Source: Escherichia phage Ec_Makalu_003
Sequence record: MN882349.1
Length of the DNA: 64,000 nt
Strand: one strand, 5' to 3'
Shown here: positions 1 to 64,000 of the stretch, one piece after another
How the letters are laid out: every line of letters starts with the position of its first letter
Numbering within the stretch: position 1 is the stretch's first letter
Position numbers and translations under genes: made by a program
Notes under the pieces: generated by a model
Told to the model about the DNA's origin: nothing
What the model saw: only the letters and a program-made list of their open reading frames with translations
Database searches by the model: none

Positions 1-174
1 GATCCGCAGTCTTTCCACCCGGTTCTGGGCTTCAAGACTCGCTACGGCATCGGTATTAACCCGTTTGCAGACAGCAAATCCCAGGCGCCGTCCGCTCGCA
101 TCACCTCCGGTATGTTGAGCAAAGACAGTGTAGGTAAAAACGCATACTTCCGTCGTGTATGGGTTAAAGGTTGC
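1..174 (+). CDS. 23: major capsid protein gp23, C-terminal fragment (5' end lies upstream of window)
   Basis: Frame-1 translation ...GFKTRYGIGINPFADS...GKNAYFRRVWVKGC* matches the conserved C-terminus of T4-type gp23; stop at 172-174. Confidence 0.9.
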
Positions 175-262
175 TAATATAAGCCATTCCTGAAAAACTC
201 CTGTCGGGTGCAATGCCCGACTTATCATAAACCTTATGACAGTGTAAAGTGTTAATTCCAAA

Positions 263-291
263 GGGAAGACTCGAAAGGGTCTTCCCTTTTT
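263..291 (+). terminator. rho-independent terminator downstream of gene 23
   Basis: GGGAAGAC / GTCTTCCC stem followed by T-run. Confidence 0.7.
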
Positions 292-307
292 GCGTATCAT
301 ACCCCGT

Positions 308-315
308 TATAAATA
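308..315 (+). promoter_or_regulatory. T4-type late promoter motif TATAAATA
   Basis: Exact TATAAATA directly after the gene 23 terminator; downstream are a weak 50-codon ORF (395-547) and the 581-733 ORF. Confidence 0.45.
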
Positions 316-580
316 AGGTTGCAAGCCTATATTCTATTGGGAGCGAAAATAGATACACACAACAAAAAATTCCACCAATTTTCGTAGTAACTGCATGGCA
401 AAGGGACCAATGAATGAAATGAGCGTTCATGTTGATATTGGGTCGGATATATTTGGTAGATATACAGATCTGGTGTATGCCGACCTTGTTATGACATTCC
501 AGCGTGACGCTAGCGGTAATTTTTGGTTTTGGTACGCTGTTACCTGAATTAACCCAAAATTCTCCATAAGGAGGAAATGC

Positions 581-733
581 ATGAGTAAGAAAGAAAACAG
601 CTATGTTATGAGTCGTAAGGAATACAACGAATTGATGTTAGCATTAGCTTATGCAATTATTCGTTCTGATCATGCAATTAATCTGGTAAACAAAGTTAAC
701 CGTAGCGTTGATAATGTTTCTAGGAAGAAGTAA
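581..733 (+). CDS. small hypothetical protein (50 aa)
   Basis: ATG preceded by AAGGAGG RBS; ORF ends just before a terminator hairpin; occupies the gene 23-24 interval. Confidence 0.45.
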   Translation: MSKKENSYVMSRKEYNELMLALAYAIIRSDHAINLVNKVNRSVDNVSRKK

Positions 734-742
734 GTTTATTTT

Positions 743-766
743 GGAATCCTTCGGATTCCTTTTTCT
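743..766 (+). terminator. rho-independent terminator
   Basis: GGAATCC-TTCG-GGATTCC hairpin followed by T-run. Confidence 0.65.
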
Positions 767-771
767 TTTTG

Positions 772-779
772 TATAAATA
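772..779 (+). promoter_or_regulatory. late promoter TATAAATA for gene 24
   Basis: Exact TATAAATA about 40 bp upstream of the gene 24 ATG. Confidence 0.7.
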
Positions 780-816
780 TGATATATCCATTAAGGCAAA
801 TACAGGATTCATAAAC

Positions 817-2058
817 ATGACTCATATTTTTACTGAACTGTTGCGGGAATCTACTTCCTCAGTAGCTAACCAGACAGCGCGACCGCAACTATTATCATTA
901 ACTCGCGCGGTAAACAACCTGATTTTCTCTGATCTGGTAGCAATCCAGCCAACGGATCAACCAGTATCTGCATTGTACGGACTACGTTATCTTAATCATG
1001 ATGGTCAGATGACTTTCCGAACTGCTGCAACCTACGGTGGCGCGGTTGGTGATCGCACAGAGATTGAAGAGTTTTCAAAAGAAAAATCTTATGAAGAAGG
1101 CGCACTATTCAAATCAGGCGATGTTGTATACGAAGTTGTGACCGCTGGTACAGTCGGTGAAGATGCCGCAACTCCAGAAGCTGCGATCTTTAAAGGCGTA
1201 ATGACAAACAAAATTCGTTTCTATAGCGATTGTGCATCGGTAGAATACTTTGAAGATAAAAACACCGAAATTGCGTCTACCTCTATGCAGTTTGACAAGT
1301 GGCAAGTTAATGTAGGTTCTCGTAAACTGAAAACCTCGTTCACCACTGAATTAATGCAGGATCTTGAGGCAAGCCAAATCAACTCTGAAAACTCTGTAAT
1401 TGATCTTCTGGCTACTGTTGCTTCCGAAGAGATCAACAAAGATATTATTCAGAAGTTGATCACTGTATCATCTCGCTATAAAATTAAAGGGATCACCCCT
1501 GATGGCGTACTTTCTCTCGTTAGCGTTCAGGATGCACCAACACAAGCGCGTGAACTTTACCGCTATGCTTGCGAGATGAGCAATCAAATGTTGCGGACTT
1601 CCTCCTTTGCTGGTACATACGTTTTGGCGTCTTCTCGCGTGGTTGGCCTCCTGCAATCTTCCGGTTGGATGGAAGAAACCGACAATGCTCTAAGCGAAGG
1701 TCGTCTACGTTGCGGTCTGGAAGTTTACGCAGACACGACAACACCTTTCGATTATATGCTCGTTGGTTGCAAGCACATGATCGGTGATATGGAGAGTGTC
1801 GGTTCTCTGTTCTACTCCCCATACACAGAAGCCGACGGCGCTGGCGCGTATAAGAGCGTAATTGACCCTAATAGCTTCCAGCATCATGTAGCTATTATGA
1901 ATCGTTATTCACTCTCTGTCAACCCATACACATCAAAAGTTGATCAGGAAGAACACCAGGTCATCAAGGGTGACGATTGGGGTAAAATGGCTGGACGTTC
2001 AGAAATGTCCTACATTTTAGGAATCGAACTGCCACCACTTGAGATTGACAACGCTTAA
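817..2058 (+). CDS. 24: head vertex protein gp24
   Basis: Alignable to T4 gp24 (ELLRES N-terminus, NPYT..K C-terminal motif); ATG at 817 with AGGA RBS; the track ORF begins at an upstream TTG. Confidence 0.9.
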   Translation: MTHIFTELLRESTSSVANQTARPQLLSLTRAVNNLIFSDLVAIQPTDQPVSALYGLRYLNHDGQMTFRTAATYGGAVGDRTEIEEFSKEKSYEEGALFKSGDVVYEVVTAGTVGEDAATPEAAIFKGVMTNKIRFYSDCASVEYFEDKNTEIASTSMQFDKWQVNVGSRKLKTSFTTELMQDLEASQINSENSVIDLLATVASEEINKDIIQKLITVSSRYKIKGITPDGVLSLVSVQDAPTQARELYRYACEMSNQMLRTSSFAGTYVLASSRVVGLLQSSGWMEETDNALSEGRLRCGLEVYADTTTPFDYMLVGCKHMIGDMESVGSLFYSPYTEADGAGAYKSVIDPNSFQHHVAIMNRYSLSVNPYTSKVDQEEHQVIKGDDWGKMAGRSEMSYILGIELPPLEIDNA

Positions 2059-2646
2059 CTAAATATCTAACCAAGACAAGTCAGATCCGCCCAAGATTTT
2101 TTCGACGGCGGATCTATTTTCTTGATGATATAAGTTAAAACATGGTATCCCATGTCTACGGGCAACATAAACAGCAATTCGAGTTCCTCCCGAAACGATT
2201 CCATTAACTTCTTTCGCCCAGAATATCACACAATCTACAGGGTCATCAAGTGTCTCACCTAAGACTTGAGCAACATTTCTAGAAAACAGATTTTGCATGT
2301 ATAACGGTATAGATCGAGGATTATCATAAACGTGTTCTAATTCATCCATCGCCAGATTTTTTTGTTCTAAGGTTTGCCATGCAATCACATCATGACCGTT
2401 ATGCTTATGGTCGTAAAACTTCCAATTTGGAATGAAAATTTTTCTATAATCTGGATCGTAATACTTCATGAAAGCATTGTCCATACCGTAAGCCCCTCCA
2501 GAATGCGCTACAACGCGATTTTCTGACAATACCCTCCCAATGGTACTAGCCATTATCAAAATGTCGCTAGGCGCTTTTCTAGAGCCTATTAAAGCACATC
2601 TACGAAGTGGTTTTACTCCAAATAGATCTTGTAACTGGTCAAACAT
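2059..2646 (-). CDS. SLOG / DprA(Smf)-like Rossmann-fold protein
   Basis: 195 aa; motifs HSGGAYGMD and SGGTRIAVYVARRHGIPCF resemble the DprA/LOG-type SLOG nucleotide-binding fold; sits where T4 has rnlB. Confidence 0.55.
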   Translation of the reverse strand: MFDQLQDLFGVKPLRRCALIGSRKAPSDILIMASTIGRVLSENRVVAHSGGAYGMDNAFMKYYDPDYRKIFIPNWKFYDHKHNGHDVIAWQTLEQKNLAMDELEHVYDNPRSIPLYMQNLFSRNVAQVLGETLDDPVDCVIFWAKEVNGIVSGGTRIAVYVARRHGIPCFNLYHQENRSAVEKILGGSDLSWLDI

Positions 2647-2766
2647 AATATTTCCTCCATAGAAAGCAATATCATACTACAAGTTAATAACAAATACAAG
2701 TATCCGCGTAGCGGAAGCGAGCACAGCGAGCAATAAAACACTTCCAGTAATTGATTAATAAATGTT

Positions 2767-2830
2767 CGAAACAAATTTTTATTATTCTATAAGATAAGTC
2801 TTCGTTTTGATCATAATTTAATCATACATG
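2767..2830 (-). repeat. copy a of a roughly 60 nt intergenic element
   Basis: GATTAAATTATGATCAAAACGAAGA...TAGAATAATAAAAATTTGTTTCG on minus strand; see copies at 2916-2978 and 52631-52688. Confidence 0.6.
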
Positions 2831-2915
2831 TAAAAACGACACAAAAGGATATCGCTTCGCGAACTCCTACGGAGTATAACATTTGTGTTACATTATGTGG
2901 TGATTAATAATTAAT

Positions 2916-2978
2916 CAAAGATACATTTTCTATGTTCTAAAGATCTTTCTTCGTTTTGATCATAATTTAATCAAACAG
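2916..2978 (-). repeat. copy b of the intergenic element (contains AAAGATCTTT palindrome)
   Basis: Minus-strand reading GATTAAATTATGATCAAAACGAAGAAAGATCTTTAGAACATAGAAAATG, 24 nt identical to copy c. Confidence 0.6.
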
Positions 2979-3026
2979 TATTAATATTGTCCATATGTAA
3001 ACTAAAATTATGTCAGTAATAGATAC

Positions 3027-3052
3027 AAAAAAAGCCGCCCCGAAGGACGGCT
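3027..3052 (-). terminator. rho-independent terminator (UUCG loop) for minus-strand transcripts
   Basis: AGCCGTCC-UUCG-GGGCGGCU hairpin then U-run when read on minus strand. Confidence 0.6.
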
Positions 3053-3060
3053 AATGTTAA

Positions 3061-3498
3061 TTATTTGTTGATAACGATCTGATTTCGGCGAATGGTGACA
3101 TTGCTCTTAGAGATGACCAGATCATCCGGCACTACGTTAGTTTTGTATGGTTGGAAGCGAACAAGCATCTGATTGCGTTTAGACCCTTCCTTAATCTTGA
3201 TTTCCATCTGGATATTGTTGCCTACGTGAGCAACCGCAATTTCACCTTTATTCTCATAGACCCACTTGCTGGTAACGTCTCCCGCAAAAGCCTTAATAAC
3301 TTGCAATGCTTCGTCGTATGCGGTAGAGCTGTGAACTTTCAGAAGGCCAGCCGTAGCAAGACGGGAGCAGGTGATCGCCGGAGATTGCCAAACATCAACA
3401 TTAATTTGCTCAATCAGAGTAACACCGCCCTGATCAACTGCTTTGAATGCTTCGAACATTGCCTTTTTCATTGCTACGTGGTTTTTACGGAATTTCAT
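3061..3498 (-). CDS. hypothetical protein (145 aa)
   Basis: Intact ORF with RBS in T4-like gene context. Confidence 0.6.
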   Translation of the reverse strand: MKFRKNHVAMKKAMFEAFKAVDQGGVTLIEQINVDVWQSPAITCSRLATAGLLKVHSSTAYDEALQVIKAFAGDVTSKWVYENKGEIAVAHVGNNIQMEIKIKEGSKRNQMLVRFQPYKTNVVPDDLVISKSNVTIRRNQIVINK

Positions 3499-3544
3499 AA
3501 TTAGTCACCTCTATTGATTAGTTATTCAGAATATTAATTACAAA

Positions 3545-3820
3545 TCAGGACATTGCCCGTTTGAATGCGTCCATTATAACAGTGTTATTTGGCTTGTCAA
3601 CACGTTTTTGAACTTTATTTTTAAATTTTTTGTTTATGTGGTGTTTACGATAAACAACCTTTTCACGGCTGGCGTAAGCCTCGCGTGCATCTTTTACCAT
3701 CAACCATGCCTTAGCCGCATCTTGTCCGCTGATCCCGCCAATCTTCTTAGCAATATCAACAAAATTAAGACCGTGATCTTCGCGTAGCATGTAAACCATT
3801 AACGCTGTTTTCTTGTCCAT
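3545..3820 (-). CDS. hypothetical protein, possible helix-turn-helix DNA-binding protein
   Basis: 91 aa, basic C-terminus, segment LNFVDIAKKIGGISGQDAAKAW looks HTH-like. Confidence 0.5.
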   Translation of the reverse strand: MDKKTALMVYMLREDHGLNFVDIAKKIGGISGQDAAKAWLMVKDAREAYASREKVVYRKHHINKKFKNKVQKRVDKPNNTVIMDAFKRAMS

Positions 3821-4017
3821 TACTTCGCCTCATTGACGATTAACAGGATAGTGATCAGTACCGGAAACTGGATCATGACAGTACCAATAAACCGGATAAA
3901 CGCATTTTCTGACTTCCACACATGACATGCGACTAGCTGATAGACCATTGTTGCAACCAAAGCCAGAAAATACATCTCGATTGGCGTTTCTTTGATCAAT
4001 CGTACAATCTCATTCAT
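3820..4017 (-). CDS. small membrane protein (two predicted TM helices)
   Basis: 65 aa, two hydrophobic stretches, GAGGTG RBS. Confidence 0.55.
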   Translation of the reverse strand: MNEIVRLIKETPIEMYFLALVATMVYQLVACHVWKSENAFIRFIGTVMIQFPVLITILLIVNEAK

Positions 4018-4025
4018 ACTTCACC

Positions 4026-4097
4026 TCATACATTCATAAACACAACAACGAATAGGACAGTAACAGTTATTAAAGCCATTTTCAACCCCATATTCAT
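4026..4097 (-). CDS. possible 23-aa hydrophobic micro-ORF in the leader
   Basis: MNMGLKMALITVTVLFVVVFMNV with GAGG RBS, stop overlaps the RBS of the next gene; could be leader only. Confidence 0.3.
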   Translation of the reverse strand: MNMGLKMALITVTVLFVVVFMNV

Positions 4098-4143
4098 AAT
4101 ATTTTCTTCGCCTCACGATGACAGTAGCATGTCGATGCGTGCC

Positions 4144-4171
4144 ATTATAGGCATCTAAATCGCTCTGTCAA
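4144..4171 (-). promoter_or_regulatory. sigma70-like early promoter (TTGACA, 16 bp, TATAAT)
   Basis: Minus strand TTGACA-16 bp-TATAAT. Confidence 0.55.
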
Positions 4172-4181
4172 GCACAAAAAC

Positions 4182-4207
4182 AAAAAAGCCACCCCGAAGG
4201 ATGGCTG
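4182..4207 (-). terminator. rho-independent terminator (UUCG loop) downstream of hoc
   Basis: AGCCAUCC-UUCG-GGGUGGCU hairpin then U-run on minus strand. Confidence 0.65.
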
Positions 4208-4217
4208 ATAGATTTCA

Positions 4218-5420
4218 TTAATCACGAATGCGTAGAACTCGCTCTAACGTCTCTCGGTCCAGTTTATGTAACTCTTTGGAATGATACATGAAACCATTGC
4301 GAGATTCCATGCAAGTGCAATCACTATATTTTTCTTCCGCTGCCGCGATTGTCTCCAGATCTTTGGCGTACTTGCTGGTTGAATAAACTTCTCGGTTACG
4401 CCACTCTAAACCAGCCTCATTGAATTTAACAATCTCGTCAAATACCCACCATCCAATGTAGATAAATGAAGTTTTGCGCCACGGGATCGGGTGTACGTAA
4501 CGAAACATTTTAACAACTTCCATTGAACATTTTCTACTTGTACTTGTTGCAACTTCTACTGTTTCATCTTCGATCTGTTGATATAGTTTAGCAACACACC
4601 AGAATTTGGCTGTGTCATCGTAAGTAGCACTCTCTTTGAACAGATGACCGTCTGGCATGATAGAAAATCCTTCCAGTGCTTCGCCGACCTCACTACCGAT
4701 TAGAGTCGGTGACATTTGCCCTTCGCGCTGCAAATACCAGTTATATTTGATCGTCAAATTAGGCATACCGCTAGAATCGCCTACAATGTTCTCTGACACA
4801 ACATAATTAAGTAAGATCTCATTACCTAGTGCCACGGTCTTTGATTCCACCACATCCTGATCTACGTTCATTGTTGCCAGCATGATTTTAGTCGATGCGC
4901 TATCGGCTGAATCTTCCGACTCACCCCACACTTTTACAGTATACACGCCGTTTTTATCTGCTGTAAATTTTTGGATCGTAATATCCTGTGTTGTGTCTAT
5001 AACTTCTTCGCCCTTACTCCAACTATAATGTAGTTCATAGTTGTCTGCTGGAGTCTTCCCACCCGAAAATTTTACTGTTGCATGTAATTCTACGTTTGTT
5101 TGTGATGATACGTAGAATTGCTGCGGTTCGGTGATATTTACGATTAATTCAGCTTCTTCCATGAGGAAAACTTCAGATTCTACTGATTCCATCGTATCGG
5201 TATCTTGTACCGTTACTTTATAGCTACCCGCATTTTCACTTGTTGCGTCTGCTACAGTTAGCGTAGCTGTGCTATTTTCATGCGGTTGGTCGTCTTTTGT
5301 CCATGTATATGTCAAATTGCTGGGTAATGGTTCGTCACCCGCTACAGTCGCCGTTAAGGTGAAACCATCTCCAGCAAGAAAACATCTTTTGTTAGATTGT
5401 ATTGATACTGTGAAAGCCAT
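4218..5420 (-). CDS. hoc: Hoc, Ig-like domain outer capsid decoration protein
   Basis: 400 aa with repeated Ig-like segments (TYTWTKD, GSYKVTV, GVYTVKV) and C-terminal YVHPIPWR..GWWVFDEI matching the T4 Hoc capsid-binding region. Confidence 0.85.
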   Translation of the reverse strand: MAFTVSIQSNKRCFLAGDGFTLTATVAGDEPLPSNLTYTWTKDDQPHENSTATLTVADATSENAGSYKVTVQDTDTMESVESEVFLMEEAELIVNITEPQQFYVSSQTNVELHATVKFSGGKTPADNYELHYSWSKGEEVIDTTQDITIQKFTADKNGVYTVKVWGESEDSADSASTKIMLATMNVDQDVVESKTVALGNEILLNYVVSENIVGDSSGMPNLTIKYNWYLQREGQMSPTLIGSEVGEALEGFSIMPDGHLFKESATYDDTAKFWCVAKLYQQIEDETVEVATSTSRKCSMEVVKMFRYVHPIPWRKTSFIYIGWWVFDEIVKFNEAGLEWRNREVYSTSKYAKDLETIAAAEEKYSDCTCMESRNGFMYHSKELHKLDRETLERVLRIRD

Positions 5421-5515
5421 ATAAAGCCACTCCCATAGAAAATCCGAATTTAATTAATTGAAATAGTTGATTGCTATCAACCAGATAACCATTGCGAGAT
5501 TCCAATACATGAGTA

Positions 5516-5680
5516 TTAGAATAGTGATGTAACGAGGCCGAAATAGTATCGATCTCGTCTTGGTATTTGTTCTGTTATAAAGTCTGCTGTACTAACAACA
5601 ATCTTTAACAGAAGTGGATGACCAACGGAGCCATAAACCGGACCTTCTGTTTGATGTAATACATTGATTTTGTTAGACAT
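5516..5680 (-). CDS. small hypothetical protein (54 aa)
   Basis: ATG with GAGGA RBS between inh-like gene and hoc. Confidence 0.4.
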   Translation of the reverse strand: MSNKINVLHQTEGPVYGSVGHPLLLKIVVSTADFITEQIPRRDRYYFGLVTSLF

Positions 5681-5758
5681 GTAGTATCCTCTTTTAATTG
5701 CATAACGGAACTACAATTAAAATTATAACAAATATTTCACAACTTTTATCACCCAAAA

Positions 5759-6475
5759 TTACTTGAGTGTGTGGAATTGGCTATGTTTAGTCTCTCTCAC
5801 CTTGACAGACCCATCGCGTTTGATATAATAGATCAGTGACTTGAGGGTGTCGTGTACATACGCGTGCGGGAAACGCTCTGGATACTTCTTCCAATCTGGA
5901 GTATTAACGATCCAGTCGAAAATCCACCACGGGCAGGAGTAGTAACCACGACCGCCACCGATCAAGCAAATGGTCGGACGGAAACCAGTAAGATCACAAA
6001 ATGAATCAGTGTCATGTGCAGGAGAACGATGCTCTGCTTCGTCAGAGAAAATGTTTGCTACCGGAGATTCCACTTTAACTTCCGGTACAACCACAATTTC
6101 AACTGGTACTGTGTGTGGTTTGGCTTCTTCTACAACTGTAACTGGTTCTTCTTTTTGTTCTGGTTCTTTCATTGCTTCAACCAGAGACGGATCAACTTCG
6201 TCGAATACCACTTTATCATCTGCGGTGTCTGCTGCCAGAATAAGATCGTTAATACTGGTTCCTTCTGCCGGAGTTTCTTCTTCCATTTCGGAAGCCAGTT
6301 TAGTTAATTCGGTTTCTACGAACTCGATCATGTTCTCTAGTGATAAAGTCTTTTTGACCTTAATATCAAATTGTTTTGCGTAGTCAGCTAATTCTGTTTT
6401 AGCTGTTTTCTGTGCTTCTTTGTCGTCGGACGCCGCAATAGCGCGGAGTTCTTCGAAATATTCTTTATCAAACAT
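5759..6475 (-). CDS. inh: Inh-like protein (putative prohead protease inhibitor / capsid-associated)
   Basis: 238 aa, acidic repetitive middle, C-terminal WWIFDWIV motif resembling the Hoc C-terminus; position between hoc and uvsW as in T4. Confidence 0.5.
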   Translation of the reverse strand: MFDKEYFEELRAIAASDDKEAQKTAKTELADYAKQFDIKVKKTLSLENMIEFVETELTKLASEMEEETPAEGTSINDLILAADTADDKVVFDEVDPSLVEAMKEPEQKEEPVTVVEEAKPHTVPVEIVVVPEVKVESPVANIFSDEAEHRSPAHDTDSFCDLTGFRPTICLIGGGRGYYSCPWWIFDWIVNTPDWKKYPERFPHAYVHDTLKSLIYYIKRDGSVKVRETKHSQFHTLK

Positions 6476-6501
6476 GCTATTCTCCTGATTGGGGGTGTTT
6501 G

Positions 6502-6509
6502 TATAAATA
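6502..6509 (+). promoter_or_regulatory. late promoter TATAAATA for uvsW
   Basis: Exact TATAAATA 37 bp upstream of the uvsW ATG. Confidence 0.65.
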
Positions 6510-6545
6510 TTTGTATACTGTATTTATTGAGTGAGGCTATTCGCT

Positions 6546-8048
6546 ATGCAAGATATTAAAATTCACTTTCTGAACTACTCCCATGTTCAAATTGAATGTA
6601 GCGATTCAATTTTATTAGAAATGCGAGATTATTTTAGTTTTGAAGTCGAGGGAGCGCGGTTTCAAAAAAGATTTAAGTATGGCGGATGGGATGGGCGTAT
6701 TCGTCTATTAGATTACAATGGAAAGTTGCCAATCGGCCTAACTAAAACCGTTGGCATCTTCGCTAAAAATATGGGTTATTCTGTTTGGGTAGACCCTCGC
6801 TTATTCGAGAAAGAACAGGTTACAGAAGAAGAGATCACAAAATGGTGTAACGACTTAGAATTATATTCCGGTGCTAACAGGATCACCCCGCATTGGTATC
6901 AATCAAAGGCTGTCTTTGAAGGTATTCATCATAAACGCCGTATGTTAGTTTTGCCTACGTCCGCTGGTAAATCTGCGATTGCTTGTATGTTGTCTCGCTG
7001 GTACTTAGAGAACTACGAAGGGAAAGTGCTGATCATCGTTCCTACCACGTCGCTAGTGCTGCAAATGCGTGATGATTTTGTTGATTATCGCCAGTTTCCA
7101 TATGAAGCAATTCATACTATCATGAGCGGTACTAGTAAACACGTAGGTGATCGCCTGATCGTTGTTAGTACGTGGCAATCAGCATGTAAACAGCCTCGTG
7201 AGTGGTTCCAACAATTCGGGATGGTTATTGTTGACGAATGTCACAAGGCCACGGCTAAAAACCTGCTAAACATCGTTACTGATATGGATCATTGCCAATT
7301 TAAGATCGGTATGACTGGTTCCCCTCGTGACGGGAAAGCTAACATGATGCAGTATGTCGGGCTTTTCGGTGATATTTCTAAGATCGTGAGTATTGACCGC
7401 CTGATGGAAGAAGGGCAGGTGACAAAACTGAAAATTAACTGTCTTTTTCTTCGTTATACCGATGAGGAATGTAGCGCGGTTAAGGGGAGAGAATATGCGG
7501 AAGAGATCAAGTATATTACATCTAACCCACGACGTAATAAGTTTGCTTGCAATTTGGCGCTAAAACTCGCTAAGAAGGGCGAAAACGTATTCCTGATGTT
7601 CCGCAACACTAAGCACGGAAAACTTATGTATGATGCGTTACAGAAGGTACACGACAAGGTTTATTATATTGACGGTGGAGTTAAGACAGAAGAACGTGAT
7701 GAATTTAAGAAAATGGCGGAAGGTGACACTGGCTTAATCTGTGTTGCGTCTTATGGTGTGTTCTCTACTGGTGTTTCCATCAAGAACTTGCATCATGTTA
7801 TTTTCGGTCATCCAGTGAAGGAATCAACTATCGTTCGTCAGAGTATCGGTCGTGCATTGCGTAAACATGGTTCTAAGGATATTGCTACCGTTTGGGATCT
7901 TATCGATCATTTGGCGGTGAAGACAAAGAGCAAGAATGCTAAGAAACAGTTTAGCCACCTTAATTATGCTCTTAAACATGCCCTTGAAAGAATAAAAATT
8001 TACAACACCGATCGATTCGAATATGTCACGAAAACAATCGAGATTTAA
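6546..8048 (+). CDS. uvsW: UvsW RNA-DNA and DNA-DNA helicase
   Basis: N-terminus MQDIKIHF...RFKYGGWDGRIRLLDYN and helicase motifs (LPTSAGKS, DECH) match T4 UvsW; ATG at 6546 with GAGG RBS (track ORF starts at upstream GTG). Confidence 0.9.
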   Translation: MQDIKIHFLNYSHVQIECSDSILLEMRDYFSFEVEGARFQKRFKYGGWDGRIRLLDYNGKLPIGLTKTVGIFAKNMGYSVWVDPRLFEKEQVTEEEITKWCNDLELYSGANRITPHWYQSKAVFEGIHHKRRMLVLPTSAGKSAIACMLSRWYLENYEGKVLIIVPTTSLVLQMRDDFVDYRQFPYEAIHTIMSGTSKHVGDRLIVVSTWQSACKQPREWFQQFGMVIVDECHKATAKNLLNIVTDMDHCQFKIGMTGSPRDGKANMMQYVGLFGDISKIVSIDRLMEEGQVTKLKINCLFLRYTDEECSAVKGREYAEEIKYITSNPRRNKFACNLALKLAKKGENVFLMFRNTKHGKLMYDALQKVHDKVYYIDGGVKTEERDEFKKMAEGDTGLICVASYGVFSTGVSIKNLHHVIFGHPVKESTIVRQSIGRALRKHGSKDIATVWDLIDHLAVKTKSKNAKKQFSHLNYALKHALERIKIYNTDRFEYVTKTIEI

Positions 8049-8091
8049 TAAATAGGGGCTTTAATGCCCCTTTATTCTACGGAGATTAAAA

Positions 8092-8328
8092 ATGATTAGC
8101 TTTAAACGTTTTTTGGTTGAGGCCGCTATTGACGGTTTTATGAGTAAGATTTATTCTTGTAATACTATCGAGGGATTGAATGAACTTGAGGCATATTATG
8201 AGAAGCGCAAGAAAGAAACAGAATTGAAACCTGCTGATGATATTTCGATTCGTGATGCCATCGCTGGACGCCGTAAGCAATTGGAGGCCGACAACGAGCC
8301 AGAAGAGGAGCCGGAAGAGGATTTTTAA
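8092..8328 (+). CDS. UvsW.1-like small acidic protein
   Basis: 78 aa ORF immediately downstream of uvsW, acidic C-terminus. Confidence 0.55.
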   Translation: MISFKRFLVEAAIDGFMSKIYSCNTIEGLNELEAYYEKRKKETELKPADDISIRDAIAGRRKQLEADNEPEEEPEEDF

Positions 8329-8333
8329 GATAT

Positions 8334-8358
8334 AAAAAAGCCCCATCATTGATGGGGC
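8334..8358 (-). terminator. terminator hairpin for the minus-strand uvsY transcript
   Basis: GCCCCATC...GATGGGGC hairpin with U-run on minus strand. Confidence 0.55.
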
Positions 8359-8391
8359 AAAATAAACCAATTAAAATCGGTTATCAACAAA

Positions 8392-8568
8392 TTACATTAA
8401 CAGCATTGTTTGCTCTACGAGTTGTTCTTGTTCTTCGCCGTTCGCATCTTCACTGATCGAACGTTCTGTTACTAGCTGTAAGCAGTAGCCAGTGTGAACA
8501 ACGCCGTTTTCTGTCTGGACGGCTAACGCATCCTCGACAGGTTGTTTACAACAAATACAGATTTTCAT
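8392..8568 (-). CDS. small Cys-containing protein at the T4 uvsY.-2 position (58 aa)
   Basis: GGAGGA RBS; MKICICCKQP N-terminus; directly downstream of uvsY. Confidence 0.5.
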   Translation of the reverse strand: MKICICCKQPVEDALAVQTENGVVHTGYCLQLVTERSISEDANGEEQEQLVEQTMLLM

Positions 8569-8589
8569 AAAAATTCCTCCTGCATGTAT

Positions 8590-8997
8590 TTAGCGACCAG
8601 ATTCCAGCATACGCAATTCTATTGCATTCTTGATCGCAAAGCCACGAGATTTAACGATATCAAGTGCGCGACCAGCGAAATCCATTACCATCTGGTAATA
8701 TGCAATTTTCGTATCAAGTGGTAAGATCTCGTCGTCTGCTGCCATGACAACTTTCAATTCTGATTTCTCATACTCAGCGCGACACCAGTCATCACTACGG
8801 TTAGTGTAAAAGTCAAGACGATTTTTCATAGCCTTTTTCTTTTTAGCCTCAAGTGCAATCGTCTCTCGCTTCGCCTCGCTGTAAATCCTTAACCACTTTG
8901 AGTATACTACCGGATTATTCAGCGCCTCCCATTGCAACTTAGTCGCATCGATCTTCATGTCAGCTTCTAATTGTTCTTTCAAATCGTTTAGGTCCAT
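8590..8997 (-). CDS. uvsY: UvsY recombination mediator
   Basis: 135 aa alignable along its length to T4 UvsY (KLQWEALNN...VKSRGFAIKN). Confidence 0.9.
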   Translation of the reverse strand: MDLNDLKEQLEADMKIDATKLQWEALNNPVVYSKWLRIYSEAKRETIALEAKKKKAMKNRLDFYTNRSDDWCRAEYEKSELKVVMAADDEILPLDTKIAYYQMVMDFAGRALDIVKSRGFAIKNAIELRMLESGR

Positions 8998-9044
8998 AAT
9001 ATCCCCTTATTCACACTAAGACCTATATCATATCACCCACAAAA

Positions 9045-9431
9045 TCACTTTGCAAGTCTTATGCGTAGTTGTTCAAGATCATCTGGGTTATCTATTACTG
9101 AAAAGTAGATTGATACTATGATTGAGTTATCGTCGTACTGCGGAGTTACTTCTACTGTCAGGTTTCGGACCCGTGGTTCATAGTTTCGGATCGCCTCATT
9201 AATGTTTTTTGATAAGGTATCCACTGTCAGTGGGTTCATGTTCTCAAACAGTGATTTATTGAGATCACATCCAAACAGTGGATCAAATGGACGAGATCCC
9301 TTGCGAGTAGTCACGATCAGTAGAATCGAATCCTTAACCGCTTTAATTCCTATGTTCTTTTTAACGTCGTTATTCCATGACCTGGATATATTGAGATCCA
9401 AATCAGTATACATCTGATTAATAGTTGCCAT
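9045..9431 (-). CDS. 25: baseplate wedge protein gp25
   Basis: TTRKGSRPFDPLFGCDL and FSVIDNPDD match T4 gp25; ATG at 9431 with GAGGT RBS. Confidence 0.9.
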   Translation of the reverse strand: MATINQMYTDLDLNISRSWNNDVKKNIGIKAVKDSILLIVTTRKGSRPFDPLFGCDLNKSLFENMNPLTVDTLSKNINEAIRNYEPRVRNLTVEVTPQYDDNSIIVSIYFSVIDNPDDLEQLRIRLAK

Positions 9432-9439
9432 GTTATACC

Positions 9440-10069
9440 TCAAAGAATTTTAAGGAAACTGGATAGACCTGATAATGAATATACACCAGATTCCCCGCAT
9501 TCGCATTTGATCGGTACTGCCAGCGTGATTTGATTTCTTGTTAGCTCGTCGATCACTTCTTCCACTTTATCCGTGGTAAGCATATCCAGCACGCGGTCAA
9601 AGTCCTGTGCGTTCAGGTCGTCTATATTGAATTGCTGATCGCCGATCACGATATATTCGATACATGCAATTACCATCTGCATAATATCAACATCTTCTGT
9701 AAACTTAGGTTGACGAAACTTGATTTTTACTTGTCCTAAGTCCAGAATATACGGTTCAACTTCTGGTATCTGTGTGCGTGAAACATCAAGAGAATATACT
9801 TTCTCTTTATTACATACACCACACACCCAAGTAGCATCAATTTTCATCTTATTGAGGCTGTGACACCATAAGAGAAGAAAAATATATTCTGCTTCGCATT
9901 TCTCTAGCTCTAATGCATTGATTCCCGTACATTCGTATATAATCTCTATAACAACATCTGACAGCTTGCCAGTCTCTTTTGCTGCTACCAGTTTTTGAAA
10001 TTCGCCGAAGGTGAAAGCACGGGCGTGTATCAACTTTTCGCCTATTTGGATCTTGAAAAAGTATTGCAT
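9440..10069 (-). CDS. 26: baseplate hub protein gp26
   Basis: 209 aa ORF directly upstream of gene 25, divergent from gene 51 as in T4. Confidence 0.7.
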   Translation of the reverse strand: MQYFFKIQIGEKLIHARAFTFGEFQKLVAAKETGKLSDVVIEIIYECTGINALELEKCEAEYIFLLLWCHSLNKMKIDATWVCGVCNKEKVYSLDVSRTQIPEVEPYILDLGQVKIKFRQPKFTEDVDIMQMVIACIEYIVIGDQQFNIDDLNAQDFDRVLDMLTTDKVEEVIDELTRNQITLAVPIKCECGESGVYSLSGLSSFLKIL

Positions 10070-10111
10070 AATAAAACACCCTTTATAAACACATAGAATT
10101 ATTTAGTATTT

Positions 10112-10119
10112 TATAAATA
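10112..10119 (+). promoter_or_regulatory. late promoter TATAAATA for gene 51
   Basis: Exact TATAAATA 21 bp upstream of the ATG at 10140. Confidence 0.65.
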
Positions 10120-10139
10120 CCCGAAAGGGGGATTATACC

Positions 10140-10910
10140 ATGAATATTATCCGAATAAAACTACCGGAAGGTGTACAGCGATTTAAACCTTTCACGGTTA
10201 AAGATTACAGAGATTTCCTTCTGGTGTCAACTGAAATTAAGATGAATCCAGAAGAAGAACAAACTATCCTGGATGAGCTACTAGAAGAAATATACCCAGA
10301 CGTAGACCCTGCATTTCGTGAATATATTTTCCTGAACGTTTTTACTAGCTCAATAGGTAAAACAAAGATACCGCTTTGCTTTACTTGCCCGACTTGCAAC
10401 AAAGAAAGAAAAATGTTGCTCAACTTACAGGTCGAAGCACTAAAACCAATCGTTCTGGAGGCCGCAGGGCTTAAAATAACTTTCCGGTATGTGAAACCAT
10501 CAACCGACTATGCAAAAACGTTTCTAGATGCGATAGAGCGTGTATCTGATGGTGTTAATGATTATCTGTGGACTGAATTGCCGGAAGACGTTCGAGATCA
10601 GGTTATTGATTCAATCTCATTTGCTGAATTTGAAGAAGTTGTTAAGCAGATGCACACGATCAAGATCGAACAAAAGATATCTTGTTGTGAAAGTCATGAC
10701 CTAAAATACATAGGTCTTCTTCCATTATTCAAATTGTTGTTGAATCCAGATGAGTTATTCATCTTTTATCGAATAAACCATCTATTGGCAAAATCAAATT
10801 ATTCTATCAGTGATCTTATGGACATGTTACCCGTCGAGAGAAACATTGCACTGACACTGGTCGAGAAAGACGTAAAAGAGGCAAACAATGCAAAGAACGG
10901 GGTTTCCTAA
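10140..10910 (+). CDS. 51: baseplate hub assembly protein gp51
   Basis: 256 aa ORF at the T4 gene 51 position; shares CxxC-NKE and EYIFL segments with gp26. Confidence 0.7.
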   Translation: MNIIRIKLPEGVQRFKPFTVKDYRDFLLVSTEIKMNPEEEQTILDELLEEIYPDVDPAFREYIFLNVFTSSIGKTKIPLCFTCPTCNKERKMLLNLQVEALKPIVLEAAGLKITFRYVKPSTDYAKTFLDAIERVSDGVNDYLWTELPEDVRDQVIDSISFAEFEEVVKQMHTIKIEQKISCCESHDLKYIGLLPLFKLLLNPDELFIFYRINHLLAKSNYSISDLMDMLPVERNIALTLVEKDVKEANNAKNGVS

Positions 10911-11997
10911 TGTCTCAATAAAACTTTATCAGGATTATGAGGCGTTTCTAAATCATCGCTTTATAGAATTGGGTGCTACCTTTGTTACAATGACTCTGCG
11001 TGATTCGATTCGTGGGGTGAACGAAGGATTGTTGCAATTCTATGATAATAAAGCGATGCATACAAAATTAAACGGGCGGGAGATCATTCAGATTTCGTTA
11101 TCTACTGCCAACACAGATGAAGTGTTCAACCGAATCTATGGGATCTCTCATAGTAATGTAACGCTTGACCAAAAATCTGACAACATTTTAACATTCCAGT
11201 TAAAGAGCTATCACGAAACACTAAACCTTAAATTTTCTCGCGCATTGACAAATAACGCTGTTAATAACGTAACCAGCATGATTGACGCTATCTATAAAGA
11301 AGTTCCTTTATGGAAACCAACCATAAAAGGTGATAACGTGGTTATTCCTCGTTGTCCGTGGGTTAGTACCATAAATGACTATATGGATTTTGTGAGGGCA
11401 TACGGGCAAAGCGTAGAAACCGAGTCTTTCGTGTATTGCTGGGAAGATTTTGATGGTATAACGATCGCTGGACATGATACAATATTAAAAAATGAGCCAA
11501 TACCAGCTATAATCTGTGAGCCTAGACTCATTGGGCAATTTATTGATATGTCGCCTAATCTGATGGTTTTTAATTTCGAGTGGAAGACTAAGAGCAATGC
11601 TAAAGTTAAAAATTCATTTAGCAATGTGACATACACAACTATTGATTTTGTTACTAAGCAGTATAATAAAATTATTGTTGGTAATGGGGATAATATTGCA
11701 CACTTTGCTCATGGTGGCGCTTATGGCGATTTAACTTATAAGAATGCGTTTTTGGAAGGTTCTAAACTTGCCACAATAGAACAATATGATTCATATGCTA
11801 CCGCCGTGTGTCACGGTAATTTTTCGTTGCGCCCCGGTATGGTTATTCGATTCTTTGATGAGAAGCAACAAGCACGCAATGATTTTATTGTTGACGAAGT
11901 GGTGCATGAAATTAGCCGAGAGCAATCATTAACTCACCTGTATATGATCGGTAACAGCGAAGAATTGCAGGAAGTCAAATTTGAAGGTAAGATATAA
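10888..11997 (+). CDS. 27: baseplate hub protein gp27
   Basis: MQRTGFPN...LQFYDNK...SLIGQFI...THLYM alignable to T4 gp27. Confidence 0.9.
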   Translation: MQRTGFPNVSIKLYQDYEAFLNHRFIELGATFVTMTLRDSIRGVNEGLLQFYDNKAMHTKLNGREIIQISLSTANTDEVFNRIYGISHSNVTLDQKSDNILTFQLKSYHETLNLKFSRALTNNAVNNVTSMIDAIYKEVPLWKPTIKGDNVVIPRCPWVSTINDYMDFVRAYGQSVETESFVYCWEDFDGITIAGHDTILKNEPIPAIICEPRLIGQFIDMSPNLMVFNFEWKTKSNAKVKNSFSNVTYTTIDFVTKQYNKIIVGNGDNIAHFAHGGAYGDLTYKNAFLEGSKLATIEQYDSYATAVCHGNFSLRPGMVIRFFDEKQQARNDFIVDEVVHEISREQSLTHLYMIGNSEELQEVKFEGKI

Positions 11998-12515
11998 TGA
12001 CAGAAACTAAACCTATGTTAAAATTTGTTGTTCCTGTAAAAAAATTAGAGATAAACGGGAAACATATCAAGATCCCAAAAATGGGGATTAAGCAACATCG
12101 ATTATTAAAAGATGTTCGTAGCTGTGATGAAACATTAAAGATTCTTCTTGATTCAATCTGTCCTGGGTTAAACGCTGCCGAGTCTGAATTGGTTATGCTT
12201 AACCTTTGTGCGTTTAACGGTAAGTGTCTGGAAGAAAAAGATGGTCTTAAGCTGTCTGATGTGTATATTTGTACAGAGACTGAATTTACTTTAAATGGTA
12301 AAGTCTTTAAATTTAAAAATCCAATGTATACTTCTGACCCCATTATCGATGACGCTGATTTCTTGAGTCATCATTATCACGATCCTAGTGTAGACTTCCA
12401 TGATTTCCCAGCTTTTATTATGGATTGGGCTACAGGATTAAGAAAAACTATTGCGCTGGATACACCGGAAGGTACTATCTATGGTGGAATTAACATATTG
12501 GATCGCCTATCATGA
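11997..12515 (+). CDS. 28: baseplate hub distal subunit gp28
   Basis: 172 aa, ATGA overlap with gene 27 stop, T4 synteny. Confidence 0.75.
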   Translation: MTETKPMLKFVVPVKKLEINGKHIKIPKMGIKQHRLLKDVRSCDETLKILLDSICPGLNAAESELVMLNLCAFNGKCLEEKDGLKLSDVYICTETEFTLNGKVFKFKNPMYTSDPIIDDADFLSHHYHDPSVDFHDFPAFIMDWATGLRKTIALDTPEGTIYGGINILDRLS

Positions 12516-14245
12516 ATGACGCATTAACATCATTTCGCGGGATGCGCAAGGAAGCGGAAGAAAACCCGATTGATAAACTTAACAAATTAGATAAACTTGA
12601 TTCTATTGATAATTTGCAAGCCGCGACCGAATTGGTAGCGGAGACAGTAGAACAAAAATCTAATGAAGTTGTTGGTGCGGTAGAGGATAACACCGCAGCC
12701 AACGAATTGACGGCAGAAAATACACAATCTACCGCTGGCAATACCCAAAAAACTTATGAAGAATTGCAAAAACTCAATAATTTCTCTTCTCAGATGAATG
12801 AGAAATTACGTGGTTTTGGTGTTATGATGGAACGTAGATTTGGTGTTGTCAGTAAAATGGCTAGTGGTATTGGTGCGATTGAAGAAGCACTGAAAAAACC
12901 GGAACAACCGCAAACAATGCCATCACCTCAGCCAGTTTTGCCTACTGTACCTGAACAGCCTAATAATGACAACTATCAAGGTCTTCCAAAGAAAAAACCA
13001 GATGTTGATGACCGAAAGAAAAAGAACGCCACAGATAAGCGTAATGCGGATTCTATGGAAAATCTTCTTAAAGTTGTTCGTGGAGGATTTAAAGAAACCA
13101 TAGGTATCTCTAATAAGGTCTTAGGGATGTTATTTAAGATCACTTTGACCGCTATGGCAGAAGCCGCAAAATGGGGTGCTATTTTGATGGGTATTGTTTT
13201 TGTCATTGATACCCTGATGGTTCATTTCAGATATTGGAGCGATTTATTCGAGACAAAATTCAGTGAATTTATGGATAAGGCCGGAGATTGGGCTGGTCCT
13301 ATTAGCGATATTTTAACTACTGTTCGTCAGGTTAGAGATTATTGGTCTAAAGGAGAATATAAAGAATTAATTAAATCGCTGGTTATGGGTATTGGTGATG
13401 CATTCTATAAAACCTTTATCCAACTTGATCGAATTATCACTACTGGTATTGCTAAAATTCTTCGCATGATCCCTGGTATGGGTGATTATGCCGATAATTT
13501 AGAATACGGTGCTTTAAAGTCTGCTGTTGCTAAAGGCTATAAGCCAAATGACCGAGAACTCGAATTAATGGATAAGATCGAGTCTGAACACGAAGAAGAC
13601 AAATATGGAGAGCGCACAGGATGGACAGGAAAAGCCCGTGATATTGGCGAGGCCATAGGCGAATCTATTAAAGATAAATTTAATGAAGGTCTTGTTAGTC
13701 TGGGCTGGAGAGATCAAAAGGATGTTGACGCAGAGAAACGACAAGAAGAATTAAAACGCGGGGAATACAAGTCTGTTTCTGCTGAACAACGATCTGCTAG
13801 TCGTAAACTTAAAATTAAAAGCGAGGGAGCGATCAATAATATTAATGAAGTTATGGAGAATTTGAGCGGTGACTATGACAAAGAAAGAATGGAAGAGTTG
13901 AAAAAGGATATTGATGTTTACCGTGAGCAAGTTCAAGATCCTACATTAGTTGAAAGTGATCGTTCTCAGTTAGAGCGTCTTATTGAAAAATTTGATGAGA
14001 TGTATGCTGATAAAACTAAGGGTGTGGTTCCAACTAATCCTGTTCCTGCAACTGAAACGGAAACAGCAAAACAAGCGGAACGTACTGAACAAATGCAGAA
14101 ACAAGCTGCAATCCAGCAACAAACGACAAATCAGACCTCAAACGTAAATAATACACAAATTGTAACAAACAATAGAACTATTAAACAGGGTGCACCAACA
14201 ACTAGAATTGATGCCCCCGGTACAATTAATATGGGGAACTTTTAA
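12512..14245 (+). CDS. 29: baseplate hub / tail length determining protein gp29
   Basis: 577 aa, size and position of T4 gp29. Confidence 0.8.
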   Translation: MNDALTSFRGMRKEAEENPIDKLNKLDKLDSIDNLQAATELVAETVEQKSNEVVGAVEDNTAANELTAENTQSTAGNTQKTYEELQKLNNFSSQMNEKLRGFGVMMERRFGVVSKMASGIGAIEEALKKPEQPQTMPSPQPVLPTVPEQPNNDNYQGLPKKKPDVDDRKKKNATDKRNADSMENLLKVVRGGFKETIGISNKVLGMLFKITLTAMAEAAKWGAILMGIVFVIDTLMVHFRYWSDLFETKFSEFMDKAGDWAGPISDILTTVRQVRDYWSKGEYKELIKSLVMGIGDAFYKTFIQLDRIITTGIAKILRMIPGMGDYADNLEYGALKSAVAKGYKPNDRELELMDKIESEHEEDKYGERTGWTGKARDIGEAIGESIKDKFNEGLVSLGWRDQKDVDAEKRQEELKRGEYKSVSAEQRSASRKLKIKSEGAINNINEVMENLSGDYDKERMEELKKDIDVYREQVQDPTLVESDRSQLERLIEKFDEMYADKTKGVVPTNPVPATETETAKQAERTEQMQKQAAIQQQTTNQTSNVNNTQIVTNNRTIKQGAPTTRIDAPGTINMGNF

Positions 14246-15303
14246 TGAAAATTAGTGTTATCAATGATGCCGTTGATAGCTTTAAAGCGGGGGTTAAAAC
14301 CTCCGCTGGTTTTACCTCAAAAAATAAAGGGAAAACATTAACCGCTCAATTCCCCGCTGAACGTGCTAGCGGTAATGATGCTAGCGGTTATTATATCAAC
14401 GACTTATATAATAATGGTCTGTTATTCACTGCATACGATTATACATCTCGTACTACCGGATCGTTGCGTGATTTCAGGAAAAAGAAAAATGTTGCTAGTG
14501 GTTTTGGTGGTAGCGTTAATATCGCTGGTTTTGATTTAAATTTGGGTGGAAGAAATGCTGCATTTGACCGAGAGGCAATTGCTAATATTCTTCTTCCTCG
14601 TAGTCAATCTGACGTTGACGCTGCTAGCCATAAGTTTAATGATGTTGGTGAATCTGTTATTTCTCGCGGTGGTGGTACTTTAGGGGGTGCTCTTTCTAAT
14701 ATGGCATCTACTGCCGTTTTTGGTGGTATCGAAAGTATTACTGGTGGATATCTTGCCGATCACGGTGAACAGATTTATAATACTGCTCGAAGCATGTATG
14801 CTGGTGCTGACGCACGAACTAAAAACTACGTATGGCATCTAACCCCACGTAGTATTGAAGACCTTCGCAATATTCTAATCATATACGAAACGTTTTTAGA
14901 ATTGTCTTATGGTTCTAGTGGTATTTCCAGCACCGCAAAAGAATTAAAAGCGGAAGTTGATGCGTGGTATAAAAATACACTATTGAGAAAATCCACCCCA
15001 GAGGAAGCGAAGAGAAATGATACTCTGTTTGAAGGGATCACCGATTTTCTATCAAACGTAATTACTGTATCTAACCCGACAATATGGATGATCTCTAACT
15101 TCGGCAAGCGTACATCGTTTGAAGGGCGTAGCGATGCATTTGGTCCCGCTCAGATCTCAAGTGTACGTCTGGACAAGTCGCCTGATGGTAAGTTTAATGG
15201 CCTTGCTATTTCTCCTAACTTGCCGAGTACCTTTGTTCTGGAAGTATCATTTAGAGAGATCTTGACACTTTCCCGTGGTACTATATTTGGGAGTGCGGCA
15301 TAA
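14245..15303 (+). CDS. 48: baseplate tail-tube junction protein gp48
   Basis: 352 aa, T4 synteny and size. Confidence 0.8.
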   Translation: MKISVINDAVDSFKAGVKTSAGFTSKNKGKTLTAQFPAERASGNDASGYYINDLYNNGLLFTAYDYTSRTTGSLRDFRKKKNVASGFGGSVNIAGFDLNLGGRNAAFDREAIANILLPRSQSDVDAASHKFNDVGESVISRGGGTLGGALSNMASTAVFGGIESITGGYLADHGEQIYNTARSMYAGADARTKNYVWHLTPRSIEDLRNILIIYETFLELSYGSSGISSTAKELKAEVDAWYKNTLLRKSTPEEAKRNDTLFEGITDFLSNVITVSNPTIWMISNFGKRTSFEGRSDAFGPAQISSVRLDKSPDGKFNGLAISPNLPSTFVLEVSFREILTLSRGTIFGSAA

Positions 15304-16235
15304 TGTTTGATTTAAATGACTTTAACGAACAAGCCGCTAACCTTGACTTTCAGCGATCTAACTTATTCAGCGTGGCATTTGCCACCACTCCAAGTAATAA
15401 GACACAAGCGATCCTAGAAAGTATGGGCGGTGCGGTATATGATATTATACCAAATGCATTAAATGACTATTTCGGGATTACTCGTGGTGATTATACTGAC
15501 GCATTAACAAATCTTGCTGTACAGGGTGTTAGGCGTGCTGTTGATTCATCCGGTGTCAAAAAGTATCTTTTAGGTGCAATGTCATCCCGCGTAGTTCAAT
15601 CTCTTCTGGGGCAATTTGATGTTGGTACATATGCGCTTGACTGGTTCAATATGGCATATAAGACAAGCGGTCTTCTGGTGTATGCTGTTAAGGTTCCAGA
15701 AAACAGATTGAATTATGAAATAGACCGCAACCACAATGCGCCAAACATTCGAATTACGGGACGTGATTTTGATCCGCTTGTATTGAGCTTTAGAATGGAC
15801 TCTAGCGCATCAAACTATAGAGCAATGCAGGATTGGGTTAACTCAGTAGAAGACCCCGTTACAGGGCTTCGTGCGCTTCCTGTTGACGTTGAAGCAGATA
15901 TTCAGGTTAACTTACATAACCGAATGGGAGTTCCTCACACGATCATGATGTTTAATGGTTGTGTTCCTGTTGGTGTGAGTGCACCGGAATTAACCTATGA
16001 AAATAACAACGAAATTACAACATTCGATGTTACTTTTGCGTATAGGACTATGCAAACTGGTGCTGTAGGAGAGCAAGCCGCGCGAGAATGGATTGAGGAT
16101 AAGGCAATAAACGCAATAACAAACACTTTCGGCAACAATTTACTTGATAGTGGGTTATCTGCTGCTGGTAATGCTTTATCGCGTCTAAATGGCGTCGGTG
16201 GGCGTGTGGTGAATACTGTCACTAACTGGTTCTGA
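15303..16235 (+). CDS. 54: baseplate tail-tube initiator gp54
   Basis: 310 aa, T4 synteny and size. Confidence 0.8.
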   Translation: MFDLNDFNEQAANLDFQRSNLFSVAFATTPSNKTQAILESMGGAVYDIIPNALNDYFGITRGDYTDALTNLAVQGVRRAVDSSGVKKYLLGAMSSRVVQSLLGQFDVGTYALDWFNMAYKTSGLLVYAVKVPENRLNYEIDRNHNAPNIRITGRDFDPLVLSFRMDSSASNYRAMQDWVNSVEDPVTGLRALPVDVEADIQVNLHNRMGVPHTIMMFNGCVPVGVSAPELTYENNNEITTFDVTFAYRTMQTGAVGEQAAREWIEDKAINAITNTFGNNLLDSGLSAAGNALSRLNGVGGRVVNTVTNWF

Positions 16236-16243
16236 TAAGCGAA

Positions 16244-16271
16244 AGGCGGGGGACAATCCCCCGCCTTTTTA
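16244..16271 (+). terminator. rho-independent terminator after gene 54
   Basis: AGGCGGGGGA-CAA-TCCCCCGCCT hairpin then T5. Confidence 0.75.
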
Positions 16272-16754
16272 TTTTGCTAAATCATTGCAATATTTTAGTG
16301 CCTTAGTTTGAAACTCTGCGCTGTTAAGTTCTTCATAACGGTCATAATCACCGTTTAATGCTGCCTTTCTTGCTTCTTGTTCTATCTGCATGTCAGACAT
16401 GATAATACAACGATCCCGCGATTTCATCTTCTCAAGTTGTATAGACTCTTCTTGTTGCTTGCGCAATTCTTCTTGATGCTTCTTTTCTTCTCGTGCTTTC
16501 TCTTCCCGCGCTTCTTTGATTGCATCTTTGAACATCTGCGTTTGTGGTGCTAAACCAACTTTAACGCGATCCACGTCTCGACGTTCCATTTTAGAAATAA
16601 AACATGATTCGATCTGGTCATCGCTTGCATATGCTGCTTTACATTCACGAAGCAAGAAAACCGGATCTGATTTAGCATTCATCATAGCTTCCATGTTAGT
16701 ACAACCAGTAAGCATGAATGCAGCCGCAAGACCAATCAGTTTAATCATTTTCAT
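16269..16754 (-). CDS. putative lipoprotein
   Basis: Signal peptide with LTGC lipobox, charged coiled-coil-like body, 161 aa. Confidence 0.65.
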   Translation of the reverse strand: MKMIKLIGLAAAFMLTGCTNMEAMMNAKSDPVFLLRECKAAYASDDQIESCFISKMERRDVDRVKVGLAPQTQMFKDAIKEAREEKAREEKKHQEELRKQQEESIQLEKMKSRDRCIIMSDMQIEQEARKAALNGDYDRYEELNSAEFQTKALKYCNDLAK

Positions 16755-17575
16755 TTAGTCACCTCACCGAAAATTGTAAATTGTCTACGATTCTCATCGC
16801 CGAAAGATTCTACTACGTCGTTTACCTTGATGCAAGTCCCGCGCGGTAAAATTACTTCACATTCGCAAGGATTCCATGCAATAGACCCAACAACAAAACC
16901 TTTATGATCTTTTACGTCAATTACCCATGATACATTACAAGAATGTTGCATCTTTCCGGTCATTGATTCATATCGATTCTCACAATAAAGGCTAGTGCTG
17001 TTTGAAAGCCATCCTCCAAAGATGATCGGTGTCATGCTGGTCGATACAAAGTTTTTAAAGGTAAATTCCTTATCTTCAATAATACGCTCTATTGTCTGAA
17101 TGTCAAGATGTTGACCGCGATAAAGAGTACCGTTTAACTTTTCGGTTTTATCCATGACACAATCCATCAAATCGACAATCTCTGATATCTCATCGGTCAT
17201 GTCTTCTTCCCCTAAGAGAGCACCATTTACCCATTCGTATTGTTCAGACACATAATCGCAGATTGCATTATATTCTGCTGGGGTTATGTTGTTATGTTTG
17301 TAATGTTTGAATACATTATCTCCAAAATCTTCGGAATGTACTTCATACATCACATTAATGATTTTCTTGACAAATCCATAATCTTGCGTTTCTCGCTCAA
17401 GGAAACGGATAACTTTCACGTAATCATCAAAGTTAATATGATCGCTGATCATTTCAGTGATCATGTAACCATTAATCCCCTCAATGCCATATGTTTCGAT
17501 GTAATTATCCATACGTTCCATCATTGATTCGCGTGATTCTTCGGAAAGGCGAAAATCCTGTAATTTCTTGAACAT
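16751..17575 (-). CDS. Alt-like ADP-ribosyltransferase (second, shorter paralog)
   Basis: Shares the catalytic block with the 683-aa Alt: LYRGQ, FKNFVSTS..IFGGW, ECEVILPRG (Arg / STS / ExE-type). Confidence 0.7.
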   Translation of the reverse strand: MFKKLQDFRLSEESRESMMERMDNYIETYGIEGINGYMITEMISDHINFDDYVKVIRFLERETQDYGFVKKIINVMYEVHSEDFGDNVFKHYKHNNITPAEYNAICDYVSEQYEWVNGALLGEEDMTDEISEIVDLMDCVMDKTEKLNGTLYRGQHLDIQTIERIIEDKEFTFKNFVSTSMTPIIFGGWLSNSTSLYCENRYESMTGKMQHSCNVSWVIDVKDHKGFVVGSIAWNPCECEVILPRGTCIKVNDVVESFGDENRRQFTIFGEVTK

Positions 17576-17597
17576 TTTAAATCTCCCATATAACAGA

Positions 17598-17630
17598 AAA
17601 CGGGGCTAGTATAAAACTAGTCCCCGTTTG
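17598..17630 (-). terminator. terminator hairpin downstream of alt
   Basis: ACGGGGACTAGT...ACTAGCCCCGT hairpin then U-run on minus strand. Confidence 0.55.
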
Positions 17631-17653
17631 AGTCAACCATTATTTCTTAAAAA

Positions 17654-19705
17654 TTACATTTTAAATTTATCCGGCATAGCGTCTACAGACACAAGATCAG
17701 CGATAAGCTGACGTAGAGTTGCCTTATCTGCTTTCTTACGTTCGGTTTTAGCTTCGGTAATGAAGCTGGAGAAAGACAGGTCAGAAGCAGGTTTAACAAC
17801 ACCTTCACGGATGAATGCATCACCGTCCGCGATCATCTCACCAGATTCTTGTAATGCTGCCAGTTCATTTTTGTTCATAATATGTGCCTCAATGTAATAA
17901 GTTTCTTGTGAATCCGTCGATGCCGTAGCACGAGTTACCGTATCAAAGGATAACACAACACCGCGAGGAAGTAAAATCTCGCATTCTTTGTAAGCAAATG
18001 CTTTGTTACCTACTGGCAATACAGGGATGTTTTCCGCGCCAGCAATGGAGAAAGCAACATTAGCGCCACCTTCACCGCGAGATCCAGCCATAGAATCAAC
18101 ACCAGCAACGGCACTAGCCACGTTTGCATTCCATCCACCAAAAATATTAGGTGCAAGGGAAGTGCTCACATAGTTTTTAAAGTAAAACGCTTTTTGCTTA
18201 CGTGCAGTTTCCCACATTTGAGAACGGAAGTCCATACCACGATACAAGATAGTACCTGGATCAAGTTTAACACCATAGTTAGCAAATGCGTTATCCAGTG
18301 CATCACACATCTTGACCAATTCTTCTGGGTCTGCGATGCCTTCAAACTCTTCCAGCTTACGGTCGGTTAGGAAGTTGTTCATATTGATGTATGCTGCATC
18401 CGCATATTCGCTCAACACAAAACCTTCCGCGCCAGGCAGATCAAGATCAATATCTGCCATCATTTCACCCATGTTGCTAGCAATTGCTTCAAACATACCG
18501 GAAGCAACATTACGCAGGGCATCGGTTTTAATCTGCGTGATGTGACTACGCAGCATTTCAGCTTTTACATCTGCTGGCATAGACTGGTCGACGCGATCCA
18601 TTGCCAGGGCGGTGATCTTGTTTTCGAATACTTCCTCGCTCATGATTTCTTTTAAGCGTTTGATTGATGCTGCGATAACTTCCGCAGACAACGGATCATA
18701 TTGATCCTGAACTTTTACCAGTTCGCTTACTGCATATTTTGCATCGGCTTCGCTTTCAAAAATAGTACGCATGAAACCATAGCGAGTGATAATATCACTT
18801 GTCCAGTCATTCAGAGAACGGGCGGTTGAACGTTCTAAGGCTTGACGGTCAATCAGAGTATTAAACTGTTTCTTAGGTTCTGCTTCGGTGATATCTTCTT
18901 CCGGTTTAAGATTAATTTTTTCTGGATGATTCACATAGTCGCTGTTATAGGTCGCTTGAGTTTTCAGCATTTCTTCTTTAGTCAAACGAGATTTAGCCGC
19001 TACGCGTTGTTCTGCTTCCGCGTTTCGTTCTTCTTCCGACACAAGACTAGCCGCATACGCCTCATCTTTAGTCAGAGATTCACCAGTAGCCTTAGATACC
19101 CAGCGATCACCTAAATCACTTTCTACTTTAGTGAACAGGGATTCATCGAGTTTAATCCCTTTAATCTTATCAATCGCCATCCCGCGACGTTTGACAACAA
19201 CTAAAGCGATCTTTTTGCTGGTCATTACTTCCTGCTGGAATACTTCAAACTTCGGTGTACGACGCACCAAACGCTCTATAACGCGCTTAACCAGTTCGGT
19301 CTTACCTTTCATGCGGGATACGTTAAAACGGAACATAACAGCGTCTAATTGCGCTTTACGGGCTGTTTCCATGACCACATCAAAAGCACTTGACATAACT
19401 GCAATCGGGTTATCTCCTAGACCATTTTTAAGCTGTACAATACGACCGCTTTTGTTCATTTCGCACAGTACAACATGTGCGGTCTTGTCACCCATACGAA
19501 TGATTTTAGGTGTTTTGTTGGTGAAGTTACAAAGACGGACAATCACATCTTTATCGCGTGTCTGTACTGCAAAAAGCTGTTTAGGATTCTGCTTAGGCTT
19601 TAAGCACTGTACCGGAGCAATACTGCCAAAGTTTTCTTCCTCTTCCGTCAACAGCCATTTCTCGAAAGATTCAATCATTAGATCGTCGATTTCTAAGTTA
19701 AACAT
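17654..19705 (-). CDS. alt: Alt ADP-ribosyltransferase
   Basis: 683 aa (T4 Alt is about 680), C-terminal ART motifs YRG, VSTS, ECE; position after gene 54. Confidence 0.85.
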   Translation of the reverse strand: MFNLEIDDLMIESFEKWLLTEEEENFGSIAPVQCLKPKQNPKQLFAVQTRDKDVIVRLCNFTNKTPKIIRMGDKTAHVVLCEMNKSGRIVQLKNGLGDNPIAVMSSAFDVVMETARKAQLDAVMFRFNVSRMKGKTELVKRVIERLVRRTPKFEVFQQEVMTSKKIALVVVKRRGMAIDKIKGIKLDESLFTKVESDLGDRWVSKATGESLTKDEAYAASLVSEEERNAEAEQRVAAKSRLTKEEMLKTQATYNSDYVNHPEKINLKPEEDITEAEPKKQFNTLIDRQALERSTARSLNDWTSDIITRYGFMRTIFESEADAKYAVSELVKVQDQYDPLSAEVIAASIKRLKEIMSEEVFENKITALAMDRVDQSMPADVKAEMLRSHITQIKTDALRNVASGMFEAIASNMGEMMADIDLDLPGAEGFVLSEYADAAYINMNNFLTDRKLEEFEGIADPEELVKMCDALDNAFANYGVKLDPGTILYRGMDFRSQMWETARKQKAFYFKNYVSTSLAPNIFGGWNANVASAVAGVDSMAGSRGEGGANVAFSIAGAENIPVLPVGNKAFAYKECEILLPRGVVLSFDTVTRATASTDSQETYYIEAHIMNKNELAALQESGEMIADGDAFIREGVVKPASDLSFSSFITEAKTERKKADKATLRQLIADLVSVDAMPDKFKM

Positions 19706-19772
19706 TTTATATCCTCTAGTTGATAACCTATAAACCTATATTTATGAAAAAGGGGCTTAACACCCCCATTTA

Positions 19773-19985
19773 TTATAATGCACCATCGAGCAATTGCTCT
19801 AAGGTGTATCCTGAATAGTCTTTTTCAATCAGGATATATTTTCCTACTCGTTTAATACAACCGCGCATTTCAACGTATTCTGCGTAGTTGATGGTGCGAG
19901 TTGTTCCATCTTCTAGTAAAGCAGTACCGATTTCGTTAATGCGGTCATAAGTTACGTCGGTAATGATGATTTCGATGTTAGCCAT
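19773..19985 (-). CDS. hypothetical protein (70 aa)
   Basis: ORF with AAGGAG RBS behind an early promoter cassette. Confidence 0.6.
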   Translation of the reverse strand: MANIEIIITDVTYDRINEIGTALLEDGTTRTINYAEYVEMRGCIKRVGKYILIEKDYSGYTLEQLLDGAL

Positions 19986-20021
19986 TTGATACTCCTTAGT
20001 AGTTCGTTTCGGTATGGGTGT

Positions 20022-20050
20022 ATTATGATATACACCCTCTGTTATGTCAA
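20022..20050 (-). promoter_or_regulatory. early promoter cassette (TTGACA-17-CATAAT)
   Basis: Minus strand -35/-10 with conserved leader ACCCATACCGAAACGAAC and GGAG RBS. Confidence 0.65.
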
Positions 20051-20056
20051 CAACTT

Positions 20057-20236
20057 TTAGAACATTTTTGAAATTAATTCTGCTTTGATTTCGCAGAGAA
20101 CATCTAAAGATTTCTCGTCACCCGCTTTTGCTGCTTCTGCTTGCATTTTTGAAATGGCTTCAATGTCAGTGCAATTATAAGCCGCTTGAACTTTAGCGAT
20201 TGCGATGATTGCCGATTCGATGGTTAAGTGTTTCAT
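20057..20236 (-). CDS. small hypothetical protein (59 aa)
   Basis: ATG with AGGAGAATCAA RBS behind a promoter cassette. Confidence 0.5.
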   Translation of the reverse strand: MKHLTIESAIIAIAKVQAAYNCTDIEAISKMQAEAAKAGDEKSLDVLCEIKAELISKMF

Positions 20237-20268
20237 GTTTGATTCTCCTTTCGTTTCGGTATGTGTGC

Positions 20269-20297
20269 AGTATAGGGGATCGCCGATCCCCTGTCAA
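20269..20297 (-). promoter_or_regulatory. early promoter cassette with palindromic spacer GGGGATCGCCGATCCCC
   Basis: TTGACA-17 bp palindrome-TATACT on minus strand. Confidence 0.7.
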
Positions 20298-20304
20298 CAA
20301 CTTT

Positions 20305-20823
20305 TTAGTTATTTTTTAATTGCTCATCTTGCAATAATGCAATCACATGCTGGCGATGTTCTTCCGATTGAGGAACACCGAAAAAGTTTGTTTTGTAGAA
20401 ATACTCTAATCGGTCTTCTCGTGTGCTCTCTTCCATCATGATCGCGGGTAGTCCAAGATTTCGGAAACGTCGCTTTTCTGCTGGCGTAAAATCACTGTAA
20501 TACAACATAGAATCATCATTACCAGCAATGCTAAACTCATCCTTCATAAAGGAGAATATTGCGTTTAAACGCTGTTTACCGTCCACGATTTCGATCTCAT
20601 AGCGAGAGCCATCATCAATCTTAGCCATTGCGATAGCACCAACCGGAAAATCATTAATCAGGTTTTCGATAAACATACGTTTGTTTTCGGTGTCCCATAC
20701 CAAAGGACGCTGATAATCTGGGTTCATGTTGATATAGCCATCTTCTAACCACGCCTCATAAACAGAGATGACAAAGTTTTTAGTATTGGTATAGTAACGG
20801 CGTTTAGGCGTTAAACGGTTCAT
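20305..20823 (-). CDS. DUF262 (ParB/Srx-fold, GmrSD N-terminal-like) protein
   Basis: DYQRPLVWD...EIVDGKQRLNAI resembles the DUF262 motif (DGQQR); ATG at 20823 with AGGAG RBS. Confidence 0.6.
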   Translation of the reverse strand: MNRLTPKRRYYTNTKNFVISVYEAWLEDGYINMNPDYQRPLVWDTENKRMFIENLINDFPVGAIAMAKIDDGSRYEIEIVDGKQRLNAIFSFMKDEFSIAGNDDSMLYYSDFTPAEKRRFRNLGLPAIMMEESTREDRLEYFYKTNFFGVPQSEEHRQHVIALLQDEQLKNN

Positions 20824-20824
20824 G

Positions 20825-21157
20825 TTATAGTCTCCTGAATGGATCATCACGTAAATCAATATCTTTTAAGAACTCATCCCATGAATGGCGGATAATGTTC
20901 TTAATTCTCCAGATAAGCGCAGGGATTGAACGCTCTCCCATCTGGAAGTAAGGATCATATGATCCATATGCCCAATATGCTACTACAATTCCACAATCGG
21001 CGCAATAATATTCTATTTCACTTGCTGGCGACCAAAGTCCATCAATATGATCACGGATCTTGCTTTCGATGTTATGGCTATGGCAATCAGGGCAACGGAT
21101 GCAATGACCTTGTTTATCGTAATTTGACGTTAGCGAATACTTAAACAATCTCATCAT
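20825..21157 (-). CDS. Cys/His-rich zinc-finger protein, possible HNH-like nuclease
   Basis: CIRCPDCHSHN...RDHIDG...CADCG: two CxxC pairs flanking His/Asp residues. Confidence 0.45.
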   Translation of the reverse strand: MMRLFKYSLTSNYDKQGHCIRCPDCHSHNIESKIRDHIDGLWSPASEIEYYCADCGIVVAYWAYGSYDPYFQMGERSIPALIWRIKNIIRHSWDEFLKDIDLRDDPFRRL

Positions 21158-21870
21158 AGATCCTTATTGGCTTCAAATACTGCCTTTGCGAATCCTCGCG
21201 GGGTAAGTGACCTGATAGTCTTTGTTCTGGTTCCTTTCCCGCCTAGCTTAGAATGCTGTTTACTGTACCCTTTATTAATCTGCAACGGTTTCTTTTCTGG
21301 CATTATAAAGCCTTGTCCGGTCCATAAGCAAGTCTTTTTCGGGTACATATCACGGGCGGCAATATACTCAGGAAACGTAGGATGCTTATCATCTTCCGGC
21401 AAATAACCGCCATATTCCCACGGATGGAACATGTAATCAGGCTTACGCCACATGCTAGAGATAACGCTTACAGGATTCTCTATCATGTAGGGAACTCCTA
21501 GCCATTCACCCAAATAAGCGGTTATTTTAGCTGCCCTTACATCATGAACTTGAATTAATGGTCCTTGTTCTCGTTTCTTTCGTTCAAAGTGCGCAGCGCC
21601 ACTAACAGCTAAATTGGTGCATGGTGGGAATGCAAAGATAATATCCGGTTTCCCCCATTCAAGGTCCATTGCTCTTTCCAGCCAATTTAAATCAATCCAT
21701 GTGTTTACATATGTAATGTTTGGATGTTCAAATCTGGTATTATATTTTTTGTATGTACCGTGGTCGCCATCGTCAGCATTAAAGCAGATCACCTTATGAC
21801 CTGCTTTAGCCCATTCTAACCCCATTATCCCCGATCCGTCAAAGTTGCAGAATATTAATTTTTGTTTCAT
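21154..21870 (-). CDS. DNA (cytosine-5)-methyltransferase-like protein (compact, 238 aa)
   Basis: Motif I-like LIFCNFDGSGIMG, motif IV-like FAFPPCTNLAVSG (PC catalytic dipeptide), motif VI-like MIENP, C-terminal FAKAVF. Confidence 0.55.
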   Translation of the reverse strand: MKQKLIFCNFDGSGIMGLEWAKAGHKVICFNADDGDHGTYKKYNTRFEHPNITYVNTWIDLNWLERAMDLEWGKPDIIFAFPPCTNLAVSGAAHFERKKREQGPLIQVHDVRAAKITAYLGEWLGVPYMIENPVSVISSMWRKPDYMFHPWEYGGYLPEDDKHPTFPEYIAARDMYPKKTCLWTGQGFIMPEKKPLQINKGYSKQHSKLGGKGTRTKTIRSLTPRGFAKAVFEANKDL

Positions 21871-22112
21871 ATACGCCCCTTTAACCCAACACAGATTTTA
21901 GAAGGTTCTTTGCCGTGCCACATTAAGTAAATTCCGTTAATGCGTCCTTGTTTTGTATATGATTCTTTTCTGATCTTCTTATAGTGTCGTGCTTCCTCAG
22001 CCGATTGTTTAGAATGTCGATCATAAAGGAAGAGGAACAAAGGCCAACCATTAGCGGCCTTAATGCAGTTATTCAAAAATTCCTTATTTCGTTTAATTAA
22101 TTTTCTTTTCAC
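21867..22112 (-). CDS. hypothetical basic protein (81 aa)
   Basis: GTG start overlapping the upstream stop; lysine/arginine rich. Confidence 0.45.
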   Translation of the reverse strand: MKRKLIKRNKEFLNNCIKAANGWPLFLFLYDRHSKQSAEEARHYKKIRKESYTKQGRINGIYLMWHGKEPSKICVGLKGRI

Positions 22113-22360
22113 GCTGCCCCCATTGGTTTGATAGTAACAGAATCTAAAAGACCTTTGTTAGCCAGTTCGCGGCAAGTTTTCAGATCCGCAACTTCCCAGC
22201 CAGCCGCAATAAGGTTATCAATGAGGCTGTTAGCAACTTCTTCGCTCATGAAAGAGCACTGTTTGCCGATGGTGTAGCGTACACGCTGTAATTTCAGTTT
22301 ACGGAAGCCTTTAACGTTCAGGTCTTTAGCGATTTTCTTTGCGGTTTCGATGTTAGCCAT
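22109..22360 (-). CDS. hypothetical protein (83 aa)
   Basis: First gene behind the promoter cassette at 22401-22429. Confidence 0.6.
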   Translation of the reverse strand: MANIETAKKIAKDLNVKGFRKLKLQRVRYTIGKQCSFMSEEVANSLIDNLIAAGWEVADLKTCRELANKGLLDSVTIKPMGAA

Positions 22361-22400
22361 TGTTTGATTCTCCTAAGTGGTATCTCGTCTTGATGGTTGT

Positions 22401-22429
22401 ATTGTAGGGGAGTTATCCTCCCCTGTCAA
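22401..22429 (-). promoter_or_regulatory. early promoter cassette with palindromic spacer GGGGAGGATAACTCCCC
   Basis: TTGACA-17-TACAAT on minus strand. Confidence 0.65.
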
Positions 22430-22443
22430 CACTTTTTATAAAA

Positions 22444-22611
22444 TTATTTGTTAATTTCTGGTGCGTTGCTAGGATAGTAACCTTCTTTAACTCCGAGGTA
22501 TTTTGCAACCATCCCTACAATCTTCTGTGCTACTACAATGTCAAATTTCAGATAATCTTCGCCGTGGGTTTCAATGATATATGCTTCACATGCTGCTTTA
22601 GTCTCGAACAT
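22444..22611 (-). CDS. small hypothetical protein (55 aa), copy 1 of a duplicated gene
   Basis: MFETKAACEAYIIETHGEDYLKFDIVVAQK..., about 87 percent aa identity to 25726-25893. Confidence 0.6.
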   Translation of the reverse strand: MFETKAACEAYIIETHGEDYLKFDIVVAQKIVGMVAKYLGVKEGYYPSNAPEINK

Positions 22612-22644
22612 TTTGATTCTCCTATTTCGTTTCGGTATGTGTGT

Positions 22645-22673
22645 ATTATAGGGGATCTCCCGATCCCCGTCAA
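22645..22673 (-). promoter_or_regulatory. early promoter cassette (TTGACG, GGGGATC-containing spacer, TATAAT)
   Basis: Same cassette type as 20269-20297. Confidence 0.65.
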
Positions 22674-22687
22674 CAACTTTTTTAAAA

Positions 22688-22969
22688 TTATTCGTGATTA
22701 GTTTCGATATTGTGCATTTTGCACCAGTTCAGCCAATCGCCAAGATCTTGATAGTTGATGCTTTTATCTGCTGCCATCGTTTTTGTCTTGATACCCATAT
22801 GTGCGTTATGAGTAAGCATTTTTACAGTGAACTCAATTTTATCGCCTTTAGCTTTAACATCAACCAGTTTGGTCCACTGGCTACCAGCACCGCGAATGTT
22901 CATACCAACGATGTTTCCGATGTATGCTTCTTTGTTGTTCAGGATTTCGGTTGCTTTGATGAATTTCAT
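22688..22969 (-). CDS. hypothetical protein (93 aa)
   Basis: ORF with RBS behind promoter cassette. Confidence 0.6.
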   Translation of the reverse strand: MKFIKATEILNNKEAYIGNIVGMNIRGAGSQWTKLVDVKAKGDKIEFTVKMLTHNAHMGIKTKTMAADKSINYQDLGDWLNWCKMHNIETNHE

Positions 22970-23002
22970 TTTTGATTCTCCAGTTCGTTTCGGTATGGGT
23001 GT

Positions 23003-23031
23003 ATTATGCTATGTTCTTACTTTGGTGTCAA
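23003..23031 (-). promoter_or_regulatory. early promoter cassette (TTGACA-17-CATAAT)
   Basis: Minus-strand consensus elements plus conserved leader. Confidence 0.65.
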
Positions 23032-23039
23032 CAACTTTT

Positions 23040-23309
23040 TTAGATATTTTCAGAAATAAATTTTAAAACTTGACGTAAATGTTTCTCATCTTTGATAGTC
23101 GCCGGAAGTTCTTCTTTTACTTCCTGTGCAAGATAGATATTTCCGTTCCAAGTGAAAGACCCGTCTTCGTTTACGCGATAGCTGAACATCCATTCGCAAT
23201 CATTTTCGATTTCATATACACACAGAAGGGTGTAATCTTCAAAGCTATTGATTTCAAGGTCGAAGCCGTGGCGTTTTGCAAAGTTGGTAGTGGTTTTAGT
23301 CAGTGCCAT
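23040..23309 (-). CDS. hypothetical protein (89 aa)
   Basis: ORF with GGAGAATCAA RBS. Confidence 0.6.
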   Translation of the reverse strand: MALTKTTTNFAKRHGFDLEINSFEDYTLLCVYEIENDCEWMFSYRVNEDGSFTWNGNIYLAQEVKEELPATIKDEKHLRQVLKFISENI

Positions 23310-23349
23310 TGTTTGATTCTCCTAAGTGGTATCTCGTTTCGATGGGTGT

Positions 23350-23378
23350 ATTATGCTATAGGCGTGATCAGGTGTCAA
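23350..23378 (-). promoter_or_regulatory. early promoter cassette (TTGACA-17-CATAAT)
   Basis: Minus-strand consensus elements. Confidence 0.65.
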
Positions 23379-23435
23379 TGCCTTTTTTAAAATTTTATGC
23401 AATAAAAAAGCCGACACTAAGGTCGGCTAATAAAA

Positions 23436-23744
23436 TCATTTAGACAAATAATCATTCAGTGCAATCCGGTCGGCATGTTCCGGCGTTACATCAATCGCAA
23501 TCACTTTAACGCGTGCTTTCTTGCGACCTGGGTTTTCTCGTAACCAGTGCTCATGACCGTGAACATTTTTATACTGCGATGCTTCTTCGAAGGTACGGAT
23601 CGGACCAGGGTAATCAGCGTAAAGGATCTCTAGGTCATCGGTGATGTAAAAATATACGTTGTAATTACTGTTCTCTAGCTTAAGCAGAGACTTTCGGAAC
23701 ATTGGGAGATTTTCGCGGGTAAATTCAAAAGTAATATCTTTCAT
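23436..23744 (-). CDS. small protein, member 1 of HxHW paralog family
   Basis: Start at MKDITFEF with GAGGA RBS; motifs VYFYITDD...HGHEHW...VIAIDV. Confidence 0.6.
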   Translation of the reverse strand: MKDITFEFTRENLPMFRKSLLKLENSNYNVYFYITDDLEILYADYPGPIRTFEEASQYKNVHGHEHWLRENPGRKKARVKVIAIDVTPEHADRIALNDYLSK

Positions 23745-23793
23745 AGTATTATCCTCAATAGTTGGATGAAAAGGGGGCTTAACGCCCCATATA

Positions 23794-24081
23794 TTAAAAC
23801 AGTCCTTCCTGTACACCGTAGTAGAGTTCGTCGCTGATAATTTCATTAATGCGACGGTGTGCATATTCCTGATTTGCGAAGTTGTCAGCAAGTTCTACTT
23901 TAGTTTCACCGTCATGAGTCCATTTAGTGATAACTTTACCATCTGCAAATTTGAAGTTGAACTCTTTAGCTACTGCATCGCGTACCAGACGTGCGAACTT
24001 GTTGTTACGGATTGCATTATCGGTTTCGTGTGCAGCGTGAGCAAATTTGTTAACTTTCAGAGTGATAGTGATGTATGCCAT
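23794..24081 (-). CDS. hypothetical protein (95 aa)
   Basis: ORF with AGGAGAATCAA RBS behind promoter cassette. Confidence 0.6.
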   Translation of the reverse strand: MAYITITLKVNKFAHAAHETDNAIRNNKFARLVRDAVAKEFNFKFADGKVITKWTHDGETKVELADNFANQEYAHRRINEIISDELYYGVQEGLF

Positions 24082-24127
24082 AATTTGATTCTCCTAGTTA
24101 GAAAGTGTATCTCGTTTCGATGGGTGT

Positions 24128-24156
24128 ATTATGCTATACACCCGATCTTATGTCAA
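24128..24156 (-). promoter_or_regulatory. early promoter cassette (TTGACA-17-CATAAT)
   Basis: Minus-strand consensus elements. Confidence 0.65.
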
Positions 24157-24163
24157 CACTTTT

Positions 24164-24442
24164 TTATAAAATAATTTTTTGATATTTTTCTATGATGTTT
24201 GTGTAATCCACATCAACCGCTATCACCGTTGCTTCGAATCCACCGTTTAGCCAATGGCTATGGTCATGATCGTGAAAGAAACCAAGACCAGTACGAAGAC
24301 CTTCTTTATATTCGGCGCGTACATTTAGATCATCATCGATAAACAGATAAAACCATGAATTTTTACTAGGATTGATGATACAACCTTTCAGATTAGGGAG
24401 AATATCACGACTAAGAATAAACTTATCACCTACTTTGAACAT
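24164..24442 (-). CDS. small protein, member 2 of HxHW paralog family
   Basis: Start MFKVGDKF with GAGGA RBS; motifs FYLFIDDD...HDHSHW...VIAVDV. Confidence 0.6.
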   Translation of the reverse strand: MFKVGDKFILSRDILPNLKGCIINPSKNSWFYLFIDDDLNVRAEYKEGLRTGLGFFHDHDHSHWLNGGFEATVIAVDVDYTNIIEKYQKIIL

Positions 24443-24446
24443 AATA

Positions 24447-24767
24447 TTAGTCCTCACTTATAAGGTCAAACCAATTGTTTTTCGCATAATGCTTAATGCG
24501 TGCTTGATCTGCTTCCGCTGGTGATAGATTCCATGCAACCACTACAACTTCTGACGCGTCGTCATCCGTTTCTGATACCCAATGATTGTGATTCATACAG
24601 TTATTTGCGATCGAGTGAGCAAATGATTTCATCACTGGAGACGTATAATCATAGTAACGGATTTTCAGATTTTCATCAACATACAAGTAGATCGTATAAG
24701 GTTTATATTCAGTAACCAGTAACAGACAGTTACGCAATTCTGGGAAAATCTTTTTAGTTAATTTCAT
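24447..24767 (-). CDS. small protein, member 3 of HxHW paralog family
   Basis: Start MKLTKKIF with GAGGAT RBS; motifs IYLYVDEN...NHNHW...VVVVAWN. Confidence 0.55.
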   Translation of the reverse strand: MKLTKKIFPELRNCLLLVTEYKPYTIYLYVDENLKIRYYDYTSPVMKSFAHSIANNCMNHNHWVSETDDDASEVVVVAWNLSPAEADQARIKHYAKNNWFDLISED

Positions 24768-24768
24768 T

Positions 24769-24987
24769 TTATAATCCTCGGTCGCGGCTATAGTACACGG
24801 TACGCCATACAATTTCATGTTTCGTGTCGCTCCAGCACACGATCTCATTTACTCTTAAATCTTTGTTATCAACAAAAGATGAACATTGTGACGCTTCTTT
24901 CATCATTTTATCTGCTGTTTTCTCATCAAATACAGCACAGATTTCTTTATACACTCGATAATCTTTGAATTGACTCTGGATACCCAT
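24769..24987 (-). CDS. small hypothetical protein, tandem paralog of 24947-25204
   Basis: SQFKDYRVYKEICAVFDEKTADKMMKEASQC versus SKFKDYKAYQQILRVYDAEFAEKMMEDASKC. Confidence 0.5.
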   Translation of the reverse strand: MGIQSQFKDYRVYKEICAVFDEKTADKMMKEASQCSSFVDNKDLRVNEIVCWSDTKHEIVWRTVYYSRDRGL

Positions 24988-25204
24988 AATTAACACCATT
25001 CCAACCAATTGTTTTTGAGAAAACGTTTATCCACTGTTGAGTGTAGCATGTTTCTTTCCATGATACAATACGAGTAGAATAATGGTTTTTGTTTCCAGAA
25101 AAGGACGGGCATTTTGATGCATCTTCCATCATCTTTTCGGCGAACTCCGCGTCATATACCCGCAGGATCTGTTGATATGCTTTATAATCTTTAAATTTGC
25201 TCAT
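24947..25204 (-). CDS. small hypothetical protein, tandem paralog of 24769-24987
   Basis: 85 aa ORF; 3' end overlaps the start of its paralog. Confidence 0.5.
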   Translation of the reverse strand: MSKFKDYKAYQQILRVYDAEFAEKMMEDASKCPSFSGNKNHYSTRIVSWKETCYTQQWINVFSKTIGWNGVNYGYPESIQRLSSV

Positions 25205-25469
25205 AATTGTTAACTACCTTATCAGCTTCTTTTATTGTTTTTACATCAACTGCGATAATCCGTAAAGGTTCGTCGAAGGTCCACCAGTGGTCATGAATAT
25301 CAGCTTGTGATTTATCACCAAAGGAATCACGAATATCATTTTTACATTTATAGCTAATATGGCCTTCATAGTCAACATAAAGGTAATTATCGAAAATCGG
25401 AGTTTTTAAGATCATACCGAAAAATCTTTCTTTGTGTGTCTTATCAAGTGTTGCAGTAATTCGCATCAT
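25191..25469 (-). CDS. small protein, member 4 of HxHW paralog family
   Basis: AAGAGGA RBS; motifs YLYVDYEG...IHDHWW...IIAVDV. Confidence 0.6.
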   Translation of the reverse strand: MMRITATLDKTHKERFFGMILKTPIFDNYLYVDYEGHISYKCKNDIRDSFGDKSQADIHDHWWTFDEPLRIIAVDVKTIKEADKVVNNYEQI

Positions 25470-25481
25470 AATATATTCCTC

Positions 25482-25661
25482 TTAGAAAGGGATGGTCATT
25501 TCTTGAGCTTGTACATTCTCGTTAGGATTAAACTTCATCCAACCGATATTGTCTACCAGCATATGTACATTTTTATCATATCCTACGTGAGTAGTCAACA
25601 CTAAATGTGCTTTACCTTCAACGATGATTTCCATGTACTTCTGAACTTCGATAGCTTTCAT
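25482..25661 (-). CDS. small hypothetical protein (59 aa)
   Basis: ATG with GGAGAATCAA RBS behind promoter cassette 25694-25722. Confidence 0.5.
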   Translation of the reverse strand: MKAIEVQKYMEIIVEGKAHLVLTTHVGYDKNVHMLVDNIGWMKFNPNENVQAQEMTIPF

Positions 25662-25693
25662 TTTGATTCTCCGTTTGTTGTCTTGATGGGAGT

Positions 25694-25722
25694 ATCTTAC
25701 TACTCCCTTTAATCATTGTCAA
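25694..25722 (-). promoter_or_regulatory. early promoter cassette (TTGACA-17-TAAGAT)
   Basis: Minus-strand elements; spacer contains GGGAGTAG...ACTCCC-like palindrome. Confidence 0.6.
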
Positions 25723-25725
25723 CTA

Positions 25726-25893
25726 TTATTTGTTAATTTCTGGTGCGTTGCTCGGATAGTAACCTTCTTTAACACCCAGATATTTTGCAACCATTCCGGT
25801 GATCTTCTGTGCTACTACGATATCGAATTTCAGGTAGTCTTCACCGTGGTTTGCTACAATGTATGCTTCGCATTCTGCTTTAGTCTGGAACAT
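25726..25893 (-). CDS. small hypothetical protein (55 aa), copy 2 of a duplicated gene
   Basis: MFQTKAECEAYIVANHGEDYLKFDIVVAQK...; about 85 percent nt identity with 22444-22611. Confidence 0.6.
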   Translation of the reverse strand: MFQTKAECEAYIVANHGEDYLKFDIVVAQKITGMVAKYLGVKEGYYPSNAPEINK

Positions 25894-25927
25894 TTTTGAT
25901 TCTCCTATATCTCGTTGGTATGTGTGC

Positions 25928-25956
25928 ATTATAGGGGATCACCGATCCCCTGTCAA
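25928..25956 (-). promoter_or_regulatory. early promoter cassette with palindromic spacer GGGGATCACCGATCCCC
   Basis: TTGACA-17-TATAAT on minus strand. Confidence 0.7.
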
Positions 25957-25961
25957 CAACT

Positions 25962-26255
25962 TTATAATGCTTTATACGCGTATTTCATAAATTTGTCTGC
26001 CACTTCATTGGCATGTTCAGATTCTACGCCTGATTCGAGAACAATAGCTAGGTCGGTTTCGTCATTCCCGCCGTACCAATGATTTGATGTTCGATTTTTT
26101 TCAATTGGAAATTGGTCACTTTTATCTGTGCGACAAAATACATCTAAATGCTCGTCGATGTAAAAGATCCAATCTTCATAAAGAATAACGGTATTAGCAA
26201 GATTTTTATTGCCTTCAACGAAAGGTTCCGCGACAAATAGCTTAGTTTGTTCCAT
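25962..26255 (-). CDS. small protein, member 5 of HxHW paralog family (divergent)
   Basis: Start MEQTKLF with GAGGAA RBS; motifs IFYIDEHLD...SNHWYG...AIVLESGV. Confidence 0.5.
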   Translation of the reverse strand: MEQTKLFVAEPFVEGNKNLANTVILYEDWIFYIDEHLDVFCRTDKSDQFPIEKNRTSNHWYGGNDETDLAIVLESGVESEHANEVADKFMKYAYKAL

Positions 26256-26271
26256 AGTAATTTCCTCAAAA

Positions 26272-26463
26272 TTATACAGTTTCGTAAACTTCCCAATGTT
26301 CAGCGCCAACACGCTTAACGAAAAGGTTTTCTTTGATGTTATTCATAAACGTCTGGATGGATTTAATGCGGTTTGAAGGTTTCCATTCTTCGTTGGCATT
26401 GCGTCGATACATCATAACATTACCAGTTCGCTTATATTCAGCAACCATTTTAAGACCACACAT
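26272..26463 (-). CDS. hypothetical protein (63 aa)
   Basis: ATG with GAGGATAAT RBS. Confidence 0.55.
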   Translation of the reverse strand: MCGLKMVAEYKRTGNVMMYRRNANEEWKPSNRIKSIQTFMNNIKENLFVKRVGAEHWEVYETV

Positions 26464-26520
26464 AATATTATCCTCAATTTGTGGGAGAGTATTACCCCTC
26501 CCAATGATTGTTATGTTATA

Positions 26521-26841
26521 TCACACAAAATGGCGTGTCAATGCTTCTTTTGCGGTTCCGCTAAGACTTTCAATCTCGCCTGGCATAACATCAACCGCCA
26601 GAACTTCTACAACATCTTCGGACCCTAACCAGTGAGTATGGCCTTTGTAGAACTTGATAACCAGACCACCTTCCTCGTCCCATTTAACGCTATCGCTAGC
26701 CCACCACACATCACCGTCGATAAAGTTGATGTAAAGCACACTACGCCACATTGAATTAATTACTTTCAATACTGCGCCTTTCATCTCTTCCACGGTATGG
26801 TCTTCCATTTTGAAGACCTCACCTACCTGAACTTTTGCCAT
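26521..26841 (-). CDS. small protein, member 6 of HxHW paralog family
   Basis: Motifs LYINFIDGD...GHTHW...VLAVDV. Confidence 0.6.
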   Translation of the reverse strand: MAKVQVGEVFKMEDHTVEEMKGAVLKVINSMWRSVLYINFIDGDVWWASDSVKWDEEGGLVIKFYKGHTHWLGSEDVVEVLAVDVMPGEIESLSGTAKEALTRHFV

Positions 26842-26858
26842 TTAGTCACCTCTCTTTA

Positions 26859-27038
26859 TTACATAACAATCACGCCAGCCGTTGAAAGTTGATGTTTCAA
26901 CTGAGCATTTTCTGCTACTGTCAAATCAATGATTTCTTGTGACGCTGCAATCATATAACCATTGGTGATATTGTTTTGCATCAGTTCAATGGTTTCTTCG
27001 TTGTAGCGGATTTTAGCGATGATTTCGTTGAAGTTCAT
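26859..27038 (-). CDS. small hypothetical protein (59 aa)
   Basis: Start MNFNEIIAK with AGGAGAATCAA RBS; the track ORF start lies in the translated leader. Confidence 0.55.
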   Translation of the reverse strand: MNFNEIIAKIRYNEETIELMQNNITNGYMIAASQEIIDLTVAENAQLKHQLSTAGVIVM

Positions 27039-27072
27039 AATTGATTCTCCTAGTTCGTTTCGGTATGTGTGC

Positions 27073-27101
27073 AGTATAGGGGATCGCCGATCCCCTGTCA
27101 A
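27073..27101 (-). promoter_or_regulatory. early promoter cassette with palindromic spacer GGGGATCGCCGATCCCC
   Basis: TTGACA-17-TATACT on minus strand; near-identical to the cassette at 20269-20297. Confidence 0.7.
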
Positions 27102-27114
27102 CAACTTTTTTGAA

Positions 27115-27591
27115 TTATTTTTCTTGATGCTCGCGCTCGTACTTTTCGAAATAAAATTCTACTGGCTGATCGTGGATTGAAAGCAAGCCAAAGCGTTTAG
27201 CCGCACGTAATCCCATGTTACGTTGAATGTACTTCTGGAAGTTCTCGCGTATACACTTACGCCAGTATTCTAAGCCCATACAGCTTTTGTAAAGATTGCA
27301 TTGCACACAAGCCGGATTCATGTTGTCAAGTATATCGTGCTCCGGTTTATGCATTCCTACAACCTTATACTTCCACGATCCATCATCATTACGGGCAATT
27401 CGTCCATTTTCATCATAGACTACTTTTGAGCGTCGCAATACTGGTTTGATGTGGTCTGCGTGCCAGCGATCCCCTAGTTCCTCGCCACAATAGGCACAAC
27501 GCCCACCGTATTTCATTTTCAGGATCTGGCGTTGCTCTTTCTTTGACAATTTTTTAGGTTTAGGGGCTTTCGCCCCTTCATTATCACACAT
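27115..27591 (-). CDS. HNH endonuclease
   Basis: CAYCG...HADHIKP...NMNPACVQCN: canonical HNH CxxC / H-x-DH / N / CxxC arrangement; start overlaps the ligase stop. Confidence 0.8.
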   Translation of the reverse strand: MCDNEGAKAPKPKKLSKKEQRQILKMKYGGRCAYCGEELGDRWHADHIKPVLRRSKVVYDENGRIARNDDGSWKYKVVGMHKPEHDILDNMNPACVQCNLYKSCMGLEYWRKCIRENFQKYIQRNMGLRAAKRFGLLSIHDQPVEFYFEKYEREHQEK

Positions 27592-29086
27592 CGAATACCT
27601 CTTTTACTGTATTTGCAGTGGTCTTGTCGTAGCGAATACGTTTGATGATTGGGAGAAATAAAGAGAACTCCGGTTCATCTTCTTTACGTGATTTGCTGCG
27701 GATATATCCGTTGCATGTCATCTCAATGACTTTTCCGATCAGGTTATGACGGTCAGCCCATAACATTTCTCGGTCGAGTTCATTTCGACGATCGAACGGA
27801 ATTACACGTTCAATACCATCATCATCTTTTTCGGTTGTGGTGTCGGTCAATCCCGATCCGGTGTTAGTCGTCATTCGTCCGCACGCACTACGGACAGTAA
27901 AACCGCCTACCTTGTTAGGATCTTTACTATGCGGATATACATCAACAATTTCCGCGTCGAAGTCAATCACTTCTTTAAATTTAACCTGATCTTTACTGCG
28001 ACGATCTTCAAATACACCATGTAAATTTTTAAGGATAATACCTTCTAATCCCATGTTGACATAACGATGATATACTTCGCGAGCTTCATCGATATTGTTA
28101 ACTACAGTGTTTTCGATTATCTGAACACGAGGATCGTTAAGTTCTTCAACAATCTGTTTTAGTTCTTCGAATCGATCTTTATATTGCTTCGTTGCTTTCT
28201 CGTTTCCGTAATACACATCACGGTCGATAACATCCCAGACAGTGTAAACAATACATTGGGCTTCTTCTTTTGGAATAGTTCCTTTCAGTGATTTGTTGAG
28301 GATACCATTTCCGGTCTGACGGTCTGCAACAACGGATTCTTTCACTGCTTCCGCTACTGGCGTTAATGGCATTTCCTCTTCTTCAAATATCCATGATAGA
28401 GTACCATCATAAACGCTCTCAACGAAGTTCTGCGCTGGTGTTTGAGAAAGGGTAGGCATATATACCAACTCACCATCTAAAACAATTCCACGGCCTCGTA
28501 GACGCTCTAAAACAGCAAACAAATCATCCAGCCCCTGATAGGTATTACCTGAACGGGTATAGATTGCTAATGTTTCTCCGTCAATATCAGCCATACCACG
28601 AGCGCCATCGCTTTTAAGTTGTGCATACGCCGGATATTTGATATTGGCAATAGTCTTATCAGAACATGACGATGCAAGGTGGCACGGCTGCTGAGGAATC
28701 AGCTTCTTCCATACCTTGTTTGCGGTGGTAGCGGAACAACCGCATTCCAGATCACGATTCAGGACCATCATTGCAACTTTAGCATCATCTTCTGACAAGC
28801 AAGTCAGAGTATCGGTAACTAGCTGTAATGCAGCATTACCAGTTACTTGACGCGTGGCAAGTTTATTTTTAAAGACCTGTAATGCACCGGATAAAGACAA
28901 TACAGACGAATAGCGAGACGGTTTATCGTATTTCTTTACGCCAAACGTAACCTGCTTGCAATATGCCAGATAAAAGCATTCTTTCAGCGTTTCATTGCTT
29001 GCAGATTCTTTCAGGATCTTTTCTTTCAGCGATGTTTTGTCAGTGGCTGCAAGCTGATTAATGATATTAAGAATTGACATTTTCAC
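27584..29086 (-). CDS. 30: ATP-dependent DNA ligase gp30
   Basis: 500 aa, alignable to T4 DNA ligase (GNAA, DGELVY, GIILKN, KFKEVID segments). Confidence 0.92.
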   Translation of the reverse strand: MKMSILNIINQLAATDKTSLKEKILKESASNETLKECFYLAYCKQVTFGVKKYDKPSRYSSVLSLSGALQVFKNKLATRQVTGNAALQLVTDTLTCLSEDDAKVAMMVLNRDLECGCSATTANKVWKKLIPQQPCHLASSCSDKTIANIKYPAYAQLKSDGARGMADIDGETLAIYTRSGNTYQGLDDLFAVLERLRGRGIVLDGELVYMPTLSQTPAQNFVESVYDGTLSWIFEEEEMPLTPVAEAVKESVVADRQTGNGILNKSLKGTIPKEEAQCIVYTVWDVIDRDVYYGNEKATKQYKDRFEELKQIVEELNDPRVQIIENTVVNNIDEAREVYHRYVNMGLEGIILKNLHGVFEDRRSKDQVKFKEVIDFDAEIVDVYPHSKDPNKVGGFTVRSACGRMTTNTGSGLTDTTTEKDDDGIERVIPFDRRNELDREMLWADRHNLIGKVIEMTCNGYIRSKSRKEDEPEFSLFLPIIKRIRYDKTTANTVKEVFDV

Positions 29087-29546
29087 CTCGTTTTGTTAAA
29101 CGTTCACGAATATCATTTAGGATACTACAAAATTCCGATTCGGTCAATATGGTCTTTAACGGATCAGTTCCACCTATGCTATGACGCAATTTCTTATTTC
29201 CGGTAGCGAGCAATGCTTTACAAAAATCTGGGTTATTTCGTGCCATCGTAACAAATGCCAGATGTACCAGTCTGTAATAATGCTCACTCATTCGATGAAT
29301 CGGGCGACCCTGAAAATATAGCATGTGATTCTCTATCTTTTCAGTCCTTCCGGTTCTTTTTGCTTTGCAGCCGTGCATCAAAAAGATTTCTCTTTGTCTC
29401 TGAGGGTTCTTAAATCTTAGCCCCTGTAAAAATCCTTCTGTGCTGTTAATATCGCAACCAAATAGACGGAATGGCCTTTTATTGAAATTACTCAACTCGC
29501 CAGATGGATAAGGTCCACCCGCATAGATATCAATTTCAGAAGTCAT
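29067..29546 (-). CDS. NADAR (YbiA-like, DUF1768) domain protein
   Basis: GELSNFNKRPF...NSTEGFLQGLRFKN...ALLATG resembles E. coli YbiA motifs (GDFSNF, TSEHYFQAQKF, LLAT). Confidence 0.65.
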   Translation of the reverse strand: MTSEIDIYAGGPYPSGELSNFNKRPFRLFGCDINSTEGFLQGLRFKNPQRQREIFLMHGCKAKRTGRTEKIENHMLYFQGRPIHRMSEHYYRLVHLAFVTMARNNPDFCKALLATGNKKLRHSIGGTDPLKTILTESEFCSILNDIRERLTKRGENVNS

Positions 29547-29700
29547 TGAAACTAATCTCGCTAATCAGAGAGAACGGATCATAATCGTCATGAGGAATAT
29601 CGATAGTAATCGAGTGAGGATTTACCCATACACCAAACTGGTCTTCTTCGGTGAATACTTCGGTATGGATTTCGTGGATGTTTACATTCATAGTTTTCAT
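29536..29700 (-). CDS. small hypothetical protein (54 aa)
   Basis: ATG with AAGGAA RBS; stop overlaps the start of the NADAR gene. Confidence 0.45.
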   Translation of the reverse strand: MKTMNVNIHEIHTEVFTEEDQFGVWVNPHSITIDIPHDDYDPFSLISEISFNDF

Positions 29701-29783
29701 AATAAAAATTCCTTAATAATCAATAACTTACAAAATCATATAGCCAAAATATAGGCGGGATTATTTCCCGCCGTTTAAACTCA

Positions 29784-30107
29784 TTAACCGTAAACTACCA
29801 CAATATTCTGTTTGTGTGTTACAGTCCATTTCAGGTCGATCTCTTCTTCCTTCTTAACGCCGTTAATAACGTCTGGATGAGGAACTTTATTCATCTTGCC
29901 GTGTGGCAGTAGAACAGTTTTACCCAGCAATTCTTTATCTACAGTTTCACCAATATCAATAATCTTACCTACCAGCGGAATCTCGCCCATAGTGCGCTTT
30001 TGCTCAATAATGATCCCCATAGAGCTTTTTACTTCGGTTCCTGCGCTTTCTGCTTTAGCTTCGATAATTACATAATCACCAAGTGCTTTAGGAGTTTTAA
30101 CGGTCAT
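29784..30107 (-). CDS. 31: co-chaperonin gp31 (GroES-like)
   Basis: 107 aa, GDYVIIEAK...ESAG...IIIEQK pattern typical of GroES/gp31; T4 synteny. Confidence 0.8.
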   Translation of the reverse strand: MTVKTPKALGDYVIIEAKAESAGTEVKSSMGIIIEQKRTMGEIPLVGKIIDIGETVDKELLGKTVLLPHGKMNKVPHPDVINGVKKEEEIDLKWTVTHKQNIVVVYG

Positions 30108-30147
30108 AATTTCTTACCTCTTCAAATCAATACAGTTTAATGATGAA

Positions 30148-30468
30148 TTATTTATAAATTTCGACGATCTGCGCTGGAGTCAGCCCGTCTACATTAATCA
30201 GACTATCAAGCCCAAAACTACGGAAACCTTCAACTGCAATTTCATATACTGGCAAAGATGTTTCTGATTCTTTACGCGGTTTTTCTACATTAGGAACTAA
30301 CCATTTTTCGTATGTTTCAAAAGGCATCAGTGCCGGATCTCGCGTGGCGATCATCTCGCGGACAGTACCATCTTTCTTAGTAAACTGCAAAGAGTGAGTA
30401 CCGACCGAAAACATTTTCTTTAGTGCTTCACGAAGTGCGATAATATCAATTTGTTCAGTCATTATCAA
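30148..30468 (-). CDS. hypothetical protein (106 aa)
   Basis: ORF between cd and gene 31. Confidence 0.55.
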   Translation of the reverse strand: MIMTEQIDIIALREALKKMFSVGTHSLQFTKKDGTVREMIATRDPALMPFETYEKWLVPNVEKPRKESETSLPVYEIAVEGFRSFGLDSLINVDGLTPAQIVEIYK

Positions 30469-30982
30469 TACCCTTCAAATCAGTCAGTAATGCTTTTGGA
30501 ATACGCGTAACCGTAATGTCAGCTTTATCCAAAATATCAGCCCAATCACGCCCACCATTTCGATCATATGTGTCGCAATAGTATAGATGTTTAATTCCAC
30601 TGTTTGCAATTGCTTTAGCGCAATCTGGACACGGTGAAGCCGTACACCACATACTAGCTCCTTCAATCGATACACCGCTACGGGCAGCAAACAAAATAGC
30701 ATTTAATTCAGCATGGATCTCGTTTTTCTGTGACCATGCACTATGCTCTGGTCGTTTTTCTGGGATCATTTTACCTTCATCATCCAGCCAACCGCTTTTA
30801 TGTGCATGACAGCTACAGTTTTCTTGTCCTGCTGGAGTACCATTAAATCCAGTAGAAATGATTCGCCCGTCTTTTTCAATTAGTGCGCCTACCTTCCACG
30901 AAACACATTTAGAGTTCTTTGCGATCAGGTAGGCGATCTGCATGTAAGTTTGTGATAACATAATATAATCCTCACATATCAA
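30455..30982 (-). CDS. cd: dCMP deaminase
   Basis: HAELNA and PCPDCAKAI zinc-binding motifs of the cytidine/dCMP deaminase family. Confidence 0.9.
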   Translation of the reverse strand: MICEDYIMLSQTYMQIAYLIAKNSKCVSWKVGALIEKDGRIISTGFNGTPAGQENCSCHAHKSGWLDDEGKMIPEKRPEHSAWSQKNEIHAELNAILFAARSGVSIEGASMWCTASPCPDCAKAIANSGIKHLYYCDTYDRNGGRDWADILDKADITVTRIPKALLTDLKGIDND

Positions 30983-31186
30983 TTAACCGTATACGCGAAA
31001 GTATTCTACTGACCCGTCGCTATACTGTTTTACATTGAATGTATTCACACCATGATTATTTCTCATGATGACATATAAACTACGACGTTCATCGCTAAAC
31101 GGCATAACTGGTGCTGGTTCAATGTCAACATTAAAACCACGTTTAGCAAGTGCTTCGCCTAATTTCTTGATTTTATCGGTAAACAT
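30983..31186 (-). CDS. small hypothetical protein (67 aa)
   Basis: ORF between pseT and cd. Confidence 0.5.
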   Translation of the reverse strand: MFTDKIKKLGEALAKRGFNVDIEPAPVMPFSDERRSLYVIMRNNHGVNTFNVKQYSDGSVEYFRVYG

Positions 31187-32064
31187 TAAAAGTCTCCGTA
31201 GTTAACCTGAAAACATTCTACACCGATTGTGCGGTACATGTCAACCACTTGGTCACGGTCATCCACTGCCAAAACAACATGATAACGTGGTGCAATTTCC
31301 GAGAAAAAGATCTCTTTCTTCACTTCATGATCTGGACGTCGATCATTAGTTTCACGTTGAAAGTGATCGCTAGGTTCAATACCCTGTTCACGCAACCATT
31401 GCAGAGTATCTTCTTCGCAAACATCCTCACGCCCTGAGCATGTAATGATACGATAACCATTATCACGATACAGTTTAAGCATTTCGATCACTTGCGGACG
31501 CGGTTTATCTTCTTTGACCTTTGTCCAGTCAAACGGATGACGACCGCCCTTATCCGCTAATGTTCCATCAATATCAAAGATCACTGCCTTTGGCAGCATG
31601 GTATTCGGTTTGTATACTTCTTGACCCATATATTCTTGCATCAGATAAAATTGGTTACGTAAATGAGATAGCGGAATTGCTTTCTCGCCGCGATAGAAAT
31701 TACGTTTCTTTAGTGTCTCAAACGGTTCATTGAACACTTGTTCAGTATACACCGCGTTAAATTCTTTTGCAAGTTCTTTGTAGAATACACGATGTTTTTC
31801 TTTCAGGTTGGTATCAGAGATAATTATACTCAATCCGCGTGATAGAGTCTCGCGAGCAATCATTCTCTGAACAGACTCTACCAGCTTTTCCTTTTCCTTA
31901 GTATATTTGTATTTCAAAGGTGAGTCAACACCAAACAACATAAGACGAAGATCATCACGATTCACATTACGATAATTACTAAACCGTTTACACGTTTCCA
32001 TAGCCCATGTAGTTTTACCGGACCCAGAACAACCAACGGTTAAAATCACTTCACATTTCGGCAT
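31186..32064 (-). CDS. pseT: polynucleotide 5'-kinase / 3'-phosphatase
   Basis: P-loop GCSGSGKTTWA, phosphatase motif VIFDIDGTLA, C-terminal WRRIGVECWQV..GDF matching T4 Pnk. Confidence 0.92.
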   Translation of the reverse strand: MPKCEVILTVGCSGSGKTTWAMETCKRFSNYRNVNRDDLRLMLFGVDSPLKYKYTKEKEKLVESVQRMIARETLSRGLSIIISDTNLKEKHRVFYKELAKEFNAVYTEQVFNEPFETLKKRNFYRGEKAIPLSHLRNQFYLMQEYMGQEVYKPNTMLPKAVIFDIDGTLADKGGRHPFDWTKVKEDKPRPQVIEMLKLYRDNGYRIITCSGREDVCEEDTLQWLREQGIEPSDHFQRETNDRRPDHEVKKEIFFSEIAPRYHVVLAVDDRDQVVDMYRTIGVECFQVNYGDF

Positions 32065-32516
32065 TATTTCTCCTTCGGTTTACACCGTTCCTCATTGAGT
32101 TCTTTGCGATAATAACACATGATCAACTTACTTTCAAGTGTATATCTCTTAATATCAGCCAACCAGACTCTAAATTTTTGGGAGTCCTCCCATGACATAG
32201 AAACTCTAGGCTTACCGTCTATTGTATCCACATTCAGGTCAATGTCAACTTTTTCTATTGGTGCTGGTAGTGGTGGATGTAATTTCGGTTCCTGTGAATA
32301 ATGGTCCAGTGTACACGAAGAAAGAGCAAATACAATAGGCACAGCGAAGACATGGATTATGGCGGTCTGAAAATTCTTATGTGTTTTCTTAAATATCCAG
32401 TGTATCACGAAAATTGAAAACACCATCAGGATAATAATGCTTGCACCTATCCACAGATAATCAACCAGATTAAAATTGCTTATCTGCTCTTGCGTAGGCA
32501 ATATTTCTATGCTCAT
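32064..32516 (-). CDS. membrane protein (hypothetical)
   Basis: Predicted TM helix near N-terminus. Confidence 0.55.
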   Translation of the reverse strand: MSIEILPTQEQISNFNLVDYLWIGASIIILMVFSIFVIHWIFKKTHKNFQTAIIHVFAVPIVFALSSCTLDHYSQEPKLHPPLPAPIEKVDIDLNVDTIDGKPRVSMSWEDSQKFRVWLADIKRYTLESKLIMCYYRKELNEERCKPKEK

Positions 32517-32836
32517 TTAGTAGCCTCCTTTAATTCTTCGGTAAACTCCTTAAATGAGTCATTAAGCTGTTTCTCTACCAACTTGGGTTTTTGTGCTACT
32601 ACATAGCCTCGTGTAGCGTCTTTCATTGCTTTGTTTTGTTCTTCTGCAAACTTAGTTCTTATTCCGTACATATCCTTTTGTAGTGAGTCTACGACCTTCA
32701 TCTTTTCATCTGTCTTTTTCTTATACTCTGTAAATTCCTGATTCAGTCGATCTACCTCCTTTTTATTTTCCCACCACATATTGCCACCTACCCCCAGCAA
32801 CACAGATATGATAACAATGTATATCAGCTTTGACAT
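32513..32836 (-). CDS. small membrane-anchored protein (hypothetical)
   Basis: Start MSKLIYIVIISVLL with GGGGGT RBS after terminator hairpin; N-terminal TM helix. Confidence 0.5.
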   Translation of the reverse strand: MSKLIYIVIISVLLGVGGNMWWENKKEVDRLNQEFTEYKKKTDEKMKVVDSLQKDMYGIRTKFAEEQNKAMKDATRGYVVAQKPKLVEKQLNDSFKEFTEELKEATK

Positions 32837-32850
32837 ATTACCCCCAACGA

Positions 32851-32875
32851 CAAAAGGCGGGGAACTAGCCCCGCT
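32851..32875 (-). terminator. terminator hairpin downstream of rnlA
   Basis: GCGGGGCTAGTTCCCCGCC hairpin then U-run on minus strand. Confidence 0.55.
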
Positions 32876-32880
32876 TATTA

Positions 32881-34050
32881 TTACCAATCAATCTTATCAG
32901 CCGGAATAAGTTTCTTATAATTCCGTAGATAGTAAGTTTTCATTGAATCCAGAATACGGTCATAATCAAGGCCATCAAATGCAATCATCAGACACATGAA
33001 AATATATGCTTGTGCATCACCATGTTTACGTGATTCGATAGTCGCATTTGATGCATATGTCTTTCTGTCTTCTCCAGCGTGTGCGTTATAAAATTCTGTT
33101 GCTGTCGTGAAGGCATTGCGAAGAATAGACCTGAATGCTTCCTCGAATAGCTCGATTCGTTCCAGTGCTCCCGGTTCGCCTTCATATGCAGCACGCAAAT
33201 CATCGGTTTCGCTTTCTACGACATAGTAGATCAAGTTATTAGGAAACATCGATGTATTTTTAATGTTATGCACACCAATATACCATTCACTTTTCACCTT
33301 GAACATCTGTCCGTCTTTGGTTCGTGCAACAATTCCTTCGATACCTTCTGCGGTCCGAACTTCGTCAAGAATATTGCCAAAACGCGCTGAATCAACCTGT
33401 AACGCATTTACCAGATGAGGACGTAGGATTGCGTCAGCAAATAGCATTTGATGCGGTACGTACTCTCCTGTGACGTTATGGCGTACATTCAGAAGTGTTA
33501 GCGACGGTTCAGAATATTCTACAACAATTCGGTTGCTGGGTGCTGTATATTCAAAGTTGAAAGTATAATCAGACCCAATATCAGCAATCTTAGCGCGTAG
33601 ATCCGCATACTTCTCTGAATACAGAAGACCGTTTGCTCTCTCTGCCTGGCTTGAGTACAAGGCCGCTTTAGACTTCAACTGAACATAGCCGTTATCAATG
33701 TATGTGCTTACTAGACTACCGTCCATTTTGTCCATGACCATTTCCACATCTTCCGGCTTAAAGCGAGCGCGATCATTCTCACCTAAATTAAAAAACTTCT
33801 CCATAGGACGAGATGCAATGCGGACCGGACGACCTTTATCGTCAATTTCAAACATGATCCCGCGACACTCTAACGCATCTGGTTTATTCCACATTTCCGG
33901 TTTGCTCAAGTACAGATAGCTAAAAATGCGCATACGGGTTTGCATCGCCGTAATTTCATCTTTGTAATAGAACGTATCAGATCCGTCACATAGTGCCATC
34001 AGATTTTTGAACAATGCTAAAACTTTTTTGTTGTTTTCTTTTGTTGACAT
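32881..34050 (-). CDS. rnlA: RNA ligase 1
   Basis: 389 aa alignable to T4 RnlA (ALECRGIMFE, RIASRPMEKFFNL, DGSLVSTY). Confidence 0.9.
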   Translation of the reverse strand: MSTKENNKKVLALFKNLMALCDGSDTFYYKDEITAMQTRMRIFSYLYLSKPEMWNKPDALECRGIMFEIDDKGRPVRIASRPMEKFFNLGENDRARFKPEDVEMVMDKMDGSLVSTYIDNGYVQLKSKAALYSSQAERANGLLYSEKYADLRAKIADIGSDYTFNFEYTAPSNRIVVEYSEPSLTLLNVRHNVTGEYVPHQMLFADAILRPHLVNALQVDSARFGNILDEVRTAEGIEGIVARTKDGQMFKVKSEWYIGVHNIKNTSMFPNNLIYYVVESETDDLRAAYEGEPGALERIELFEEAFRSILRNAFTTATEFYNAHAGEDRKTYASNATIESRKHGDAQAYIFMCLMIAFDGLDYDRILDSMKTYYLRNYKKLIPADKIDW

Positions 34051-34447
34051 AATTTGTGTTCCATTCTGGTTTAAATTTGGTGATCAAAACAGGTTCTTCG
34101 ATATCGGCAGTGCTTATAATATCTTTACCCGTTGGATTCTCAATATATAACTCAAAACACTGGCGGTAATAGAATGTTACTGTCTTGCCTTCCTCTAGCG
34201 CCTTATGAATATTCTTACTCTTGCGAGTATCCGCTGTTGGTGTTTGTCTGTTAATGCTAGTCCGGTAATAATTGATCCGCTTTCTTAGATTGACAGTCTG
34301 ACCAATATATACCAGTTCATCATCAACCACAATAGCGTAAAGAACATTTAAACGGTTCTTCTGAGGCGGTAGAATCACATCACCATCTTTACACTCTAAA
34401 CATGAATATTTAACGAATCCATAGTTTTCTATTAGCTCATTAATCAT
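33986..34447 (-). CDS. denA: GIY-YIG endonuclease, endonuclease II-like
   Basis: YGFVKYSCLECKDGD...LYAIVVDDELVYIGQT...RKRINYY resembles T4 EndoII; position between rnlA and nrdB as T4 denA. Confidence 0.7.
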   Translation of the reverse strand: MINELIENYGFVKYSCLECKDGDVILPPQKNRLNVLYAIVVDDELVYIGQTVNLRKRINYYRTSINRQTPTADTRKSKNIHKALEEGKTVTFYYRQCFELYIENPTGKDIISTADIEEPVLITKFKPEWNTNYVNKRKQQKSFSIVQKSDGTM

Positions 34448-34497
34448 TATCCTTTCCTCACGTCACAACAAAGGCGGGATTTCTCCCGCCCACCTTA

Positions 34498-34896
34498 TTA
34501 ACTTTCCAGAATATCGCGAGCTTCGTTACGCTCTTTGATGATTTTCAGGACAAATTCCAGTTTTTCTTTGTTCAGTGTCCCGTTTTCCATCGCTTCTTTT
34601 ACGGTGAACACTCCGCCACCTTGCCCGTATACAGTGACAGTGATTTCGCCTAACATCGTGGTATGAAAACCGCCAATTTTCGGTGATTCGAACGAAACAA
34701 TCACCTCGCGGACAGTATTACCGTCGTTGATTTCTGAGAGGGTAATGTCGTTTTTGTAGGCGGTTGCTTTAACCATACGGATCAGCATAGTCTGATCTGG
34801 GGAGATGGTCATTTTATCCATTGCATGTTGCAATGCAGCGTAACCGAAAACTTTAACGAAGTCCAGAACGTCTTTGCGAGTTTGAAATTTAATCAT
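34498..34896 (-). CDS. hypothetical protein (132 aa)
   Basis: ORF with AAGGAG RBS behind promoter cassette. Confidence 0.6.
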   Translation of the reverse strand: MIKFQTRKDVLDFVKVFGYAALQHAMDKMTISPDQTMLIRMVKATAYKNDITLSEINDGNTVREVIVSFESPKIGGFHTTMLGEITVTVYGQGGGVFTVKEAMENGTLNKEKLEFVLKIIKERNEARDILES

Positions 34897-34938
34897 CTTG
34901 ATACTCCTTAGTAAGTTAGTTTCGTTTCGATGGGGGGT

Positions 34939-34967
34939 ATATTACTACTCCCGTGATATGCTGTCAA
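34939..34967 (-). promoter_or_regulatory. early promoter cassette (TTGACA-17-TAATAT)
   Basis: Minus-strand elements, GGGAGTAG palindromic spacer. Confidence 0.6.
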
Positions 34968-34975
34968 TTGCTTTT

Positions 34976-35125
34976 TTATGCAACCGCAAACATCAACATT
35001 TGAACATTCTTGGCTGTCTGGCTTTCAAAGTTCTGACATTCTTTGATAATGTCCTCTACTTTCTCGCCAGAGATCTCCGCGTAAGTTTCGATTGCCATTT
35101 TCAGTACCGCGTCAAAGTTGTTCAT
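34976..35125 (-). CDS. small hypothetical protein (49 aa)
   Basis: ATG with AAGGAGAACCAA RBS behind promoter cassette. Confidence 0.4.
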   Translation of the reverse strand: MNNFDAVLKMAIETYAEISGEKVEDIIKECQNFESQTAKNVQMLMFAVA

Positions 35126-35163
35126 TTGGTTCTCCTTAAAGTGTATTTCGTTTCGATGGGGGT

Positions 35164-35192
35164 ATATTACTACCCCCGTTATTCAGTGTCAA
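35164..35192 (-). promoter_or_regulatory. early promoter cassette (TTGACA-17-TAATAT)
   Basis: Minus-strand elements. Confidence 0.6.
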
Positions 35193-35411
35193 CTACTTTT
35201 TAATGACAAGTTCGAATTTTGCTACCTTGCGTCCTCGTTTATTGAAAGCAACCCACGGACGGTTTTCAATGTAGAACAATTCTTCACCAATAATGAATAT
35301 TGGCTGATTGTAAAGGCGACCCATCAGGTCACGTTGGCGAATAGTAGTAGATTCGTATACTTCGCCTACTACAAAGTGTTTGCTGATAGAGTCGGTGCAA
35401 GTAAATTTCAT
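35193..35411 (-). CDS. hypothetical protein (72 aa)
   Basis: ORF with AGGAGAATCAA RBS. Confidence 0.55.
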   Translation of the reverse strand: MKFTCTDSISKHFVVGEVYESTTIRQRDLMGRLYNQPIFIIGEELFYIENRPWVAFNKRGRKVAKFELVIKK

Positions 35412-35444
35412 TTTGATTCTCCTTTGTTTCGTTTCGATGGGAGT

Positions 35445-35473
35445 ATCTTACAACTCCCAATATTCAGTGTCAA
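35445..35473 (-). promoter_or_regulatory. early promoter cassette (TTGACA-17-TAAGAT)
   Basis: Minus-strand elements. Confidence 0.6.
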
Positions 35474-35480
35474 CTGCTTT

Positions 35481-35699
35481 TTACTTGTTGTATTCATTCC
35501 ACCAACGAGTAAGTTTATCGATTATTTTTGTGTTTCTATCCAATTTCTCCCACCGTTTACGCGGGTTTATAAGCCGGAATAGGTAGGGTGTACTTGTTAA
35601 GTGAACTCGGTCAAAATAATGGTTGATAAGCTGGCATTCAATTCTCAATTTCATCTTTTTACGATGAAAATATGCAATCACTTGTTCTTCTGTTTCCAT
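35481..35699 (-). CDS. hypothetical protein (72 aa)
   Basis: ORF with GGAGGAAC RBS. Confidence 0.55.
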   Translation of the reverse strand: METEEQVIAYFHRKKMKLRIECQLINHYFDRVHLTSTPYLFRLINPRKRWEKLDRNTKIIDKLTRWWNEYNK

Positions 35700-35723
35700 A
35701 TGTTCCTCCGTTTCGATGCGTGC

Positions 35724-35752
35724 ATTATGCTATACCCCGGTCCGATTGTCAA
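35724..35752 (-). promoter_or_regulatory. early promoter cassette (TTGACA-17-CATAAT)
   Basis: Minus-strand elements. Confidence 0.6.
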
Positions 35753-35799
35753 CACCCAATAACAAAAAAGTCGCCACTATGGGCGACTTAGGTTAAACA

Positions 35800-36276
35800 T
35801 TAATCATGACCGTGGTTGGCAAGATCCGCTCGTGTCTTATCTTTGTGATTTCCTACGTCAAAGACACGATAGCCGTTTTCTCGGAGAACTTTAATCACTT
35901 CTGGGTTATCCTCAAAGACTCCCACCACTTCATCTTTATCAAATGATTTAATTACCTCTAATTTGATGTGATAGTCTTTACGGGAATCGGTACGGCCTCT
36001 CATAAAGATTTTATCAAAACACACCCCGTTAGAAATTAACCAATCAATTGTTTCCATGTAAGCATGTGAACTTCGTCCGGTGAGGATGTAAATCAAATGC
36101 CCGTTGTCGGAAAGAGCATTAATAACACGAATTACATCGTAAATGGGGGAATCTCCCCCACATGCCTTGTTATATTCGATCCATGACTCGACTTTATCAA
36201 GATTTTCGGTTGGCATCTTTGCTAGTCGATGCGTTGGATCTGTGATCGTAAAATCTAAATCGACAAAATATATCAT
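35800..36276 (-). CDS. HAD-superfamily phosphatase (putative nucleotidase)
   Basis: N-terminal FVDLDFTI (DxDxT) motif; 158 aa directly downstream of nrdB. Confidence 0.6.
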   Translation of the reverse strand: MIYFVDLDFTITDPTHRLAKMPTENLDKVESWIEYNKACGGDSPIYDVIRVINALSDNGHLIYILTGRSSHAYMETIDWLISNGVCFDKIFMRGRTDSRKDYHIKLEVIKSFDKDEVVGVFEDNPEVIKVLRENGYRVFDVGNHKDKTRADLANHGHD

Positions 36277-37433
36277 AGATATTTCCCGAATCGGTTGTAG
36301 TCATCGTCTGTTAAATCGGTATTAACCTGAGATACCAGATACATAATCTCTACTTCCTGCGCTGCATTCTGTACTTCGTCAGAGTTCAACCATTTACGCA
36401 TCCACGGTAAAGGATGACGACGAACACTAAACGGGCTTTTCAGTCCGGCAGCACGCATACGGGAATCTGCCAGGTATTCTACATAGGTTTTCAGAATTTC
36501 CGGTGACAGGTTAGGAATTGCCCCCATTGCGAATAAGTGATCTACCCATTCTTTTTCTTGCTCGACAACATCCAGAAAGATTTTCGTTGCTTCGTCTTCA
36601 AGTTCTTCCGCAATCTGTTTCCACTCATCACCATCAGCCCCCGTTTGCCATTGACGAATAATGTATTGTGTGCCTTTTAGGTGAAGTTGTTCGTCACGCG
36701 CAATAAATTTCATGATCTTCGCGTTACCTTCCAGTAAACCACGTTCGGCAAAGCTGAAAGTACATGCAAAGGACACATAAAAACGGATTGCTTCCAAAGC
36801 ATTAACGCAGTGTGCACACAGATAAATCGACGCCATCAGATCTCGTTTTGTATCTTCAAAAAATCTTCTTGCATCATCTAATGCTGTCTGGTCGTCTCGT
36901 TCTTCCCAATAGCGGAGATCTTCTTTTGCATTCTCATACTTACGAATCCAATAAAGAACATCGTCATAGTATTGTCCGATAGATTCCGCTCGCTTCATGA
37001 TCGCAGGGTTATCGATGATCTGGTCAAACTCACTAGCCGGATCAATGAAACAGTTACGCATAATGTGAGTATAACTGCGGCTATGAATTGTCTCGCTGAA
37101 TGTCCAGGTTTGTAACCATGTATCGAGAGTTGGATCAGATACAATTGGACCAAATGCTGCGGACGGTGCGCGACCTTGAATAGAATCAAGTAATGTCTGA
37201 TACTTCAAGTTTTCTGTAAAGAAACGTTTTTCAACATCGCCCATATTCAGATATTGAATGCGGTCGGTTGCAAGTGAAATCTCTTCTGGACGCCAGAAAA
37301 ATGACAGAGATTTTTCAATTAATTCTTCAAATACTTGATGACGCTGAATGTCATAGCGAGCAATCCCTAAATCACTACCCAGAAACATTGGTTCGTTCAT
37401 AATATCAACATGTTCGCGGTTAAATACGCTCAT
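36273..37433 (-). CDS. nrdB: ribonucleotide reductase small subunit
   Basis: 386 aa, class Ia beta-subunit fold signatures (FFWRPEE, tyrosyl radical region, C-terminal tail); uninterrupted. Confidence 0.92.
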   Translation of the reverse strand: MSVFNREHVDIMNEPMFLGSDLGIARYDIQRHQVFEELIEKSLSFFWRPEEISLATDRIQYLNMGDVEKRFFTENLKYQTLLDSIQGRAPSAAFGPIVSDPTLDTWLQTWTFSETIHSRSYTHIMRNCFIDPASEFDQIIDNPAIMKRAESIGQYYDDVLYWIRKYENAKEDLRYWEERDDQTALDDARRFFEDTKRDLMASIYLCAHCVNALEAIRFYVSFACTFSFAERGLLEGNAKIMKFIARDEQLHLKGTQYIIRQWQTGADGDEWKQIAEELEDEATKIFLDVVEQEKEWVDHLFAMGAIPNLSPEILKTYVEYLADSRMRAAGLKSPFSVRRHPLPWMRKWLNSDEVQNAAQEVEIMYLVSQVNTDLTDDDYNRFGKYL

Positions 37434-37447
37434 TAATTCACCTCACT

Positions 37448-37616
37448 ATCACTTTTTAATACAAAAGAACTTAGTATTTCTGTTTATGTCTCTATCCTGT
37501 TGCAATTCCTGCATGGCTTCAAAACAACTTTGATGTGATGAAAACTCTACGCTGGTAACAGTTCCTTTATTATATACCCCGACACTAACGGAAAGCAATA
37601 ACCATAATGTAGCCAT
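37448..37616 (-). pseudogene. frameshifted paralog of the 37616-37789 gene
   Basis: Starts MATLWLLLSVSVG.. like its neighbour, hits a stop after 41 codons; the -1 frame continues with RDINRNTKFFCIKK matching the neighbour's C-terminus. Confidence 0.45.
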
Positions 37617-37789
37617 TAGTTCACCTTCTGCTTTTCAATGCAATACAGATTCATAAAGCGTTTATTGTCTTCGCGGATAATCTCGCGAGCTTTAACGCAA
37701 TCCTGCTTTGTTGCAAATTCAATGCTTGACATATTTCCGTAATTATACATTGAATTGCTTATTGCAATCAATAACCATACAGTAGCCAT
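37616..37789 (-). CDS. small membrane-anchored protein (57 aa)
   Basis: MATVWLLIAISNS hydrophobic N-terminus; TAATG stop-start overlaps on both sides. Confidence 0.5.
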   Translation of the reverse strand: MATVWLLIAISNSMYNYGNMSSIEFATKQDCVKAREIIREDNKRFMNLYCIEKQKVN

Positions 37790-37956
37790 TATCCGACAAC
37801 CTCAAAACATTTATCATCAGGAAGAATAGCCCATTCTACGCCGTATTCATCCTTAACGTAGTAGCAAGTCCCATCATGTCGAGCATCATATTCATCACCG
37901 ACAACAAAGCTATCAGCTAGCTCAAAATCTACAGCAACACATTTTAATTTTGCCAT
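37789..37956 (-). CDS. small hypothetical protein (55 aa)
   Basis: Start MAKLKCVAVDF with GAGGA RBS behind promoter cassette; the track ORF start lies in the leader. Confidence 0.5.
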   Translation of the reverse strand: MAKLKCVAVDFELADSFVVGDEYDARHDGTCYYVKDEYGVEWAILPDDKCFEVVG

Positions 37957-37987
37957 AATAAAATCCTCATTTGTTTTTGATGGTTGC

Positions 37988-38016
37988 AGTATAGCGGGGA
38001 TTTCTCCCCGCGTCAA
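37988..38016 (-). promoter_or_regulatory. early promoter cassette (TTGACG, palindromic spacer CGGGGAGAAATCCCCGC, TATACT)
   Basis: Minus-strand elements just downstream of the nrdA stop. Confidence 0.6.
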
Positions 38017-38024
38017 CACTTATT

Positions 38025-40268
38025 TTACAGTTTGCAAGATGAACATTCGCTAGCGTCTTCCGTACCATCAGCACCATCACGCACGTTAGCGTAATACAGT
38101 GTCTTGAGGCCGTAATATTGAGCAAACAGCATATCATCTAACACATCAGCAATATCGACTTTACCAGTCTTATAAGTGCTTGGATCATAGGATGTATTGG
38201 AACTGATCGCCTGATCTACAAACTTCTGCATGATCGCTGCCAGTGTCAGATAAGGTTTGTTACCCTTCTTGATCAGTGTCCAAAGCAGGTCAATAACATC
38301 AGCATTATTCTCTACGTTCGGAATAACCTGATTAAATTGCCCTTCTTTCGATCCTTTAACCGATACAATCCCGCGAGGCGGTTCTATTCCATTGGTGCTA
38401 TTAGATACCTGAGAAGACGACTCACAAGGCATCAGCGCCGATAGTGTACTGTTACGAATGCCATATTTTTTCAGGTCTTCGCGCAGTTCTTCCCAATCCA
38501 TTTCATACACCGGGTCAACCAGTTCATCTACTGTCTTTTTGTACCAGTCAATAGGAAGTTCACCGCGACCATAACGTGTTTCGTGCATCAGTTCGCAAGC
38601 GCCCTTCTCTTTTGCTAGCTGCACACTAGCTTTAATCAGAGCATATTGCAAGCGTTCAAACGTTTTATGCGTAAACTCGTTAGCGTCTTCATATGTGAAG
38701 AAATTATCCGCCAGATATGATGCAAAGTTAGTCACACCAACACCCAGAGAGCGACGTTTTTTGGCTGTCAGTGCTTGTTCTACAGGATAATCCTGGTAAT
38801 CTAACAAGTTGTCAAGCGCACGCACCATAACCATAGCGATCCGCTCTACTTCTTCCATATTTTCGATATCGAAATTACCTAAAACATATGCTGCCAAAGT
38901 ACACAGAGCAATTTCGGAGTCATCATGCCCCATTGGTTTAGTAGGCAGTGCAATTTCACAACACAGGTTAGATTGTTTAATCGGTGCTACATTACGAATA
39001 AACGCCCCGTGATTGTTCATGTTGTCTGTGAACGCTGGATAGATTCGACCAGTGTTAAAACGTTCAATTGCCACCGCTAAAAACAGGTCTTCGGCTTTAA
39101 CACGAGTTTTACGAACACTCGGATCTTTTTCCAGTTTTTCATAAAGCTGGCGGAATCCTTCCTCATCTCGGAAGTACAGATCCCACAACAAGCCACCCGC
39201 AACATCTGGACTAAACAGAGTAATGTAATCACGTTTAAGGAATCGCTCTACCATCAGGTTATTAATCTGTACGCCGTAATCAAGATGACGAATGCGGTTA
39301 TCTTCTACCCCTTTGTTGTTCTTCAACACAATAAGACTTTCAAACTCTAAATGCCACATTGGGTAATAGAGAGTCGCCGCCCCGCCACGAATACCGCCTT
39401 GTGAGCATGACTTAACGGCAGTCTGAAAATGCTTCCAGAATGGGATAACGCCAGTATGACGAACTTCACCATGCCCGATCTTAGATCCTTCCGCGCGAAT
39501 CATACCAGCATTGATACCGATACCAGCACGCTTACTAATATACTTGATGATTGCATTTGCTGTTTCGTTGATGCCCTGCAATGAGTCATCACTTTCAATC
39601 ACCACACACGAACTAAATTGTCGTGTTGGAGTACGCACACCAGCCATAATCGGAGTAGGCAGAGAAATTTGCTTATTCGCAACAGCATTATAAAAATCAA
39701 TCACATGTTCGAGTCGATTTTCTGTCTCTTCTTGATGTAAACACATACCGATCAGCATATACGCAAATTGCGGTGTTTCAATGATTTTCTTAGTGCTGCG
39801 ATCCTGAACAAGATATTTCTCTTTTAACTGCATCGCACCAGCATAGGTCATTTTAAAGTCAAGTTTATGGTCGATGAATTTCTCCAGATATTCCACTTCT
39901 TCACGGGAATACTTTTGCAGAATTTCGCGATCATATTTTCCGGTTGCAATATTACGCTCAATATGGCTGTAAAAATCAATAGGTTGGAATTGACCGTATA
40001 CTGATTTACGAAGCGCGAACATTGCAAGGTTACTTGCTACATATTGATAATCAGGCGTTTCTACCGTGATGTTATCTGCGGCGACCTTAATCAATACTTT
40101 CTGGATATCGTTGGTAGACATACCTTCTGTCAGAAGTGGTTCAACCATATCAAACAATTCATATGGATCAACGTTATGACCTTCGGCTGCCGCTTCCAGA
40201 ATTTTCATTACTTTTTCTTTTTCAAACGGAACAGTCAGACCGGAAGACTTAACAACATTTTTAATCAT
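38025..40268 (-). CDS. nrdA: ribonucleotide reductase large subunit
   Basis: 747 aa, ATP-cone N-terminus and class Ia catalytic signatures (NLCCEI, C-terminal CxxC tail). Confidence 0.95.
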   Translation of the reverse strand: MIKNVVKSSGLTVPFEKEKVMKILEAAAEGHNVDPYELFDMVEPLLTEGMSTNDIQKVLIKVAADNITVETPDYQYVASNLAMFALRKSVYGQFQPIDFYSHIERNIATGKYDREILQKYSREEVEYLEKFIDHKLDFKMTYAGAMQLKEKYLVQDRSTKKIIETPQFAYMLIGMCLHQEETENRLEHVIDFYNAVANKQISLPTPIMAGVRTPTRQFSSCVVIESDDSLQGINETANAIIKYISKRAGIGINAGMIRAEGSKIGHGEVRHTGVIPFWKHFQTAVKSCSQGGIRGGAATLYYPMWHLEFESLIVLKNNKGVEDNRIRHLDYGVQINNLMVERFLKRDYITLFSPDVAGGLLWDLYFRDEEGFRQLYEKLEKDPSVRKTRVKAEDLFLAVAIERFNTGRIYPAFTDNMNNHGAFIRNVAPIKQSNLCCEIALPTKPMGHDDSEIALCTLAAYVLGNFDIENMEEVERIAMVMVRALDNLLDYQDYPVEQALTAKKRRSLGVGVTNFASYLADNFFTYEDANEFTHKTFERLQYALIKASVQLAKEKGACELMHETRYGRGELPIDWYKKTVDELVDPVYEMDWEELREDLKKYGIRNSTLSALMPCESSSQVSNSTNGIEPPRGIVSVKGSKEGQFNQVIPNVENNADVIDLLWTLIKKGNKPYLTLAAIMQKFVDQAISSNTSYDPSTYKTGKVDIADVLDDMLFAQYYGLKTLYYANVRDGADGTEDASECSSCKL

Positions 40269-40279
40269 ATTACCTCACT

Positions 40280-40582
40280 TCATATATCAAGCGTATTTTC
40301 TGGAGTATCGCCGAAAACTCTATTAACGAGATCCGCCAATACTTCACCGTGGCATTTCTTAGGGTAGCAAGTACAACCTAAGCGCATATGTCTTAATACT
40401 TCTAAATGCGCCCGTGTTATCTCACCATTTCGAATCTTATTATACAACCACTCTTTGTATAATGCAATAGCTTTCTCTCGTCCGTATTCTTTGGCGGTGT
40501 ATGGATTTCCCCACATAGTACCACGCTGAATATTAACATCAAAATCGCTATTGTATTTGTTTACAACGCGGCATATTTTCAT
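40280..40582 (-). CDS. DUF4326-like small protein
   Basis: 100 aa, MWGNPYT and CTCYPKKCHGEVL motifs. Confidence 0.5.
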   Translation of the reverse strand: MKICRVVNKYNSDFDVNIQRGTMWGNPYTAKEYGREKAIALYKEWLYNKIRNGEITRAHLEVLRHMRLGCTCYPKKCHGEVLADLVNRVFGDTPENTLDI

Positions 40583-40618
40583 TTGATACTCCTTGCGGGG
40601 ATTCCTCCCCGCAATTGT

Positions 40619-41851
40619 TTATACTGCCATTTGAGCGGTGATCGCTGGATGGCTTTGATAGTTGTGAATTTTAAAGTCTTTCGGAGTTTTTGTCAATACC
40701 TCATCTAAAGATTTAAATTCCGGCAACTCAATTGTTGGTTTATCAAACGGAACACGGCTTAACTGTTCCATCACTTGGTCAAAGTGATTTTTGTAAATGT
40801 GAGTATCTCCGCCGGAGAAAATCAGTTCTCCTACTTCGAGATCACACATTTTCGCTATGATGTGAGTTAACAGCGCATAGCTGGCGACGTTAAAGGGCAA
40901 ACCCAAAAAGCTGTCTACGCTTCGCTGAAACCACATACAAGACAGTTTACCCTCATTGACATAGAATTGCACGAACGGATGACATACACCTAATACAGCA
41001 TTATGTGTTCCTTGTACGTTCCATGAGTCAATGATGATACGTCGATCCGTTGGATTGTTTTTAATTTGTTCAATCACGTTTTGTAACTGGTCTTCCCAAA
41101 TCTTCGGGCGATAGACATATTCTTCATCGTCTTTAGTGCTCGATGTGTCTATGTCCATACTAGCAAAGATCGTGGTATCCGGTGCTAAAATGTCACCGCC
41201 TAGATAATCACTATCAAGCAGATAACCGAAATAACCATCATCTACCCATTCCTGGAATCCCCACAAGCAATATGCATCATTAACAAAATTAGATTGAGTC
41301 TTCCAGTGGTCCGCTACTAAGAATTGATTATATTCAGAATCAAACTCTTCATAACGCATACCACGCCAGATAGCACATAAACGCTCTTCTGTGTCATTGT
41401 TTGGCGTAAAGTCTTCTACCCACGGGTGTTTAAATGTATGTGTATATTTGCTCTTAACGCGCTTAATTTTGATTTCACCGTGTGGATGAATCGGTTTGCG
41501 TCGCCACGCCATACCATACATATTGCCGACATTATAACCATTGAATCGCAAGGGATTCTTTTCTTTCATATCAAGACAGTTGCCGCGCCAAATATCAAAT
41601 GCTTCCTCGTCAAACTTTCCGCGTGTAATTTCCTGTAAGCGACGGCGGTCAAGTGATCCCTCCATAAACCATAGCAATTCGCCAATTACAGAGGCTGTAG
41701 CCATCTTTTTAGTGGTCAGTAATGGGAAACCCTTGCTTAAATCAATTCGCATCTCTGTGCCGAATTTAGAGAGCGTACCTACCCCCGTGCGGTCTTCACG
41801 AGGCCAGCCATTATCAAGAACATCACGCAATAGTTTCAAATATTCTTTCAT
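40619..41851 (-). CDS. td: thymidylate synthase with a large in-frame insertion
   Basis: DRTGVGT, catalytic CHPF, SFLGLPFNVASYALLTHIIAKMCDLEVGE, C-terminal PKDFKIHNYQSHPAITAQMAV match T4 Td; about 128 extra residues between YGMAWRR and WEDQLQNV. Confidence 0.85.
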   Translation of the reverse strand: MKEYLKLLRDVLDNGWPREDRTGVGTLSKFGTEMRIDLSKGFPLLTTKKMATASVIGELLWFMEGSLDRRRLQEITRGKFDEEAFDIWRGNCLDMKEKNPLRFNGYNVGNMYGMAWRRKPIHPHGEIKIKRVKSKYTHTFKHPWVEDFTPNNDTEERLCAIWRGMRYEEFDSEYNQFLVADHWKTQSNFVNDAYCLWGFQEWVDDGYFGYLLDSDYLGGDILAPDTTIFASMDIDTSSTKDDEEYVYRPKIWEDQLQNVIEQIKNNPTDRRIIIDSWNVQGTHNAVLGVCHPFVQFYVNEGKLSCMWFQRSVDSFLGLPFNVASYALLTHIIAKMCDLEVGELIFSGGDTHIYKNHFDQVMEQLSRVPFDKPTIELPEFKSLDEVLTKTPKDFKIHNYQSHPAITAQMAV

Positions 41852-42092
41852 CCCACATCACCTTTTTCTTATTGATTGCTTTCTTACGCAGTTTTGCTAC
41901 TGTCTCGTCAATATCGATAAAGACAACGCCACGGTCGAATATAGTAGCAGGTCTTGAGATATCGCTATTTTCTTGCACAGGAAGCCATGATGCGCTCGCT
42001 TCATCATAGAGATATTGTAAACCGTAATAATCTACGGCTACTGCGTAGTTTTCACTGGTAGCCGTCCATAATTGAATAATACCGATTTTCAT
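41823..42092 (-). CDS. hypothetical protein
   Basis: ORF between frd and td; start ambiguous (ATG 42092 or GTG 42119). Confidence 0.45.
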   Translation of the reverse strand: MKIGIIQLWTATSENYAVAVDYYGLQYLYDEASASWLPVQENSDISRPATIFDRGVVFIDIDETVAKLRKKAINKKKVMWDERIFETIA

Positions 42093-42185
42093 TATTGTTC
42101 CCGTCCGCAATGTAAGCACCGACTACCAGCAAACATCAAAGATTCACCACAATGTTTGCACTCATAATCTGTAAGAATTTTCATG

Positions 42186-42755
42186 TTACGCCTTCTTACG
42201 TTCTAAAATTTGTTCGCTGATCAGGTAATTATCAAGGAAGTAATTATGTTCTTCTTTGGTTACAAAGTCAAAATACAATTCCTGAATCATTTCCTTAGAG
42301 ATACCAACATCATATTCAAATGGATCGTTGACCCCTGATCGTTGAACATACGTTAACACAATACGGTCCGCAAAGTCAACCGCTTTTTCAATCAGGGAAG
42401 GTCCGCCGATAACACTTACCAAACCTTGCGTTTTCTCCAGGACTTTTAACAGATCCTTTAATTCAATTCCAGTATACACATTAGGCTGGTCGCCGTTTTT
42501 GGCTTTCGGTGTCGGCTTGCTGGCATCGGTACTAATAACCACATTAAGACGACCTTCCAGTGCTTTAGGGAGACTTTCAAAGGTATTACGTCCCATTACA
42601 ACCGCCGCAAGATCAACATCTCCCATAGTGCGCATTTTAAAGTTTTCCATGTCCTTTTTGATTGGACGACCCCACGGTAAACCGCCTTTAAAACCAAAAG
42701 CCCAATTTTCATCTGACATTTTAGTGTCACCAATCGCAAATACACATTGAATCAT
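42186..42755 (-). CDS. frd: dihydrofolate reductase
   Basis: 189 aa, GLPWG motif and overall DHFR pattern, T4 synteny. Confidence 0.9.
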   Translation of the reverse strand: MIQCVFAIGDTKMSDENWAFGFKGGLPWGRPIKKDMENFKMRTMGDVDLAAVVMGRNTFESLPKALEGRLNVVISTDASKPTPKAKNGDQPNVYTGIELKDLLKVLEKTQGLVSVIGGPSLIEKAVDFADRIVLTYVQRSGVNDPFEYDVGISKEMIQELYFDFVTKEEHNYFLDNYLISEQILERKKA

Positions 42756-42770
42756 AATATAAATCTCCCA

Positions 42771-43100
42771 TCAAATCAGTTTGAAATAGTTTTCGTTTAC
42801 ATTTTCTTCTGTGATTGCTGTCTTAAATTCAGCTTCATCATCAGGCGAAACATAATAGCGTTCGGAATAATCACGCCACATTTTCAGTAAGCTAACACCA
42901 ACATTAACACCGTTTTCCCAGAAACGGAATACAATTTTATGTGCGGTGTAACGGTAATCACTTTGAATCAAGCTACCATCCCCGCGACGGGCTTCATAAA
43001 CCGTAATACATTCACGATTAGCGGCTTTAAGGCATTCTTCAATAGTTCCGCATGAGACAATTTCGGTTGATTCGTCTACGATTTTTTCTACTGTCCACAT
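42771..43100 (-). CDS. hypothetical protein (109 aa)
   Basis: ORF with GAGGAT RBS behind promoter cassette. Confidence 0.6.
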   Translation of the reverse strand: MWTVEKIVDESTEIVSCGTIEECLKAANRECITVYEARRGDGSLIQSDYRYTAHKIVFRFWENGVNVGVSLLKMWRDYSERYYVSPDDEAEFKTAITEENVNENYFKLI

Positions 43101-43131
43101 AATATAATCCTCTCTTTGTTTCGATGTTTGT

Positions 43132-43159
43132 ATTATACATCATCTGTATTCGGTGTCAA
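43132..43159 (-). promoter_or_regulatory. early promoter cassette (TTGACA-16-TATAAT)
   Basis: Minus-strand elements. Confidence 0.6.
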
Positions 43160-43485
43160 CCTTTTTGTTCCATGAAAAGCGGTGCTGTTTCTTCTTTCAG
43201 TTTAATAACTAGCGCGGAAACTTCATCAAGAAAATCTTTTTCCATATGAGCAAGCATTGATTTAGAATCTTTGATGACTTTCAAAGAATATTCACTTAGA
43301 TTTCCTTTTCCTAACAATAATGCAGGATACACACTATGTGGGATCTCGATTTCATGATATTCGCTCATAGTATAATATTTGTGAATTTTTAAATCTATAT
43401 TTCTTCGTTGTACGTCCACATCAGCAATGACATACAGAAGTTCGATTTTATCACTTTTCTGGGAAAGGGTAGCATTCAAAAACAT
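43156..43485 (-). CDS. hypothetical protein (109 aa)
   Basis: Start MFLNATLSQ with GGAGGA RBS; track ORF start at 43524 would overlap the promoter. Confidence 0.55.
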   Translation of the reverse strand: MFLNATLSQKSDKIELLYVIADVDVQRRNIDLKIHKYYTMSEYHEIEIPHSVYPALLLGKGNLSEYSLKVIKDSKSMLAHMEKDFLDEVSALVIKLKEETAPLFMEQKG

Positions 43486-43515
43486 TGTTAATCCTCCGTT
43501 GTTTCGATGTGTGGT

Positions 43516-43543
43516 ATTATACATTACCGCGCCAGAATGTCAA
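43516..43543 (-). promoter_or_regulatory. early promoter cassette (TTGACA-16-TATAAT)
   Basis: Minus-strand elements. Confidence 0.6.
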
Positions 43544-43569
43544 TATATTTTTCATAAAAATTTAGGCAA

Positions 43570-43596
43570 TAAAAAGCCTCCCCGAAGGAAGGCTTT
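43570..43596 (-). terminator. rho-independent terminator (UUCG loop) downstream of gene 32
   Basis: AGCCUUCC-UUCG-GGGAGGCU hairpin then U-run on minus strand. Confidence 0.65.
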
Positions 43597-43604
43597 AAAA
43601 TTCA

Positions 43605-44573
43605 TTACATCCCTAACAGAGCGTCAAGATCATCCAGATCAGAAGCGGAGGAAGTACCGCCACCCAGGTCCAGAGATGCCATCAGGTCATCAGCGGAAGA
43701 ATCTAACGCCGTGCTAGCTGCGTTAATACCAACTACAGTGCTAGCTGCGGTAGTACCAGCGTCGAATGCATTCATCTGTGCGTCAAAATCATCAAGCTGG
43801 CTGTTAATCGCTGCCGCAGCACTGGAAGCCGCAGCACCAGCTACCATAGAAACGCCCATAGTTTTCTTAAATTTGGTTTCCAGTTCATCGAACGGTTTAA
43901 ACTGGCTAGGCGCTACAATCTCACTCAGATCAACCATGTTTTCCATCAGATATTTCTGATATGCTTCGTCTTCAATTTTCGGAAGCTGTGATTGCTGCAT
44001 GAAACGAGAATCATCATAGTTCTGGTGTTTATCAACCTTCTTAGCTTTCAGGAGGAAGTTAGCACCGGAGAACACACAAGTTACATCTACCGGAACTTCG
44101 CCCATGTCGGTATTCACGTTAACCATCGCAACGATCTTATCATAAATTTTCTGACCGAAGCGGAATTTAAATACCTTACCTTCGTTTTCTGGTGCTTGAG
44201 GATCTTTCAGTACCAGAATGTTTGCGTAGTAAGACGCTTTACGCTTAATCAGTTGCCATTCGGTTTTATCGGTATTGTACAAATCTTTTTCGTTAATATA
44301 TTTGCACACAGGGCAAGAATCAAAATCACCGTGGGTGCTGGAGCAGTTTTCCCAATACCATTTTCCATTAACTTTGAAGGAATGGTTTACCAGTTTCACA
44401 ATCGGCAGACCGTCTTCTGTCTTAGACGGCAGGAAGCGAATCAGGGCTTCACCGTTACCTGCTGCATCAGTCTTAATCTTCCACTCTTTCGGGTCTTCTT
44501 TGGAGAAACCGTTGCCACCTTTCAGTGCGGCCAGTTGAGCTTGCAGTTTGGAAGAATCTTGGCGTTTAAACAT
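43605..44573 (-). CDS. 32: single-stranded DNA-binding protein gp32
   Basis: MFKRQ N-terminus, LIRFLPSK, zinc-binding region, acidic C-terminal tail as in T4 gp32. Confidence 0.92.
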
Positions 44574-44609
44574 ATTCACTATTCCTTCTTTTGATTAATT
44601 TACGAGACT

Positions 44610-44637
44610 ATTATACAGATTTAAATTTACTTGTCAA
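44610..44637 (-). promoter_or_regulatory. sigma70-like promoter upstream of gene 32 (TTGACA-16-TATAAT)
   Basis: Minus-strand -35 overlaps the gene 59 stop codon. Confidence 0.55.
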
Positions 44638-45314
44638 CTATTTGTTTCGGCTTTTAATTGAGATATTTCTTTACACTCTTTAACGACTTTAACAAATAAT
44701 GCTCTTGCTTTTGCGGCGTCAATAACAAGTAGTTTCTTGTACGCCTTCATTTTAACACTATAAGTTTGCCAAATCAAGTCTTTGGCTACCTTGTCGTGTT
44801 CGTCGATTATATTTAGAAAGCTATCTAACAACATAAACGACTCAAACGATATAATCCGATTTTGCAGTAGTTTAAAGATACCGCTAGTTTCGGTTGCGGG
44901 ATTGTATGTAATTAGCTCTTTAAGAGTAACCCCGCGTTTCTCGGAGAAGTATACCAGACTTTTAACGTCATCGTCAAATCTTGTTGCTGCATCGGTTATC
45001 TTTCCTATGTATTCCATATAAAAGCCGTATGCGTCAACATCAGTGATTTCACCTACCCATGCATCGGTATTAGCTACCAGATTGCTTAGGAATAGGAAGT
45101 ATAATTCTCTTAGATTGTACTTTTCCGCTAATTTTGCGAAATAATACTTATCTCTGCGTTTATTGAATGCGGCATCAGACAACCGCATCCTCCAATTGTA
45201 TTTTACGCAATCATAACGCCCGTTCATATGAGCTTTCATCATGCAATATAACATATACACAGATTTAGCATTAATTCGCATATCTGGATCTGGAGGAAGA
45301 CGGTTTCTGATCAT
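44634..45314 (-). CDS. 59: helicase loader gp59
   Basis: 226 aa alignable to T4 gp59 (YNWRMRLSDAAFNKRRDKYYF, FLSNLVAN). Confidence 0.9.
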   Translation of the reverse strand: MIRNRLPPDPDMRINAKSVYMLYCMMKAHMNGRYDCVKYNWRMRLSDAAFNKRRDKYYFAKLAEKYNLRELYFLFLSNLVANTDAWVGEITDVDAYGFYMEYIGKITDAATRFDDDVKSLVYFSEKRGVTLKELITYNPATETSGIFKLLQNRIISFESFMLLDSFLNIIDEHDKVAKDLIWQTYSVKMKAYKKLLVIDAAKARALFVKVVKECKEISQLKAETNS

Positions 45315-45323
45315 ACATACCCC

Positions 45324-45593
45324 TTAAATATCGAGAGTGTTGGTCGGTTCGTCGATCACTCCCTTCCTGAGCGTTCTATTTACTATACATTCTTGTGTGA
45401 TCTTGTCAATAATGGACACCGGAATATACTTCTGATAGTGACCATATTCGATAGAGTTTTCCTCTACAAACTGAGTTGTCGCTTCAAGATAAGTCAATCC
45501 CTCTTCAACAACCAGTTTTTCGATTGCAAGACCGTTTGCTGTTTTGTTCGCGGCTTTTACCGCATGTTCATTAAGCATTGAACACCCGATCAT
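45324..45593 (-). CDS. 33: late transcription accessory protein gp33
   Basis: IEKLVVEEGLTYLEATTQFVEENSI matches the T4 gp33 core; start could instead be the internal Met at 45578. Confidence 0.8.
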   Translation of the reverse strand: MIGCSMLNEHAVKAANKTANGLAIEKLVVEEGLTYLEATTQFVEENSIEYGHYQKYIPVSIIDKITQECIVNRTLRKGVIDEPTNTLDI

Positions 45594-45846
45594 AGAGTTC
45601 TACCGCTTCGTCGCGTTCTGCTTCGAAGGTTTCGCGCTGTTGCTGGTGATATAGTTTAAACAGAATACCCCACATTTTACCATCTACGCCTAATTCTTCT
45701 TTAGCACGCTGTTTGATCTCTTTGATCTTATCGCCATATGCTTCTTGAATGGTTTTCTGATCGCTGGCTTCTTTAATCAGTTGTGCCAGTGTATTTCCGT
45801 GTACTGCTTCATCAAATACTACTTTTTCTTTTTTCTGTTCAGTCAT
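45571..45846 (-). CDS. dsbA: DsbA-like double-stranded DNA-binding protein
   Basis: 91 aa ORF at the T4 dsbA position between 33 and rnh. Confidence 0.65.
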   Translation of the reverse strand: MTEQKKEKVVFDEAVHGNTLAQLIKEASDQKTIQEAYGDKIKEIKQRAKEELGVDGKMWGILFKLYHQQQRETFEAERDEAVELYDRVFNA

Positions 45847-45850
45847 AATA

Positions 45851-46450
45851 TTAACCCTCTTTAGTCATTAATTGAAAACCACGTTCAGCTTTTGAGATTT
45901 CGCTAGGACGTAAATCATCACCTACATATTCTAGCATCATTTCTCTGATAATGTCAAGTGCTTTTTCATCACCTGATTTTAACTCGAACTCAAGTTCATA
46001 ATGAGCAGTGTCGCCCAATCCTTCGCCTACTTTGCCATAATAGAAAGTGTCTTTGCACATTTCCACTATACCACAACCCATATCTAGAGTCAATGACTTG
46101 CGATATGTCATTACTTGCATTATTGTAGTGATATAGTCTGAGTTTACCTCTAGACTATCAATAAAATGGACGAACTCATCCCAATTTGAAAATGTCGTTT
46201 CCTCGCGGTTGAATAGTCCAGATTCATTATCACCAATTTTGACCATGATCTCTGATTTTCTACAGTCAAGTCGTGCATAAATTCCTTTTTGACGTAGCGC
46301 ATGGTCTTCGGTATCATAATAAAATTCGTGTTTTAATATGTTATCTCGATCTACGATATTATAACCGTCATACATTGCCACCCACAAATCACAGATGGTT
46401 TCGACGCCAATTTGTGAGTGTGCATAGTATTTTAACTCAAGTTCTTTCAT
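45851..46450 (-). CDS. CYTH-domain (triphosphate tunnel metalloenzyme-like) protein
   Basis: N-terminal ELELK (ExExK) and C-terminal acidic HYELEFELKSGDE strand typical of CyaB/ThTPase (CYTH) domains. Confidence 0.55.
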   Translation of the reverse strand: MKELELKYYAHSQIGVETICDLWVAMYDGYNIVDRDNILKHEFYYDTEDHALRQKGIYARLDCRKSEIMVKIGDNESGLFNREETTFSNWDEFVHFIDSLEVNSDYITTIMQVMTYRKSLTLDMGCGIVEMCKDTFYYGKVGEGLGDTAHYELEFELKSGDEKALDIIREMMLEYVGDDLRPSEISKAERGFQLMTKEG

Positions 46451-46460
46451 GTGTCAACCC

Positions 46461-47408
46461 TTAGAACTCACCAATTTTCTGCAACATTTTAACTAACGCA
46501 TTTGTTACAAAATAGTTATAAATTTTACCGCGTGGTGCTGGTTTAGATTTTTCCCATGCTAACAAAATTTCATATTCGATGTTATCAGGAATAAATTCAA
46601 AATCAATAAGTTCGCGGTTTTCGTCAAAGCGTTGTGCTTCTTCCTCTGTCATCAAAGACTTTGGATCTTCGGCATCGAAAATTTGCTCTAACCATTTGGT
46701 TGCAATTGGTTTAGCTCGTTCCCCTTCCAGCCGTGAGATAATGAAATCACTACGGCACTTGATGGAAGCTACACCGTCTTTTGCGTCACCCTTAACACAT
46801 TTTACCATAAGGTCTTTGTAAGGACTACCATATTTGCATTTCTTCCATGCTTTCTGTACTGGTGCCCACTGTTTCACGTTTTTGTATTTGTGCAACTGTG
46901 TGTAGTCACCATCGCCGGAGTTGATTAGCACCTGGCGACCTTCTACAGAAAACTTTTTAGTTAACACAGCGATTATATCGTCTGCCTCAACTTTGTCAAC
47001 CTTAATAACGTGATAAGGCATGTTCTCTTTAAACTCTTCGGTGATCTTATTGATCGCAGCAAAGATCATCTCCCAATCACGCGGATCTGCGTCTCGCTTT
47101 TCCTTACGGTTACGCTTGTAATAAGGTGCGATATCACGTCGCCAGTAACCTTTGCTAGAGTCAAAGGCAAGTACCGTAATCGGGTATTGCTCTTTGAATT
47201 TTGTCATATTATAACGCATGGTGTCAAGGATAAGATGACGGATCATACCTTCATTAATCGGATCTTCCGGCTTAAATGTATGAGAGATAGTAGCAATCAT
47301 AAGCTGCGACATATCAATCAAATGCACACCTTCCGGCAGTTTATCTTCTGGATCATCGAAGAAATCATTAAGTGTAGCGGTAGTTTTTGTAAACGGGTTA
47401 TACGTCAT
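46461..47408 (-). CDS. rnh: RNase H (5'-3' exonuclease, FEN-1 family)
   Basis: 315 aa alignable to T4 RNase H (MIRHLIL, GYWRRD, EADDIIAVL, SGDGDYTQLHKY, PRGKIY). Confidence 0.92.
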   Translation of the reverse strand: MTYNPFTKTTATLNDFFDDPEDKLPEGVHLIDMSQLMIATISHTFKPEDPINEGMIRHLILDTMRYNMTKFKEQYPITVLAFDSSKGYWRRDIAPYYKRNRKEKRDADPRDWEMIFAAINKITEEFKENMPYHVIKVDKVEADDIIAVLTKKFSVEGRQVLINSGDGDYTQLHKYKNVKQWAPVQKAWKKCKYGSPYKDLMVKCVKGDAKDGVASIKCRSDFIISRLEGERAKPIATKWLEQIFDAEDPKSLMTEEEAQRFDENRELIDFEFIPDNIEYEILLAWEKSKPAPRGKIYNYFVTNALVKMLQKIGEF

Positions 47409-47410
47409 AA

Positions 47411-47596
47411 TTAAGTTCTCTCCACTCTCACAACAACATATTCGCCAAACGAGTTAGATACTTCACGGTCATACCCGTATTTCTCCATAACTCGCAGAAT
47501 TGCATTGTTTAATTCAGCACGGAAATAATTGTAATCCTTATCTGGGATTCTGTCAACTATCCATTTTGCACCGTCTGACAAATCAACTTTAACCAT
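47411..47596 (-). CDS. small hypothetical protein (61 aa)
   Basis: Start MVKVDLS with AAGAGGA RBS. Confidence 0.5.
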   Translation of the reverse strand: MVKVDLSDGAKWIVDRIPDKDYNYFRAELNNAILRVMEKYGYDREVSNSFGEYVVVRVERT

Positions 47597-47632
47597 AATA
47601 TCATCCTCTTTTGTTTCTATCAAGCCTCATTT

Positions 47633-47640
47633 TATAAATA
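47633..47640 (+). promoter_or_regulatory. late promoter TATAAATA for gene 34
   Basis: Exact TATAAATA 29 bp upstream of the ATG at 47669, followed by AAGGAG RBS. Confidence 0.7.
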
Positions 47641-47668
47641 TGAACATACTATAAAAGGAGACCCAATA

Positions 47669-50600
47669 ATGGCAGATTTTTCTCAACATTTCAAGGCCAC
47701 ATTTGGCTTTGACGCTGGTAATGAAAAGGTCGTCAATGTAGCATTGGCTGATAAGAATGTCAACACCGATGCGGTCAACGTTGAATTTTTCAATTACCAT
47801 AATGGTATTACTCAGTATGACACAACTCGCGGTTATGATCAATACGGAACTACAATCTATCAAAACCGTCCGTATTATGCAAAAGAAGATATCACAAAGC
47901 CAGCAGGTGATTTTGACCCGACTAAATGGCAAGCACTGCGCACGGACCCACGTTGGGATTATATTGCAGCAACTTCCGGTGATACTCCTTTACAGTCTGG
48001 TGATTATATCGCAGCAGATGGTCAATTTGCAAACTTGACTTTCTCTATGCCATCTAAACCAGCAGAGGGGGACACTATAACAGTAAAAGATATCGGTGGC
48101 AAGTGTGGTGTTAACGAATTATCGTTCTTGAGTTCAGGACATGAGTTTTATCATAACGGTAATGTGTATAACCGAAAATGGTATTGCACTACCCCGTATG
48201 CAATGAACTATTTCATCTTTGTTCGTAATCGTTGGCATGTTTATCAGACAGGAACAGAGCCACGCGGTGTGTACGCACAGCCAGCGATTGATGCTATTCA
48301 AATGCAGAATGGTGATCAGGTATTTCGTCGTAGTTCTTTGGGTAATATTACCTTAGTGCTTCCTAAGTTTGCCAACAATGGCGACATGATCCAGACTACA
48401 GACCTTGACGGATTAACCGCAACCAACCACGTTACGGTTAAAGTTCATGAGCACGCAGAAGAACAATCAATTGGCACGTCCGGTCTAAAAGAGATTATCG
48501 GTAAGCGTAGCGGTCATGGTGTATTCATCTTTGACAAGACGGAAAACTTATGGCGTTTGTGGGATGGTGATCAGTCTGTTCGTCTTAAACCGATCATCGA
48601 TGACACTCGCTTGCAACCTAATAGCTATGTTGCCGTATTTGGTGATCGTGATGTTACTCTGACGCTGCCGACCAATGTCGAGCCGGGTGATCGTATTCAA
48701 GTTTCTATGCAGTATATGCACGGAAACCAGAATTGCCGTATTATCACCGCCACAGAGGATACAAAAATCCTCATGTCGAAAAACATGGTTCAGTTTCCGA
48801 AGCGTAGCGAGTACCCATTCAACGGGACCGACACATGGAAGGAAGTGTCTGAATTGTCGTTCAATGCGGCTAGTGATTATGTACCTTATCTGGAGTTCTC
48901 TTATTCAGAAGGTGATGATGGTAAGAAACATTGGCTGGTAGCACACTCTCATCCGATCGTCGAACGAGTAGACCCTACTCGTAAAGATCGTGTTGGTGTC
49001 ATTGCACTGGCTACCCAGACTGAAACGAATAAAAACCATGAAGAGAATCCTAGCGACGAAGTTGCCGTAACACCAAAAATGCTGGCTAATAAAACAGCCA
49101 ACGAAACTCGACGCGGTATTGCTCGTATTGCTACTCAGGCGGAAACGCATCAAGATACTGGTTCCAGCTTCCTGGATGATGTTATCGTTACACCTAAAAA
49201 GTTAAATGACTGTGTTGCTACCGAAGCCCGTCGTGGTGTGATGGAAATTGCAACCCAGCACGAAACCAATGAAGGTTTAGACGATACACGCGCTATTACT
49301 CCTAAGAAATTAGAAGAACGTCGCGCTTCCGAAGACCTCGCTGGTATTGCTGAAATTGTTCAGGTAGGCGGTCGTGCTGCCGCTCGACGTGGTGAAGCTG
49401 GTACAGGGATCTATAACATCAATGACCATGCTAAAATTGTTACACCACAAAACATCAACGAGGTCAAGGCGACCGAAACTTCCCGTGGTGTTGGCTATCT
49501 GGCAACTGACGCGGAAGTGCAAGGGGCTACAGAATCAACCCCGCAAGATGCTTTACTAATCACGACTCGCACGCTAACGAAACGTACTGCTACCGAATCG
49601 CGCACTGGTATCGCTGAAATTGCAACTCAGGAAGAAACAAACTTAGGTCAAAGTGATAACCATATCATCACGCCTAAAAAGCTGCATACTCGCCGTGCGA
49701 CGGAAACTCTACACGGTTTAGCAGAAATTGCAACTCAGCCGGAATTTGACGCAGGTCTTGACGATGCTCGCATTTCTACCCCATTGAAGATTAAAACCTT
49801 CTTTGAGAATGCACAGCGTTTGAAAGTAGATCCGACTCAGGGGCTTAACCTTACTGGTGATTTGTGGCAAGGTATCATGATCAGCGGTCTGGACGCAACC
49901 GAAGACACAAAAGGTGTCGCTAAAGTTGCTACTACTCAGCTTACTGACGCTGGTCAAGATGATACTACAATCATCACGCCTAAAAAGCTGCAAGGCAAAA
50001 AGGCCACCGAAGGTAAAGAAGGTATTATCCGAGTTGGTACTCAAGCCGAAACCGTGGCTGGTACACTGGCTAATGTAGCAATTTCTCCGAAGAACTTCAA
50101 ATATGTTGTTCAGACAGAGGATACATGGAAAGCAACCGAAGCTCGTCGTGGTTTCTTGAAAGTTGCTACTCAGGAAAACTGTTTTGTTGGTGACAATCTG
50201 CAAGGTTCTACTCAAGAACTAGGAAACTATCAGCATGACGGAATTGCTGTTACTCCGAAAGGATTAAACTACGCACTTGCTAATTTCTTGCCTAAGATGG
50301 CAACCGCTCAGAATAGTTTGAAATTGGGTAACGTAGAGGCCGCTAAATGGGCGCGTAGAGACATTGACCAGACCATAGAGAGCAATTACACGTTTAATAA
50401 AAACGTTAACGTGAAGGGCGATTTAGAGTGCTTAAAATCAGGTTCCTTTGAAACTCTGTATGTGACTAAGAACTCTACTGATGATCCGAGTAATGGTCAT
50501 CTGGTGTTGGGTGAGCGTGGAGTTGACGGTCACACCGGAATTACTCTGCATGGCACAACCGCATCGGAAGGCATGAAAAACTCCTGGTCTATTATCGTTG

Positions 50601-51409
50601 GTGGTACTGGAACGGCGCAAGCAGTTAATAGTGGCGCTATCGCTTTCGGTCAAATCAATGATGGTGGAGTCGTCGAGCATTACGCCTTTGCTATGGAACA
50701 CAATGGCGACGCGACAGCATATAGAGACTTTATTGCAGGTCGTAACCTGTATGCGAAACAAGGCGGTTTATACATTGTTGACCAGTCTAATCCGGCAATG
50801 ACTCGTTCCCCAGATGGTATGCTGAATATCGGTCACGGTGGAAGTGTTAACATCAAGGCAGGTTCTCAAACGTTAACTACAGAGATCGCCGGACAGAAAT
50901 ATCAGATCGTACACGCAGGAAACGCCGACGAAGTTCTTAACCGTCGGTTTGTTAAGAATGCTGGCGATACAATGGTCGGTAAGCTGACTATGGATAATGC
51001 GCCTATTGTTTCTGTTAAACATGAAGCTAGCGCGGCAACCGCTCCGGCAATTGGTAACATCGGTTTCTGGAATATGCGAGTTACTACCCAGAACATCAAA
51101 GAAACTTATCCAGAGAAGAAAAACGGTACTCTGATGCAATGGGGTACTGACGCGGACGGGCTTACCCAGCTTTGGTCCCCTGATGGTACTCATAAACATT
51201 ATATCCGTTCCGGTACTGGTGGTCAATGGACCGCATGGGGTGAAATTTACACCAAACAGAATAAGCCTACCGCTCAGGAAATCGGGGCAGTAGTTGCAGA
51301 AGGTGGTTTAATGAACTCTATGACGGTGCGTGACTGGATCAAGGTTGGTAATGTTAAAATCATCGCCAATAATCTGACTCGTACCGTAGATTTTATCTGG
51401 GAAGACTAA
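47669..51409 (+). CDS. 34: long tail fibre proximal subunit gp34
   Basis: 1246 aa; extensive alignment to T4 gp34 including the repeated IATQ.ET/ITPKKL motifs and C-terminal RDW..GNV.I. Confidence 0.95.
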   Translation: MADFSQHFKATFGFDAGNEKVVNVALADKNVNTDAVNVEFFNYHNGITQYDTTRGYDQYGTTIYQNRPYYAKEDITKPAGDFDPTKWQALRTDPRWDYIAATSGDTPLQSGDYIAADGQFANLTFSMPSKPAEGDTITVKDIGGKCGVNELSFLSSGHEFYHNGNVYNRKWYCTTPYAMNYFIFVRNRWHVYQTGTEPRGVYAQPAIDAIQMQNGDQVFRRSSLGNITLVLPKFANNGDMIQTTDLDGLTATNHVTVKVHEHAEEQSIGTSGLKEIIGKRSGHGVFIFDKTENLWRLWDGDQSVRLKPIIDDTRLQPNSYVAVFGDRDVTLTLPTNVEPGDRIQVSMQYMHGNQNCRIITATEDTKILMSKNMVQFPKRSEYPFNGTDTWKEVSELSFNAASDYVPYLEFSYSEGDDGKKHWLVAHSHPIVERVDPTRKDRVGVIALATQTETNKNHEENPSDEVAVTPKMLANKTANETRRGIARIATQAETHQDTGSSFLDDVIVTPKKLNDCVATEARRGVMEIATQHETNEGLDDTRAITPKKLEERRASEDLAGIAEIVQVGGRAAARRGEAGTGIYNINDHAKIVTPQNINEVKATETSRGVGYLATDAEVQGATESTPQDALLITTRTLTKRTATESRTGIAEIATQEETNLGQSDNHIITPKKLHTRRATETLHGLAEIATQPEFDAGLDDARISTPLKIKTFFENAQRLKVDPTQGLNLTGDLWQGIMISGLDATEDTKGVAKVATTQLTDAGQDDTTIITPKKLQGKKATEGKEGIIRVGTQAETVAGTLANVAISPKNFKYVVQTEDTWKATEARRGFLKVATQENCFVGDNLQGSTQELGNYQHDGIAVTPKGLNYALANFLPKMATAQNSLKLGNVEAAKWARRDIDQTIESNYTFNKNVNVKGDLECLKSGSFETLYVTKNSTDDPSNGHLVLGERGVDGHTGITLHGTTASEGMKNSWSIIVGGTGTAQAVNSGAIAFGQINDGGVVEHYAFAMEHNGDATAYRDFIAGRNLYAKQGGLYIVDQSNPAMTRSPDGMLNIGHGGSVNIKAGSQTLTTEIAGQKYQIVHAGNADEVLNRRFVKNAGDTMVGKLTMDNAPIVSVKHEASAATAPAIGNIGFWNMRVTTQNIKETYPEKKNGTLMQWGTDADGLTQLWSPDGTHKHYIRSGTGGQWTAWGEIYTKQNKPTAQEIGAVVAEGGLMNSMTVRDWIKVGNVKIIANNLTRTVDFIWED

Positions 51410-51414
51410 TTAAA

Positions 51415-51430
51415 GGGGGCGAAAGCCCCC
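51415..51430 (+). other. GC-rich hairpin between genes 34 and 35
   Basis: GGGGGC-GAAA-GCCCCC with no following T-run; possible RNA stability or processing element. Confidence 0.4.
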
Positions 51431-51442
51431 TATGGGGTTATT

Positions 51443-52582
51443 ATGACACAAGATATAGAATTACGCAACACTGGAATTAGGTTTGCGCATTTCGATGAGG
51501 ACTCCGCGACATTTACCAGCATTTCAGAAAACAACTCTGTGATGTATAAGCTGGAAGTGCGCGGATCTAATGCGGATTCTACCAAACCAGCAAGGATTAG
51601 ATTTAATGGAGTGGAGATCGTTGGCACTGGCTATGAAAATGGCCTAAATTTTAAAGTTCTTACTCCAACTGGACAACTACACGAAGAAAAGGTATTCTAT
51701 GGTCGCGGTGCTGTTTTGGCAATGCGTGATTATCTTTCTTTGCTGAAAGGTGACTATATCATTGCGATGGCAACGCATGGAGAATTGTTTGCAGATCCGG
51801 TAAGTGATGTTGTATTTTCTAAGCTGGGATCTGTATCATTCCCGAATCACATTTTGTTACAGCAAATGCCTCGTGTATCCTATGCAGCAATTTATTCTAC
51901 GAAAATGGGTAAAATTGTGTGCGAAGGTATGCAAGCGACCCACGGGGAAGGACAAGATTCATCTATACAAATTGAGAAAGTCTATGATACTATAGATGAT
52001 CTTGCTATAACAGGAACACCACAACGATTTTTAGATTATCCGGTTGAGTATGTTAGCGAAGATGCCGAACATTTCGAGCTAATACAATGGCCTCATGATG
52101 AGATCAGCTCACCACTTGAAGATTTTAACATAAAGGCAGGTGACAAACTATCAATATCTTTTGAATTGTTCCGTGATAGTGCCGCAGCCGCAGCCAACGT
52201 AACAGCGCGTTTCTATCACAACTACTTCACCGATGGACAATATCAAACTGGTGTTCGATACAATGCCAGCAAAAAAGACCAATGGGAAAAGTTTGAAGCC
52301 GTCTATACCGTACCGGAAGGAGTTGATAGTGTAGTAACTGGTTGTATCAGATATCCAACCAACTCCAATGAAGGTATTGTTAAAATTAGAAACATACTAA
52401 TAACGCCGATCAGTGGAGTCGTCAAAACTACTGGTCCTACTTCATTTGGCGTTAATGGTGTTAGAACAACTCATATTCAGGATAACGGTGATTTTACTAA
52501 CCCTGTAATGAGTCTTCTTAAACTACCTAGAGATAATAAACACATCACATCCAACAACTTTAAAGAGTTCGATGTTGATTAA
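51443..52582 (+). CDS. 35: long tail fibre hinge protein gp35
   Basis: 379 aa, size and position of T4 gp35. Confidence 0.8.
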   Translation: MTQDIELRNTGIRFAHFDEDSATFTSISENNSVMYKLEVRGSNADSTKPARIRFNGVEIVGTGYENGLNFKVLTPTGQLHEEKVFYGRGAVLAMRDYLSLLKGDYIIAMATHGELFADPVSDVVFSKLGSVSFPNHILLQQMPRVSYAAIYSTKMGKIVCEGMQATHGEGQDSSIQIEKVYDTIDDLAITGTPQRFLDYPVEYVSEDAEHFELIQWPHDEISSPLEDFNIKAGDKLSISFELFRDSAAAAANVTARFYHNYFTDGQYQTGVRYNASKKDQWEKFEAVYTVPEGVDSVVTGCIRYPTNSNEGIVKIRNILITPISGVVKTTGPTSFGVNGVRTTHIQDNGDFTNPVMSLLKLPRDNKHITSNNFKEFDVD

Positions 52583-52592
52583 CATTTTTAAC

Positions 52593-52624
52593 AAGCCGAT
52601 CCATGTGGTCGGCTTTATTTTTAT
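52593..52624 (+). terminator. rho-independent terminator after gene 35
   Basis: AGCCGATC...GGTCGGCT hairpin then T-run; same hairpin reused inverted at 62735-62762. Confidence 0.65.
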
Positions 52625-52630
52625 ACAGTT

Positions 52631-52688
52631 GGTTAAATTGTAACCAAAACGAAGAAAGATCTTTAGAATAATAGAAAATTTGTTTCGG
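52631..52688 (+). repeat. copy c of the roughly 60 nt intergenic element (inverted relative to copies a and b)
   Basis: GGTTAAATTGTAACCAAAACGAAGAAAGATCTTTAGAATAATAGAAAATTTGTTTCGG. Confidence 0.6.
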
Positions 52689-52743
52689 TTAAAAATTAGA
52701 CAGTGCCGTAGGCACGTCGCGAAGCGATATTTTGTTAACATTC

Positions 52744-52751
52744 TATAAATA
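52744..52751 (+). promoter_or_regulatory. late promoter TATAAATA for gene 36
   Basis: Exact TATAAATA 34 bp upstream of the ATG at 52785. Confidence 0.7.
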
Positions 52752-52784
52752 CTCGGAACTATAACTAATTTTTGAGGTTACTTT

Positions 52785-54275
52785 ATGGCAGATTTGAAAT
52801 ATGGATCTACTGTAGGTGGATCTCCCATTTGGACGCAAGGAAACTTGACGATCCAGCCAGCGGGGGATCAGCTTTTCTACAAAGGTCATAAAATCTATAC
52901 CGCTTTTGATAGACCTTCGGCTACCGATTTTGATGCTGTTAGTGCATCCGAAGGTGGCACATTTCAAAAGCAAGTTCATTTCGAGGAAGGTTTAAGCGTA
53001 GGTAGCGCATCGGCTGGAGAAACCAAAAAGAATGGTATCTTTAAAGGTCAGAGTGACGCTGCTAATTTTGACGGCGTAAGCTGGGGTTTGCATTCATGGA
53101 AGTCAATCGGCTTTGTTAATGCCCGTGATGGCGTTATTATGGCGTATATTGACACCACAACGGGCGAATTTAAGTCTAAAGGGACTATCGAAGGGACAAC
53201 CATTAAAGACACAGGTCAACGCGTCTATAGCCCTGTTAATAAACCAACGAATAATGATTTAGATTTGGTGTCTCGTCGCGGTGATACCCTCACAGGAACA
53301 TATAATTTAAACACTGTCACTGTTAAACTATCGGTTGATTCGAAATTAATTGCAAGGGAACGTGATTTAATTAATTTTGATGCGACTAAGATCTATTATG
53401 GTAACGTTCTTGATACGTTGGTATTCCGAAGTAAAGATGAGCCTACCATTTTTGTTAATGGCAAAGAAGGTCGTTTTTATCACACCAACAATAAACCAAC
53501 TAAAGCCGATGTGGGACTAGGCAATGTCACCAATGATGCACAGGTTAAACGTGCTGGTGATATTATGGAAGGTAACTTGCAAGCGCCTAGAATGTTGGCG
53601 ACAAACGATCCTGCTGGTCCGAATGAATTGGTTCGTTTGAGCTACTTTGAGAGAAAATCAATGGTAGCAAATCCAACCATCATAGGAAACGTTGATTGGA
53701 ACACTCTTATTAATCGCGGTATCTATCGTGTGGAAAATGCGGGATCAGGTACTAATAAACCGTCTGATAGCTATTATAACGGCGTTTTGATGGTATACCG
53801 ACCAGAAGATGCGGTCGGTACTCGTCGAATTGTTCAGGTGTATTATCCTGAATCTATTGACCATCCGATGTGCTGGCGTTCTTGTTCTAATGAATCGTGG
53901 ACTGCATGGAACTATGTAGATCACCGTAAATTAGCCGATATTCGCTATGTTAACGTAACTGGTGATACCATGACAGGACCGTTAACTGTTCCGGCTGCAA
54001 ATGGCGTTAGAACGGCTAGAGGTGCATATAATGGTGATAACTACTATGCTGGGTTAAATAGTGCCGATGGCACGGCTATGATTCACCGTATCAGCGATAT
54101 TAAAGCCACCGAAAAATTGGGGATCACCCACGACTCAAAGGTCGTGTTTTTCCGTTCTAGAAACAATACTCAAACCGTGGATCGCTATCAGCTTTATCAT
54201 GAAGGTAATAAACCTACTCCGGCTGATGTTGGTGCGGTTCCACTTAATGCGGTGATTGATTTTGGTACTTTCTAA
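52785..54275 (+). CDS. 36: long tail fibre distal connector gp36 (enlarged)
   Basis: N-terminus MADLKYGSTVGGSPIWTQGN matches T4 gp36; 496 aa versus 221 in T4. Confidence 0.85.
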   Translation: MADLKYGSTVGGSPIWTQGNLTIQPAGDQLFYKGHKIYTAFDRPSATDFDAVSASEGGTFQKQVHFEEGLSVGSASAGETKKNGIFKGQSDAANFDGVSWGLHSWKSIGFVNARDGVIMAYIDTTTGEFKSKGTIEGTTIKDTGQRVYSPVNKPTNNDLDLVSRRGDTLTGTYNLNTVTVKLSVDSKLIARERDLINFDATKIYYGNVLDTLVFRSKDEPTIFVNGKEGRFYHTNNKPTKADVGLGNVTNDAQVKRAGDIMEGNLQAPRMLATNDPAGPNELVRLSYFERKSMVANPTIIGNVDWNTLINRGIYRVENAGSGTNKPSDSYYNGVLMVYRPEDAVGTRRIVQVYYPESIDHPMCWRSCSNESWTAWNYVDHRKLADIRYVNVTGDTMTGPLTVPAANGVRTARGAYNGDNYYAGLNSADGTAMIHRISDIKATEKLGITHDSKVVFFRSRNNTQTVDRYQLYHEGNKPTPADVGAVPLNAVIDFGTF

Positions 54276-54288
54276 TTTTAGCGGGGAT

Positions 54289-54314
54289 TCTCTCCCCGCT
54301 TTTCTAAATAATAT
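54289..54314 (+). terminator. terminator-like hairpin after gene 36
   Basis: AGCGGGGA-TTCTC-TCCCCGCT then TTTT. Confidence 0.55.
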
Positions 54315-54345
54315 TATTCTAATAACCGTTTAAGGATTTTATAAA

Positions 54346-57288
54346 ATGGCAGATTTAAGCAGAATCCAATTTAAACGTACTAGCACTAAAGGCCGTCGAC
54401 CTGATGCTGGTACGATGAATCCGGGGGAATTGGCAATCAACCTTGCGGATCAATATCTTCTTACTAAAAATGATTCCGGCGCTATTATCAATTTAAGTTG
54501 TCCTCCGGTTTATGACCGTGATGTTACAATGGCGGGTAAGGTTAAAGGAAATAATTATATTTTAAGTAAAACCGCCAATTATCTGGAAGACCAGACAGCG
54601 AGAGATCTTAACTACTTTGGTGCTTTCCGTACCAATAGTCTAGATGGACTCATGGATCTAACCCTTAACGTTCCTCACTCTTCCGGTAAAGCGCATGGTC
54701 GAGGATTTACTTTCCGTTATGGGACTGGCGGATCTCGTGTTGAAACCTATGGTTTTGATGTTCAGGGACAAAAAGCATTTAGTTATAAAATGTATCATGA
54801 AGGGGATAAACCGACTCCCTCAGAATTGAACGTTTATAGCAAACAAGAAGTTGACCGTATGTTTGTTAAAACCGTTAAACTTGCTACAGTTCCTGTTGAT
54901 ATCGTTGACGGTTATTTTAAATTAGCAACTGCATTGATTCCGCAAAACGGTCGTAGTGTATTTTTCCGTATTCATGGTGGTAACGGATATAACGTTACTG
55001 CATACGATCAAGTTGATATTGTAGAAATTGTTATTCGCAGTGGAAATAATCGTCCTAAAGGTGTTAACGTTATTGCATACCGCCGAAATACAAACAAAGC
55101 ATTTGATGTTTTGGCTGTTAATACTTCTGGTGATAACTATGATATCTACGTGAAATATCAGCGTTACACTGATAACGTTATTGTTGAATTTGGTAAAAGT
55201 GTTGATGTTGATCTGGTGGTTCATGACGTTCCAGACTTTGTTGTTGATCGTCCTGTTGGTGATAATGTTATTGGCGGTCGCGCGGTAACTCTTTTTAACA
55301 CCGAAAACAAACGAGGTGTGTTGAGTTTTGACGATAACACACAAAATAGTTATGATATTGTTCACTTGAGTAATGATAAAGGTACTGGAAGGAAATATAT
55401 TCGTAAATTCCGTAGTAACTATAATGAAATGATCTGGCATGAGACGGTTCAAGGTTCCAGTTATCGACTCGCCACGGGTAGTACAGATGCTCAGGAAATT
55501 ATAACTATTGAATCTAGTAGCTCAATTGCTGGAACTCATAAAGGTAATATTATTTCTGGTCGTATGCTGTTAAATGGCGGATCTAATGCCATTACACTAC
55601 GCCGACCTGCTGGTCAGTCTAATCATATCGCTTTTCAGGATAACCGCACCGGAGATATTACTCGTCAAGGATGGATCGGTTATGCAAACGCTGATACTAA
55701 CGTTTTTGAATGGTATAGTGATGTAGGCGGTAGTTCTATTCGTCAACATATTGACGGCCAGATAGAACTTCAAACTGGCAATATGAAGCGAGTTTATACT
55801 AACGCTCAATTCATCTCAATGAATAGCGACGCCTACCGTATGCTCTATGGTAATTATGGTGCATTCTGGCGTAATGACGGCGTTAAAGTTTATCTTCTTT
55901 CTACTGCCGAAAATGATAAATTGGGCGGATGGAATACTTATCGTCCATTCATTTATGATTTAACTTCCGGTAACGTTCAATTAGGTGGTGATGGTAACGA
56001 AGATGCATTAACTTTAGAATGTGCTTCTCGTGCCGCTCGCTTTAGTAATGACGTTTACATTAAGAAAGGGCATTTGACTTTCGATGCTGGTCGATTAAAT
56101 TCTCGTGATTACTTCCGGTTTAACCATTGGGGTGATAGCAATAACGCCCGTGATAACATCCTACAGCTTGACGATAGCAAAGGTGCACACTTCACCACTG
56201 AACGTACTTTAGCAACTGGTGCGATTAGAACTAAATTCTTCGGTGATTTGGAAGCTGCTGGTCAAATTAAATGGGGTAAAGGGACCGCCGCATCTACGTT
56301 TACTCTACGTGTATGGGGTAACGATAGTCGTAAACAAATATTTGAATGCGGCGATGAAAGCGGGTGGCATTGGTATACCCAACGCGCTGGCGGTCCAGAT
56401 ACTTCTGCAATTGAGTTTGCCATCAACGGTACTGTTAAGCCTCAAGCAATTCACACTGGCGGTAATATCACTATCAACGGTGCTGATATTGAGTTTAAAC
56501 GCACTGGCAATAAGCACATCTGGTTTAGAGACCCGAACGGTTTAGAGTTAGGCTTGATGTACTGCGATGATGCTGGTGCTATTCGCTTCCGTGGTCAGAA
56601 ACAAGCCCAGGCGTGGAAATTTGCAGATAAAATGATCCAGTTGGAATCTGGCACTGTATCCGGTGGCGGTAATGGCCTGATTCGTGGTGAAGTTGCTGGC
56701 GGTAGTTGGGCTAGCTGGCGTGACCGTGCTGCTGGCCTTATGGTTGGGTGTCCTCAATCCGTTGATTCGGCACATAACGTATGGAAAGCGACGCATTGGG
56801 GTAAATATCATATCGCAGCAATGGGTGTACATGTTCCTAGTGGTACGATTACCAATGCTTTAGCTCGCCTAAACGTTCATGACGCTAACTTTGACTTTAG
56901 CGCCTCCGGTGACCTGTCGGTAGGGCGTAATGGTTCGTTTAACGATGTTTATATTCGTTCTGATGCTCGCCTTAAAATCAACAAAGAAGAGTATAAAGAG
57001 AATGCCACCGATAAAGTTAATCGCTTGACGGTATACACCTATGACAAGGTTAAATCTTTAACCGACCGCACTGTCATTGCTCATGAAGTTGGTATTATTG
57101 CTCAGGATCTTGAAAAAGAATTGCCGGAAGCAGTAACAACTTCTAAGGTCGGCGATCCTGATAAGCCAGAAGAGATCTTAACAATTTCTAACTCTGCTGT
57201 CAACGCTCTTTTAATTAAGGCGTTTCAGGAAATGAGCGAAGAATTGAAAGTCGTTAAAGCTGAACTAGCGGAACTTAAAAAGAATTAA
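54346..57288 (+). CDS. 37: long tail fibre distal subunit gp37 with C-terminal intramolecular chaperone domain
   Basis: N-terminus MADLSRIQFKRTS...GELAINL matches T4 gp37; the last 110 aa (56959-57288) begin with SDARLK, the autoproteolysis motif of S74-type chaperone domains. Confidence 0.9.
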   Translation: MADLSRIQFKRTSTKGRRPDAGTMNPGELAINLADQYLLTKNDSGAIINLSCPPVYDRDVTMAGKVKGNNYILSKTANYLEDQTARDLNYFGAFRTNSLDGLMDLTLNVPHSSGKAHGRGFTFRYGTGGSRVETYGFDVQGQKAFSYKMYHEGDKPTPSELNVYSKQEVDRMFVKTVKLATVPVDIVDGYFKLATALIPQNGRSVFFRIHGGNGYNVTAYDQVDIVEIVIRSGNNRPKGVNVIAYRRNTNKAFDVLAVNTSGDNYDIYVKYQRYTDNVIVEFGKSVDVDLVVHDVPDFVVDRPVGDNVIGGRAVTLFNTENKRGVLSFDDNTQNSYDIVHLSNDKGTGRKYIRKFRSNYNEMIWHETVQGSSYRLATGSTDAQEIITIESSSSIAGTHKGNIISGRMLLNGGSNAITLRRPAGQSNHIAFQDNRTGDITRQGWIGYANADTNVFEWYSDVGGSSIRQHIDGQIELQTGNMKRVYTNAQFISMNSDAYRMLYGNYGAFWRNDGVKVYLLSTAENDKLGGWNTYRPFIYDLTSGNVQLGGDGNEDALTLECASRAARFSNDVYIKKGHLTFDAGRLNSRDYFRFNHWGDSNNARDNILQLDDSKGAHFTTERTLATGAIRTKFFGDLEAAGQIKWGKGTAASTFTLRVWGNDSRKQIFECGDESGWHWYTQRAGGPDTSAIEFAINGTVKPQAIHTGGNITINGADIEFKRTGNKHIWFRDPNGLELGLMYCDDAGAIRFRGQKQAQAWKFADKMIQLESGTVSGGGNGLIRGEVAGGSWASWRDRAAGLMVGCPQSVDSAHNVWKATHWGKYHIAAMGVHVPSGTITNALARLNVHDANFDFSASGDLSVGRNGSFNDVYIRSDARLKINKEEYKENATDKVNRLTVYTYDKVKSLTDRTVIAHEVGIIAQDLEKELPEAVTTSKVGDPDKPEEILTISNSAVNALLIKAFQEMSEELKVVKAELAELKKN

Positions 57289-57328
57289 GGAAACTCCCAG
57301 GGAAGGGAACTACTAAGGAGAAACGGCT

Positions 57329-57568
57329 ATGGTCTATAATATCGTCATTGGTGCTTTGTCTAATTTCGGAATGAAATTATTGTCAAAGTTAATTAGTGAA
57401 AAGATGCTCACTAAAATTTTCTTCTATTGCGCTCGTCGTCTTGCGGCTTATACCAATACGCCAATTGATGATCGTTTTGTGGAAGAACTTTATAAGGAGT
57501 TTAATAAAGATCAGTCAGAAGATAGTAACGAGCAAGATAAACCTAGTGATAGTCAACTACCTAAATAA
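57329..57568 (+). CDS. small hypothetical protein (79 aa) at the position T4 uses for gene 38
   Basis: ORF with AAGGAGA RBS; hydrophobic N-terminus, acidic C-terminus; no gp38 similarity. Confidence 0.45.
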   Translation: MVYNIVIGALSNFGMKLLSKLISEKMLTKIFFYCARRLAAYTNTPIDDRFVEELYKEFNKDQSEDSNEQDKPSDSQLPK

Positions 57569-57601
57569 GAGTACACTGTCATAGTTATCTTAGGGCATTA
57601 T

Positions 57602-58258
57602 ATGCAAGTTTCTGAAAAAGGGAAAGACTTTGCTATCTCAAATGTCCTGCGCGCTATTTTCACAACTAAAAGCACGGAGTTGCTCGTACTTCGTGTTTTT
57701 GCTGCCGTCGTGTTGTCCATATTAGCATTTGTCGTTTATAGTAAAAACGAGTTATTCGCGCTTTATAAAGAGACTCGTTATGAGACTTATGCTCACATTC
57801 TCCAGGTAGAGAAAGACCGCAATTTTGATAATGCAGCACAGGAGCAGTTACAGATAGTTCATGTATCGGCTGATGCCGATTTTTCTGCTGTTTTTAGTTT
57901 TCGTCCGAAAAACCTAAACTATTTTGTTGATTTGGTGGCATATGAAGGAAAGCTACCGCATACAATCGATGAAAAAAATTTAGGCGGATTCCCTATCAAT
58001 AAAACGAGTGAAGAATATCGTAGGCATCTTTTAGGTAAATCATATTTTACCGATAAAGATTTCCAGTATATTCCATCAAGAGAAAAGAAATTAGAGAATA
58101 TCGATATAGGTTTCATGTATTCTTGTCCTATATTCAATCTCGATAATGTCTATTCTGGTAGTATCGCCATTTCATGGAAGAATAAACCGGATATTGACAT
58201 TGAGAATTTAGATACTCTTTGCAATCAATCTGCCAGAATCCTCGGAAGGATTAGATAA
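57602..58258 (+). CDS. t: holin t
   Basis: 218 aa alignable to T4 holin T (EQLQIVH.S.DADFSAVFSFRPKNLNYFVD, YMYSCP.FNLDN, ARILGR). Confidence 0.9.
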   Translation: MQVSEKGKDFAISNVLRAIFTTKSTELLVLRVFAAVVLSILAFVVYSKNELFALYKETRYETYAHILQVEKDRNFDNAAQEQLQIVHVSADADFSAVFSFRPKNLNYFVDLVAYEGKLPHTIDEKNLGGFPINKTSEEYRRHLLGKSYFTDKDFQYIPSREKKLENIDIGFMYSCPIFNLDNVYSGSIAISWKNKPDIDIENLDTLCNQSARILGRIR

Positions 58259-58263
58259 ATTAA

Positions 58264-58296
58264 AGGGGAAGCCTTTCGGCCTCCCCTTCTTTTTTA
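58264..58296. terminator. hairpin plus T-run between convergent genes t and 58294-58542
   Basis: GGGGAAGCC...GGCCTCCCC imperfect stem followed by T-run on plus strand. Confidence 0.55.
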
Positions 58297-58542
58297 TTGG
58301 CGCATAGAAGCCCCTGAATCGCATTTTGACGCTGTATGATGAAAACAGGTAGCGTACCAGTCATCGGCTTGTTTGTCTTCGTCAGAAAACGCGTAATTTC
58401 GTTGTATGCCGTTTTCTACTTTGACCAGTGCAATAGCTGTTTCTGGAAGATCAATTAATCTGACAAAATCACCATCTTCCCACTCTACACGAGCAATATC
58501 ATAGCCCATCTCAAAGTATACAATCGCTTGTTCTAGTTTCAT
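58294..58542 (-). CDS. hypothetical protein (82 aa)
   Basis: ORF with RBS; no recognisable AsiA similarity. Confidence 0.5.
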   Translation of the reverse strand: MKLEQAIVYFEMGYDIARVEWEDGDFVRLIDLPETAIALVKVENGIQRNYAFSDEDKQADDWYATCFHHTASKCDSGASMRQ

Positions 58543-58850
58543 TTTGGAAACTTCCCGTAAATGTTTTCTGCCAGCTTACGTGCATCGATGATAATGTCAT
58601 TCATGCTATGCCCGTAGTGTTCAGCCATTGACATAATACAATCAACAAAGAAATTATATCGGCAACGATTCAAGATTTGCTCTTTGCTGTAAACTTCATA
58701 CTTGACGGTCGCGTGTACTTTCTCGATTGCCTTAATCGCTGTATTGACTTCACTGATAATGGTTTTCGCATTGTATGCACCACGACGGATCAGGATTTGA
58801 GTCAATTCTCTTGCAATATCTTGCATTTCTTCATATTCATGTTCAAGCAT
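58539..58850 (-). CDS. hypothetical protein (103 aa)
   Basis: Start MLEHEYEEMQ with GAGAGG RBS; track ORF starts at an upstream TTG. Confidence 0.5.
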   Translation of the reverse strand: MLEHEYEEMQDIARELTQILIRRGAYNAKTIISEVNTAIKAIEKVHATVKYEVYSKEQILNRCRYNFFVDCIMSMAEHYGHSMNDIIIDARKLAENIYGKFPK

Positions 58851-58874
58851 AATTAACCTCTCAAAATACAATAC

Positions 58875-59207
58875 TTACAGATGAAAACCTGTTACGATCA
58901 CCGCGTCGATCATACCGCTAGGGATAAACGGTTCACCCTCTTTTATCTCAACTTTGAATTGATGCCATTTCGCTAATACTTCTTCCGGTACACCCAGCGA
59001 TTCGGCATCTGCTTTAGTTTCATCCATAATCCAGCTAGGCTGCATGAGAGCATAGTTTACATAGTCCATTTCTGGGGTCATGTCATCAATGTTAATATAT
59101 TTGCAGTTGACGCGTTTCAGAATTTCAAATTCTTTTTCATCAACCTGTACCATGTATAATTCAGTAGTTTCTGGAATCAGTTCCCACACAATCAGTACAT
59201 TTTTCAT
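58875..59207 (-). CDS. hypothetical protein (110 aa)
   Basis: ORF with GAGGTG RBS. Confidence 0.55.
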   Translation of the reverse strand: MKNVLIVWELIPETTELYMVQVDEKEFEILKRVNCKYINIDDMTPEMDYVNYALMQPSWIMDETKADAESLGVPEEVLAKWHQFKVEIKEGEPFIPSGMIDAVIVTGFHL

Positions 59208-59215
59208 AGTTCACC

Positions 59216-59584
59216 TCACTTAACAAAGATTTTCTTTAATGCTTTCAGGATCGTTGCTTCCGGCGCTTCTTCCGGTGGAGGAAGCAATTCTACCACTTCC
59301 TCTTCCAACTCGATATAGTCTACCAGATATTCTACATAGAATGCAAGTGCTTCCATGAAATTAGATGCTACATCCGATTCACCACAAGCGCCTACATGCA
59401 TTGTATAAACATCACTGCGATCAAGTTTGTGGATGCTTCCCAGATAGTTCCGGTTATACCAGACTTCCCACACTTTCAGTTTTCCGGTTTTAGTTGCTGT
59501 CTTATAATCTGTTTCGTAGTGGTGCAGTTGACGTTGCAGATCATTGATAATAACACATTTTTCGTAATTGTTTTGAATTTCCAT
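59216..59584 (-). CDS. hypothetical protein (122 aa)
   Basis: ORF with GAGGAT RBS. Confidence 0.55.
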   Translation of the reverse strand: MEIQNNYEKCVIINDLQRQLHHYETDYKTATKTGKLKVWEVWYNRNYLGSIHKLDRSDVYTMHVGACGESDVASNFMEALAFYVEYLVDYIELEEEVVELLPPPEEAPEATILKALKKIFVK

Positions 59585-59594
59585 GATGTAATCC

Positions 59595-59786
59595 TCACTT
59601 ATCGTTAAGAAGTTCTAAAACTTTCTGTCGTACTTTGTCAATATTAGTTGACTCAAATACTGTACGGTATCCCCAACTTTGACCGTATGATCGAGAGCAA
59701 TCCCCGTATCCCCATTGTTCAACCTGATAGTATTCAAGGAATGGGTGTTGCCGAACTATGATACCATCGCGATTAAAAATTACCAT
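59595..59786 (-). CDS. hypothetical protein (63 aa)
   Basis: ORF with GAGGAT RBS. Confidence 0.5.
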   Translation of the reverse strand: MVIFNRDGIIVRQHPFLEYYQVEQWGYGDCSRSYGQSWGYRTVFESTNIDKVRQKVLELLNDK

Positions 59787-59809
59787 AATATAATCCTCAC
59801 GTCAACAAA

Positions 59810-60088
59810 CTATTTTCGGTTATACTTCTGCCACTTTCGGTAATACTGCTTGTAATGTTGTTTAATGTTTGGCGGTTCGTCACTATACATGTTATCAACC
59901 ATCATGTCAATAAGACCCTCCGGTGTTTGATAGCTCCCCGCTCGAATAAGTTCCTTAATTAAAAGATCTTGCGTCGCTTTATACTCTACAATAACAACTG
60001 TCTTTTCTGCCTTTCCAATTCCGATCTGGTCGTTAGCTCTCATAGCATCCCACCAGTCTTTTTTAAACTTCATGTTATTGAATTGCAT
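59810..60088 (-). CDS. hypothetical protein (92 aa)
   Basis: ORF with AAGAGG RBS. Confidence 0.55.
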   Translation of the reverse strand: MQFNNMKFKKDWWDAMRANDQIGIGKAEKTVVIVEYKATQDLLIKELIRAGSYQTPEGLIDMMVDNMYSDEPPNIKQHYKQYYRKWQKYNRK

Positions 60089-60099
60089 AATTTAACCTC

Positions 60100-60858
60100 T
60101 TACTTGCAAACGTATTGATCTACATCAATTGCGCCACCGAATGTAGGATGACGTTTTTCAAATCGAATAGTTCCGTCGTTTGGTTCGAAAACGGAGTATT
60201 CATATAGATCTTTCTTGCCAACATTCTTATAAAACCCGCCTTTAGTCATAACGGTTTCTTGTACGTTTGCTTTGTGTACATTGTATTCATCAATGTACAC
60301 AAAATCAACCATCTTCCCATTTTTAATAGTTACTTTAAGATCCCCTGGCTGGTTTCCATATTTTGCATACAGTGGAGATTCTTTAATTTTGGTGGAAATT
60401 CCATCTTTCATACTCCACTCATAACGAACGGTGCATTGATAGGTAAAAGTTTCGACCTTCGGTTCTTCCACCACTTTTGCTTCCTGTTTCGGTTGTTCTT
60501 CTTCAACCTTCGCAGAAGTCTCTGAATCGCTTTCTGACGCTGTTTCTTCTTTGGGTAATACATTCATCAAGTTTTGGATTTGAGCGTTGTATACAGCCTC
60601 AAGTGGCTGAATCTGCCCTATATTGATCATTGTATCACGAACAGTTTTATTCCAGTTGCGTTGCTCTTGTTTCAGAGACGGATCAATCTTAACAGCCTTA
60701 ACATATACTTCATGAAGTTTAGAATCAAGTGCGGAGATTGACTCGTTAGCACAAATAAACTTCTCTGATTTGGTGGTAGCCTTAGTGCAATCAAAGGACG
60801 CAGCATTAGCACCGATGGCAGTAGCAGAAAGAAAGATAGCAGCGATAATGTTTTTCAT
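60100..60858 (-). CDS. secreted DUF1311 (LprI-like lysozyme inhibitor fold) protein
   Basis: Signal peptide MKNIIAAIFLSATAIGANA; FDCTKA...EKFICANE...LDSKLHEVY...QRNWNK matches the DUF1311 pattern; 252 aa. Confidence 0.6.
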   Translation of the reverse strand: MKNIIAAIFLSATAIGANAASFDCTKATTKSEKFICANESISALDSKLHEVYVKAVKIDPSLKQEQRNWNKTVRDTMINIGQIQPLEAVYNAQIQNLMNVLPKEETASESDSETSAKVEEEQPKQEAKVVEEPKVETFTYQCTVRYEWSMKDGISTKIKESPLYAKYGNQPGDLKVTIKNGKMVDFVYIDEYNVHKANVQETVMTKGGFYKNVGKKDLYEYSVFEPNDGTIRFEKRHPTFGGAIDVDQYVCK

Positions 60859-60892
60859 AATATATTCCTCAATGTCTTGTCTTGATGGGAGT

Positions 60893-60921
60893 ATCTTACT
60901 ACTCCCTTAATCCGGTGTCAA
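60893..60921 (-). promoter_or_regulatory. early promoter cassette (TTGACA-17-TAAGAT)
   Basis: Minus-strand elements upstream of the DUF1311 gene. Confidence 0.6.
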
Positions 60922-60928
60922 CTACTTT

Positions 60929-61084
60929 TTAAATTTCTTCTACAGTAAAGTCTTCAATGTTGTTGTGCTCGGAGAACGTTGCCAGACCAGCATTCCATGC
61001 ATCATCCTCAGAGAAGAATACACCGTAACGTTCATATCCTTTAGCGCCTTCAAATTTAATCATTAATTTGTGAGTATGTTTCAT
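60929..61084 (-). CDS. small hypothetical protein (51 aa)
   Basis: ATG with GGAGAATCAA RBS behind a GGGGATCACCGATCCCC-spacer promoter cassette (about 61110-61146). Confidence 0.4.
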   Translation of the reverse strand: MKHTHKLMIKFEGAKGYERYGVFFSEDDAWNAGLATFSEHNNIEDFTVEEI

Positions 61085-61153
61085 TTTGATTCTCCATCGT
61101 TGTCTTGATGAGTTTAGTATAGGGGATCACCGATCCCCTGTCAACAACTATTT

Positions 61154-61366
61154 TTAATTTTTACCCACGCGTAAATTAATGCGCATTTTCTGCATAGCCA
61201 TGATCTGGTTTACTGCTTCTTCTTTACGCTCTTTCGTGATAATGTGACCAGATTCCGCAAACGCTCCCGCAACTTCTTCTACGATCTCGCGAACTTGAGA
61301 ACGTCCAAAGATGCGATTTCCTTCGTAGCTCATAAACTCGGTTACTACTTGCTCAATAGATTTCAT
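61154..61366 (-). CDS. hypothetical protein (70 aa)
   Basis: ORF with AGGAGAATCA RBS behind promoter cassette. Confidence 0.55.
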   Translation of the reverse strand: MKSIEQVVTEFMSYEGNRIFGRSQVREIVEEVAGAFAESGHIITKERKEEAVNQIMAMQKMRINLRVGKN

Positions 61367-61435
61367 GTGATTCTCCTTCTTTCGTTTCGGTGTGGGAGTA
61401 TGTTAATACTCCCGTTTCTTTACATCAACCAGTTT

Positions 61436-61678
61436 TTAGAAATTTTTCGCTTCTTCTTCGGTCATCATAACCGCGCATTCGTGCATAACTTTGAAAACCG
61501 GATCAATCATGTCGAATGCCTCGCGAGACAATTTACGAGAAGCGATTTTGATTGCTTCAACGTCTTCTACTACAGGAACAAAAACAGTTTTCAGTTCATC
61601 GAGCACAGCAGCTTCTTTTTCATTCAGGAAGATTCCAGCGTCGTACAGTGCAACTTCGATAACATTAACTTTAACCAT
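61436..61678 (-). CDS. hypothetical protein (80 aa)
   Basis: Start MVKVNVIEV with GGAGGAAAT RBS behind TTGACG-17-TATTAT cassette. Confidence 0.55.
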   Translation of the reverse strand: MVKVNVIEVALYDAGIFLNEKEAAVLDELKTVFVPVVEDVEAIKIASRKLSREAFDMIDPVFKVMHECAVMMTEEEAKNF

Positions 61679-61741
61679 TTTTATTTCCTCCAGTTCGTTT
61701 CGGTATGTGAGTATAATACTACCGATGACCTTTGGCGTCAA

Positions 61742-61942
61742 CTAGTTTTTGTTATTTTCGTGAAAATTTTTCGTCGCCTCATGTGCTTTTCGCTGGGCTT
61801 CTTGTTGTGCTTGCTGGCGTGCTGCCTCTTGTGAAGCCATAACGGAAGCATTTGCAGCAGTTACAGCCGCTACCATCGCTGCGGTATTAGCATTTACAGT
61901 ACATGCACTAGCCAGCAAAGCAATTGCAATCATTTTCTTCAT
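61742..61942 (-). CDS. small secreted protein (66 aa)
   Basis: N-terminal signal peptide MKKMIAIALLASACTVNA, Ala/Gln-rich mature part. Confidence 0.5.
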   Translation of the reverse strand: MKKMIAIALLASACTVNANTAAMVAAVTAANASVMASQEAARQQAQQEAQRKAHEATKNFHENNKN

Positions 61943-62109
61943 AGTTTCCCCTTTAGGTTATCTTCGACCTTCATCCATTCCGCGTATTCTTGCGCAGCTA
62001 CTTTCGGATTTAGTCCGTCTTCGTACATTGCATCGAGTAATTCTTCGTCGGTGGGCTTATACCCTAGATAAGCCTCCACCTGATTTTTCCAAATTTTATA
62101 CCAGTTCAT
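61939..62109 (-). CDS. small hypothetical protein (56 aa)
   Basis: Start MNWYKIWKNQ (ATG at 62109); track ORF begins at an upstream TTG. Confidence 0.45.
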   Translation of the reverse strand: MNWYKIWKNQVEAYLGYKPTDEELLDAMYEDGLNPKVAAQEYAEWMKVEDNLKGKL

Positions 62110-62113
62110 ATTA

Positions 62114-62386
62114 TCACCAATCAAGAGCGCGTGTCTCTGCGTCTTCCCATGCTTGATCCATTACAGCCTTAAAAACATACTCTAAGGTATCATCTTTAGA
62201 GAATCCGAAGACTTTAGACGGAATATCTTCGATTGCCACTCCCGCAACTTCTGCATTACGCGCTTGGCAATAATGCAACTCTAAGTTATCGAGATAGCGA
62301 CCGCCTAATTTCTCCATATCGTCCCAACATTTCCAATAACCGACTTTATCGGCAATTGCTAACACTTTGCTGTTTTTGTTGCTCAT
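62114..62386 (-). CDS. hypothetical protein (90 aa)
   Basis: ORF with AAGGAGAATCAA RBS behind promoter cassette. Confidence 0.55.
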   Translation of the reverse strand: MSNKNSKVLAIADKVGYWKCWDDMEKLGGRYLDNLELHYCQARNAEVAGVAIEDIPSKVFGFSKDDTLEYVFKAVMDQAWEDAETRALDW

Positions 62387-62453
62387 CTTTGATTCTCCTT
62401 TTGTTTGGTGTGGGGAGTATTTTACTACTCCCTTGTTCTGGTGTCAATAGACT

Positions 62454-62660
62454 TTATTTGATTATTTCAAATTTTGCTACCGGATCACCATTTCGTTTGG
62501 TTGCAGTAAGTTGTTGCTTGTCAAAGTAAAACCAAATATAGTCACCATGAACTACATCAAATGTATTTCCGCTATTGTCCGTGAATGCATCAACATCATA
62601 ATCACACCCGACACTAAAGCTATAATTGATGTGGTCGGTTTCAATGCAACGTACTTTCAT
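62454..62660 (-). CDS. hypothetical protein (68 aa)
   Basis: Start MKVRCIETDH with GGAGAATCAA RBS. Confidence 0.5.
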   Translation of the reverse strand: MKVRCIETDHINYSFSVGCDYDVDAFTDNSGNTFDVVHGDYIWFYFDKQQLTATKRNGDPVAKFEIIK

Positions 62661-62734
62661 TTTTTGATTCTCCTGTTGTTTCAGTTTGGGTGTATTATGC
62701 AATGTTTGATTATGGGAGTCAACAACTTTTCAAA

Positions 62735-62762
62735 TAAAAAAGCCGACCACAAGGATCGGCTT
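62735..62762 (-). terminator. rho-independent terminator downstream of 62772-63167
   Basis: AGCCGATC...GGTCGGCT hairpin then U-run on minus strand. Confidence 0.6.
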
Positions 62763-62771
62763 AATAATCAA

Positions 62772-63167
62772 TTACTTACTAAATTTCTTTTTGGCTTCGT
62801 CTACTGCATGAGATGCTAGTACCGCTGCCGCATGTGCACTTTTATCTGTGTTACAGAGAACACCCAGATAAACATCACGCCAAAGTTTAATCATCTCGTA
62901 GATCATATCAATATCATTTTCTTGTTTGTTGGCGATGCTATTCGTCGTTATCTGGTAAGGCAACGGTTTGATCTGTACTGGTTCCGCCATCGGGCTAATC
63001 GGTTTCGGATCGGTCATAATAGGTTCTGTTGTCGGTGATGTTTTCCATACGCCATTATCCCACGGTTTAATCGTTGTATCGTACAGTTTATAAGGATTTT
63101 TGTCTGGATTAACCATCCATGCATGATGATTACCCAAACCATTTGCAGTGATGCGTCGTTCAGTCAT
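62772..63167 (-). CDS. hypothetical protein (131 aa)
   Basis: ORF with GAGAGGAAAT RBS. Confidence 0.55.
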   Translation of the reverse strand: MTERRITANGLGNHHAWMVNPDKNPYKLYDTTIKPWDNGVWKTSPTTEPIMTDPKPISPMAEPVQIKPLPYQITTNSIANKQENDIDMIYEMIKLWRDVYLGVLCNTDKSAHAAAVLASHAVDEAKKKFSK

Positions 63168-63170
63168 AAT

Positions 63171-63374
63171 TTATTTCCTCTCTGATAATTCTTTCATCAA
63201 GCTGTCGATCTTTGCTCTGTGTTCTGGCGTGTTTGTCATCTCTGCTAATTTGCTCAGAGATTCACTGGTGATCCGGTTGGATTCTTCCAGTGTTTCAACG
63301 ACCATTGGCACAATCTTTTTATTTTTGTACACAAATGCAATATAACCGCCTTCTGGATACTCTTTCATAATCAA
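63171..63374 (-). CDS. hypothetical protein (67 aa)
   Basis: ORF immediately downstream of the partial gene. Confidence 0.5.
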   Translation of the reverse strand: MIMKEYPEGGYIAFVYKNKKIVPMVVETLEESNRITSESLSKLAEMTNTPEHRAKIDSLMKELSERK

Positions 63375-64000
63375 CCCTTCTTAAGTTCTTTAAGATCTTT
63401 CTTATATTCCTTCATTGCGGTCGTCTTTGTCCAATACTCATATTCACTATGATGTTTATCGGCATCTTTGACCAGTCGATCATACTCTTCTTGGGTAACG
63501 CTGTACAATGGCATAGAAACTAGCTTATCGGCGTATGGACGCAGTTTTTCATGTCCATTGATGGATTGCATTACCTCGGCCTTTTTCTTTCCCTGTAGCT
63601 CGATTTCGCCCTTAATTACGCGATCGATAAATTCTGCTTTAGCCATTGCATAATTGTATGCTTCCAGTGTTTCGGCTTGCATCAATTCAATGCGTTTATC
63701 TACATAGCCTAATCGGATTTCGACGAATCGACGGATCAGATCGCTCGCTTTCTCGAATACTTCAACTAAACCACGTTCGTTAACTACTACGATATTTTGG
63801 GCTACTAACTGCGTTAGTTTAAAATCCTTCATGATTTGCTCATGTCGAGCGGATTCATCTTCGCTTTTGAAATAATCGCGTTTCAGTGTTACTTCAAATC
63901 TGAATCCATCCTTAGAGCAACGGTCATTATACGATACAATCAGATCTTTTTCTTCCAGTGCATCCAGTACCGCTACATATTCTTCACGGTCGAACTTATA
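63371..64000 (-). CDS. 3' part of a larger gene running off the window edge; possibly topoisomerase II subunit gp52
   Basis: Minus-strand frame is open from 64000 straight through the Met at 63832 (...SARHEQIMKDFKL...); coiled-coil-rich C-terminus; T4 has gene 52 beyond t. Confidence 0.4.
   Translation of the reverse strand, partial: YKFDREEYVAVLDALEEKDLIVSYNDRCSKDGFRFEVTLKRDYFKSEDESARHEQIMKDFKLTQLVAQNIVVVNERGLVEVFEKASDLIRRFVEIRLGYVDKRIELMQAETLEAYNYAMAKAEFIDRVIKGEIELQGKKKAEVMQSINGHEKLRPYADKLVSMPLYSVTQEEYDRLVKDADKHHSEYEYWTKTTAMKEYKKDLKELKKG

Follow-up and report, generated by a model that had tools for sequence, protein, structure and literature searches.

The question raised by this locus is whether two near-identical small genes, lying 3.3 kb apart in an Escherichia phage genome, are a mere pair of paralogues or serve together as sites of recombination. 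The window, i.e. the whole analysed stretch of 64,000 nucleotides (MN882349.1), is from a Krischvirus (RB49-like T4-type coliphage) and is in this region 99.7% identical to phage Ec_Makalu_001. The two genes, here called copy A and copy B, are orthologues of RB49 ORF191 and ORF205 in hyperplastic region 3 (HPR3). At this HPR3 locus the promoter/stem-loop (PeSL) elements of RB49/phi1 were defined and PeSL-mediated excision was shown (Arbiol et al. 2010, PMC2839356). Copies A and B very probably belong to two paralogous 'PeSL + ORFan' cassettes, which can pair, with loss of the sequence between them or gene conversion within the cassettes. The following features were delineated:

22109..22360, minus strand: ORF190 homologue, the gene following copy A; neighbour of the single copy in phages Cognac and FL04
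22361..22443, minus strand: PeSL191/190, following copy A and bounding repeat unit A on its 3' side (promoter scan 11/12)
22443..22680, minus strand: repeat unit A, a PeSL + ORF cassette of ~240 nt (self-BLAST; repeat family D2 in the repeat search)
22444..22611, minus strand: copy A, orthologue of RB49 ORF191 (RB49p191) and phi1 ORF191 (annotated CDS in Makalu_001, RB49 and Phi1; phrog_8009, E = 7e-38)
22612..22687, minus strand: PeSL193/191, promoter cassette of copy A (11/12 promoter match, 17-nt spacer; aligns with RB49 PeSL192/191)
22688..25661, minus strand: bracketed module: ten small early ORFs, homologous to RB49/phi1 ORF193, 194 and 197-204
25662..25725, minus strand: PeSL205/204, following copy B and bounding repeat unit B on its 3' side (promoter scan 10/12; alignment)
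25725..25963, minus strand: repeat unit B, a PeSL + ORF cassette of ~240 nt (self-BLAST; repeat search)
25726..25893, minus strand: copy B, orthologue of RB49 ORF205 (RB49p205) (annotated in Makalu_001 and RB49; phrog_8009, E = 1e-38)
25894..25961, minus strand: PeSL206/205, promoter cassette of copy B (12/12 sigma-70 consensus, 17-nt spacer; promoter scan)
25962..26255, minus strand: ORF206 homologue, the gene preceding copy B; neighbour of the single copy in Cognac and FL04

Both genes appear in the ORF listing as 55-aa ORFs (MFETKAACEAY... for copy A, MFQTKAECEAY... for copy B), exactly at the coordinates of the first-pass annotation. The nucleotide identity of about 85 percent claimed there agrees with 24 differences in 168 nt (85.7%); the proteins share 49 of 55 residues (BLASTP E = 1e-37), and the starts are 3282 nt apart with both ORFs on the minus strand, hence in direct orientation as described. 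Copy B is listed longer, as 25726-25929, because of an in-frame ATG upstream; in Makalu_001 and RB49 the gene is annotated as starting with the ATG at 25893, and a GGAG lies 8 nt before this codon. Self-BLAST of the window places both units in a single 240-nt alignment (22443-22680 versus 25725-25963; 85.8%, 269 bits, E = 2e-72). This is by far the strongest internal repeat, and the remaining ones, each at most 98 nt long, are all promoter cassettes. In gene sense, the repeat is co-linear for ~72 nt upstream of the ORF, through -35 box, hairpin, -10 box and Shine-Dalgarno (SD) sequence, and it ends at the stop codon, beyond which the 3' flanks of the copies are unrelated.

The copies had also been described as followed by the same GGGGATC cassette. 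This is correct for the plus strand only; read in the direction of the genes, the cassette precedes each copy as its promoter. PeSL193/191 consists of an AT-rich tract, the -35 box TTGACG (22673-22668), the hairpin GGGGATCGGGAGATCCCC (22668-22651), the -10 box TATAAT (22650-22645) and the SD GGAG at about 22622-22619, with a predicted RNA fold of -14.9 kcal/mol (z = -2.5). In PeSL206/205 (-35 TTGACA, 25956-25951; hairpin GGGGATCGGTGATCCCC, 25950-25934; -10 TATAAT, 25933-25928; SD at about 25906-25902) the predicted fold reaches -17.8 kcal/mol (z = -3.7). The 76 nt before the ATG of copy B are identical to RB49 PeSL206/205; an element of this name was a strong promoter in a lacZ fusion (~13,000 Miller units; the phage source of the cloned sequence is not stated), and a GGGGAT-type PeSL hairpin (211/210) terminated about as well as rrnB T1 (PMC2839356). 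On the downstream sides, PeSL191/190 carries another hairpin subtype, GGGGAGGATAACTCCCC (-19.4 kcal/mol, z = -4.9), and the -35 box TTGACA of PeSL205/204 (25722-25717) lies 3 nt past the stop codon of copy B. The GGGATC...GATCCC hairpin type is not exclusive to copies A and B, as it occurs five times in the window (20276, 22652, 25935, 27080, 61123; 0.01 expected by chance), and the promoter scan found at least nine near-consensus promoters within 8 kb at the locus. The bracketed module contains three more near-consensus promoters (23031, 23378, 24156), one intrinsic terminator (23428-23409), the tandem paralogues ORF201/202 and four H.HW proteins; four of the five ORFs with a strict H.HW motif thus lie between the copies, which were rightly said to bracket most of this family.

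The occurrence of the pair was surveyed in 58 Krischvirus records. Both copies are kept in 51 (88%). A-type proteins at least 96.4% identical were found in 53 records (100% identical to that of the window in 43) and B-type proteins at the same threshold in 56 (100% identical in 44). Only Cognac and FL04 (2/58) have ORF206, a single copy and ORF190 contiguously. The bracketed 3-kb module was not found in the whole genomes of these two phages, which gave 6% coverage with cassette-sized matches only, and is present in the other 56 records, so that comparison with related genomes gave the result predicted by the first-pass annotation. Assembly artefacts through repeat collapse almost certainly do not explain the single-copy genomes: repeats can mislead assemblers, but these are just 86% identical, 3 kb of unique sequence is absent from two complete genomes, and the records come from different laboratories with differing junctions. 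Deletions involving PeSLs only are frequent at this locus. Just the copy A cassette is lost in JK32, Brandy and UPWr_E1, and a chimeric PeSL is left, with 193/191 sequence through the -10 box and 191/190 sequence thereafter; the loss of ORF210 in the window is likewise a PeSL-only deletion.

For comparison at nucleotide level, 17 copies were used. The A and B allele classes are separated by 32 fixed differences between two reference sets (positions -75 to +172) and are kept apart in each of the five two-copy genomes compared (window, RB49, Phi1, KFS-EC, ECD7), with isolated A-type bases at 2-4 of the 32 fixed sites in some B copies (Phi1, ECD7, MIZ4). The single copies of Cognac and FL04 are chimeras with a clean switch from a copy-B side upstream to a copy-A side downstream. 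In FL04 the switch lies between -58 and -51, inside the hairpin, and in Cognac between -15 and -3, in the SD-ATG interval; neither crossover is in the ORF body, and both fall within the cassette or at the ORF's 5' edge. On its A side, Cognac shares 97.9% identity with ECD7 and Whisky, which both have two copies. The flanks differ (RB49-like ORF206 and ORF211 in Cognac, a Phi1-like ORF206 variant in FL04), suggesting that the events were independent.

These junctions bear on the direction of change. If the single-copy arrangement were ancestral, the two-copy genomes would have arisen by insertion of the module with a second copy, and the repeats would be an insertion scar. PeSL exchange is described as reversible (PMC2839356), and both single copies are A-type, the type to which the outgroup siphovirus homologues are nearer. 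However, class switching in blocks is not expected of an ancestral copy, whereas both single copies are clean block chimeras of present-day diverged cassettes with different switch points; the unlike flanks, the close match of the A side of Cognac to two-copy phages and the prevalence of two-copy records also make this order of events very improbable. The block-chimeric junctions point to deletion rather than insertion.

Exchange between the copies is also visible beyond Cognac and FL04. Copy B of Brandy has six consecutive A-type sites (+51 to +75), a conversion tract. Fixed A/B differences are missing from the 3' third of the ORF, although its sites are polymorphic within each class, and third-position differences amount to 1/15 there versus 16/40 elsewhere (Fisher p = 0.02). 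The copies might nevertheless be functional paralogues kept for dosage or sub-function, without a real role as repeats, the variation stemming from unrelated PeSL-PeSL events. We consider this unlikely. Strong purifying selection, the retention of both copies in most records, the frequency of PeSL-only deletions and the position of the Cognac and FL04 crossovers in the PeSL part are in its favour, but two independent 3.3-kb deletions both paired these cassettes among the many promoters of the locus, and the coding repeat itself contains the Brandy tract and the shared 3' polymorphisms. Even so, given where the crossovers fall, the PeSL may be a more important part of the repeat than the ORF, and the PeSL-only deletions elsewhere (copy A excision, ORF210 loss) suggest that the coding duplication may add little beyond the PeSLs. 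The proposal that the direct repeats are substrates for recombination is upheld by the chimeric single copies, but with 86% identity and a longest perfect match of 28 nt they are a poor substrate, which fits the rarity of the 3.3-kb deletion and weakens 'ready'. Cassette-mediated module shuffling, also proposed, is borne out by the published PeSL elements found here and by Cognac and FL04.

Both proteins are under strong purifying selection (dS = 0.84, dN = 0.055, dN/dS = 0.066 between the copies). The predicted protein is small and mostly helical, with a weak AlphaFold model (pLDDT 66). Searches of Pfam, PADLOC and PDB gave no hits, and a search of 1.84 billion representative proteins found only about three true relatives. 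As both versions are conserved and distinct across the genus, they suggest two non-redundant accessory early proteins, which may have a role in host interaction.

The family is also present in the unrelated siphoviruses swi2, SeSz-2, D10, Sasha and Bas82, whose homologues have 72-74% aa identity to the A type versus 68% to the B type; it thus moves between phage lineages. The second copy could accordingly be a xenologue, acquired in co-infection as a diverged PeSL + ORF cassette of another phage, as the PeSL mini-circle model proposes (PMC2839356). The dS between the copies, far above the ~0-5% orthologue divergence within the genus, is consistent with this. We regard such an import as possible but doubtful, as no donor with an A-like or B-like cassette is known outside Krischvirus, both promoter cassettes are typical Krischvirus GGGGATC PeSLs and an old in-genome duplication explains the same data; import would alter only the origin of the pair, not its present working. 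The duplication comprises exactly one PeSL and one ORF, and both its ends fall in the AT-rich/-35 zone of a PeSL; hence ectopic insertion of a PeSL cassette most likely created the second copy.

In the preferred reading of two recombining cassettes, each ~240-bp unit would function by itself as an early transcription unit of the minus strand, comprising an AT-rich tract, a near-consensus sigma-70 promoter with a G4ATC...GATC4 hairpin in its 17-nt spacer, an SD sequence and the 55-codon ORF. According to the published PeSL model, host RNA polymerase would fire the promoter immediately after infection, and the same hairpin, if transcribed from upstream, would attenuate read-through. Being in direct orientation 3.3 kb apart, the cassettes could be paired by the phage recombination system. 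Crossing-over would delete the ten accessory genes between them and leave one chimeric cassette, shorter exchanges would leave gene-conversion patches, and neighbouring PeSLs may recombine likewise to excise the copy A cassette alone.

Lambdoid-phage morons (Hendrix et al. 2000, discussed in PMC2839356) similarly are lone accessory genes with their own promoter and terminator between other genes, whereas here the conserved regulatory cassette is the recombination site. Integron gene cassettes, an analogy drawn by the PeSL authors themselves (PMC2839356), share small promoter-associated ORF cassettes, a circular intermediate and insertion/excision at a conserved site; in contrast, no integrase and no attC-type site are present here, and exchange presumably uses the general T4-type homologous recombination machinery. 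Direct-repeat deletions are known in T4 from mutants with GGGC/GCCC motifs (Mosig et al. 1998) and from the IP loci (Repoila et al. 1994; both cited in PMC2839356). There, too, a hyperplastic region loses blocks of small non-essential early ORFs through exchanges that occur at short G/C-rich inverted-repeat motifs beside early promoters. The T4 elements, which have T4-type early promoters and weaker AT-rich hairpins but lack an ORF duplication, are analogues and not homologues. The PeSL + ORFan cassettes of RB49/phi1 (Arbiol, Comeau, Kutateladze, Adamia, Krisch 2010, Genome Biol Evol 2:140; Comeau et al. 2014) share the locus itself (HPR3, ORF191, ORF205, PeSL206/205), the anatomy (AT-rich tract, consensus sigma-70 boxes 17 nt apart, G(n)...C(n) hairpin, SD, ATG) and the behaviour, in that relatives differ by indels whose ends are chimeric PeSLs and whose crossovers lie in the hairpin or from -10 to ATG. 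Inverse PCR found circles holding ORF191-194 and ORF192-193, with crossovers between -10 and ATG or in the hairpin loop (PMC2839356), the same zones as those mapped here. The paralogy of ORF191 and ORF205 is not mentioned in either paper (text search for 'paralog' and 'duplicat', no relevant match). The present case differs in its homology of ~240 nt (PeSL + ORF) versus ~100 nt (PeSL only), in a deletion of 3.3 kb versus circles of 0.4-1.5 kb, and in the gene conversion seen between the cassettes. The locus is a clear example of the PeSL gene-shuffling mechanism in the literature since 2010 and not a new mechanism.

Two ORFs encoding 55-aa proteins are located on the minus strand of the window. 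One is the counterpart of ORF191 of phage RB49 (copy A) and the other, its paralogue, that of RB49 ORF205 (copy B):

22444-22611, minus strand, copy A (MFETKAACEAY...)
25726-25893, minus strand, copy B (MFQTKAECEAY...)

The first-pass annotation had described a small gene duplicated in direct orientation, 3.3 kb apart and with about 85% nucleotide identity, and this description holds: both ORFs are present, the copy starts are separated by 3282 nt, and 24 of the 168 nt differ between the ORFs (85.7% identity), and their proteins differ at 6 of 55 residues (89% identity, BLASTP E = 1e-37). The self-comparison of the window, which had been proposed as a check, yielded one 240-nt alignment of 85.8% identity (22443-22680 versus 25725-25963; E = 2e-72, whole window). 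It is the strongest internal repeat by far; the remaining ones are ≤ 98 nt each and are all promoter cassettes. Chance similarity of the copies is ruled out by this e-value. The homology starts about 72 nt before the ATG at AAAGTTGTTGAC, which gives the expected co-linearity beyond the coding part, and extends as far as the stop codon, downstream of which the two copies have unrelated flanks. The longest perfect match between the repeats is 28 nt (+142 to +169, numbered from the ORF start in gene sense). The copies differ by 17 synonymous and 7 non-synonymous changes (dS = 0.84, dN = 0.055, dN/dS = 0.066). With the same orientation, the identity at both levels and this protein-level constraint, the ORFs form a paralogous pair.

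Each copy is preceded by an intergenic promoter of the promoter-early stem-loop (PeSL) type. PeSL206/205, in front of copy B, has the boxes TTGACA/TATAAT (12/12 σ70 match), and PeSL193/191, in front of copy A, has TTGACG/TATAAT (11/12 match); the spacer is 17 nt in both. An AT-rich tract is found before the -35 box (TAATTTTAAAAAAGTTGTTGAC at copy A, AAAGCATTATAAAGTTGTTGAC at copy B), and the stop codons of the preceding genes (ORF193 for copy A, ORF206 for copy B) are ≤ 20 nt away from this box. In both copies, the promoter spacer is occupied by a GGGGATC-loop-GATCCCC hairpin with a stem of 7-8 bp, for which fold energies of -14.9 (A) and -17.8 kcal/mol (B) were calculated (z = -2.5 and -3.7, respectively). 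A G(n)...C(n) stem-loop between -35 and -10 is the commonest PeSL subclass (PMC2839356). The 3' end of the cassette, with the Shine-Dalgarno (SD) motif GGAG and the start codon, is common to both copies (GGAGAATCAAAATG). At the sequence level, both copies show every feature by which a PeSL + ORFan cassette is defined.

The claim that the same promoter cassette accompanies each copy was correct, with the cassette being upstream in gene sense, but the cassette is not peculiar to the two copies, since hairpins of the type GGGATC...GATCCC occur five times in the window (0.01 expected) and a promoter scan detected nine promoters with ≥ 11/12 matches in 7.9 kb, every one on the minus strand. The five promoter hairpins (20276, 22652, 25935, 27080 and 61123) carry two GATC (Dam methylation) sites each in the spacer, and the hairpin near 61 kb is situated in a separate variable region. 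PeSL206/205 of the window is identical to that of RB49 across the 76 nt preceding the ATG, and PeSL193/191 matches RB49 PeSL192/191 from the -35 box to the ATG. About 13,000 Miller units were reported for a cloned PeSL206/205, for which the phage source of the sequence is not stated (PMC2839356). Both promoters presumably fire early in this phage. The PeSL211/210 hairpin, which is of the GGGGAT type, terminates about as well as rrnB T1 (PMC2839356); its sequence, GGGGATCACGTATCCCC, is of the same type as the hairpins of copies A and B. Neither of the latter was called in a simple terminator scan, because no T-run follows them.

Searches with the 55-aa protein against Pfam, PADLOC and PDB profiles gave no match, and the only PHROGs match was the unnamed family phrog_8009. 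Among 5.8 billion proteins, 5 clusters were found, two of which resemble chimeric or extended gene calls, and about three true relatives, in addition to low-complexity noise, were recovered when 1.84 billion representatives were searched with a profile. In the predicted ENA metagenome protein P0005 (73 aa), residues 1-22 of copy B are joined to a fragment of a histidine-kinase ATPase domain (PF02518), which probably reflects a chimeric assembly rather than a genuine fusion. Members of the family are found in Krischvirus and a few siphoviruses (swi2, SeSz-2, D10, Sasha, Sergei and Bas82), and these siphovirus outgroups are closer to the A type, i.e., the allele class of copy A (72-74%), than to the B type (68%). 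AlphaFold2, applied to the shallow alignment, gave a weak model (pLDDT 66) with predicted helices at residues 5-16 and 18-39. The C-terminal tail is predicted to be disordered yet is invariant (GVKEGYYPSNAPEINK), which makes it a candidate docking motif. By analogy to other genes of hyperplastic regions, the 55-aa proteins may be accessory early proteins interacting with the host.

The region 22000-26400 of the window shares 99.7% identity with Escherichia phage Ec_Makalu_001 and 92-98% with about 57 further Krischvirus (RB49-like, Straboviridae) records. The locus is flanked by alt and the DNA ligase gene gp30, and its topology is phi1-like, i.e., without ORF192, ORF195/196, ORF210 and ORF211. 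It corresponds to hyperplastic region 3, in which PeSLs were defined by Arbiol et al. 2010 (PMC2839356). Inverse PCR on RB49 revealed circles containing ORF191-194 and ORF192-193, and the crossovers were located in the hairpin loop or between -10 and ATG (PMC2839356). Of the PeSL cycle, excision has been demonstrated; the insertion half has been postulated so far.

Ten small ORFs (homologues of ORF193, ORF194 and ORF197-204; 22688-25661, minus strand) form the block between the copies. The copies were said to bracket most of a HxHW family, and indeed four of five ORFs with the strict H.HW motif are inside and one is outside:

23436-23747, minus strand, H.HW ORF
24164-24442, minus strand, H.HW ORF
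24447-24770, minus strand, H.HW ORF
25191-25469, minus strand, H.HW ORF
26521-26841, minus strand, H.HW ORF

The ORF206 homologue upstream of copy B (25962-26255) has a looser SNHW. Three of the H.HW/SNHW ORFs match phrog_9345, and no credible Pfam match was obtained for them. The ORF201/202 homologues (24769-24987 and 24947-25204, minus strand) are overlapping tandem paralogues (43% at the amino acid level over 61 residues, E = 1e-17) and represent a third paralogue family within the same hyperplastic region. A canonical intrinsic terminator (AGCCGACCTTAGTGTCGGCT followed by a T-run) is present at 23409-23428 (minus strand) between the ORF197 and ORF194 homologues; RB49 has the extra ORF195/196/196.1 at this position.

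Whether related phages have the intervening 3 kb, a further check that had been proposed, was determined in 58 Krischvirus records by tblastn with each copy as query. GenBank phage records were used for the comparative work, and a scan of IMG/VR gave only two loci. Junctions were analyzed through DNA alignments and typed using 32 sites which separate the A and B classes. Both copies are present in 51 of the 58 records, with a spacing of about 3.26 to 4.33 kb due to further indels within the block. Only the A-type protein was found in Cognac and FL04, and only the B-type protein in MIZ4, MIZ5, JK32, Brandy and UPWr_E1.

Cognac and FL04 lack the block and are the only two of the 58 records in which a single, chimeric copy adjoins the ORF206 homologue on one side and the ORF190 homologue (the gene downstream of copy A) on the other. 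Relocation of the block is ruled out, as it is absent from both whole genomes, in which the 6% coverage represents cassette-sized matches only. The FL04 junction reads BB and then A throughout, with the switch at -58 to -51, within the hairpin. The Cognac junction is B-type to -15 and A-type from -3, which places the switch between the SD and the ORF start. The flanks are RB49-like in Cognac and Phi1-like in FL04. Since neither junctions nor flanks are alike, the data point to two independent deletion events. An ancestral single copy was considered as the alternative to deletion from a two-copy ancestor; the single copies are clean block chimeras of the diverged alleles of today, which points to deletion. 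The two genome sequences show that the ORF193-204 block with its four H.HW proteins is dispensable.

Further indels were found in this region. In JK32, Brandy and UPWr_E1, the copy A cassette alone is lost and the junction is a chimeric PeSL, composed of 193/191 sequence through the -10 box and 191/190 sequence after it. Larger deletions including copy A were detected in MIZ4 and in one IMG/VR contig. MIZ4 (locus 10675-10780) is without copy A through ORF186, and its junction PeSL consists of a B-type hairpin (GGGGATCGGTGATCCCC, -10 TATAATG) joined to the 3' part of PeSL186/185, which suggests that exchange took place there more than once. The metagenomic Krischvirus contig IMGVR_UViG_3300045988_033703 (6001-8489) has kept copy B and apparently misses ORF199 through ORF190 including copy A; judging from the sizes of the ORFs, the ORF189.1/189 methyltransferase comes after the ORF200 region. 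This contig looks like a further deletion variant, with boundaries not obviously at PeSLs. In the window itself (27054-27128), a 397-bp segment (ORF210 plus one PeSL) is missing compared to the otherwise 99.5% identical Makalu_001 and a single PeSL is left, in agreement with the ~400-bp '210L' mini-circle found by inverse PCR (Arbiol et al., PMC2839356). ORF210 is also absent from JK32, Brandy and UPWr_E1. Indels bounded by a single chimeric PeSL are those of Cognac/FL04, where 3.3 kb are lost, JK32/Brandy/UPWr_E1, MIZ4 and, for the ORF210 cassette, the window.

Within the ORFs, copy B of Brandy, a genome which no longer holds copy A, has six consecutive A-type sites (+51 to +75) between B-type flanking sites. 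This patch is a conversion tract of 25-48 nt. No fixed A/B differences exist in the last 48 nt of the ORF, and third positions differ at 1 of 15 sites in the 3' end versus 16 of 40 elsewhere in the ORF (p = 0.02). Nucleotide-level constraint is an unlikely explanation for the near-identical 3' third, because the sites are polymorphic within each class; one polymorphism is common to both classes. These observations modestly suggest that the 3' end has been homogenised recurrently. In all five two-copy genomes compared at nucleotide level, the A and B classes are separate, although a few B copies contain isolated A-type bases, and proteins 100% identical to those of the window are found in 43 (A) and 44 records (B). 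Purifying selection, the distinct classes and this wide identity argue that the A/B split is old and that both versions are selectively maintained, while each can still be lost.

The conversion tract, the shared 3' polymorphisms and the two independent deletions, whose crossovers cluster at hairpin and SD, show that the pair is still exchanging sequence. The proposal that the repeats are recombination substrates and reflect cassette-mediated module shuffling gains support from the chimeric deletions, the single-cassette excision and the conversion tract. We infer that the general T4-type recombination system carries out the exchanges. What is duplicated is exactly one cassette, with both boundaries falling within the AT-rich/-35 zone of a PeSL. 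The second copy would have originated from ectopic insertion of one PeSL + ORF cassette, whose source was either this genome or a diverged phage. The ORF191/ORF205 pair may even preserve the outcome of the PeSL cycle's insertion half, with either a PeSL + ORF mini-circle or an imported cassette having re-integrated into an ectopic PeSL, and a dedicated DNA-binding factor could target exchange to the GGGGATC hairpin, in contrast to recombination driven by homology alone; taken as a whole, we regard this reading as rather unlikely.

For two 'hypothetical proteins', an annotation context is provided, namely paralogous early PeSL cassettes which are individually dispensable. Recombination between two diverged cassettes separated by 3.3 kb has occurred in nature on at least two occasions, whereby ten accessory genes were removed, and the natural chimeric junctions are at positions seen in the published mini-circles. 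The predictions of the PeSL shuffling model are correct in these genomes, whose sequencing was independent of the original work. The ORF191/ORF205 paralogy is not mentioned, and the Cognac/FL04 deletions and the Brandy tract are not described, in Arbiol et al. 2010 or Comeau et al. 2014. The finding is in effect an independent rediscovery of PeSL-mediated modular shuffling, which is already known, and no new mechanism is added; the paralogy, the two deletions and the tract extend a known mechanism incrementally, and do so at its type locus.

Follow-up and report, generated by a model that had tools for sequence, protein, structure and literature searches.

The 159-residue protein encoded on the minus strand at 29067..29546 of the window, the 64,000-nucleotide stretch of Escherichia phage Ec_Makalu_003 (MN882349.1) analyzed here, is the Krischvirus ortholog of the T4 gene 30.3 product, AdfN, and a minimal stand-alone NADAR-fold enzyme, predicted to be an ADP-ribosyl-guanine glycohydrolase built of the NADAR core. 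Most probably, it is a working AdfN that hydrolyzes the guanine-N2-ADP-ribose made by DarT1 on phage DNA. The preliminary description of this DNA had called the gene correctly, yet the gene and its function had already been published: family, fold, reaction and counter-defense role all appeared between 2023 and 2025, and the assignment brings no new biology.

The reading frame opens with an ATG and contains the motifs named in the preliminary description, GELSNF (residues 16-21), STEGFLQGLRF (35-45) and LLAT (112-115). The window is that of a Krischvirus (RB49/Phi1-like) coliphage, a genus of the Straboviridae; the 4 kb round 30.3 are 99.5% identical to Escherichia phage Ec_Makalu_002 and 96-97% identical to Phi1, GEC-3S and RB49, all Krischvirus. 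A tblastn search matched the gene in 1509 phage records, a copy of the window protein with at least 95% identity is carried by 59 phage records, and a profile built from the 159 residues, run against a library of 1.8 billion proteins, matched 1680 representative clusters (E<=0.001). Between the window and Phi1, 15 codons of the gene differ, 13 synonymously and 2 nonsynonymously, and the sequence comparison indicates that purifying selection acts on it. By the same kind of evidence, the frame is a real conserved gene rather than a chance one. The Phi1 reference record labels it '30.3, gp30.3 conserved hypothetical protein', and most Krischvirus records 'hypothetical protein'.

The family call of the preliminary description was upheld, although not through the Pfam NADAR model that it had proposed as a check. 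This model, PF08719, scored 14.9 bits (E 0.032), below its gathering score of 35.1, and the significant match was to the sister model PF08010 (Phage_30_3), with 133.6 bits against a gathering score of 36 and coverage of profile positions 2-138 of 138; phrog_652 was matched at 2e-45. The PF08719 score falls short because Pfam splits the NADAR superfamily into two models, and the NADAR relationship is therefore established through PF08010 together with the fold. When PF08010 members were scanned singly, all 82 matched PF08010 and 20 of them also matched PF08719 (E<=0.01), with a best E of 1e-6, and in one family member a match to YbiA (E 2.7e-4) took in the SNF, E..Q..K and LLAT motifs. Searches of PDB sequences gave little: family profiles gave only a weak match to YbiA (E 0.01), confined to the N-terminal motif, and a single-sequence search with the window protein returned no NADAR among its matches. 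A DltA ligase match from that search (E 4e-4) was set aside as chance, nothing else supporting it. PADLOC gave no match for the window protein, the defense-system DarG models thus falling short of the gp30.3 clade, and the NCBIfam anti-phage NADAR model was matched far below threshold only.

Given the weakness of the profile matches to PDB sequences, the family could be settled only by comparing folds. The AlphaFold2 model of the protein, built on a 14-sequence alignment from which the T2 sequence was left out, reached a pLDDT of 94.1 and a pTM of 0.89, and Foldseek matched it to NADAR structures only. The window protein also shares 38% identity with T2 AdfN from end to end. It is a member of the gp30.3 clade and has the NADAR fold.

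Most of what can be said about its activity comes from T4. NADAR proteins hydrolyze ADP-ribose from guanine and act as DarT1 antitoxins, and their key residues have been defined (Schuller et al. 2023, PMC11543638). T4 gp30.3 was found to hydrolyze guanine-ADP-ribose in vitro (Cihlova et al. 2024, PMC11125620), and the DarTG1 resistance of T-even phages was then mapped to gene 30.3, renamed adfN (Johannesman et al. 2025, PMC11825919). According to the latter study, T4 AdfN is necessary and sufficient for counter-defense, removes ADP-ribose from DNA and does not counter DarTG2, the system of thymine-ADP-ribose; its function needs E36, K43 and the C-terminal helix, which RB69 has lost by a frameshift. 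The HIDEN-SEQ transposon screen found adfN to be conditionally essential on DarTG1 hosts, the T4 gene being dispensable on E. coli K-12 and essential only with DarTG1 (bioRxiv 10.1101/2025.11.20.689424). In view of this genetics and biochemistry, the earlier suggestion of a NADAR-family enzyme that counters DarT by freeing DNA guanines of ADP-ribose is essentially right. A literature search on Krischvirus or RB49 with DarTG found no experiment on any Krischvirus ortholog. AdfN-T4 is fully effective only during T-even infection and apparently needs a further phage factor (PMC11825919), which weighs against full function in Krischvirus, as it may lack such a factor.

The active-site positions defined in these studies were located in the window protein. 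Glu37 (codon 29436..29438, minus strand) corresponds to E36 in T4 AdfN, E43 in PnNADAR and E88 in EcC7 NADAR, the residue that contacts the distal ribose and for whose equivalents mutational evidence exists (PMC11825919, PMC11543638). It is invariant in the family alignments A1 and A3, and a glutamate occupies the position in 163 of the 171 aligned domains that our residue census took from the representative search. Seven residues further on, the spacing seen in T4, Pn and EcC7, Arg44 (codon 29415..29417, minus strand) stands in the place of the phosphate-coordinating lysine (T4 K43, PnNADAR K50, EcC7 K95); it aligns with the YbiA lysine in the profile match. Regarding the last beta-strand, the AlphaFold2 model places it at residues 119-121, directly followed by His122 (codon 29181..29183, minus strand), a residue specific to phage NADARs where YbiA has a glutamate and DarG1 an aspartate (Schuller et al. 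2023, PMC11543638) and a hallmark of gp30.3 (PMC11125620, PMC11543638). Neither A1 nor A3 shows any variation at His122, and 159 of the 171 domains have this histidine. The C-terminal alpha-helix that is missing from the inactive RB69 allele is intact and modeled with high confidence at residues 136-157 (29076..29141, minus strand), and the alignment of the window protein extends to the C-terminus of T2 AdfN. Lys63 is also kept, as in 145 of the 171 domains.

On this basis, the following course of events may be proposed. In an infected DarTG1 cell, the DarT1 toxin would modify guanines of the phage DNA at N2 with ADP-ribose and thereby block phage replication. AdfN would bind the ADP-ribose moiety, with Glu37 directed to the distal ribose, the basic residue 44 to the diphosphate and His122 as the third active-site group, and would hydrolyze the N-glycosidic bond between ribose and guanine, giving back a normal guanine on which replication could proceed. 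For the window protein itself, the proposal draws on family membership, the NADAR fold, conserved residues of the active site, a C-terminal helix that is complete, synteny and the signs of purifying selection; only the T4 protein has been demonstrated to act as a hydrolase on guanine-ADP-ribosylated DNA, to be both necessary and sufficient against DarTG1 and to have no effect on DarTG2 (PMC11825919, PMC11125620). That a 38%-identical ortholog with an arginine for the usual lysine would do the same job as T4 AdfN is argued by analogy.

The arginine deserves weighing, as it could mark a true AdfN-family NADAR that has been weakened or retuned, and that would be a poor anti-DarT1 factor, would act on other adducts (guanine-ADP-ribose on RNA, or the products of other guanine-directed transferases) or would need other conditions than the T4 enzyme. 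Among the 171 domains, position 44 is a lysine in 160 and an arginine in six, three of which are the window protein and its closest relatives. Since Phi1 and GEC-3S share the arginine with the window, the replacement is a fixed trait of the lineage. In EcC7 NADAR, the corresponding K95R mutant kept hydrolysis in vitro but lost the rescue of cells from DarT1 (PMC11543638), and K43A weakened the counter-defense of T4 AdfN (PMC11825919); by analogy, the potency of the Arg44 protein against DarT1 could be reduced or retuned. The portions of the literature consulted further describe hydrolysis of guanine-ADP-ribose on RNA by NADARs, that of T4 included, and a base specificity that differs among NADAR subfamilies. 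Nevertheless, arginine is a conservative replacement that supported catalysis in the one enzyme tested, EcC7 NADAR, and the T4 phage NADAR hydrolyzed guanine-ADP-ribose in every assay described in those portions. No other conserved position is altered and purifying selection acts on the gene, which argues that a working enzyme is maintained, and we regard a weakened or retuned enzyme as unlikely. A bolder version, in which Arg44 and the Lys63 that T-even AdfN has lost together mark a functionally distinct AdfN subtype that is free of the T-even helper factor or has its substrates shifted (to RNA guanine-ADP-ribose or adducts of guanine-transferases other than DarT1), is offered only as a speculative idea, and a rather improbable one; if true, comparison with AdfN-T4 could reveal why the T4 enzyme depends on the infection context.

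Along the minus strand, gene 31 (co-chaperonin) is followed in turn by a terminator-like hairpin, a 54-residue ORF, 30.3, gene 30 (DNA ligase) and an HNH endonuclease. The preliminary description had placed the NADAR gene downstream of DNA ligase, which holds in plus-strand coordinates only; in the direction of transcription, adfN lies upstream. The ATP-dependent ligase gene (27584..29080, minus strand; PF01068, phrog_114 at 3e-142 and the Phi1 annotation) starts with an ATG at 29080 inside adfN, overlapping its last 14 nt, and a GGTG Shine-Dalgarno sequence precedes this ATG. On the other side, the 54-residue ORF (29536..29700, minus strand) belongs to a family without an assigned function (phrog_15277, 6e-42) and is ORF215 in Phi1; its end and the start of adfN share 11 nt, and translational coupling of the two is likely. 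Between gene 31 and the block formed by this ORF, adfN and the ligase gene, a consensus scan identified, by pattern match alone, a GC hairpin that resembles a terminator, with a T run behind it (29754..29772, minus strand); the GEC-3S record likewise carries a terminator annotation there. A promoter scan gave 14 sites against 11.5 +/- 3.7 in shuffled sequence, and in the absence of enrichment no promoter is claimed.

The order 31, 54-residue ORF, 30.3, 30 is common to the window, Phi1 and GEC-3S, and the position of 30.3 between genes 31 and 30 is that of the T4-like gene order. In T2 and Ac42, the order reads 30.3-30.2-(30.1)-30-alt, and 30.3 directly adjoins the ligase gene in the window because 30.2 and 30.1 are missing from that position. 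The absence from this place of the two genes that follow 30.3 in T2 is itself an observation that speaks against full function. Elsewhere the adjacency is absent, the 30.3 homologue lying after a tRNA cluster in Aeromonas phage AhFM11 and ahead of a helicase in Rhizobium phage RL38J1. The position beside ligase, read as meaningful in the preliminary description, is thus an inherited, lineage-specific T4-like synteny and does not speak for a functional link. According to the chemistry reported in PMC11543638, NADAR hydrolysis would restore the guanine intact and without a nick, so that no ligation step is expected. Lineage-specific synteny and a nick-free reaction together led us to reject functional coupling of 30.3 to ligase.

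The wider context had been presented as an extended set of ADP-ribose writers and erasers. Its members are real: Alt (17654-19705), a 274-residue Alt-like ADP-ribosyltransferase (16751-17575; PF03496, phrog_15144), a DUF4326 protein (40280-40582; 81.6 bits) and a DprA-like ORF (2059-2646) with a sub-threshold Pfam match and a phrog_768 match at 1e-60. DprA presumably falls within the SLOG clan of Pfam. Distances of 9 to 27 kb separate these genes from adfN, and Phi1 lacks the DUF4326 gene, which was found in only six phage records, against the 59 that carry a close copy of the window protein; by distances and counts, the SLOG-like and DUF4326 genes do not form a co-inherited module with adfN, and nothing ties the ADP-ribosyltransferase, NADAR, SLOG-like and DUF4326 genes of the window into one. 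Their co-occurrence, correctly seen, had already been described for large phages, together with Macro proteins, by Iyer et al. 2022 (PMC9503650), who also noted that T4-like NADARs sit with early ADP-ribosyltransferase genes.

From such co-occurrence and from fusions, the same authors proposed that the substrates of phage NADAR, Macro, SLOG and DUF4326 domains are soluble ADP-ribose derivatives of low molecular weight, for instance immune signals or toxic products of NAD breakdown (PMC9503650). The window, with its DprA/SLOG-like and DUF4326 genes, would offer the partners for such a main role, but they stand 27 kb and 11 kb from adfN, respectively, and the rarity of the DUF4326 gene beside the 59 records with a close copy of the window protein speaks against joint inheritance. 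Moreover, the proposal is older than the experiments, which then showed the T4 ortholog to act on guanine-ADP-ribose in DNA and adfN loss in T4 to give a DarTG1-specific phenotype; we therefore hold a main role on soluble derivatives to be very improbable. The most improbable of the explanations weighed is that the protein erases, in host takeover, the ADP-ribosylation or RNAylation written by the phage's own Alt and second Alt-like transferase. Both transferases are encoded in the same window, the order 30.3-30.2-30-alt puts the genes close together in T2 and Ac42, and NADARs and ADP-ribosyltransferases are co-expressed in T4-like phages according to Iyer et al. (PMC9503650). Against this stands the range of substrates: in the parts of the published accounts consulted, base-linked ADP-ribose is the only substrate described for NADARs, which were inactive on phosphate-linked RNA ADP-ribose, and on E. 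coli K-12 T4 can do without the gene unless DarTG1 is present. The Alt-type enzymes of T4, for their part, modify arginine side chains of proteins. The T4 phenotypes in the literature and the NADAR substrate range, as far as these accounts describe it, disfavor both the soluble-derivative and the Alt-eraser explanations.

In practice, gene 30.3 in Krischvirus can be labeled adfN (NADAR-type anti-DarTG1 factor) in place of 'hypothetical protein'. A working AdfN predicts that RB49-like phages would resist E. coli carrying DarTG1, which would be useful for choosing therapeutic phages.

Among known systems, the closest is the gp30.3 (AdfN) of T4 and T2, the T2 protein being 98% identical to that of T4 (PMC11825919). 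The window protein shares with them the PF08010 family, the minimal NADAR core, the catalytic glutamate, the phage-specific histidine, the C-terminal helix and the neighborhood from gene 31 to gene 30. It differs in Arg44, where T4 has Lys43, in Lys63, where T2 has a glutamine, in a C-terminus seven residues longer and in the direct abutment of 30.3 on the ligase gene, without 30.2 and 30.1 in between.

Unlike DarG1, the antitoxin of DarTG1 (the Geobacter lovleyi NADAR, PDB 8bat, and the E. coli C7 NADAR), the window gene is an orphan without an adjacent DarT1. A DarT-DarG-like toxin-antitoxin pair was ruled out, the neighbors of adfN being the 54-residue ORF and DNA ligase, with no transferase adjacent. 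The 8bat protein has an N-terminal extension and counts 219 residues, whereas the window protein consists of the core only, with 159 residues, and 137 of the 219 were aligned; DarG1 also has an aspartate in the last strand in place of His122. AdfN-T4 cannot replace DarG1 in uninfected cells (PMC11825919).

E. coli YbiA (PDB 2b3w) and the Phytophthora NADAR (PDB 8bau) belong to PF08719, which the window protein matches only below threshold, and YbiA-type proteins, with a glutamate at the place of His122, are housekeeping N-glycosidases of riboflavin metabolism (PMC11825919). Finally, AdfN-Bas32 and AdfN-Bas60, from T5-like phages and Vequintavirinae, are likewise orphan phage NADARs and have anti-DarTG1 activity (PMC11825919); they represent other NADAR clades, acquired independently, and need no extra phage factor, whereas the window protein falls into the T4-type clade.

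The 159-aa NADAR-fold protein AdfN (gene 30.3, 29067-29546, minus strand) is preceded on the same strand by a 54-aa ORF (29536-29700), recovered by ORF calling and a match to phrog_15277. The last 11 nt of this ORF are shared with the beginning of adfN, and the ORF itself lies behind a terminator-like hairpin at 29754-29772. This small ORF gave no Pfam match, and phrog_15277 is a family without assigned function. It is kept in the related Krischvirus phages Phi1 (as ORF215) and GEC-3S; the T2 and Ac42 annotations list no counterpart at the same spot.

On the other side of adfN, the 3′ end of the ligase gene (27584-29080, minus strand) is overlapped by 8 nt by an HNH endonuclease gene (27115-27591, minus strand; PF01844, phrog_2118). 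About 400 bp further on, ORF210 of Phi1 and GEC-3S (~310 bp) is missing from the window phage, and the megablast alignment breaks into two pieces at this site.

Among the other genes linked to ADP-ribose, full-length Alt (17654-19705) is directly followed by a short Alt-like ADP-ribosyltransferase of 274 aa (16751-17575, minus strand; phrog_15144), which in turn overlaps a 161-aa ORF with no assigned function (16269-16754, minus strand; phrog_16112). This pair is kept in Phi1 as ORF183 and ORF182. The DUF4326 gene (40280-40582, minus strand; 100 aa, 81.6 bits), whose family is predicted to process ADP-ribose phosphates (PMC9503650), is an accessory insertion within Krischvirus: it has nrdA and td as its neighbours, is missing from the same position in Phi1 and was found by megablast in only six phage records (Makalu_001/002, SSG23, SFHK24, LF73P4 and E26). 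The adjacent thymidylate synthase ORF (td, 40619-41851, minus strand; 410 aa) matches its Pfam profile in two stretches, the best of which aligns residues 254-410 with profile positions 110-266; this split match suggests that the N-terminal half of the protein holds a large insertion. The Phi1 td is of similar length.

Within AdfN itself, alignment places an arginine at residue 44 (codon 29415-29417, minus strand), where NADARs have a phosphate-binding lysine. Arginine occupies this position in all three Krischvirus copies examined, and a residue census found lysine in 160 of the 171 family domains. A Lys-to-Arg substitution engineered in the E. coli C7 NADAR uncoupled activity in vitro from rescue in vivo (PMC11543638).

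The same census, applied to position 63, returned lysine in 145/171 domains, as in the window protein (Lys63). The T2 AdfN (coding region 2998-3453 of the T2 sequence L002), in contrast, carries a glutamine at the position aligned with Lys63; the T4 protein, AdfN-T4, has been described as lacking full activity outside T-even infection (PMC11825919).

Follow-up and report, generated by a model that had tools for sequence, protein, structure and literature searches.

A T4 nrdA.1 ortholog behind a promoter-less PeSL-type hairpin in the td–nrdA region of a Krischvirus genome

We conclude, with moderate confidence, that the 100-aa ORF between td and nrdA in Escherichia phage Ec_Makalu_003 is an ortholog of T4 nrdA.1, and that it sits behind a promoter-less hairpin of the PeSL (promoter-early stem-loop) type, which would be read through by transcription and act on the sense RNA as an intercistronic stability or processing element. 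Most likely, the hairpin is either such an element or a weak attenuator, a role at the RNA level that we infer entirely from the sequence. The window referred to in the following is the whole 64,000-nt stretch of record MN882349.1 that was analyzed.

The DUF4326 gene and its setting

The genome in the window is that of a Krischvirus, an RB49/phi1-like coliphage of the T4 type. The 500 nt around the locus are 97.8–99.4% identical to six Krischvirus genomes, Ec_Makalu_002, Ec_Makalu_001, SSG23, SFHK24, E26 and LF73P4. Every gene in this part of the window is on the minus strand, and in the order of transcription the locus comprises gene 32 (43605–44579), frd (42186–42755), a 98-aa ORF, td (40619–41851), the 100-aa ORF (40280–40582), nrdA (38025–40268), several small ORFs, and nrdB (36273–37433). 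The td product is a 410-aa thymidylate synthase (Pfam PF00303, E = 1.1e-84, with matches to ThyA structures in the PDB), and nrdA, encoding the large subunit of ribonucleotide reductase, was identified from the ORF list and the annotation of the near-identical Ec_Makalu_001. The sequence-only reading had described the 100-aa gene as lying upstream of td; since all of these genes are on the minus strand, it is in fact downstream of td and upstream of nrdA. A spacer of 11 nt, AGUGAGGUAAU (40269–40279, minus strand), separates its stop codon from the nrdA AUG and contains the nrdA Shine–Dalgarno (SD) sequence.

Two other features of the region were observed. Td carries an insertion of ~145 aa (residues ~83–253 of Td) at the "small domain" site, where the flanking positions align with residues 82 and 110 of E. 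coli ThyA, and no Pfam or PHROG match of its own was found for this insertion. The Td of phi1, at 406 aa, is also long, as are those of two of the three metagenomic relatives, at 412 and 401 aa. Between nrdA and nrdB are two tandem paralogous ORFs on the minus strand, 37449–37616 (55 aa) and 37616–37789 (57 aa), with the N-termini MATLWLLLSVS... and MATVWLLIAIS..., which probably encode small membrane or secreted proteins.

The 100-aa ORF is present on the minus strand at the length first proposed, and its assignment to DUF4326, made in the sequence-only reading from two signature motifs, was borne out by Pfam, where it matched PF14216 with E = 6.5e-23 and 81.6 bits against a cut-off of 25. 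The alignment spans profile positions 1–81 of 82, and all 51 of the aligned homologs match PF14216 as well. Both motifs are present, W24-G-N-P27 and C70-T-C72-Y-P74-K-K-C77-H78; residues G25, N26, C70, C72, P74, C77 and H78 are invariant among the 51 sequences. T4 NrdA.1 is 63% identical to the protein over 92 aa (E = 2e-42). The slot between td and nrdA is likewise occupied by a DUF4326 gene in T4, where the order is td - nrdA.2 - nrdA.1 - nrdA, and in Jiaodavirus KP01 and Lazarusvirus DP45, where the gene is downstream of td and immediately upstream of nrdA. The order td-DUF4326-nrdA was also found in uncultured metagenomic relatives (L009–L013). Two of these relatives have a td product of 401–412 aa, and their DUF4326 proteins share 79% and 67% identity with the window protein; in a third, with the same gene order and td called in two pieces, the identity is 70%. 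Taken together, the Pfam match, the identity to T4 NrdA.1 and the shared position indicate that the 100-aa ORF is, as judged by homology and synteny, the Krischvirus ortholog of T4 nrdA.1. The ORF annotated as a "hypothetical protein" in the six Krischvirus genomes could thus be named as an nrdA.1/DUF4326 homolog.

By tblastn, homologs were found in 2,083 phage records, and the PHROG entry for the family (PHROG 464) reads "unknown function". One lead is that DUF4326 is a widespread phage domain (~2,000 phage records) that stands beside td and nrdA throughout the Straboviridae. In four contexts outside that family (N4-like, Kuttervirus, Pamexvirus and Thalassavirus), no link between DUF4326 and ribonucleotide reductase genes was found. 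The "NrdA-like" product names in some records stem from the PHROG label. Searches of the PDB by sequence, with either the single protein or a profile as query, returned no relatives. A confident AlphaFold2 model built from the 51 sequences (pLDDT 88, pTM 0.80) has a strand at residues 67–70, followed by the Cys-rich loop and a helix at 78–90, and 10 of the 51 homologs gave weak Pfam matches to DUF488-N3a. A RapZ-C-DUF488-DUF4326 clade was reportedly defined by Burroughs & Aravind in 2023. Catalytic cysteine activity on phosphate or sugar-phosphate substrates has been predicted (PMC9503650). The model and the DUF488-N3a matches fit the assignment by the Aravind group weakly. We consider it probable that the protein belongs to the RapZ-C/DUF488/DUF4326 group as a small Cys/His enzyme or ligand-binding domain, the substrate of which would be a sugar-phosphate or derived from a nucleotide.

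The gene is present at the td–nrdA locus in only 6 of 58 Krischvirus records, and 51 of the 58 have a 69-nt td–nrdA spacer instead. A profile HMM made from the 51 homologs gave a single match in the window (E = 8e-50), and a search of the complete phi1 genome with it found no DUF4326 gene (best E = 1.4). The nrdA.1 gene is therefore dispensable in Krischvirus. In phi1, the spacer reads hairpin-AAT ATG GAG GAT AAA CTT GTT CCT GCT AAA ATA TGA AGTGAGGTAAT ATG(nrdA). The "AAA ATA TG" in this sequence corresponds to codons 2 to 4 (K-I-C) of the window gene, and "ATA TGA AGTGAGG" corresponds to the end of that gene (last codon and stop) together with the nrdA SD. The junction ATATGAAGTGAGGTAATATG is kept in genomes that do not have the gene. 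The spacer contains a 10-codon mini-ORF, MEDKLVPAKI* (L002 2570–2638, minus strand), which is the same in 51 Krischvirus records and ends on the same TGA, 11 nt ahead of the nrdA AUG. The mini-ORF appears to join the beginning of nrdA.1 directly to the stop codon of the gene: eight residues precede the conserved (R/K)-(L/I)-C start in T4 NrdA.1 and between 4 and 32 in five other homologs, and the extension in phi1 is also eight residues, equal to that of T4 and within the range of the homologs. By this comparison, the 69-nt spacer looks like a deletion scar between two ATATG microhomologies. An intact ancestor of the phi1 scar was not found in a metagenome scan, which gave two more phi1-type junctions and 32 unrelated chance matches, and a pattern search of IMG/VR for further junction variants returned only two phi1-type contigs.

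In two of the metagenomic relatives, L009 (3317–6306) and L013 (3308–6315), an HNH/NUMOD-type endonuclease gene interrupts nrdA. In L012 (1711–3000), td is called as two pieces, of 186 and 94 aa, on either side of a 33-aa ORF. These breaks look like intron or homing-endonuclease insertions, which do not occur in the window.

A stem-loop between td and nrdA.1

The gap between td and the DUF4326 gene is exactly 36 nt long (40583–40618) and reads UAA-ACAA-UUGCGGGGA-GGAA-UCCCCGCAA-GGAGUAUCAA-AUG on the minus strand. Four nucleotides past the td stop codon, a stem-loop begins (40593–40614, minus strand), in which the core GCGGGGA GGAA TCCCCGC extends to a 9-bp stem, UUGCGGGGA/UCCCCGCAA, capped by a tetraloop of the GNRA type on the sense strand. 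The predicted fold has an energy of -17 kcal/mol (z = -5.06), equaled by none of 200 shuffled sequences, and in the ensemble fold the pairing probability of the stem is 0.85–1.0 (5' arm). The GCGGGGA/GGAA/CCCGC hairpin that had been noticed in this gap is thus present, and the remark that it has no T-run is also correct: on the coding strand, no U-run follows the hairpin, the tail being GGAGUAUCAA, and the terminator scan lists no minus-strand site here. An Rfam scan of 37–44 kb (E ≤ 1) gave no match at the hairpin.

The AAGGAG that follows (40594–40589), previously taken for the ribosome binding site of td, belongs to the DUF4326 gene and is located 6 nt before its AUG at 40582. The translation initiation region of this gene, AAGGAG UAUCAA A(UG) (40582–40594, minus strand; GGAGUAUCAAA), follows the stereotyped form of early genes in this phage, GGAGnATCAAA-ATG. 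On the minus strand of the window there are 13 copies of GGAGAATCAAA and two of GGAGTATCAAA, each immediately ahead of an ATG, and the start region behind the hairpin, GGAGTATCAAATG, resembles the 13 copies of GGAGAATCAAA(n)ATG. The ensemble fold pairs the two A residues of AAGGAG; probabilities of being unpaired are 0.77–0.97 for the SD's G residues and 0.78–0.94 for the AUG. A sigma-70-like site, TTGACA-17-TAAAAT (40668–40696, minus strand), occupies part of the 3' end of the td gene, 54 nt ahead of the hairpin. It matches the consensus at 11 of 12 positions and is identical in phi1, and we regard it as a candidate promoter for nrdA.1-nrdA. From the hairpin to the start of nrdA, no promoter-like site matches at 9 or more of 12 positions.

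PeSL elements are described at ~50 per genome in RB49 and phi1 (Arbiol et al. 2010, PMC2839356; Comeau et al. 2014, PMC4122927). In each of them, a stop codon surrounded by AT-rich sequence is combined with sigma-70 boxes close to consensus and with a stem-loop, and the SD and ATG follow (PMC2839356, PMC4122927); the published consensus of the stem-loop, or SLS, is G(n)-loop-C(n) (PMC4122927). In the window, we found 19 GC-rich hairpin loci, compared to 1.2 ± 1.1 in Markov simulations, and near-consensus promoters numbered 29 on the minus strand and one on the plus strand, with 2.6 expected for both strands. GTTGAC-AGGGGATCGGCGATCCCCT-ATACT...GGAGAATCAAACATG is an example of a PeSL in the window, and a canonical one after nrdA (37988–38016, minus strand; stem-loop 37994–38011) reads TTGACG-[GCGGGGA-GAAA-TCCCCGC]-TATACT. 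The core stem of the latter, GCGGGGA/TCCCCGC, is identical to that of the td-proximal hairpin, and the start region that follows the td-proximal hairpin is the same as at the 3' ends of PeSLs. The td-proximal stem, which is flanked by ACAA and GGAGTATCAA, has neither a -35 nor a -10 box beside it or overlapping it. Since the stem and the stereotyped start region are shared and the promoter boxes are missing, the hairpin is a promoter-less member of the G-run/loop/C-run stem-loop family that makes up the SLS of PeSL elements.

A hairpin follows td in all Krischvirus variants examined with the exception of one metagenomic relative, L012, which has neither gap nor hairpin after td. In addition to the window type, UUGCGGGGA-GGAA-UCCCCGCAA, three other hairpins occupy this site: GGGGGC-GAAA-GCCCCC in phi1-type genomes, where the gene is absent, AAGGGGC-GAAA-GCCCCUU in L009, and AGCGGGGU-UGACAAG-ACCCCGCU in L013. 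The occurrence of four different sequences at one position after td, including in genomes without the gene, points to selection for the structure. The hairpin is kept without the gene, and the structure is thus tied to the td/nrdA boundary and not to the DUF4326 gene. In L013 (2965–3003), the loop of the td/DUF4326 hairpin contains a TTGACA, and a TAAAAT 18 nt downstream overlaps the DUF4326 ATG. A promoter formed by these boxes would skip the DUF4326 start and could serve nrdA only.

The strand on which the hairpin acts was judged from the loops. All six GC hairpins with 4-nt loops in the window have a GNRA loop on the strand of the local genes, and one of them is located between genes 34 and 35, which are on the plus strand. 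Across the complete phi1 genome there are 19 hairpins of this kind, of which 8 have a sense-strand GNRA loop and 3 a sense-strand UUCG loop; antisense GNRA loops were not found among the 19, and no listed sense loop is CGAA, the complement of UUCG. The number expected by chance is about 0.9. Because the loop, unlike a perfect stem, differs between the strands, its orientation favors a role of the sense RNA. The G-rich 5' arm was rejected as evidence for the strand, since a perfect stem is a G-run followed by a C-run on both strands. An A-run is located ahead of all four hairpin variants, which makes a T-run on the opposite strand.

The hairpins of phi1 fall into three classes: UUCG hairpins with U-runs, GNRA hairpins inside PeSL promoters, and "naked" GNRA hairpins between a stop codon and the next start. 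The UUCG hairpins with U-runs are classical terminators; in all three (44962–44981, 58424–58445 and 140877–140896, minus strand), the U-run is followed by a new TTGACA promoter. In most cases, no U-run follows the GNRA hairpins, and the two tetraloop classes seem to serve different jobs. The "naked" sites in phi1 are td/nrdA, gene 34/35 and gene 30/ORF212. Hairpins of this class lack both promoter boxes and a U-tract, begin 0–5 nt past the stop codon, and are followed directly by the next start region. Genes 34 and 35, which are late tail-fibre genes, are adjacent on the same strand with a gap of 34 nt and are presumably co-transcribed. The hairpin between them, GGGGGC-GAAA-GCCCCC followed by ATATGG (window 51414–51431, plus strand), is identical over 16 nt to the td/nrdA hairpin of phi1, with similar flanks (phi1 148711–148726, 136856–136871). 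This identity suggests that stem-loops may have been copied or exchanged between early and late regions.

Likely role of the hairpin

According to the model that we favor, a very stable, GNRA-capped intercistronic structure would form on the sense RNA. Transcription would have to read through it, because the hairpin has no U-tract and nrdA lacks a promoter-like site downstream of it. The hairpin would mark the boundary between the td and the nrdA.1-nrdA segments of the mRNA, and could block 3'->5' exonucleases following an endonucleolytic cleavage, for example of the RegB type at the adjacent GGAG. The RegB nuclease of T4 cuts GG/AG in the start regions of early genes, with strong sites of the form GGAGRAYARAA (PMC3014915). 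The window sequence GGAGUAUCAAA matches this consensus at 9 of 11 positions and the common GGAGAAUCAAA at 10 of 11. A regB gene is annotated in phi1; the lack of any GGAG in the L009 variant speaks against such processing. If RegB cut here, it would leave a td segment ending in the GNRA hairpin and an inactivated nrdA.1 start region. The hairpin would dampen read-through partially at most, without full termination, and would not couple translation of the downstream gene to that of td.

Two alternative functions concern termination. The hairpin might be a sense-strand terminator or strong attenuator that, like a PeSL, insulates nrdA.1-nrdA from frd-td transcription. It is placed like a terminator, directly past a stop codon, and the PeSL211/210 stem-loop (AGGGGATCGGTGATCCCCT, no U-run), which is no more stable than the window hairpin, was reported to reduce lacZ expression by itself as strongly as rrnB T1 (PMC2839356). 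We still consider this function unlikely, since the hairpin has no U-tract and no promoter-like site for nrdA downstream of it, and the sole strong candidate promoter (40696–40668) is upstream, so that its own transcripts would be terminated, too. Moreover, canonical PeSL stem-loops lie within or upstream of the promoter, and the phi1-type hairpin is also found between the presumably co-transcribed genes 34 and 35. The earlier conclusion that the hairpin is not a terminator was reasonable with respect to the missing U-tract and the lack of a downstream promoter for nrdA, but its "no T-run" argument is weak in light of PeSL211/210. Because that stem-loop reduced lacZ to the same extent as rrnB T1 without a U-run, partial attenuation by the hairpin is possible. 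Intrinsic termination on the plus strand, halting antisense transcription from the nrdA side into td, is a very unlikely function, even though the stem is followed by TTGTTTATAC on that strand, where it is the only site with 9 pairs in the scan (listed as the hairpin plus TTGTTTAT), and the other variants have better T-runs (phi1 TTTTGTTTAT, L009 TTTTTATT, L013 TTTTTTGTT). A plus-strand terminator is also annotated in MN894885 (Ec_Makalu_001; 136199–136225) and in OX001802 (TB34; 60586–60608). However, the plus strand from 16.3 to 47.6 kb contains neither genes nor the late-promoter motif TATAAATA, the only nearby sigma-70-like site on the plus strand is a 9/12 match, and the tetraloops of the family are GNRA or UUCG on the sense strand only, with none of the 19 phi1 hairpins having GNRA on the antisense strand. 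The plus-strand terminator in GenBank is probably an artefact of terminator-prediction software, and what some records show as a "terminator" on the wrong strand makes more sense as a PeSL-family stem-loop of the sense strand.

A translational element would either couple termination on td to initiation on nrdA.1, as the sequence-only reading had offered, or regulate access to the SD. The stem starts 4 nt past the td stop codon, so that a terminating ribosome must melt it, and it ends at the SD, with both A residues of AAGGAG paired. On the other hand, stop and start are 36 nt apart, the gene has its own consensus SD at a 6-nt spacing, the SD G residues and the AUG are mostly unpaired (0.77–0.97), and the position of the hairpin is kept in phi1-type genomes that have no full ORF behind it. 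Coupling to td is thus unlikely, given the distance, the -17 kcal/mol hairpin and a strong, largely unpaired SD of the gene's own, and we rate a translational element as the least probable of the functions discussed here. A likelier place for coupling would be the 11-nt junction between nrdA.1 and nrdA, where it is possible because the spacer carries the nrdA SD. It is also highly improbable, in our judgment, that the hairpin has no function of its own and is the remnant of a PeSL, or a scar left by recombination, that travels with the nrdA.1 cassette. It does resemble a PeSL stripped of its -35 and -10 boxes, PeSLs have been proposed as recombination sites beside variable genes, and nrdA.1 is a presence/absence polymorphism; yet four equally stable hairpins of different sequence are found at one site in diverged lineages, including genomes without the gene, and the sense-strand GNRA loop has been maintained.

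Extending the preferred reading, that of a sense-RNA stability or processing element, to the "naked" GNRA G/C hairpins as a group is more tentative. We think it possible, but doubtful, that they form a distinct class of intercistronic RNA element in Krischvirus, which, together with an adjacent GGAG (RegB-type) site, would determine how stable the upstream segment of a polycistronic mRNA is relative to the downstream one. If so, the element would be one that is kept even where the nrdA.1 ORF has been deleted. As a second lead, promoter-less GNRA hairpins between genes that seem to be co-transcribed could be used for studying segmental mRNA stability in T4-type phages. The importance of the locus otherwise goes little beyond annotation, and it contains nothing that would surprise a T4 specialist.

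Comparison with known systems

The window gene is of an already-known type, T4 nrdA.1/DUF4326, and is an ordinary accessory gene. T4 nrdA.1 (NP_049846, hypothetical protein) has the same DUF4326/PHROG 464 domain, shares the conserved residues R20, G25-N26, H59, C70-x-C72 and C77-H78, and is likewise located between td and nrdA. The window protein differs in lacking the 8-aa N-terminal extension of T4 NrdA.1, and its gene is not separated from td by an nrdA.2 as in T4. Whereas T4 nrdA.1 overlaps the upstream gene and nrdA, the window gene has its own SD behind a hairpin and is 11 nt away from nrdA.

Similarly, the hairpin belongs to a class of stem-loops that is abundant in this phage group and has already been described. 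The sequence-only reading had recognized neither the T4 ortholog nor this family. Like PeSL cassettes, it consists of a G-run, a loop and a C-run after a stop codon, followed by an SD and a start, and it adjoins a gene that varies between close relatives (6 of 58). However, the promoter boxes of a PeSL flank or overlap the stem, while the nearest sigma-70-like site in the window is 54 nt upstream, in td. Unlike the stem of a PeSL cassette, the window stem would therefore sit inside the transcript of the td-internal candidate promoter. The ends of the indel at this locus are also marked by the ATATG microhomology, and not by two PeSLs.

Intercistronic hairpins that stabilize mRNA are found in the malE-malF REP element of E. 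coli and in the puf operon of Rhodobacter. The window element is a single short GNRA hairpin and not a REP repeat, but like the REP and puf hairpins it is a stable stem-loop without a U-tract that separates apparently co-transcribed genes and follows immediately on the stop codon of the first.
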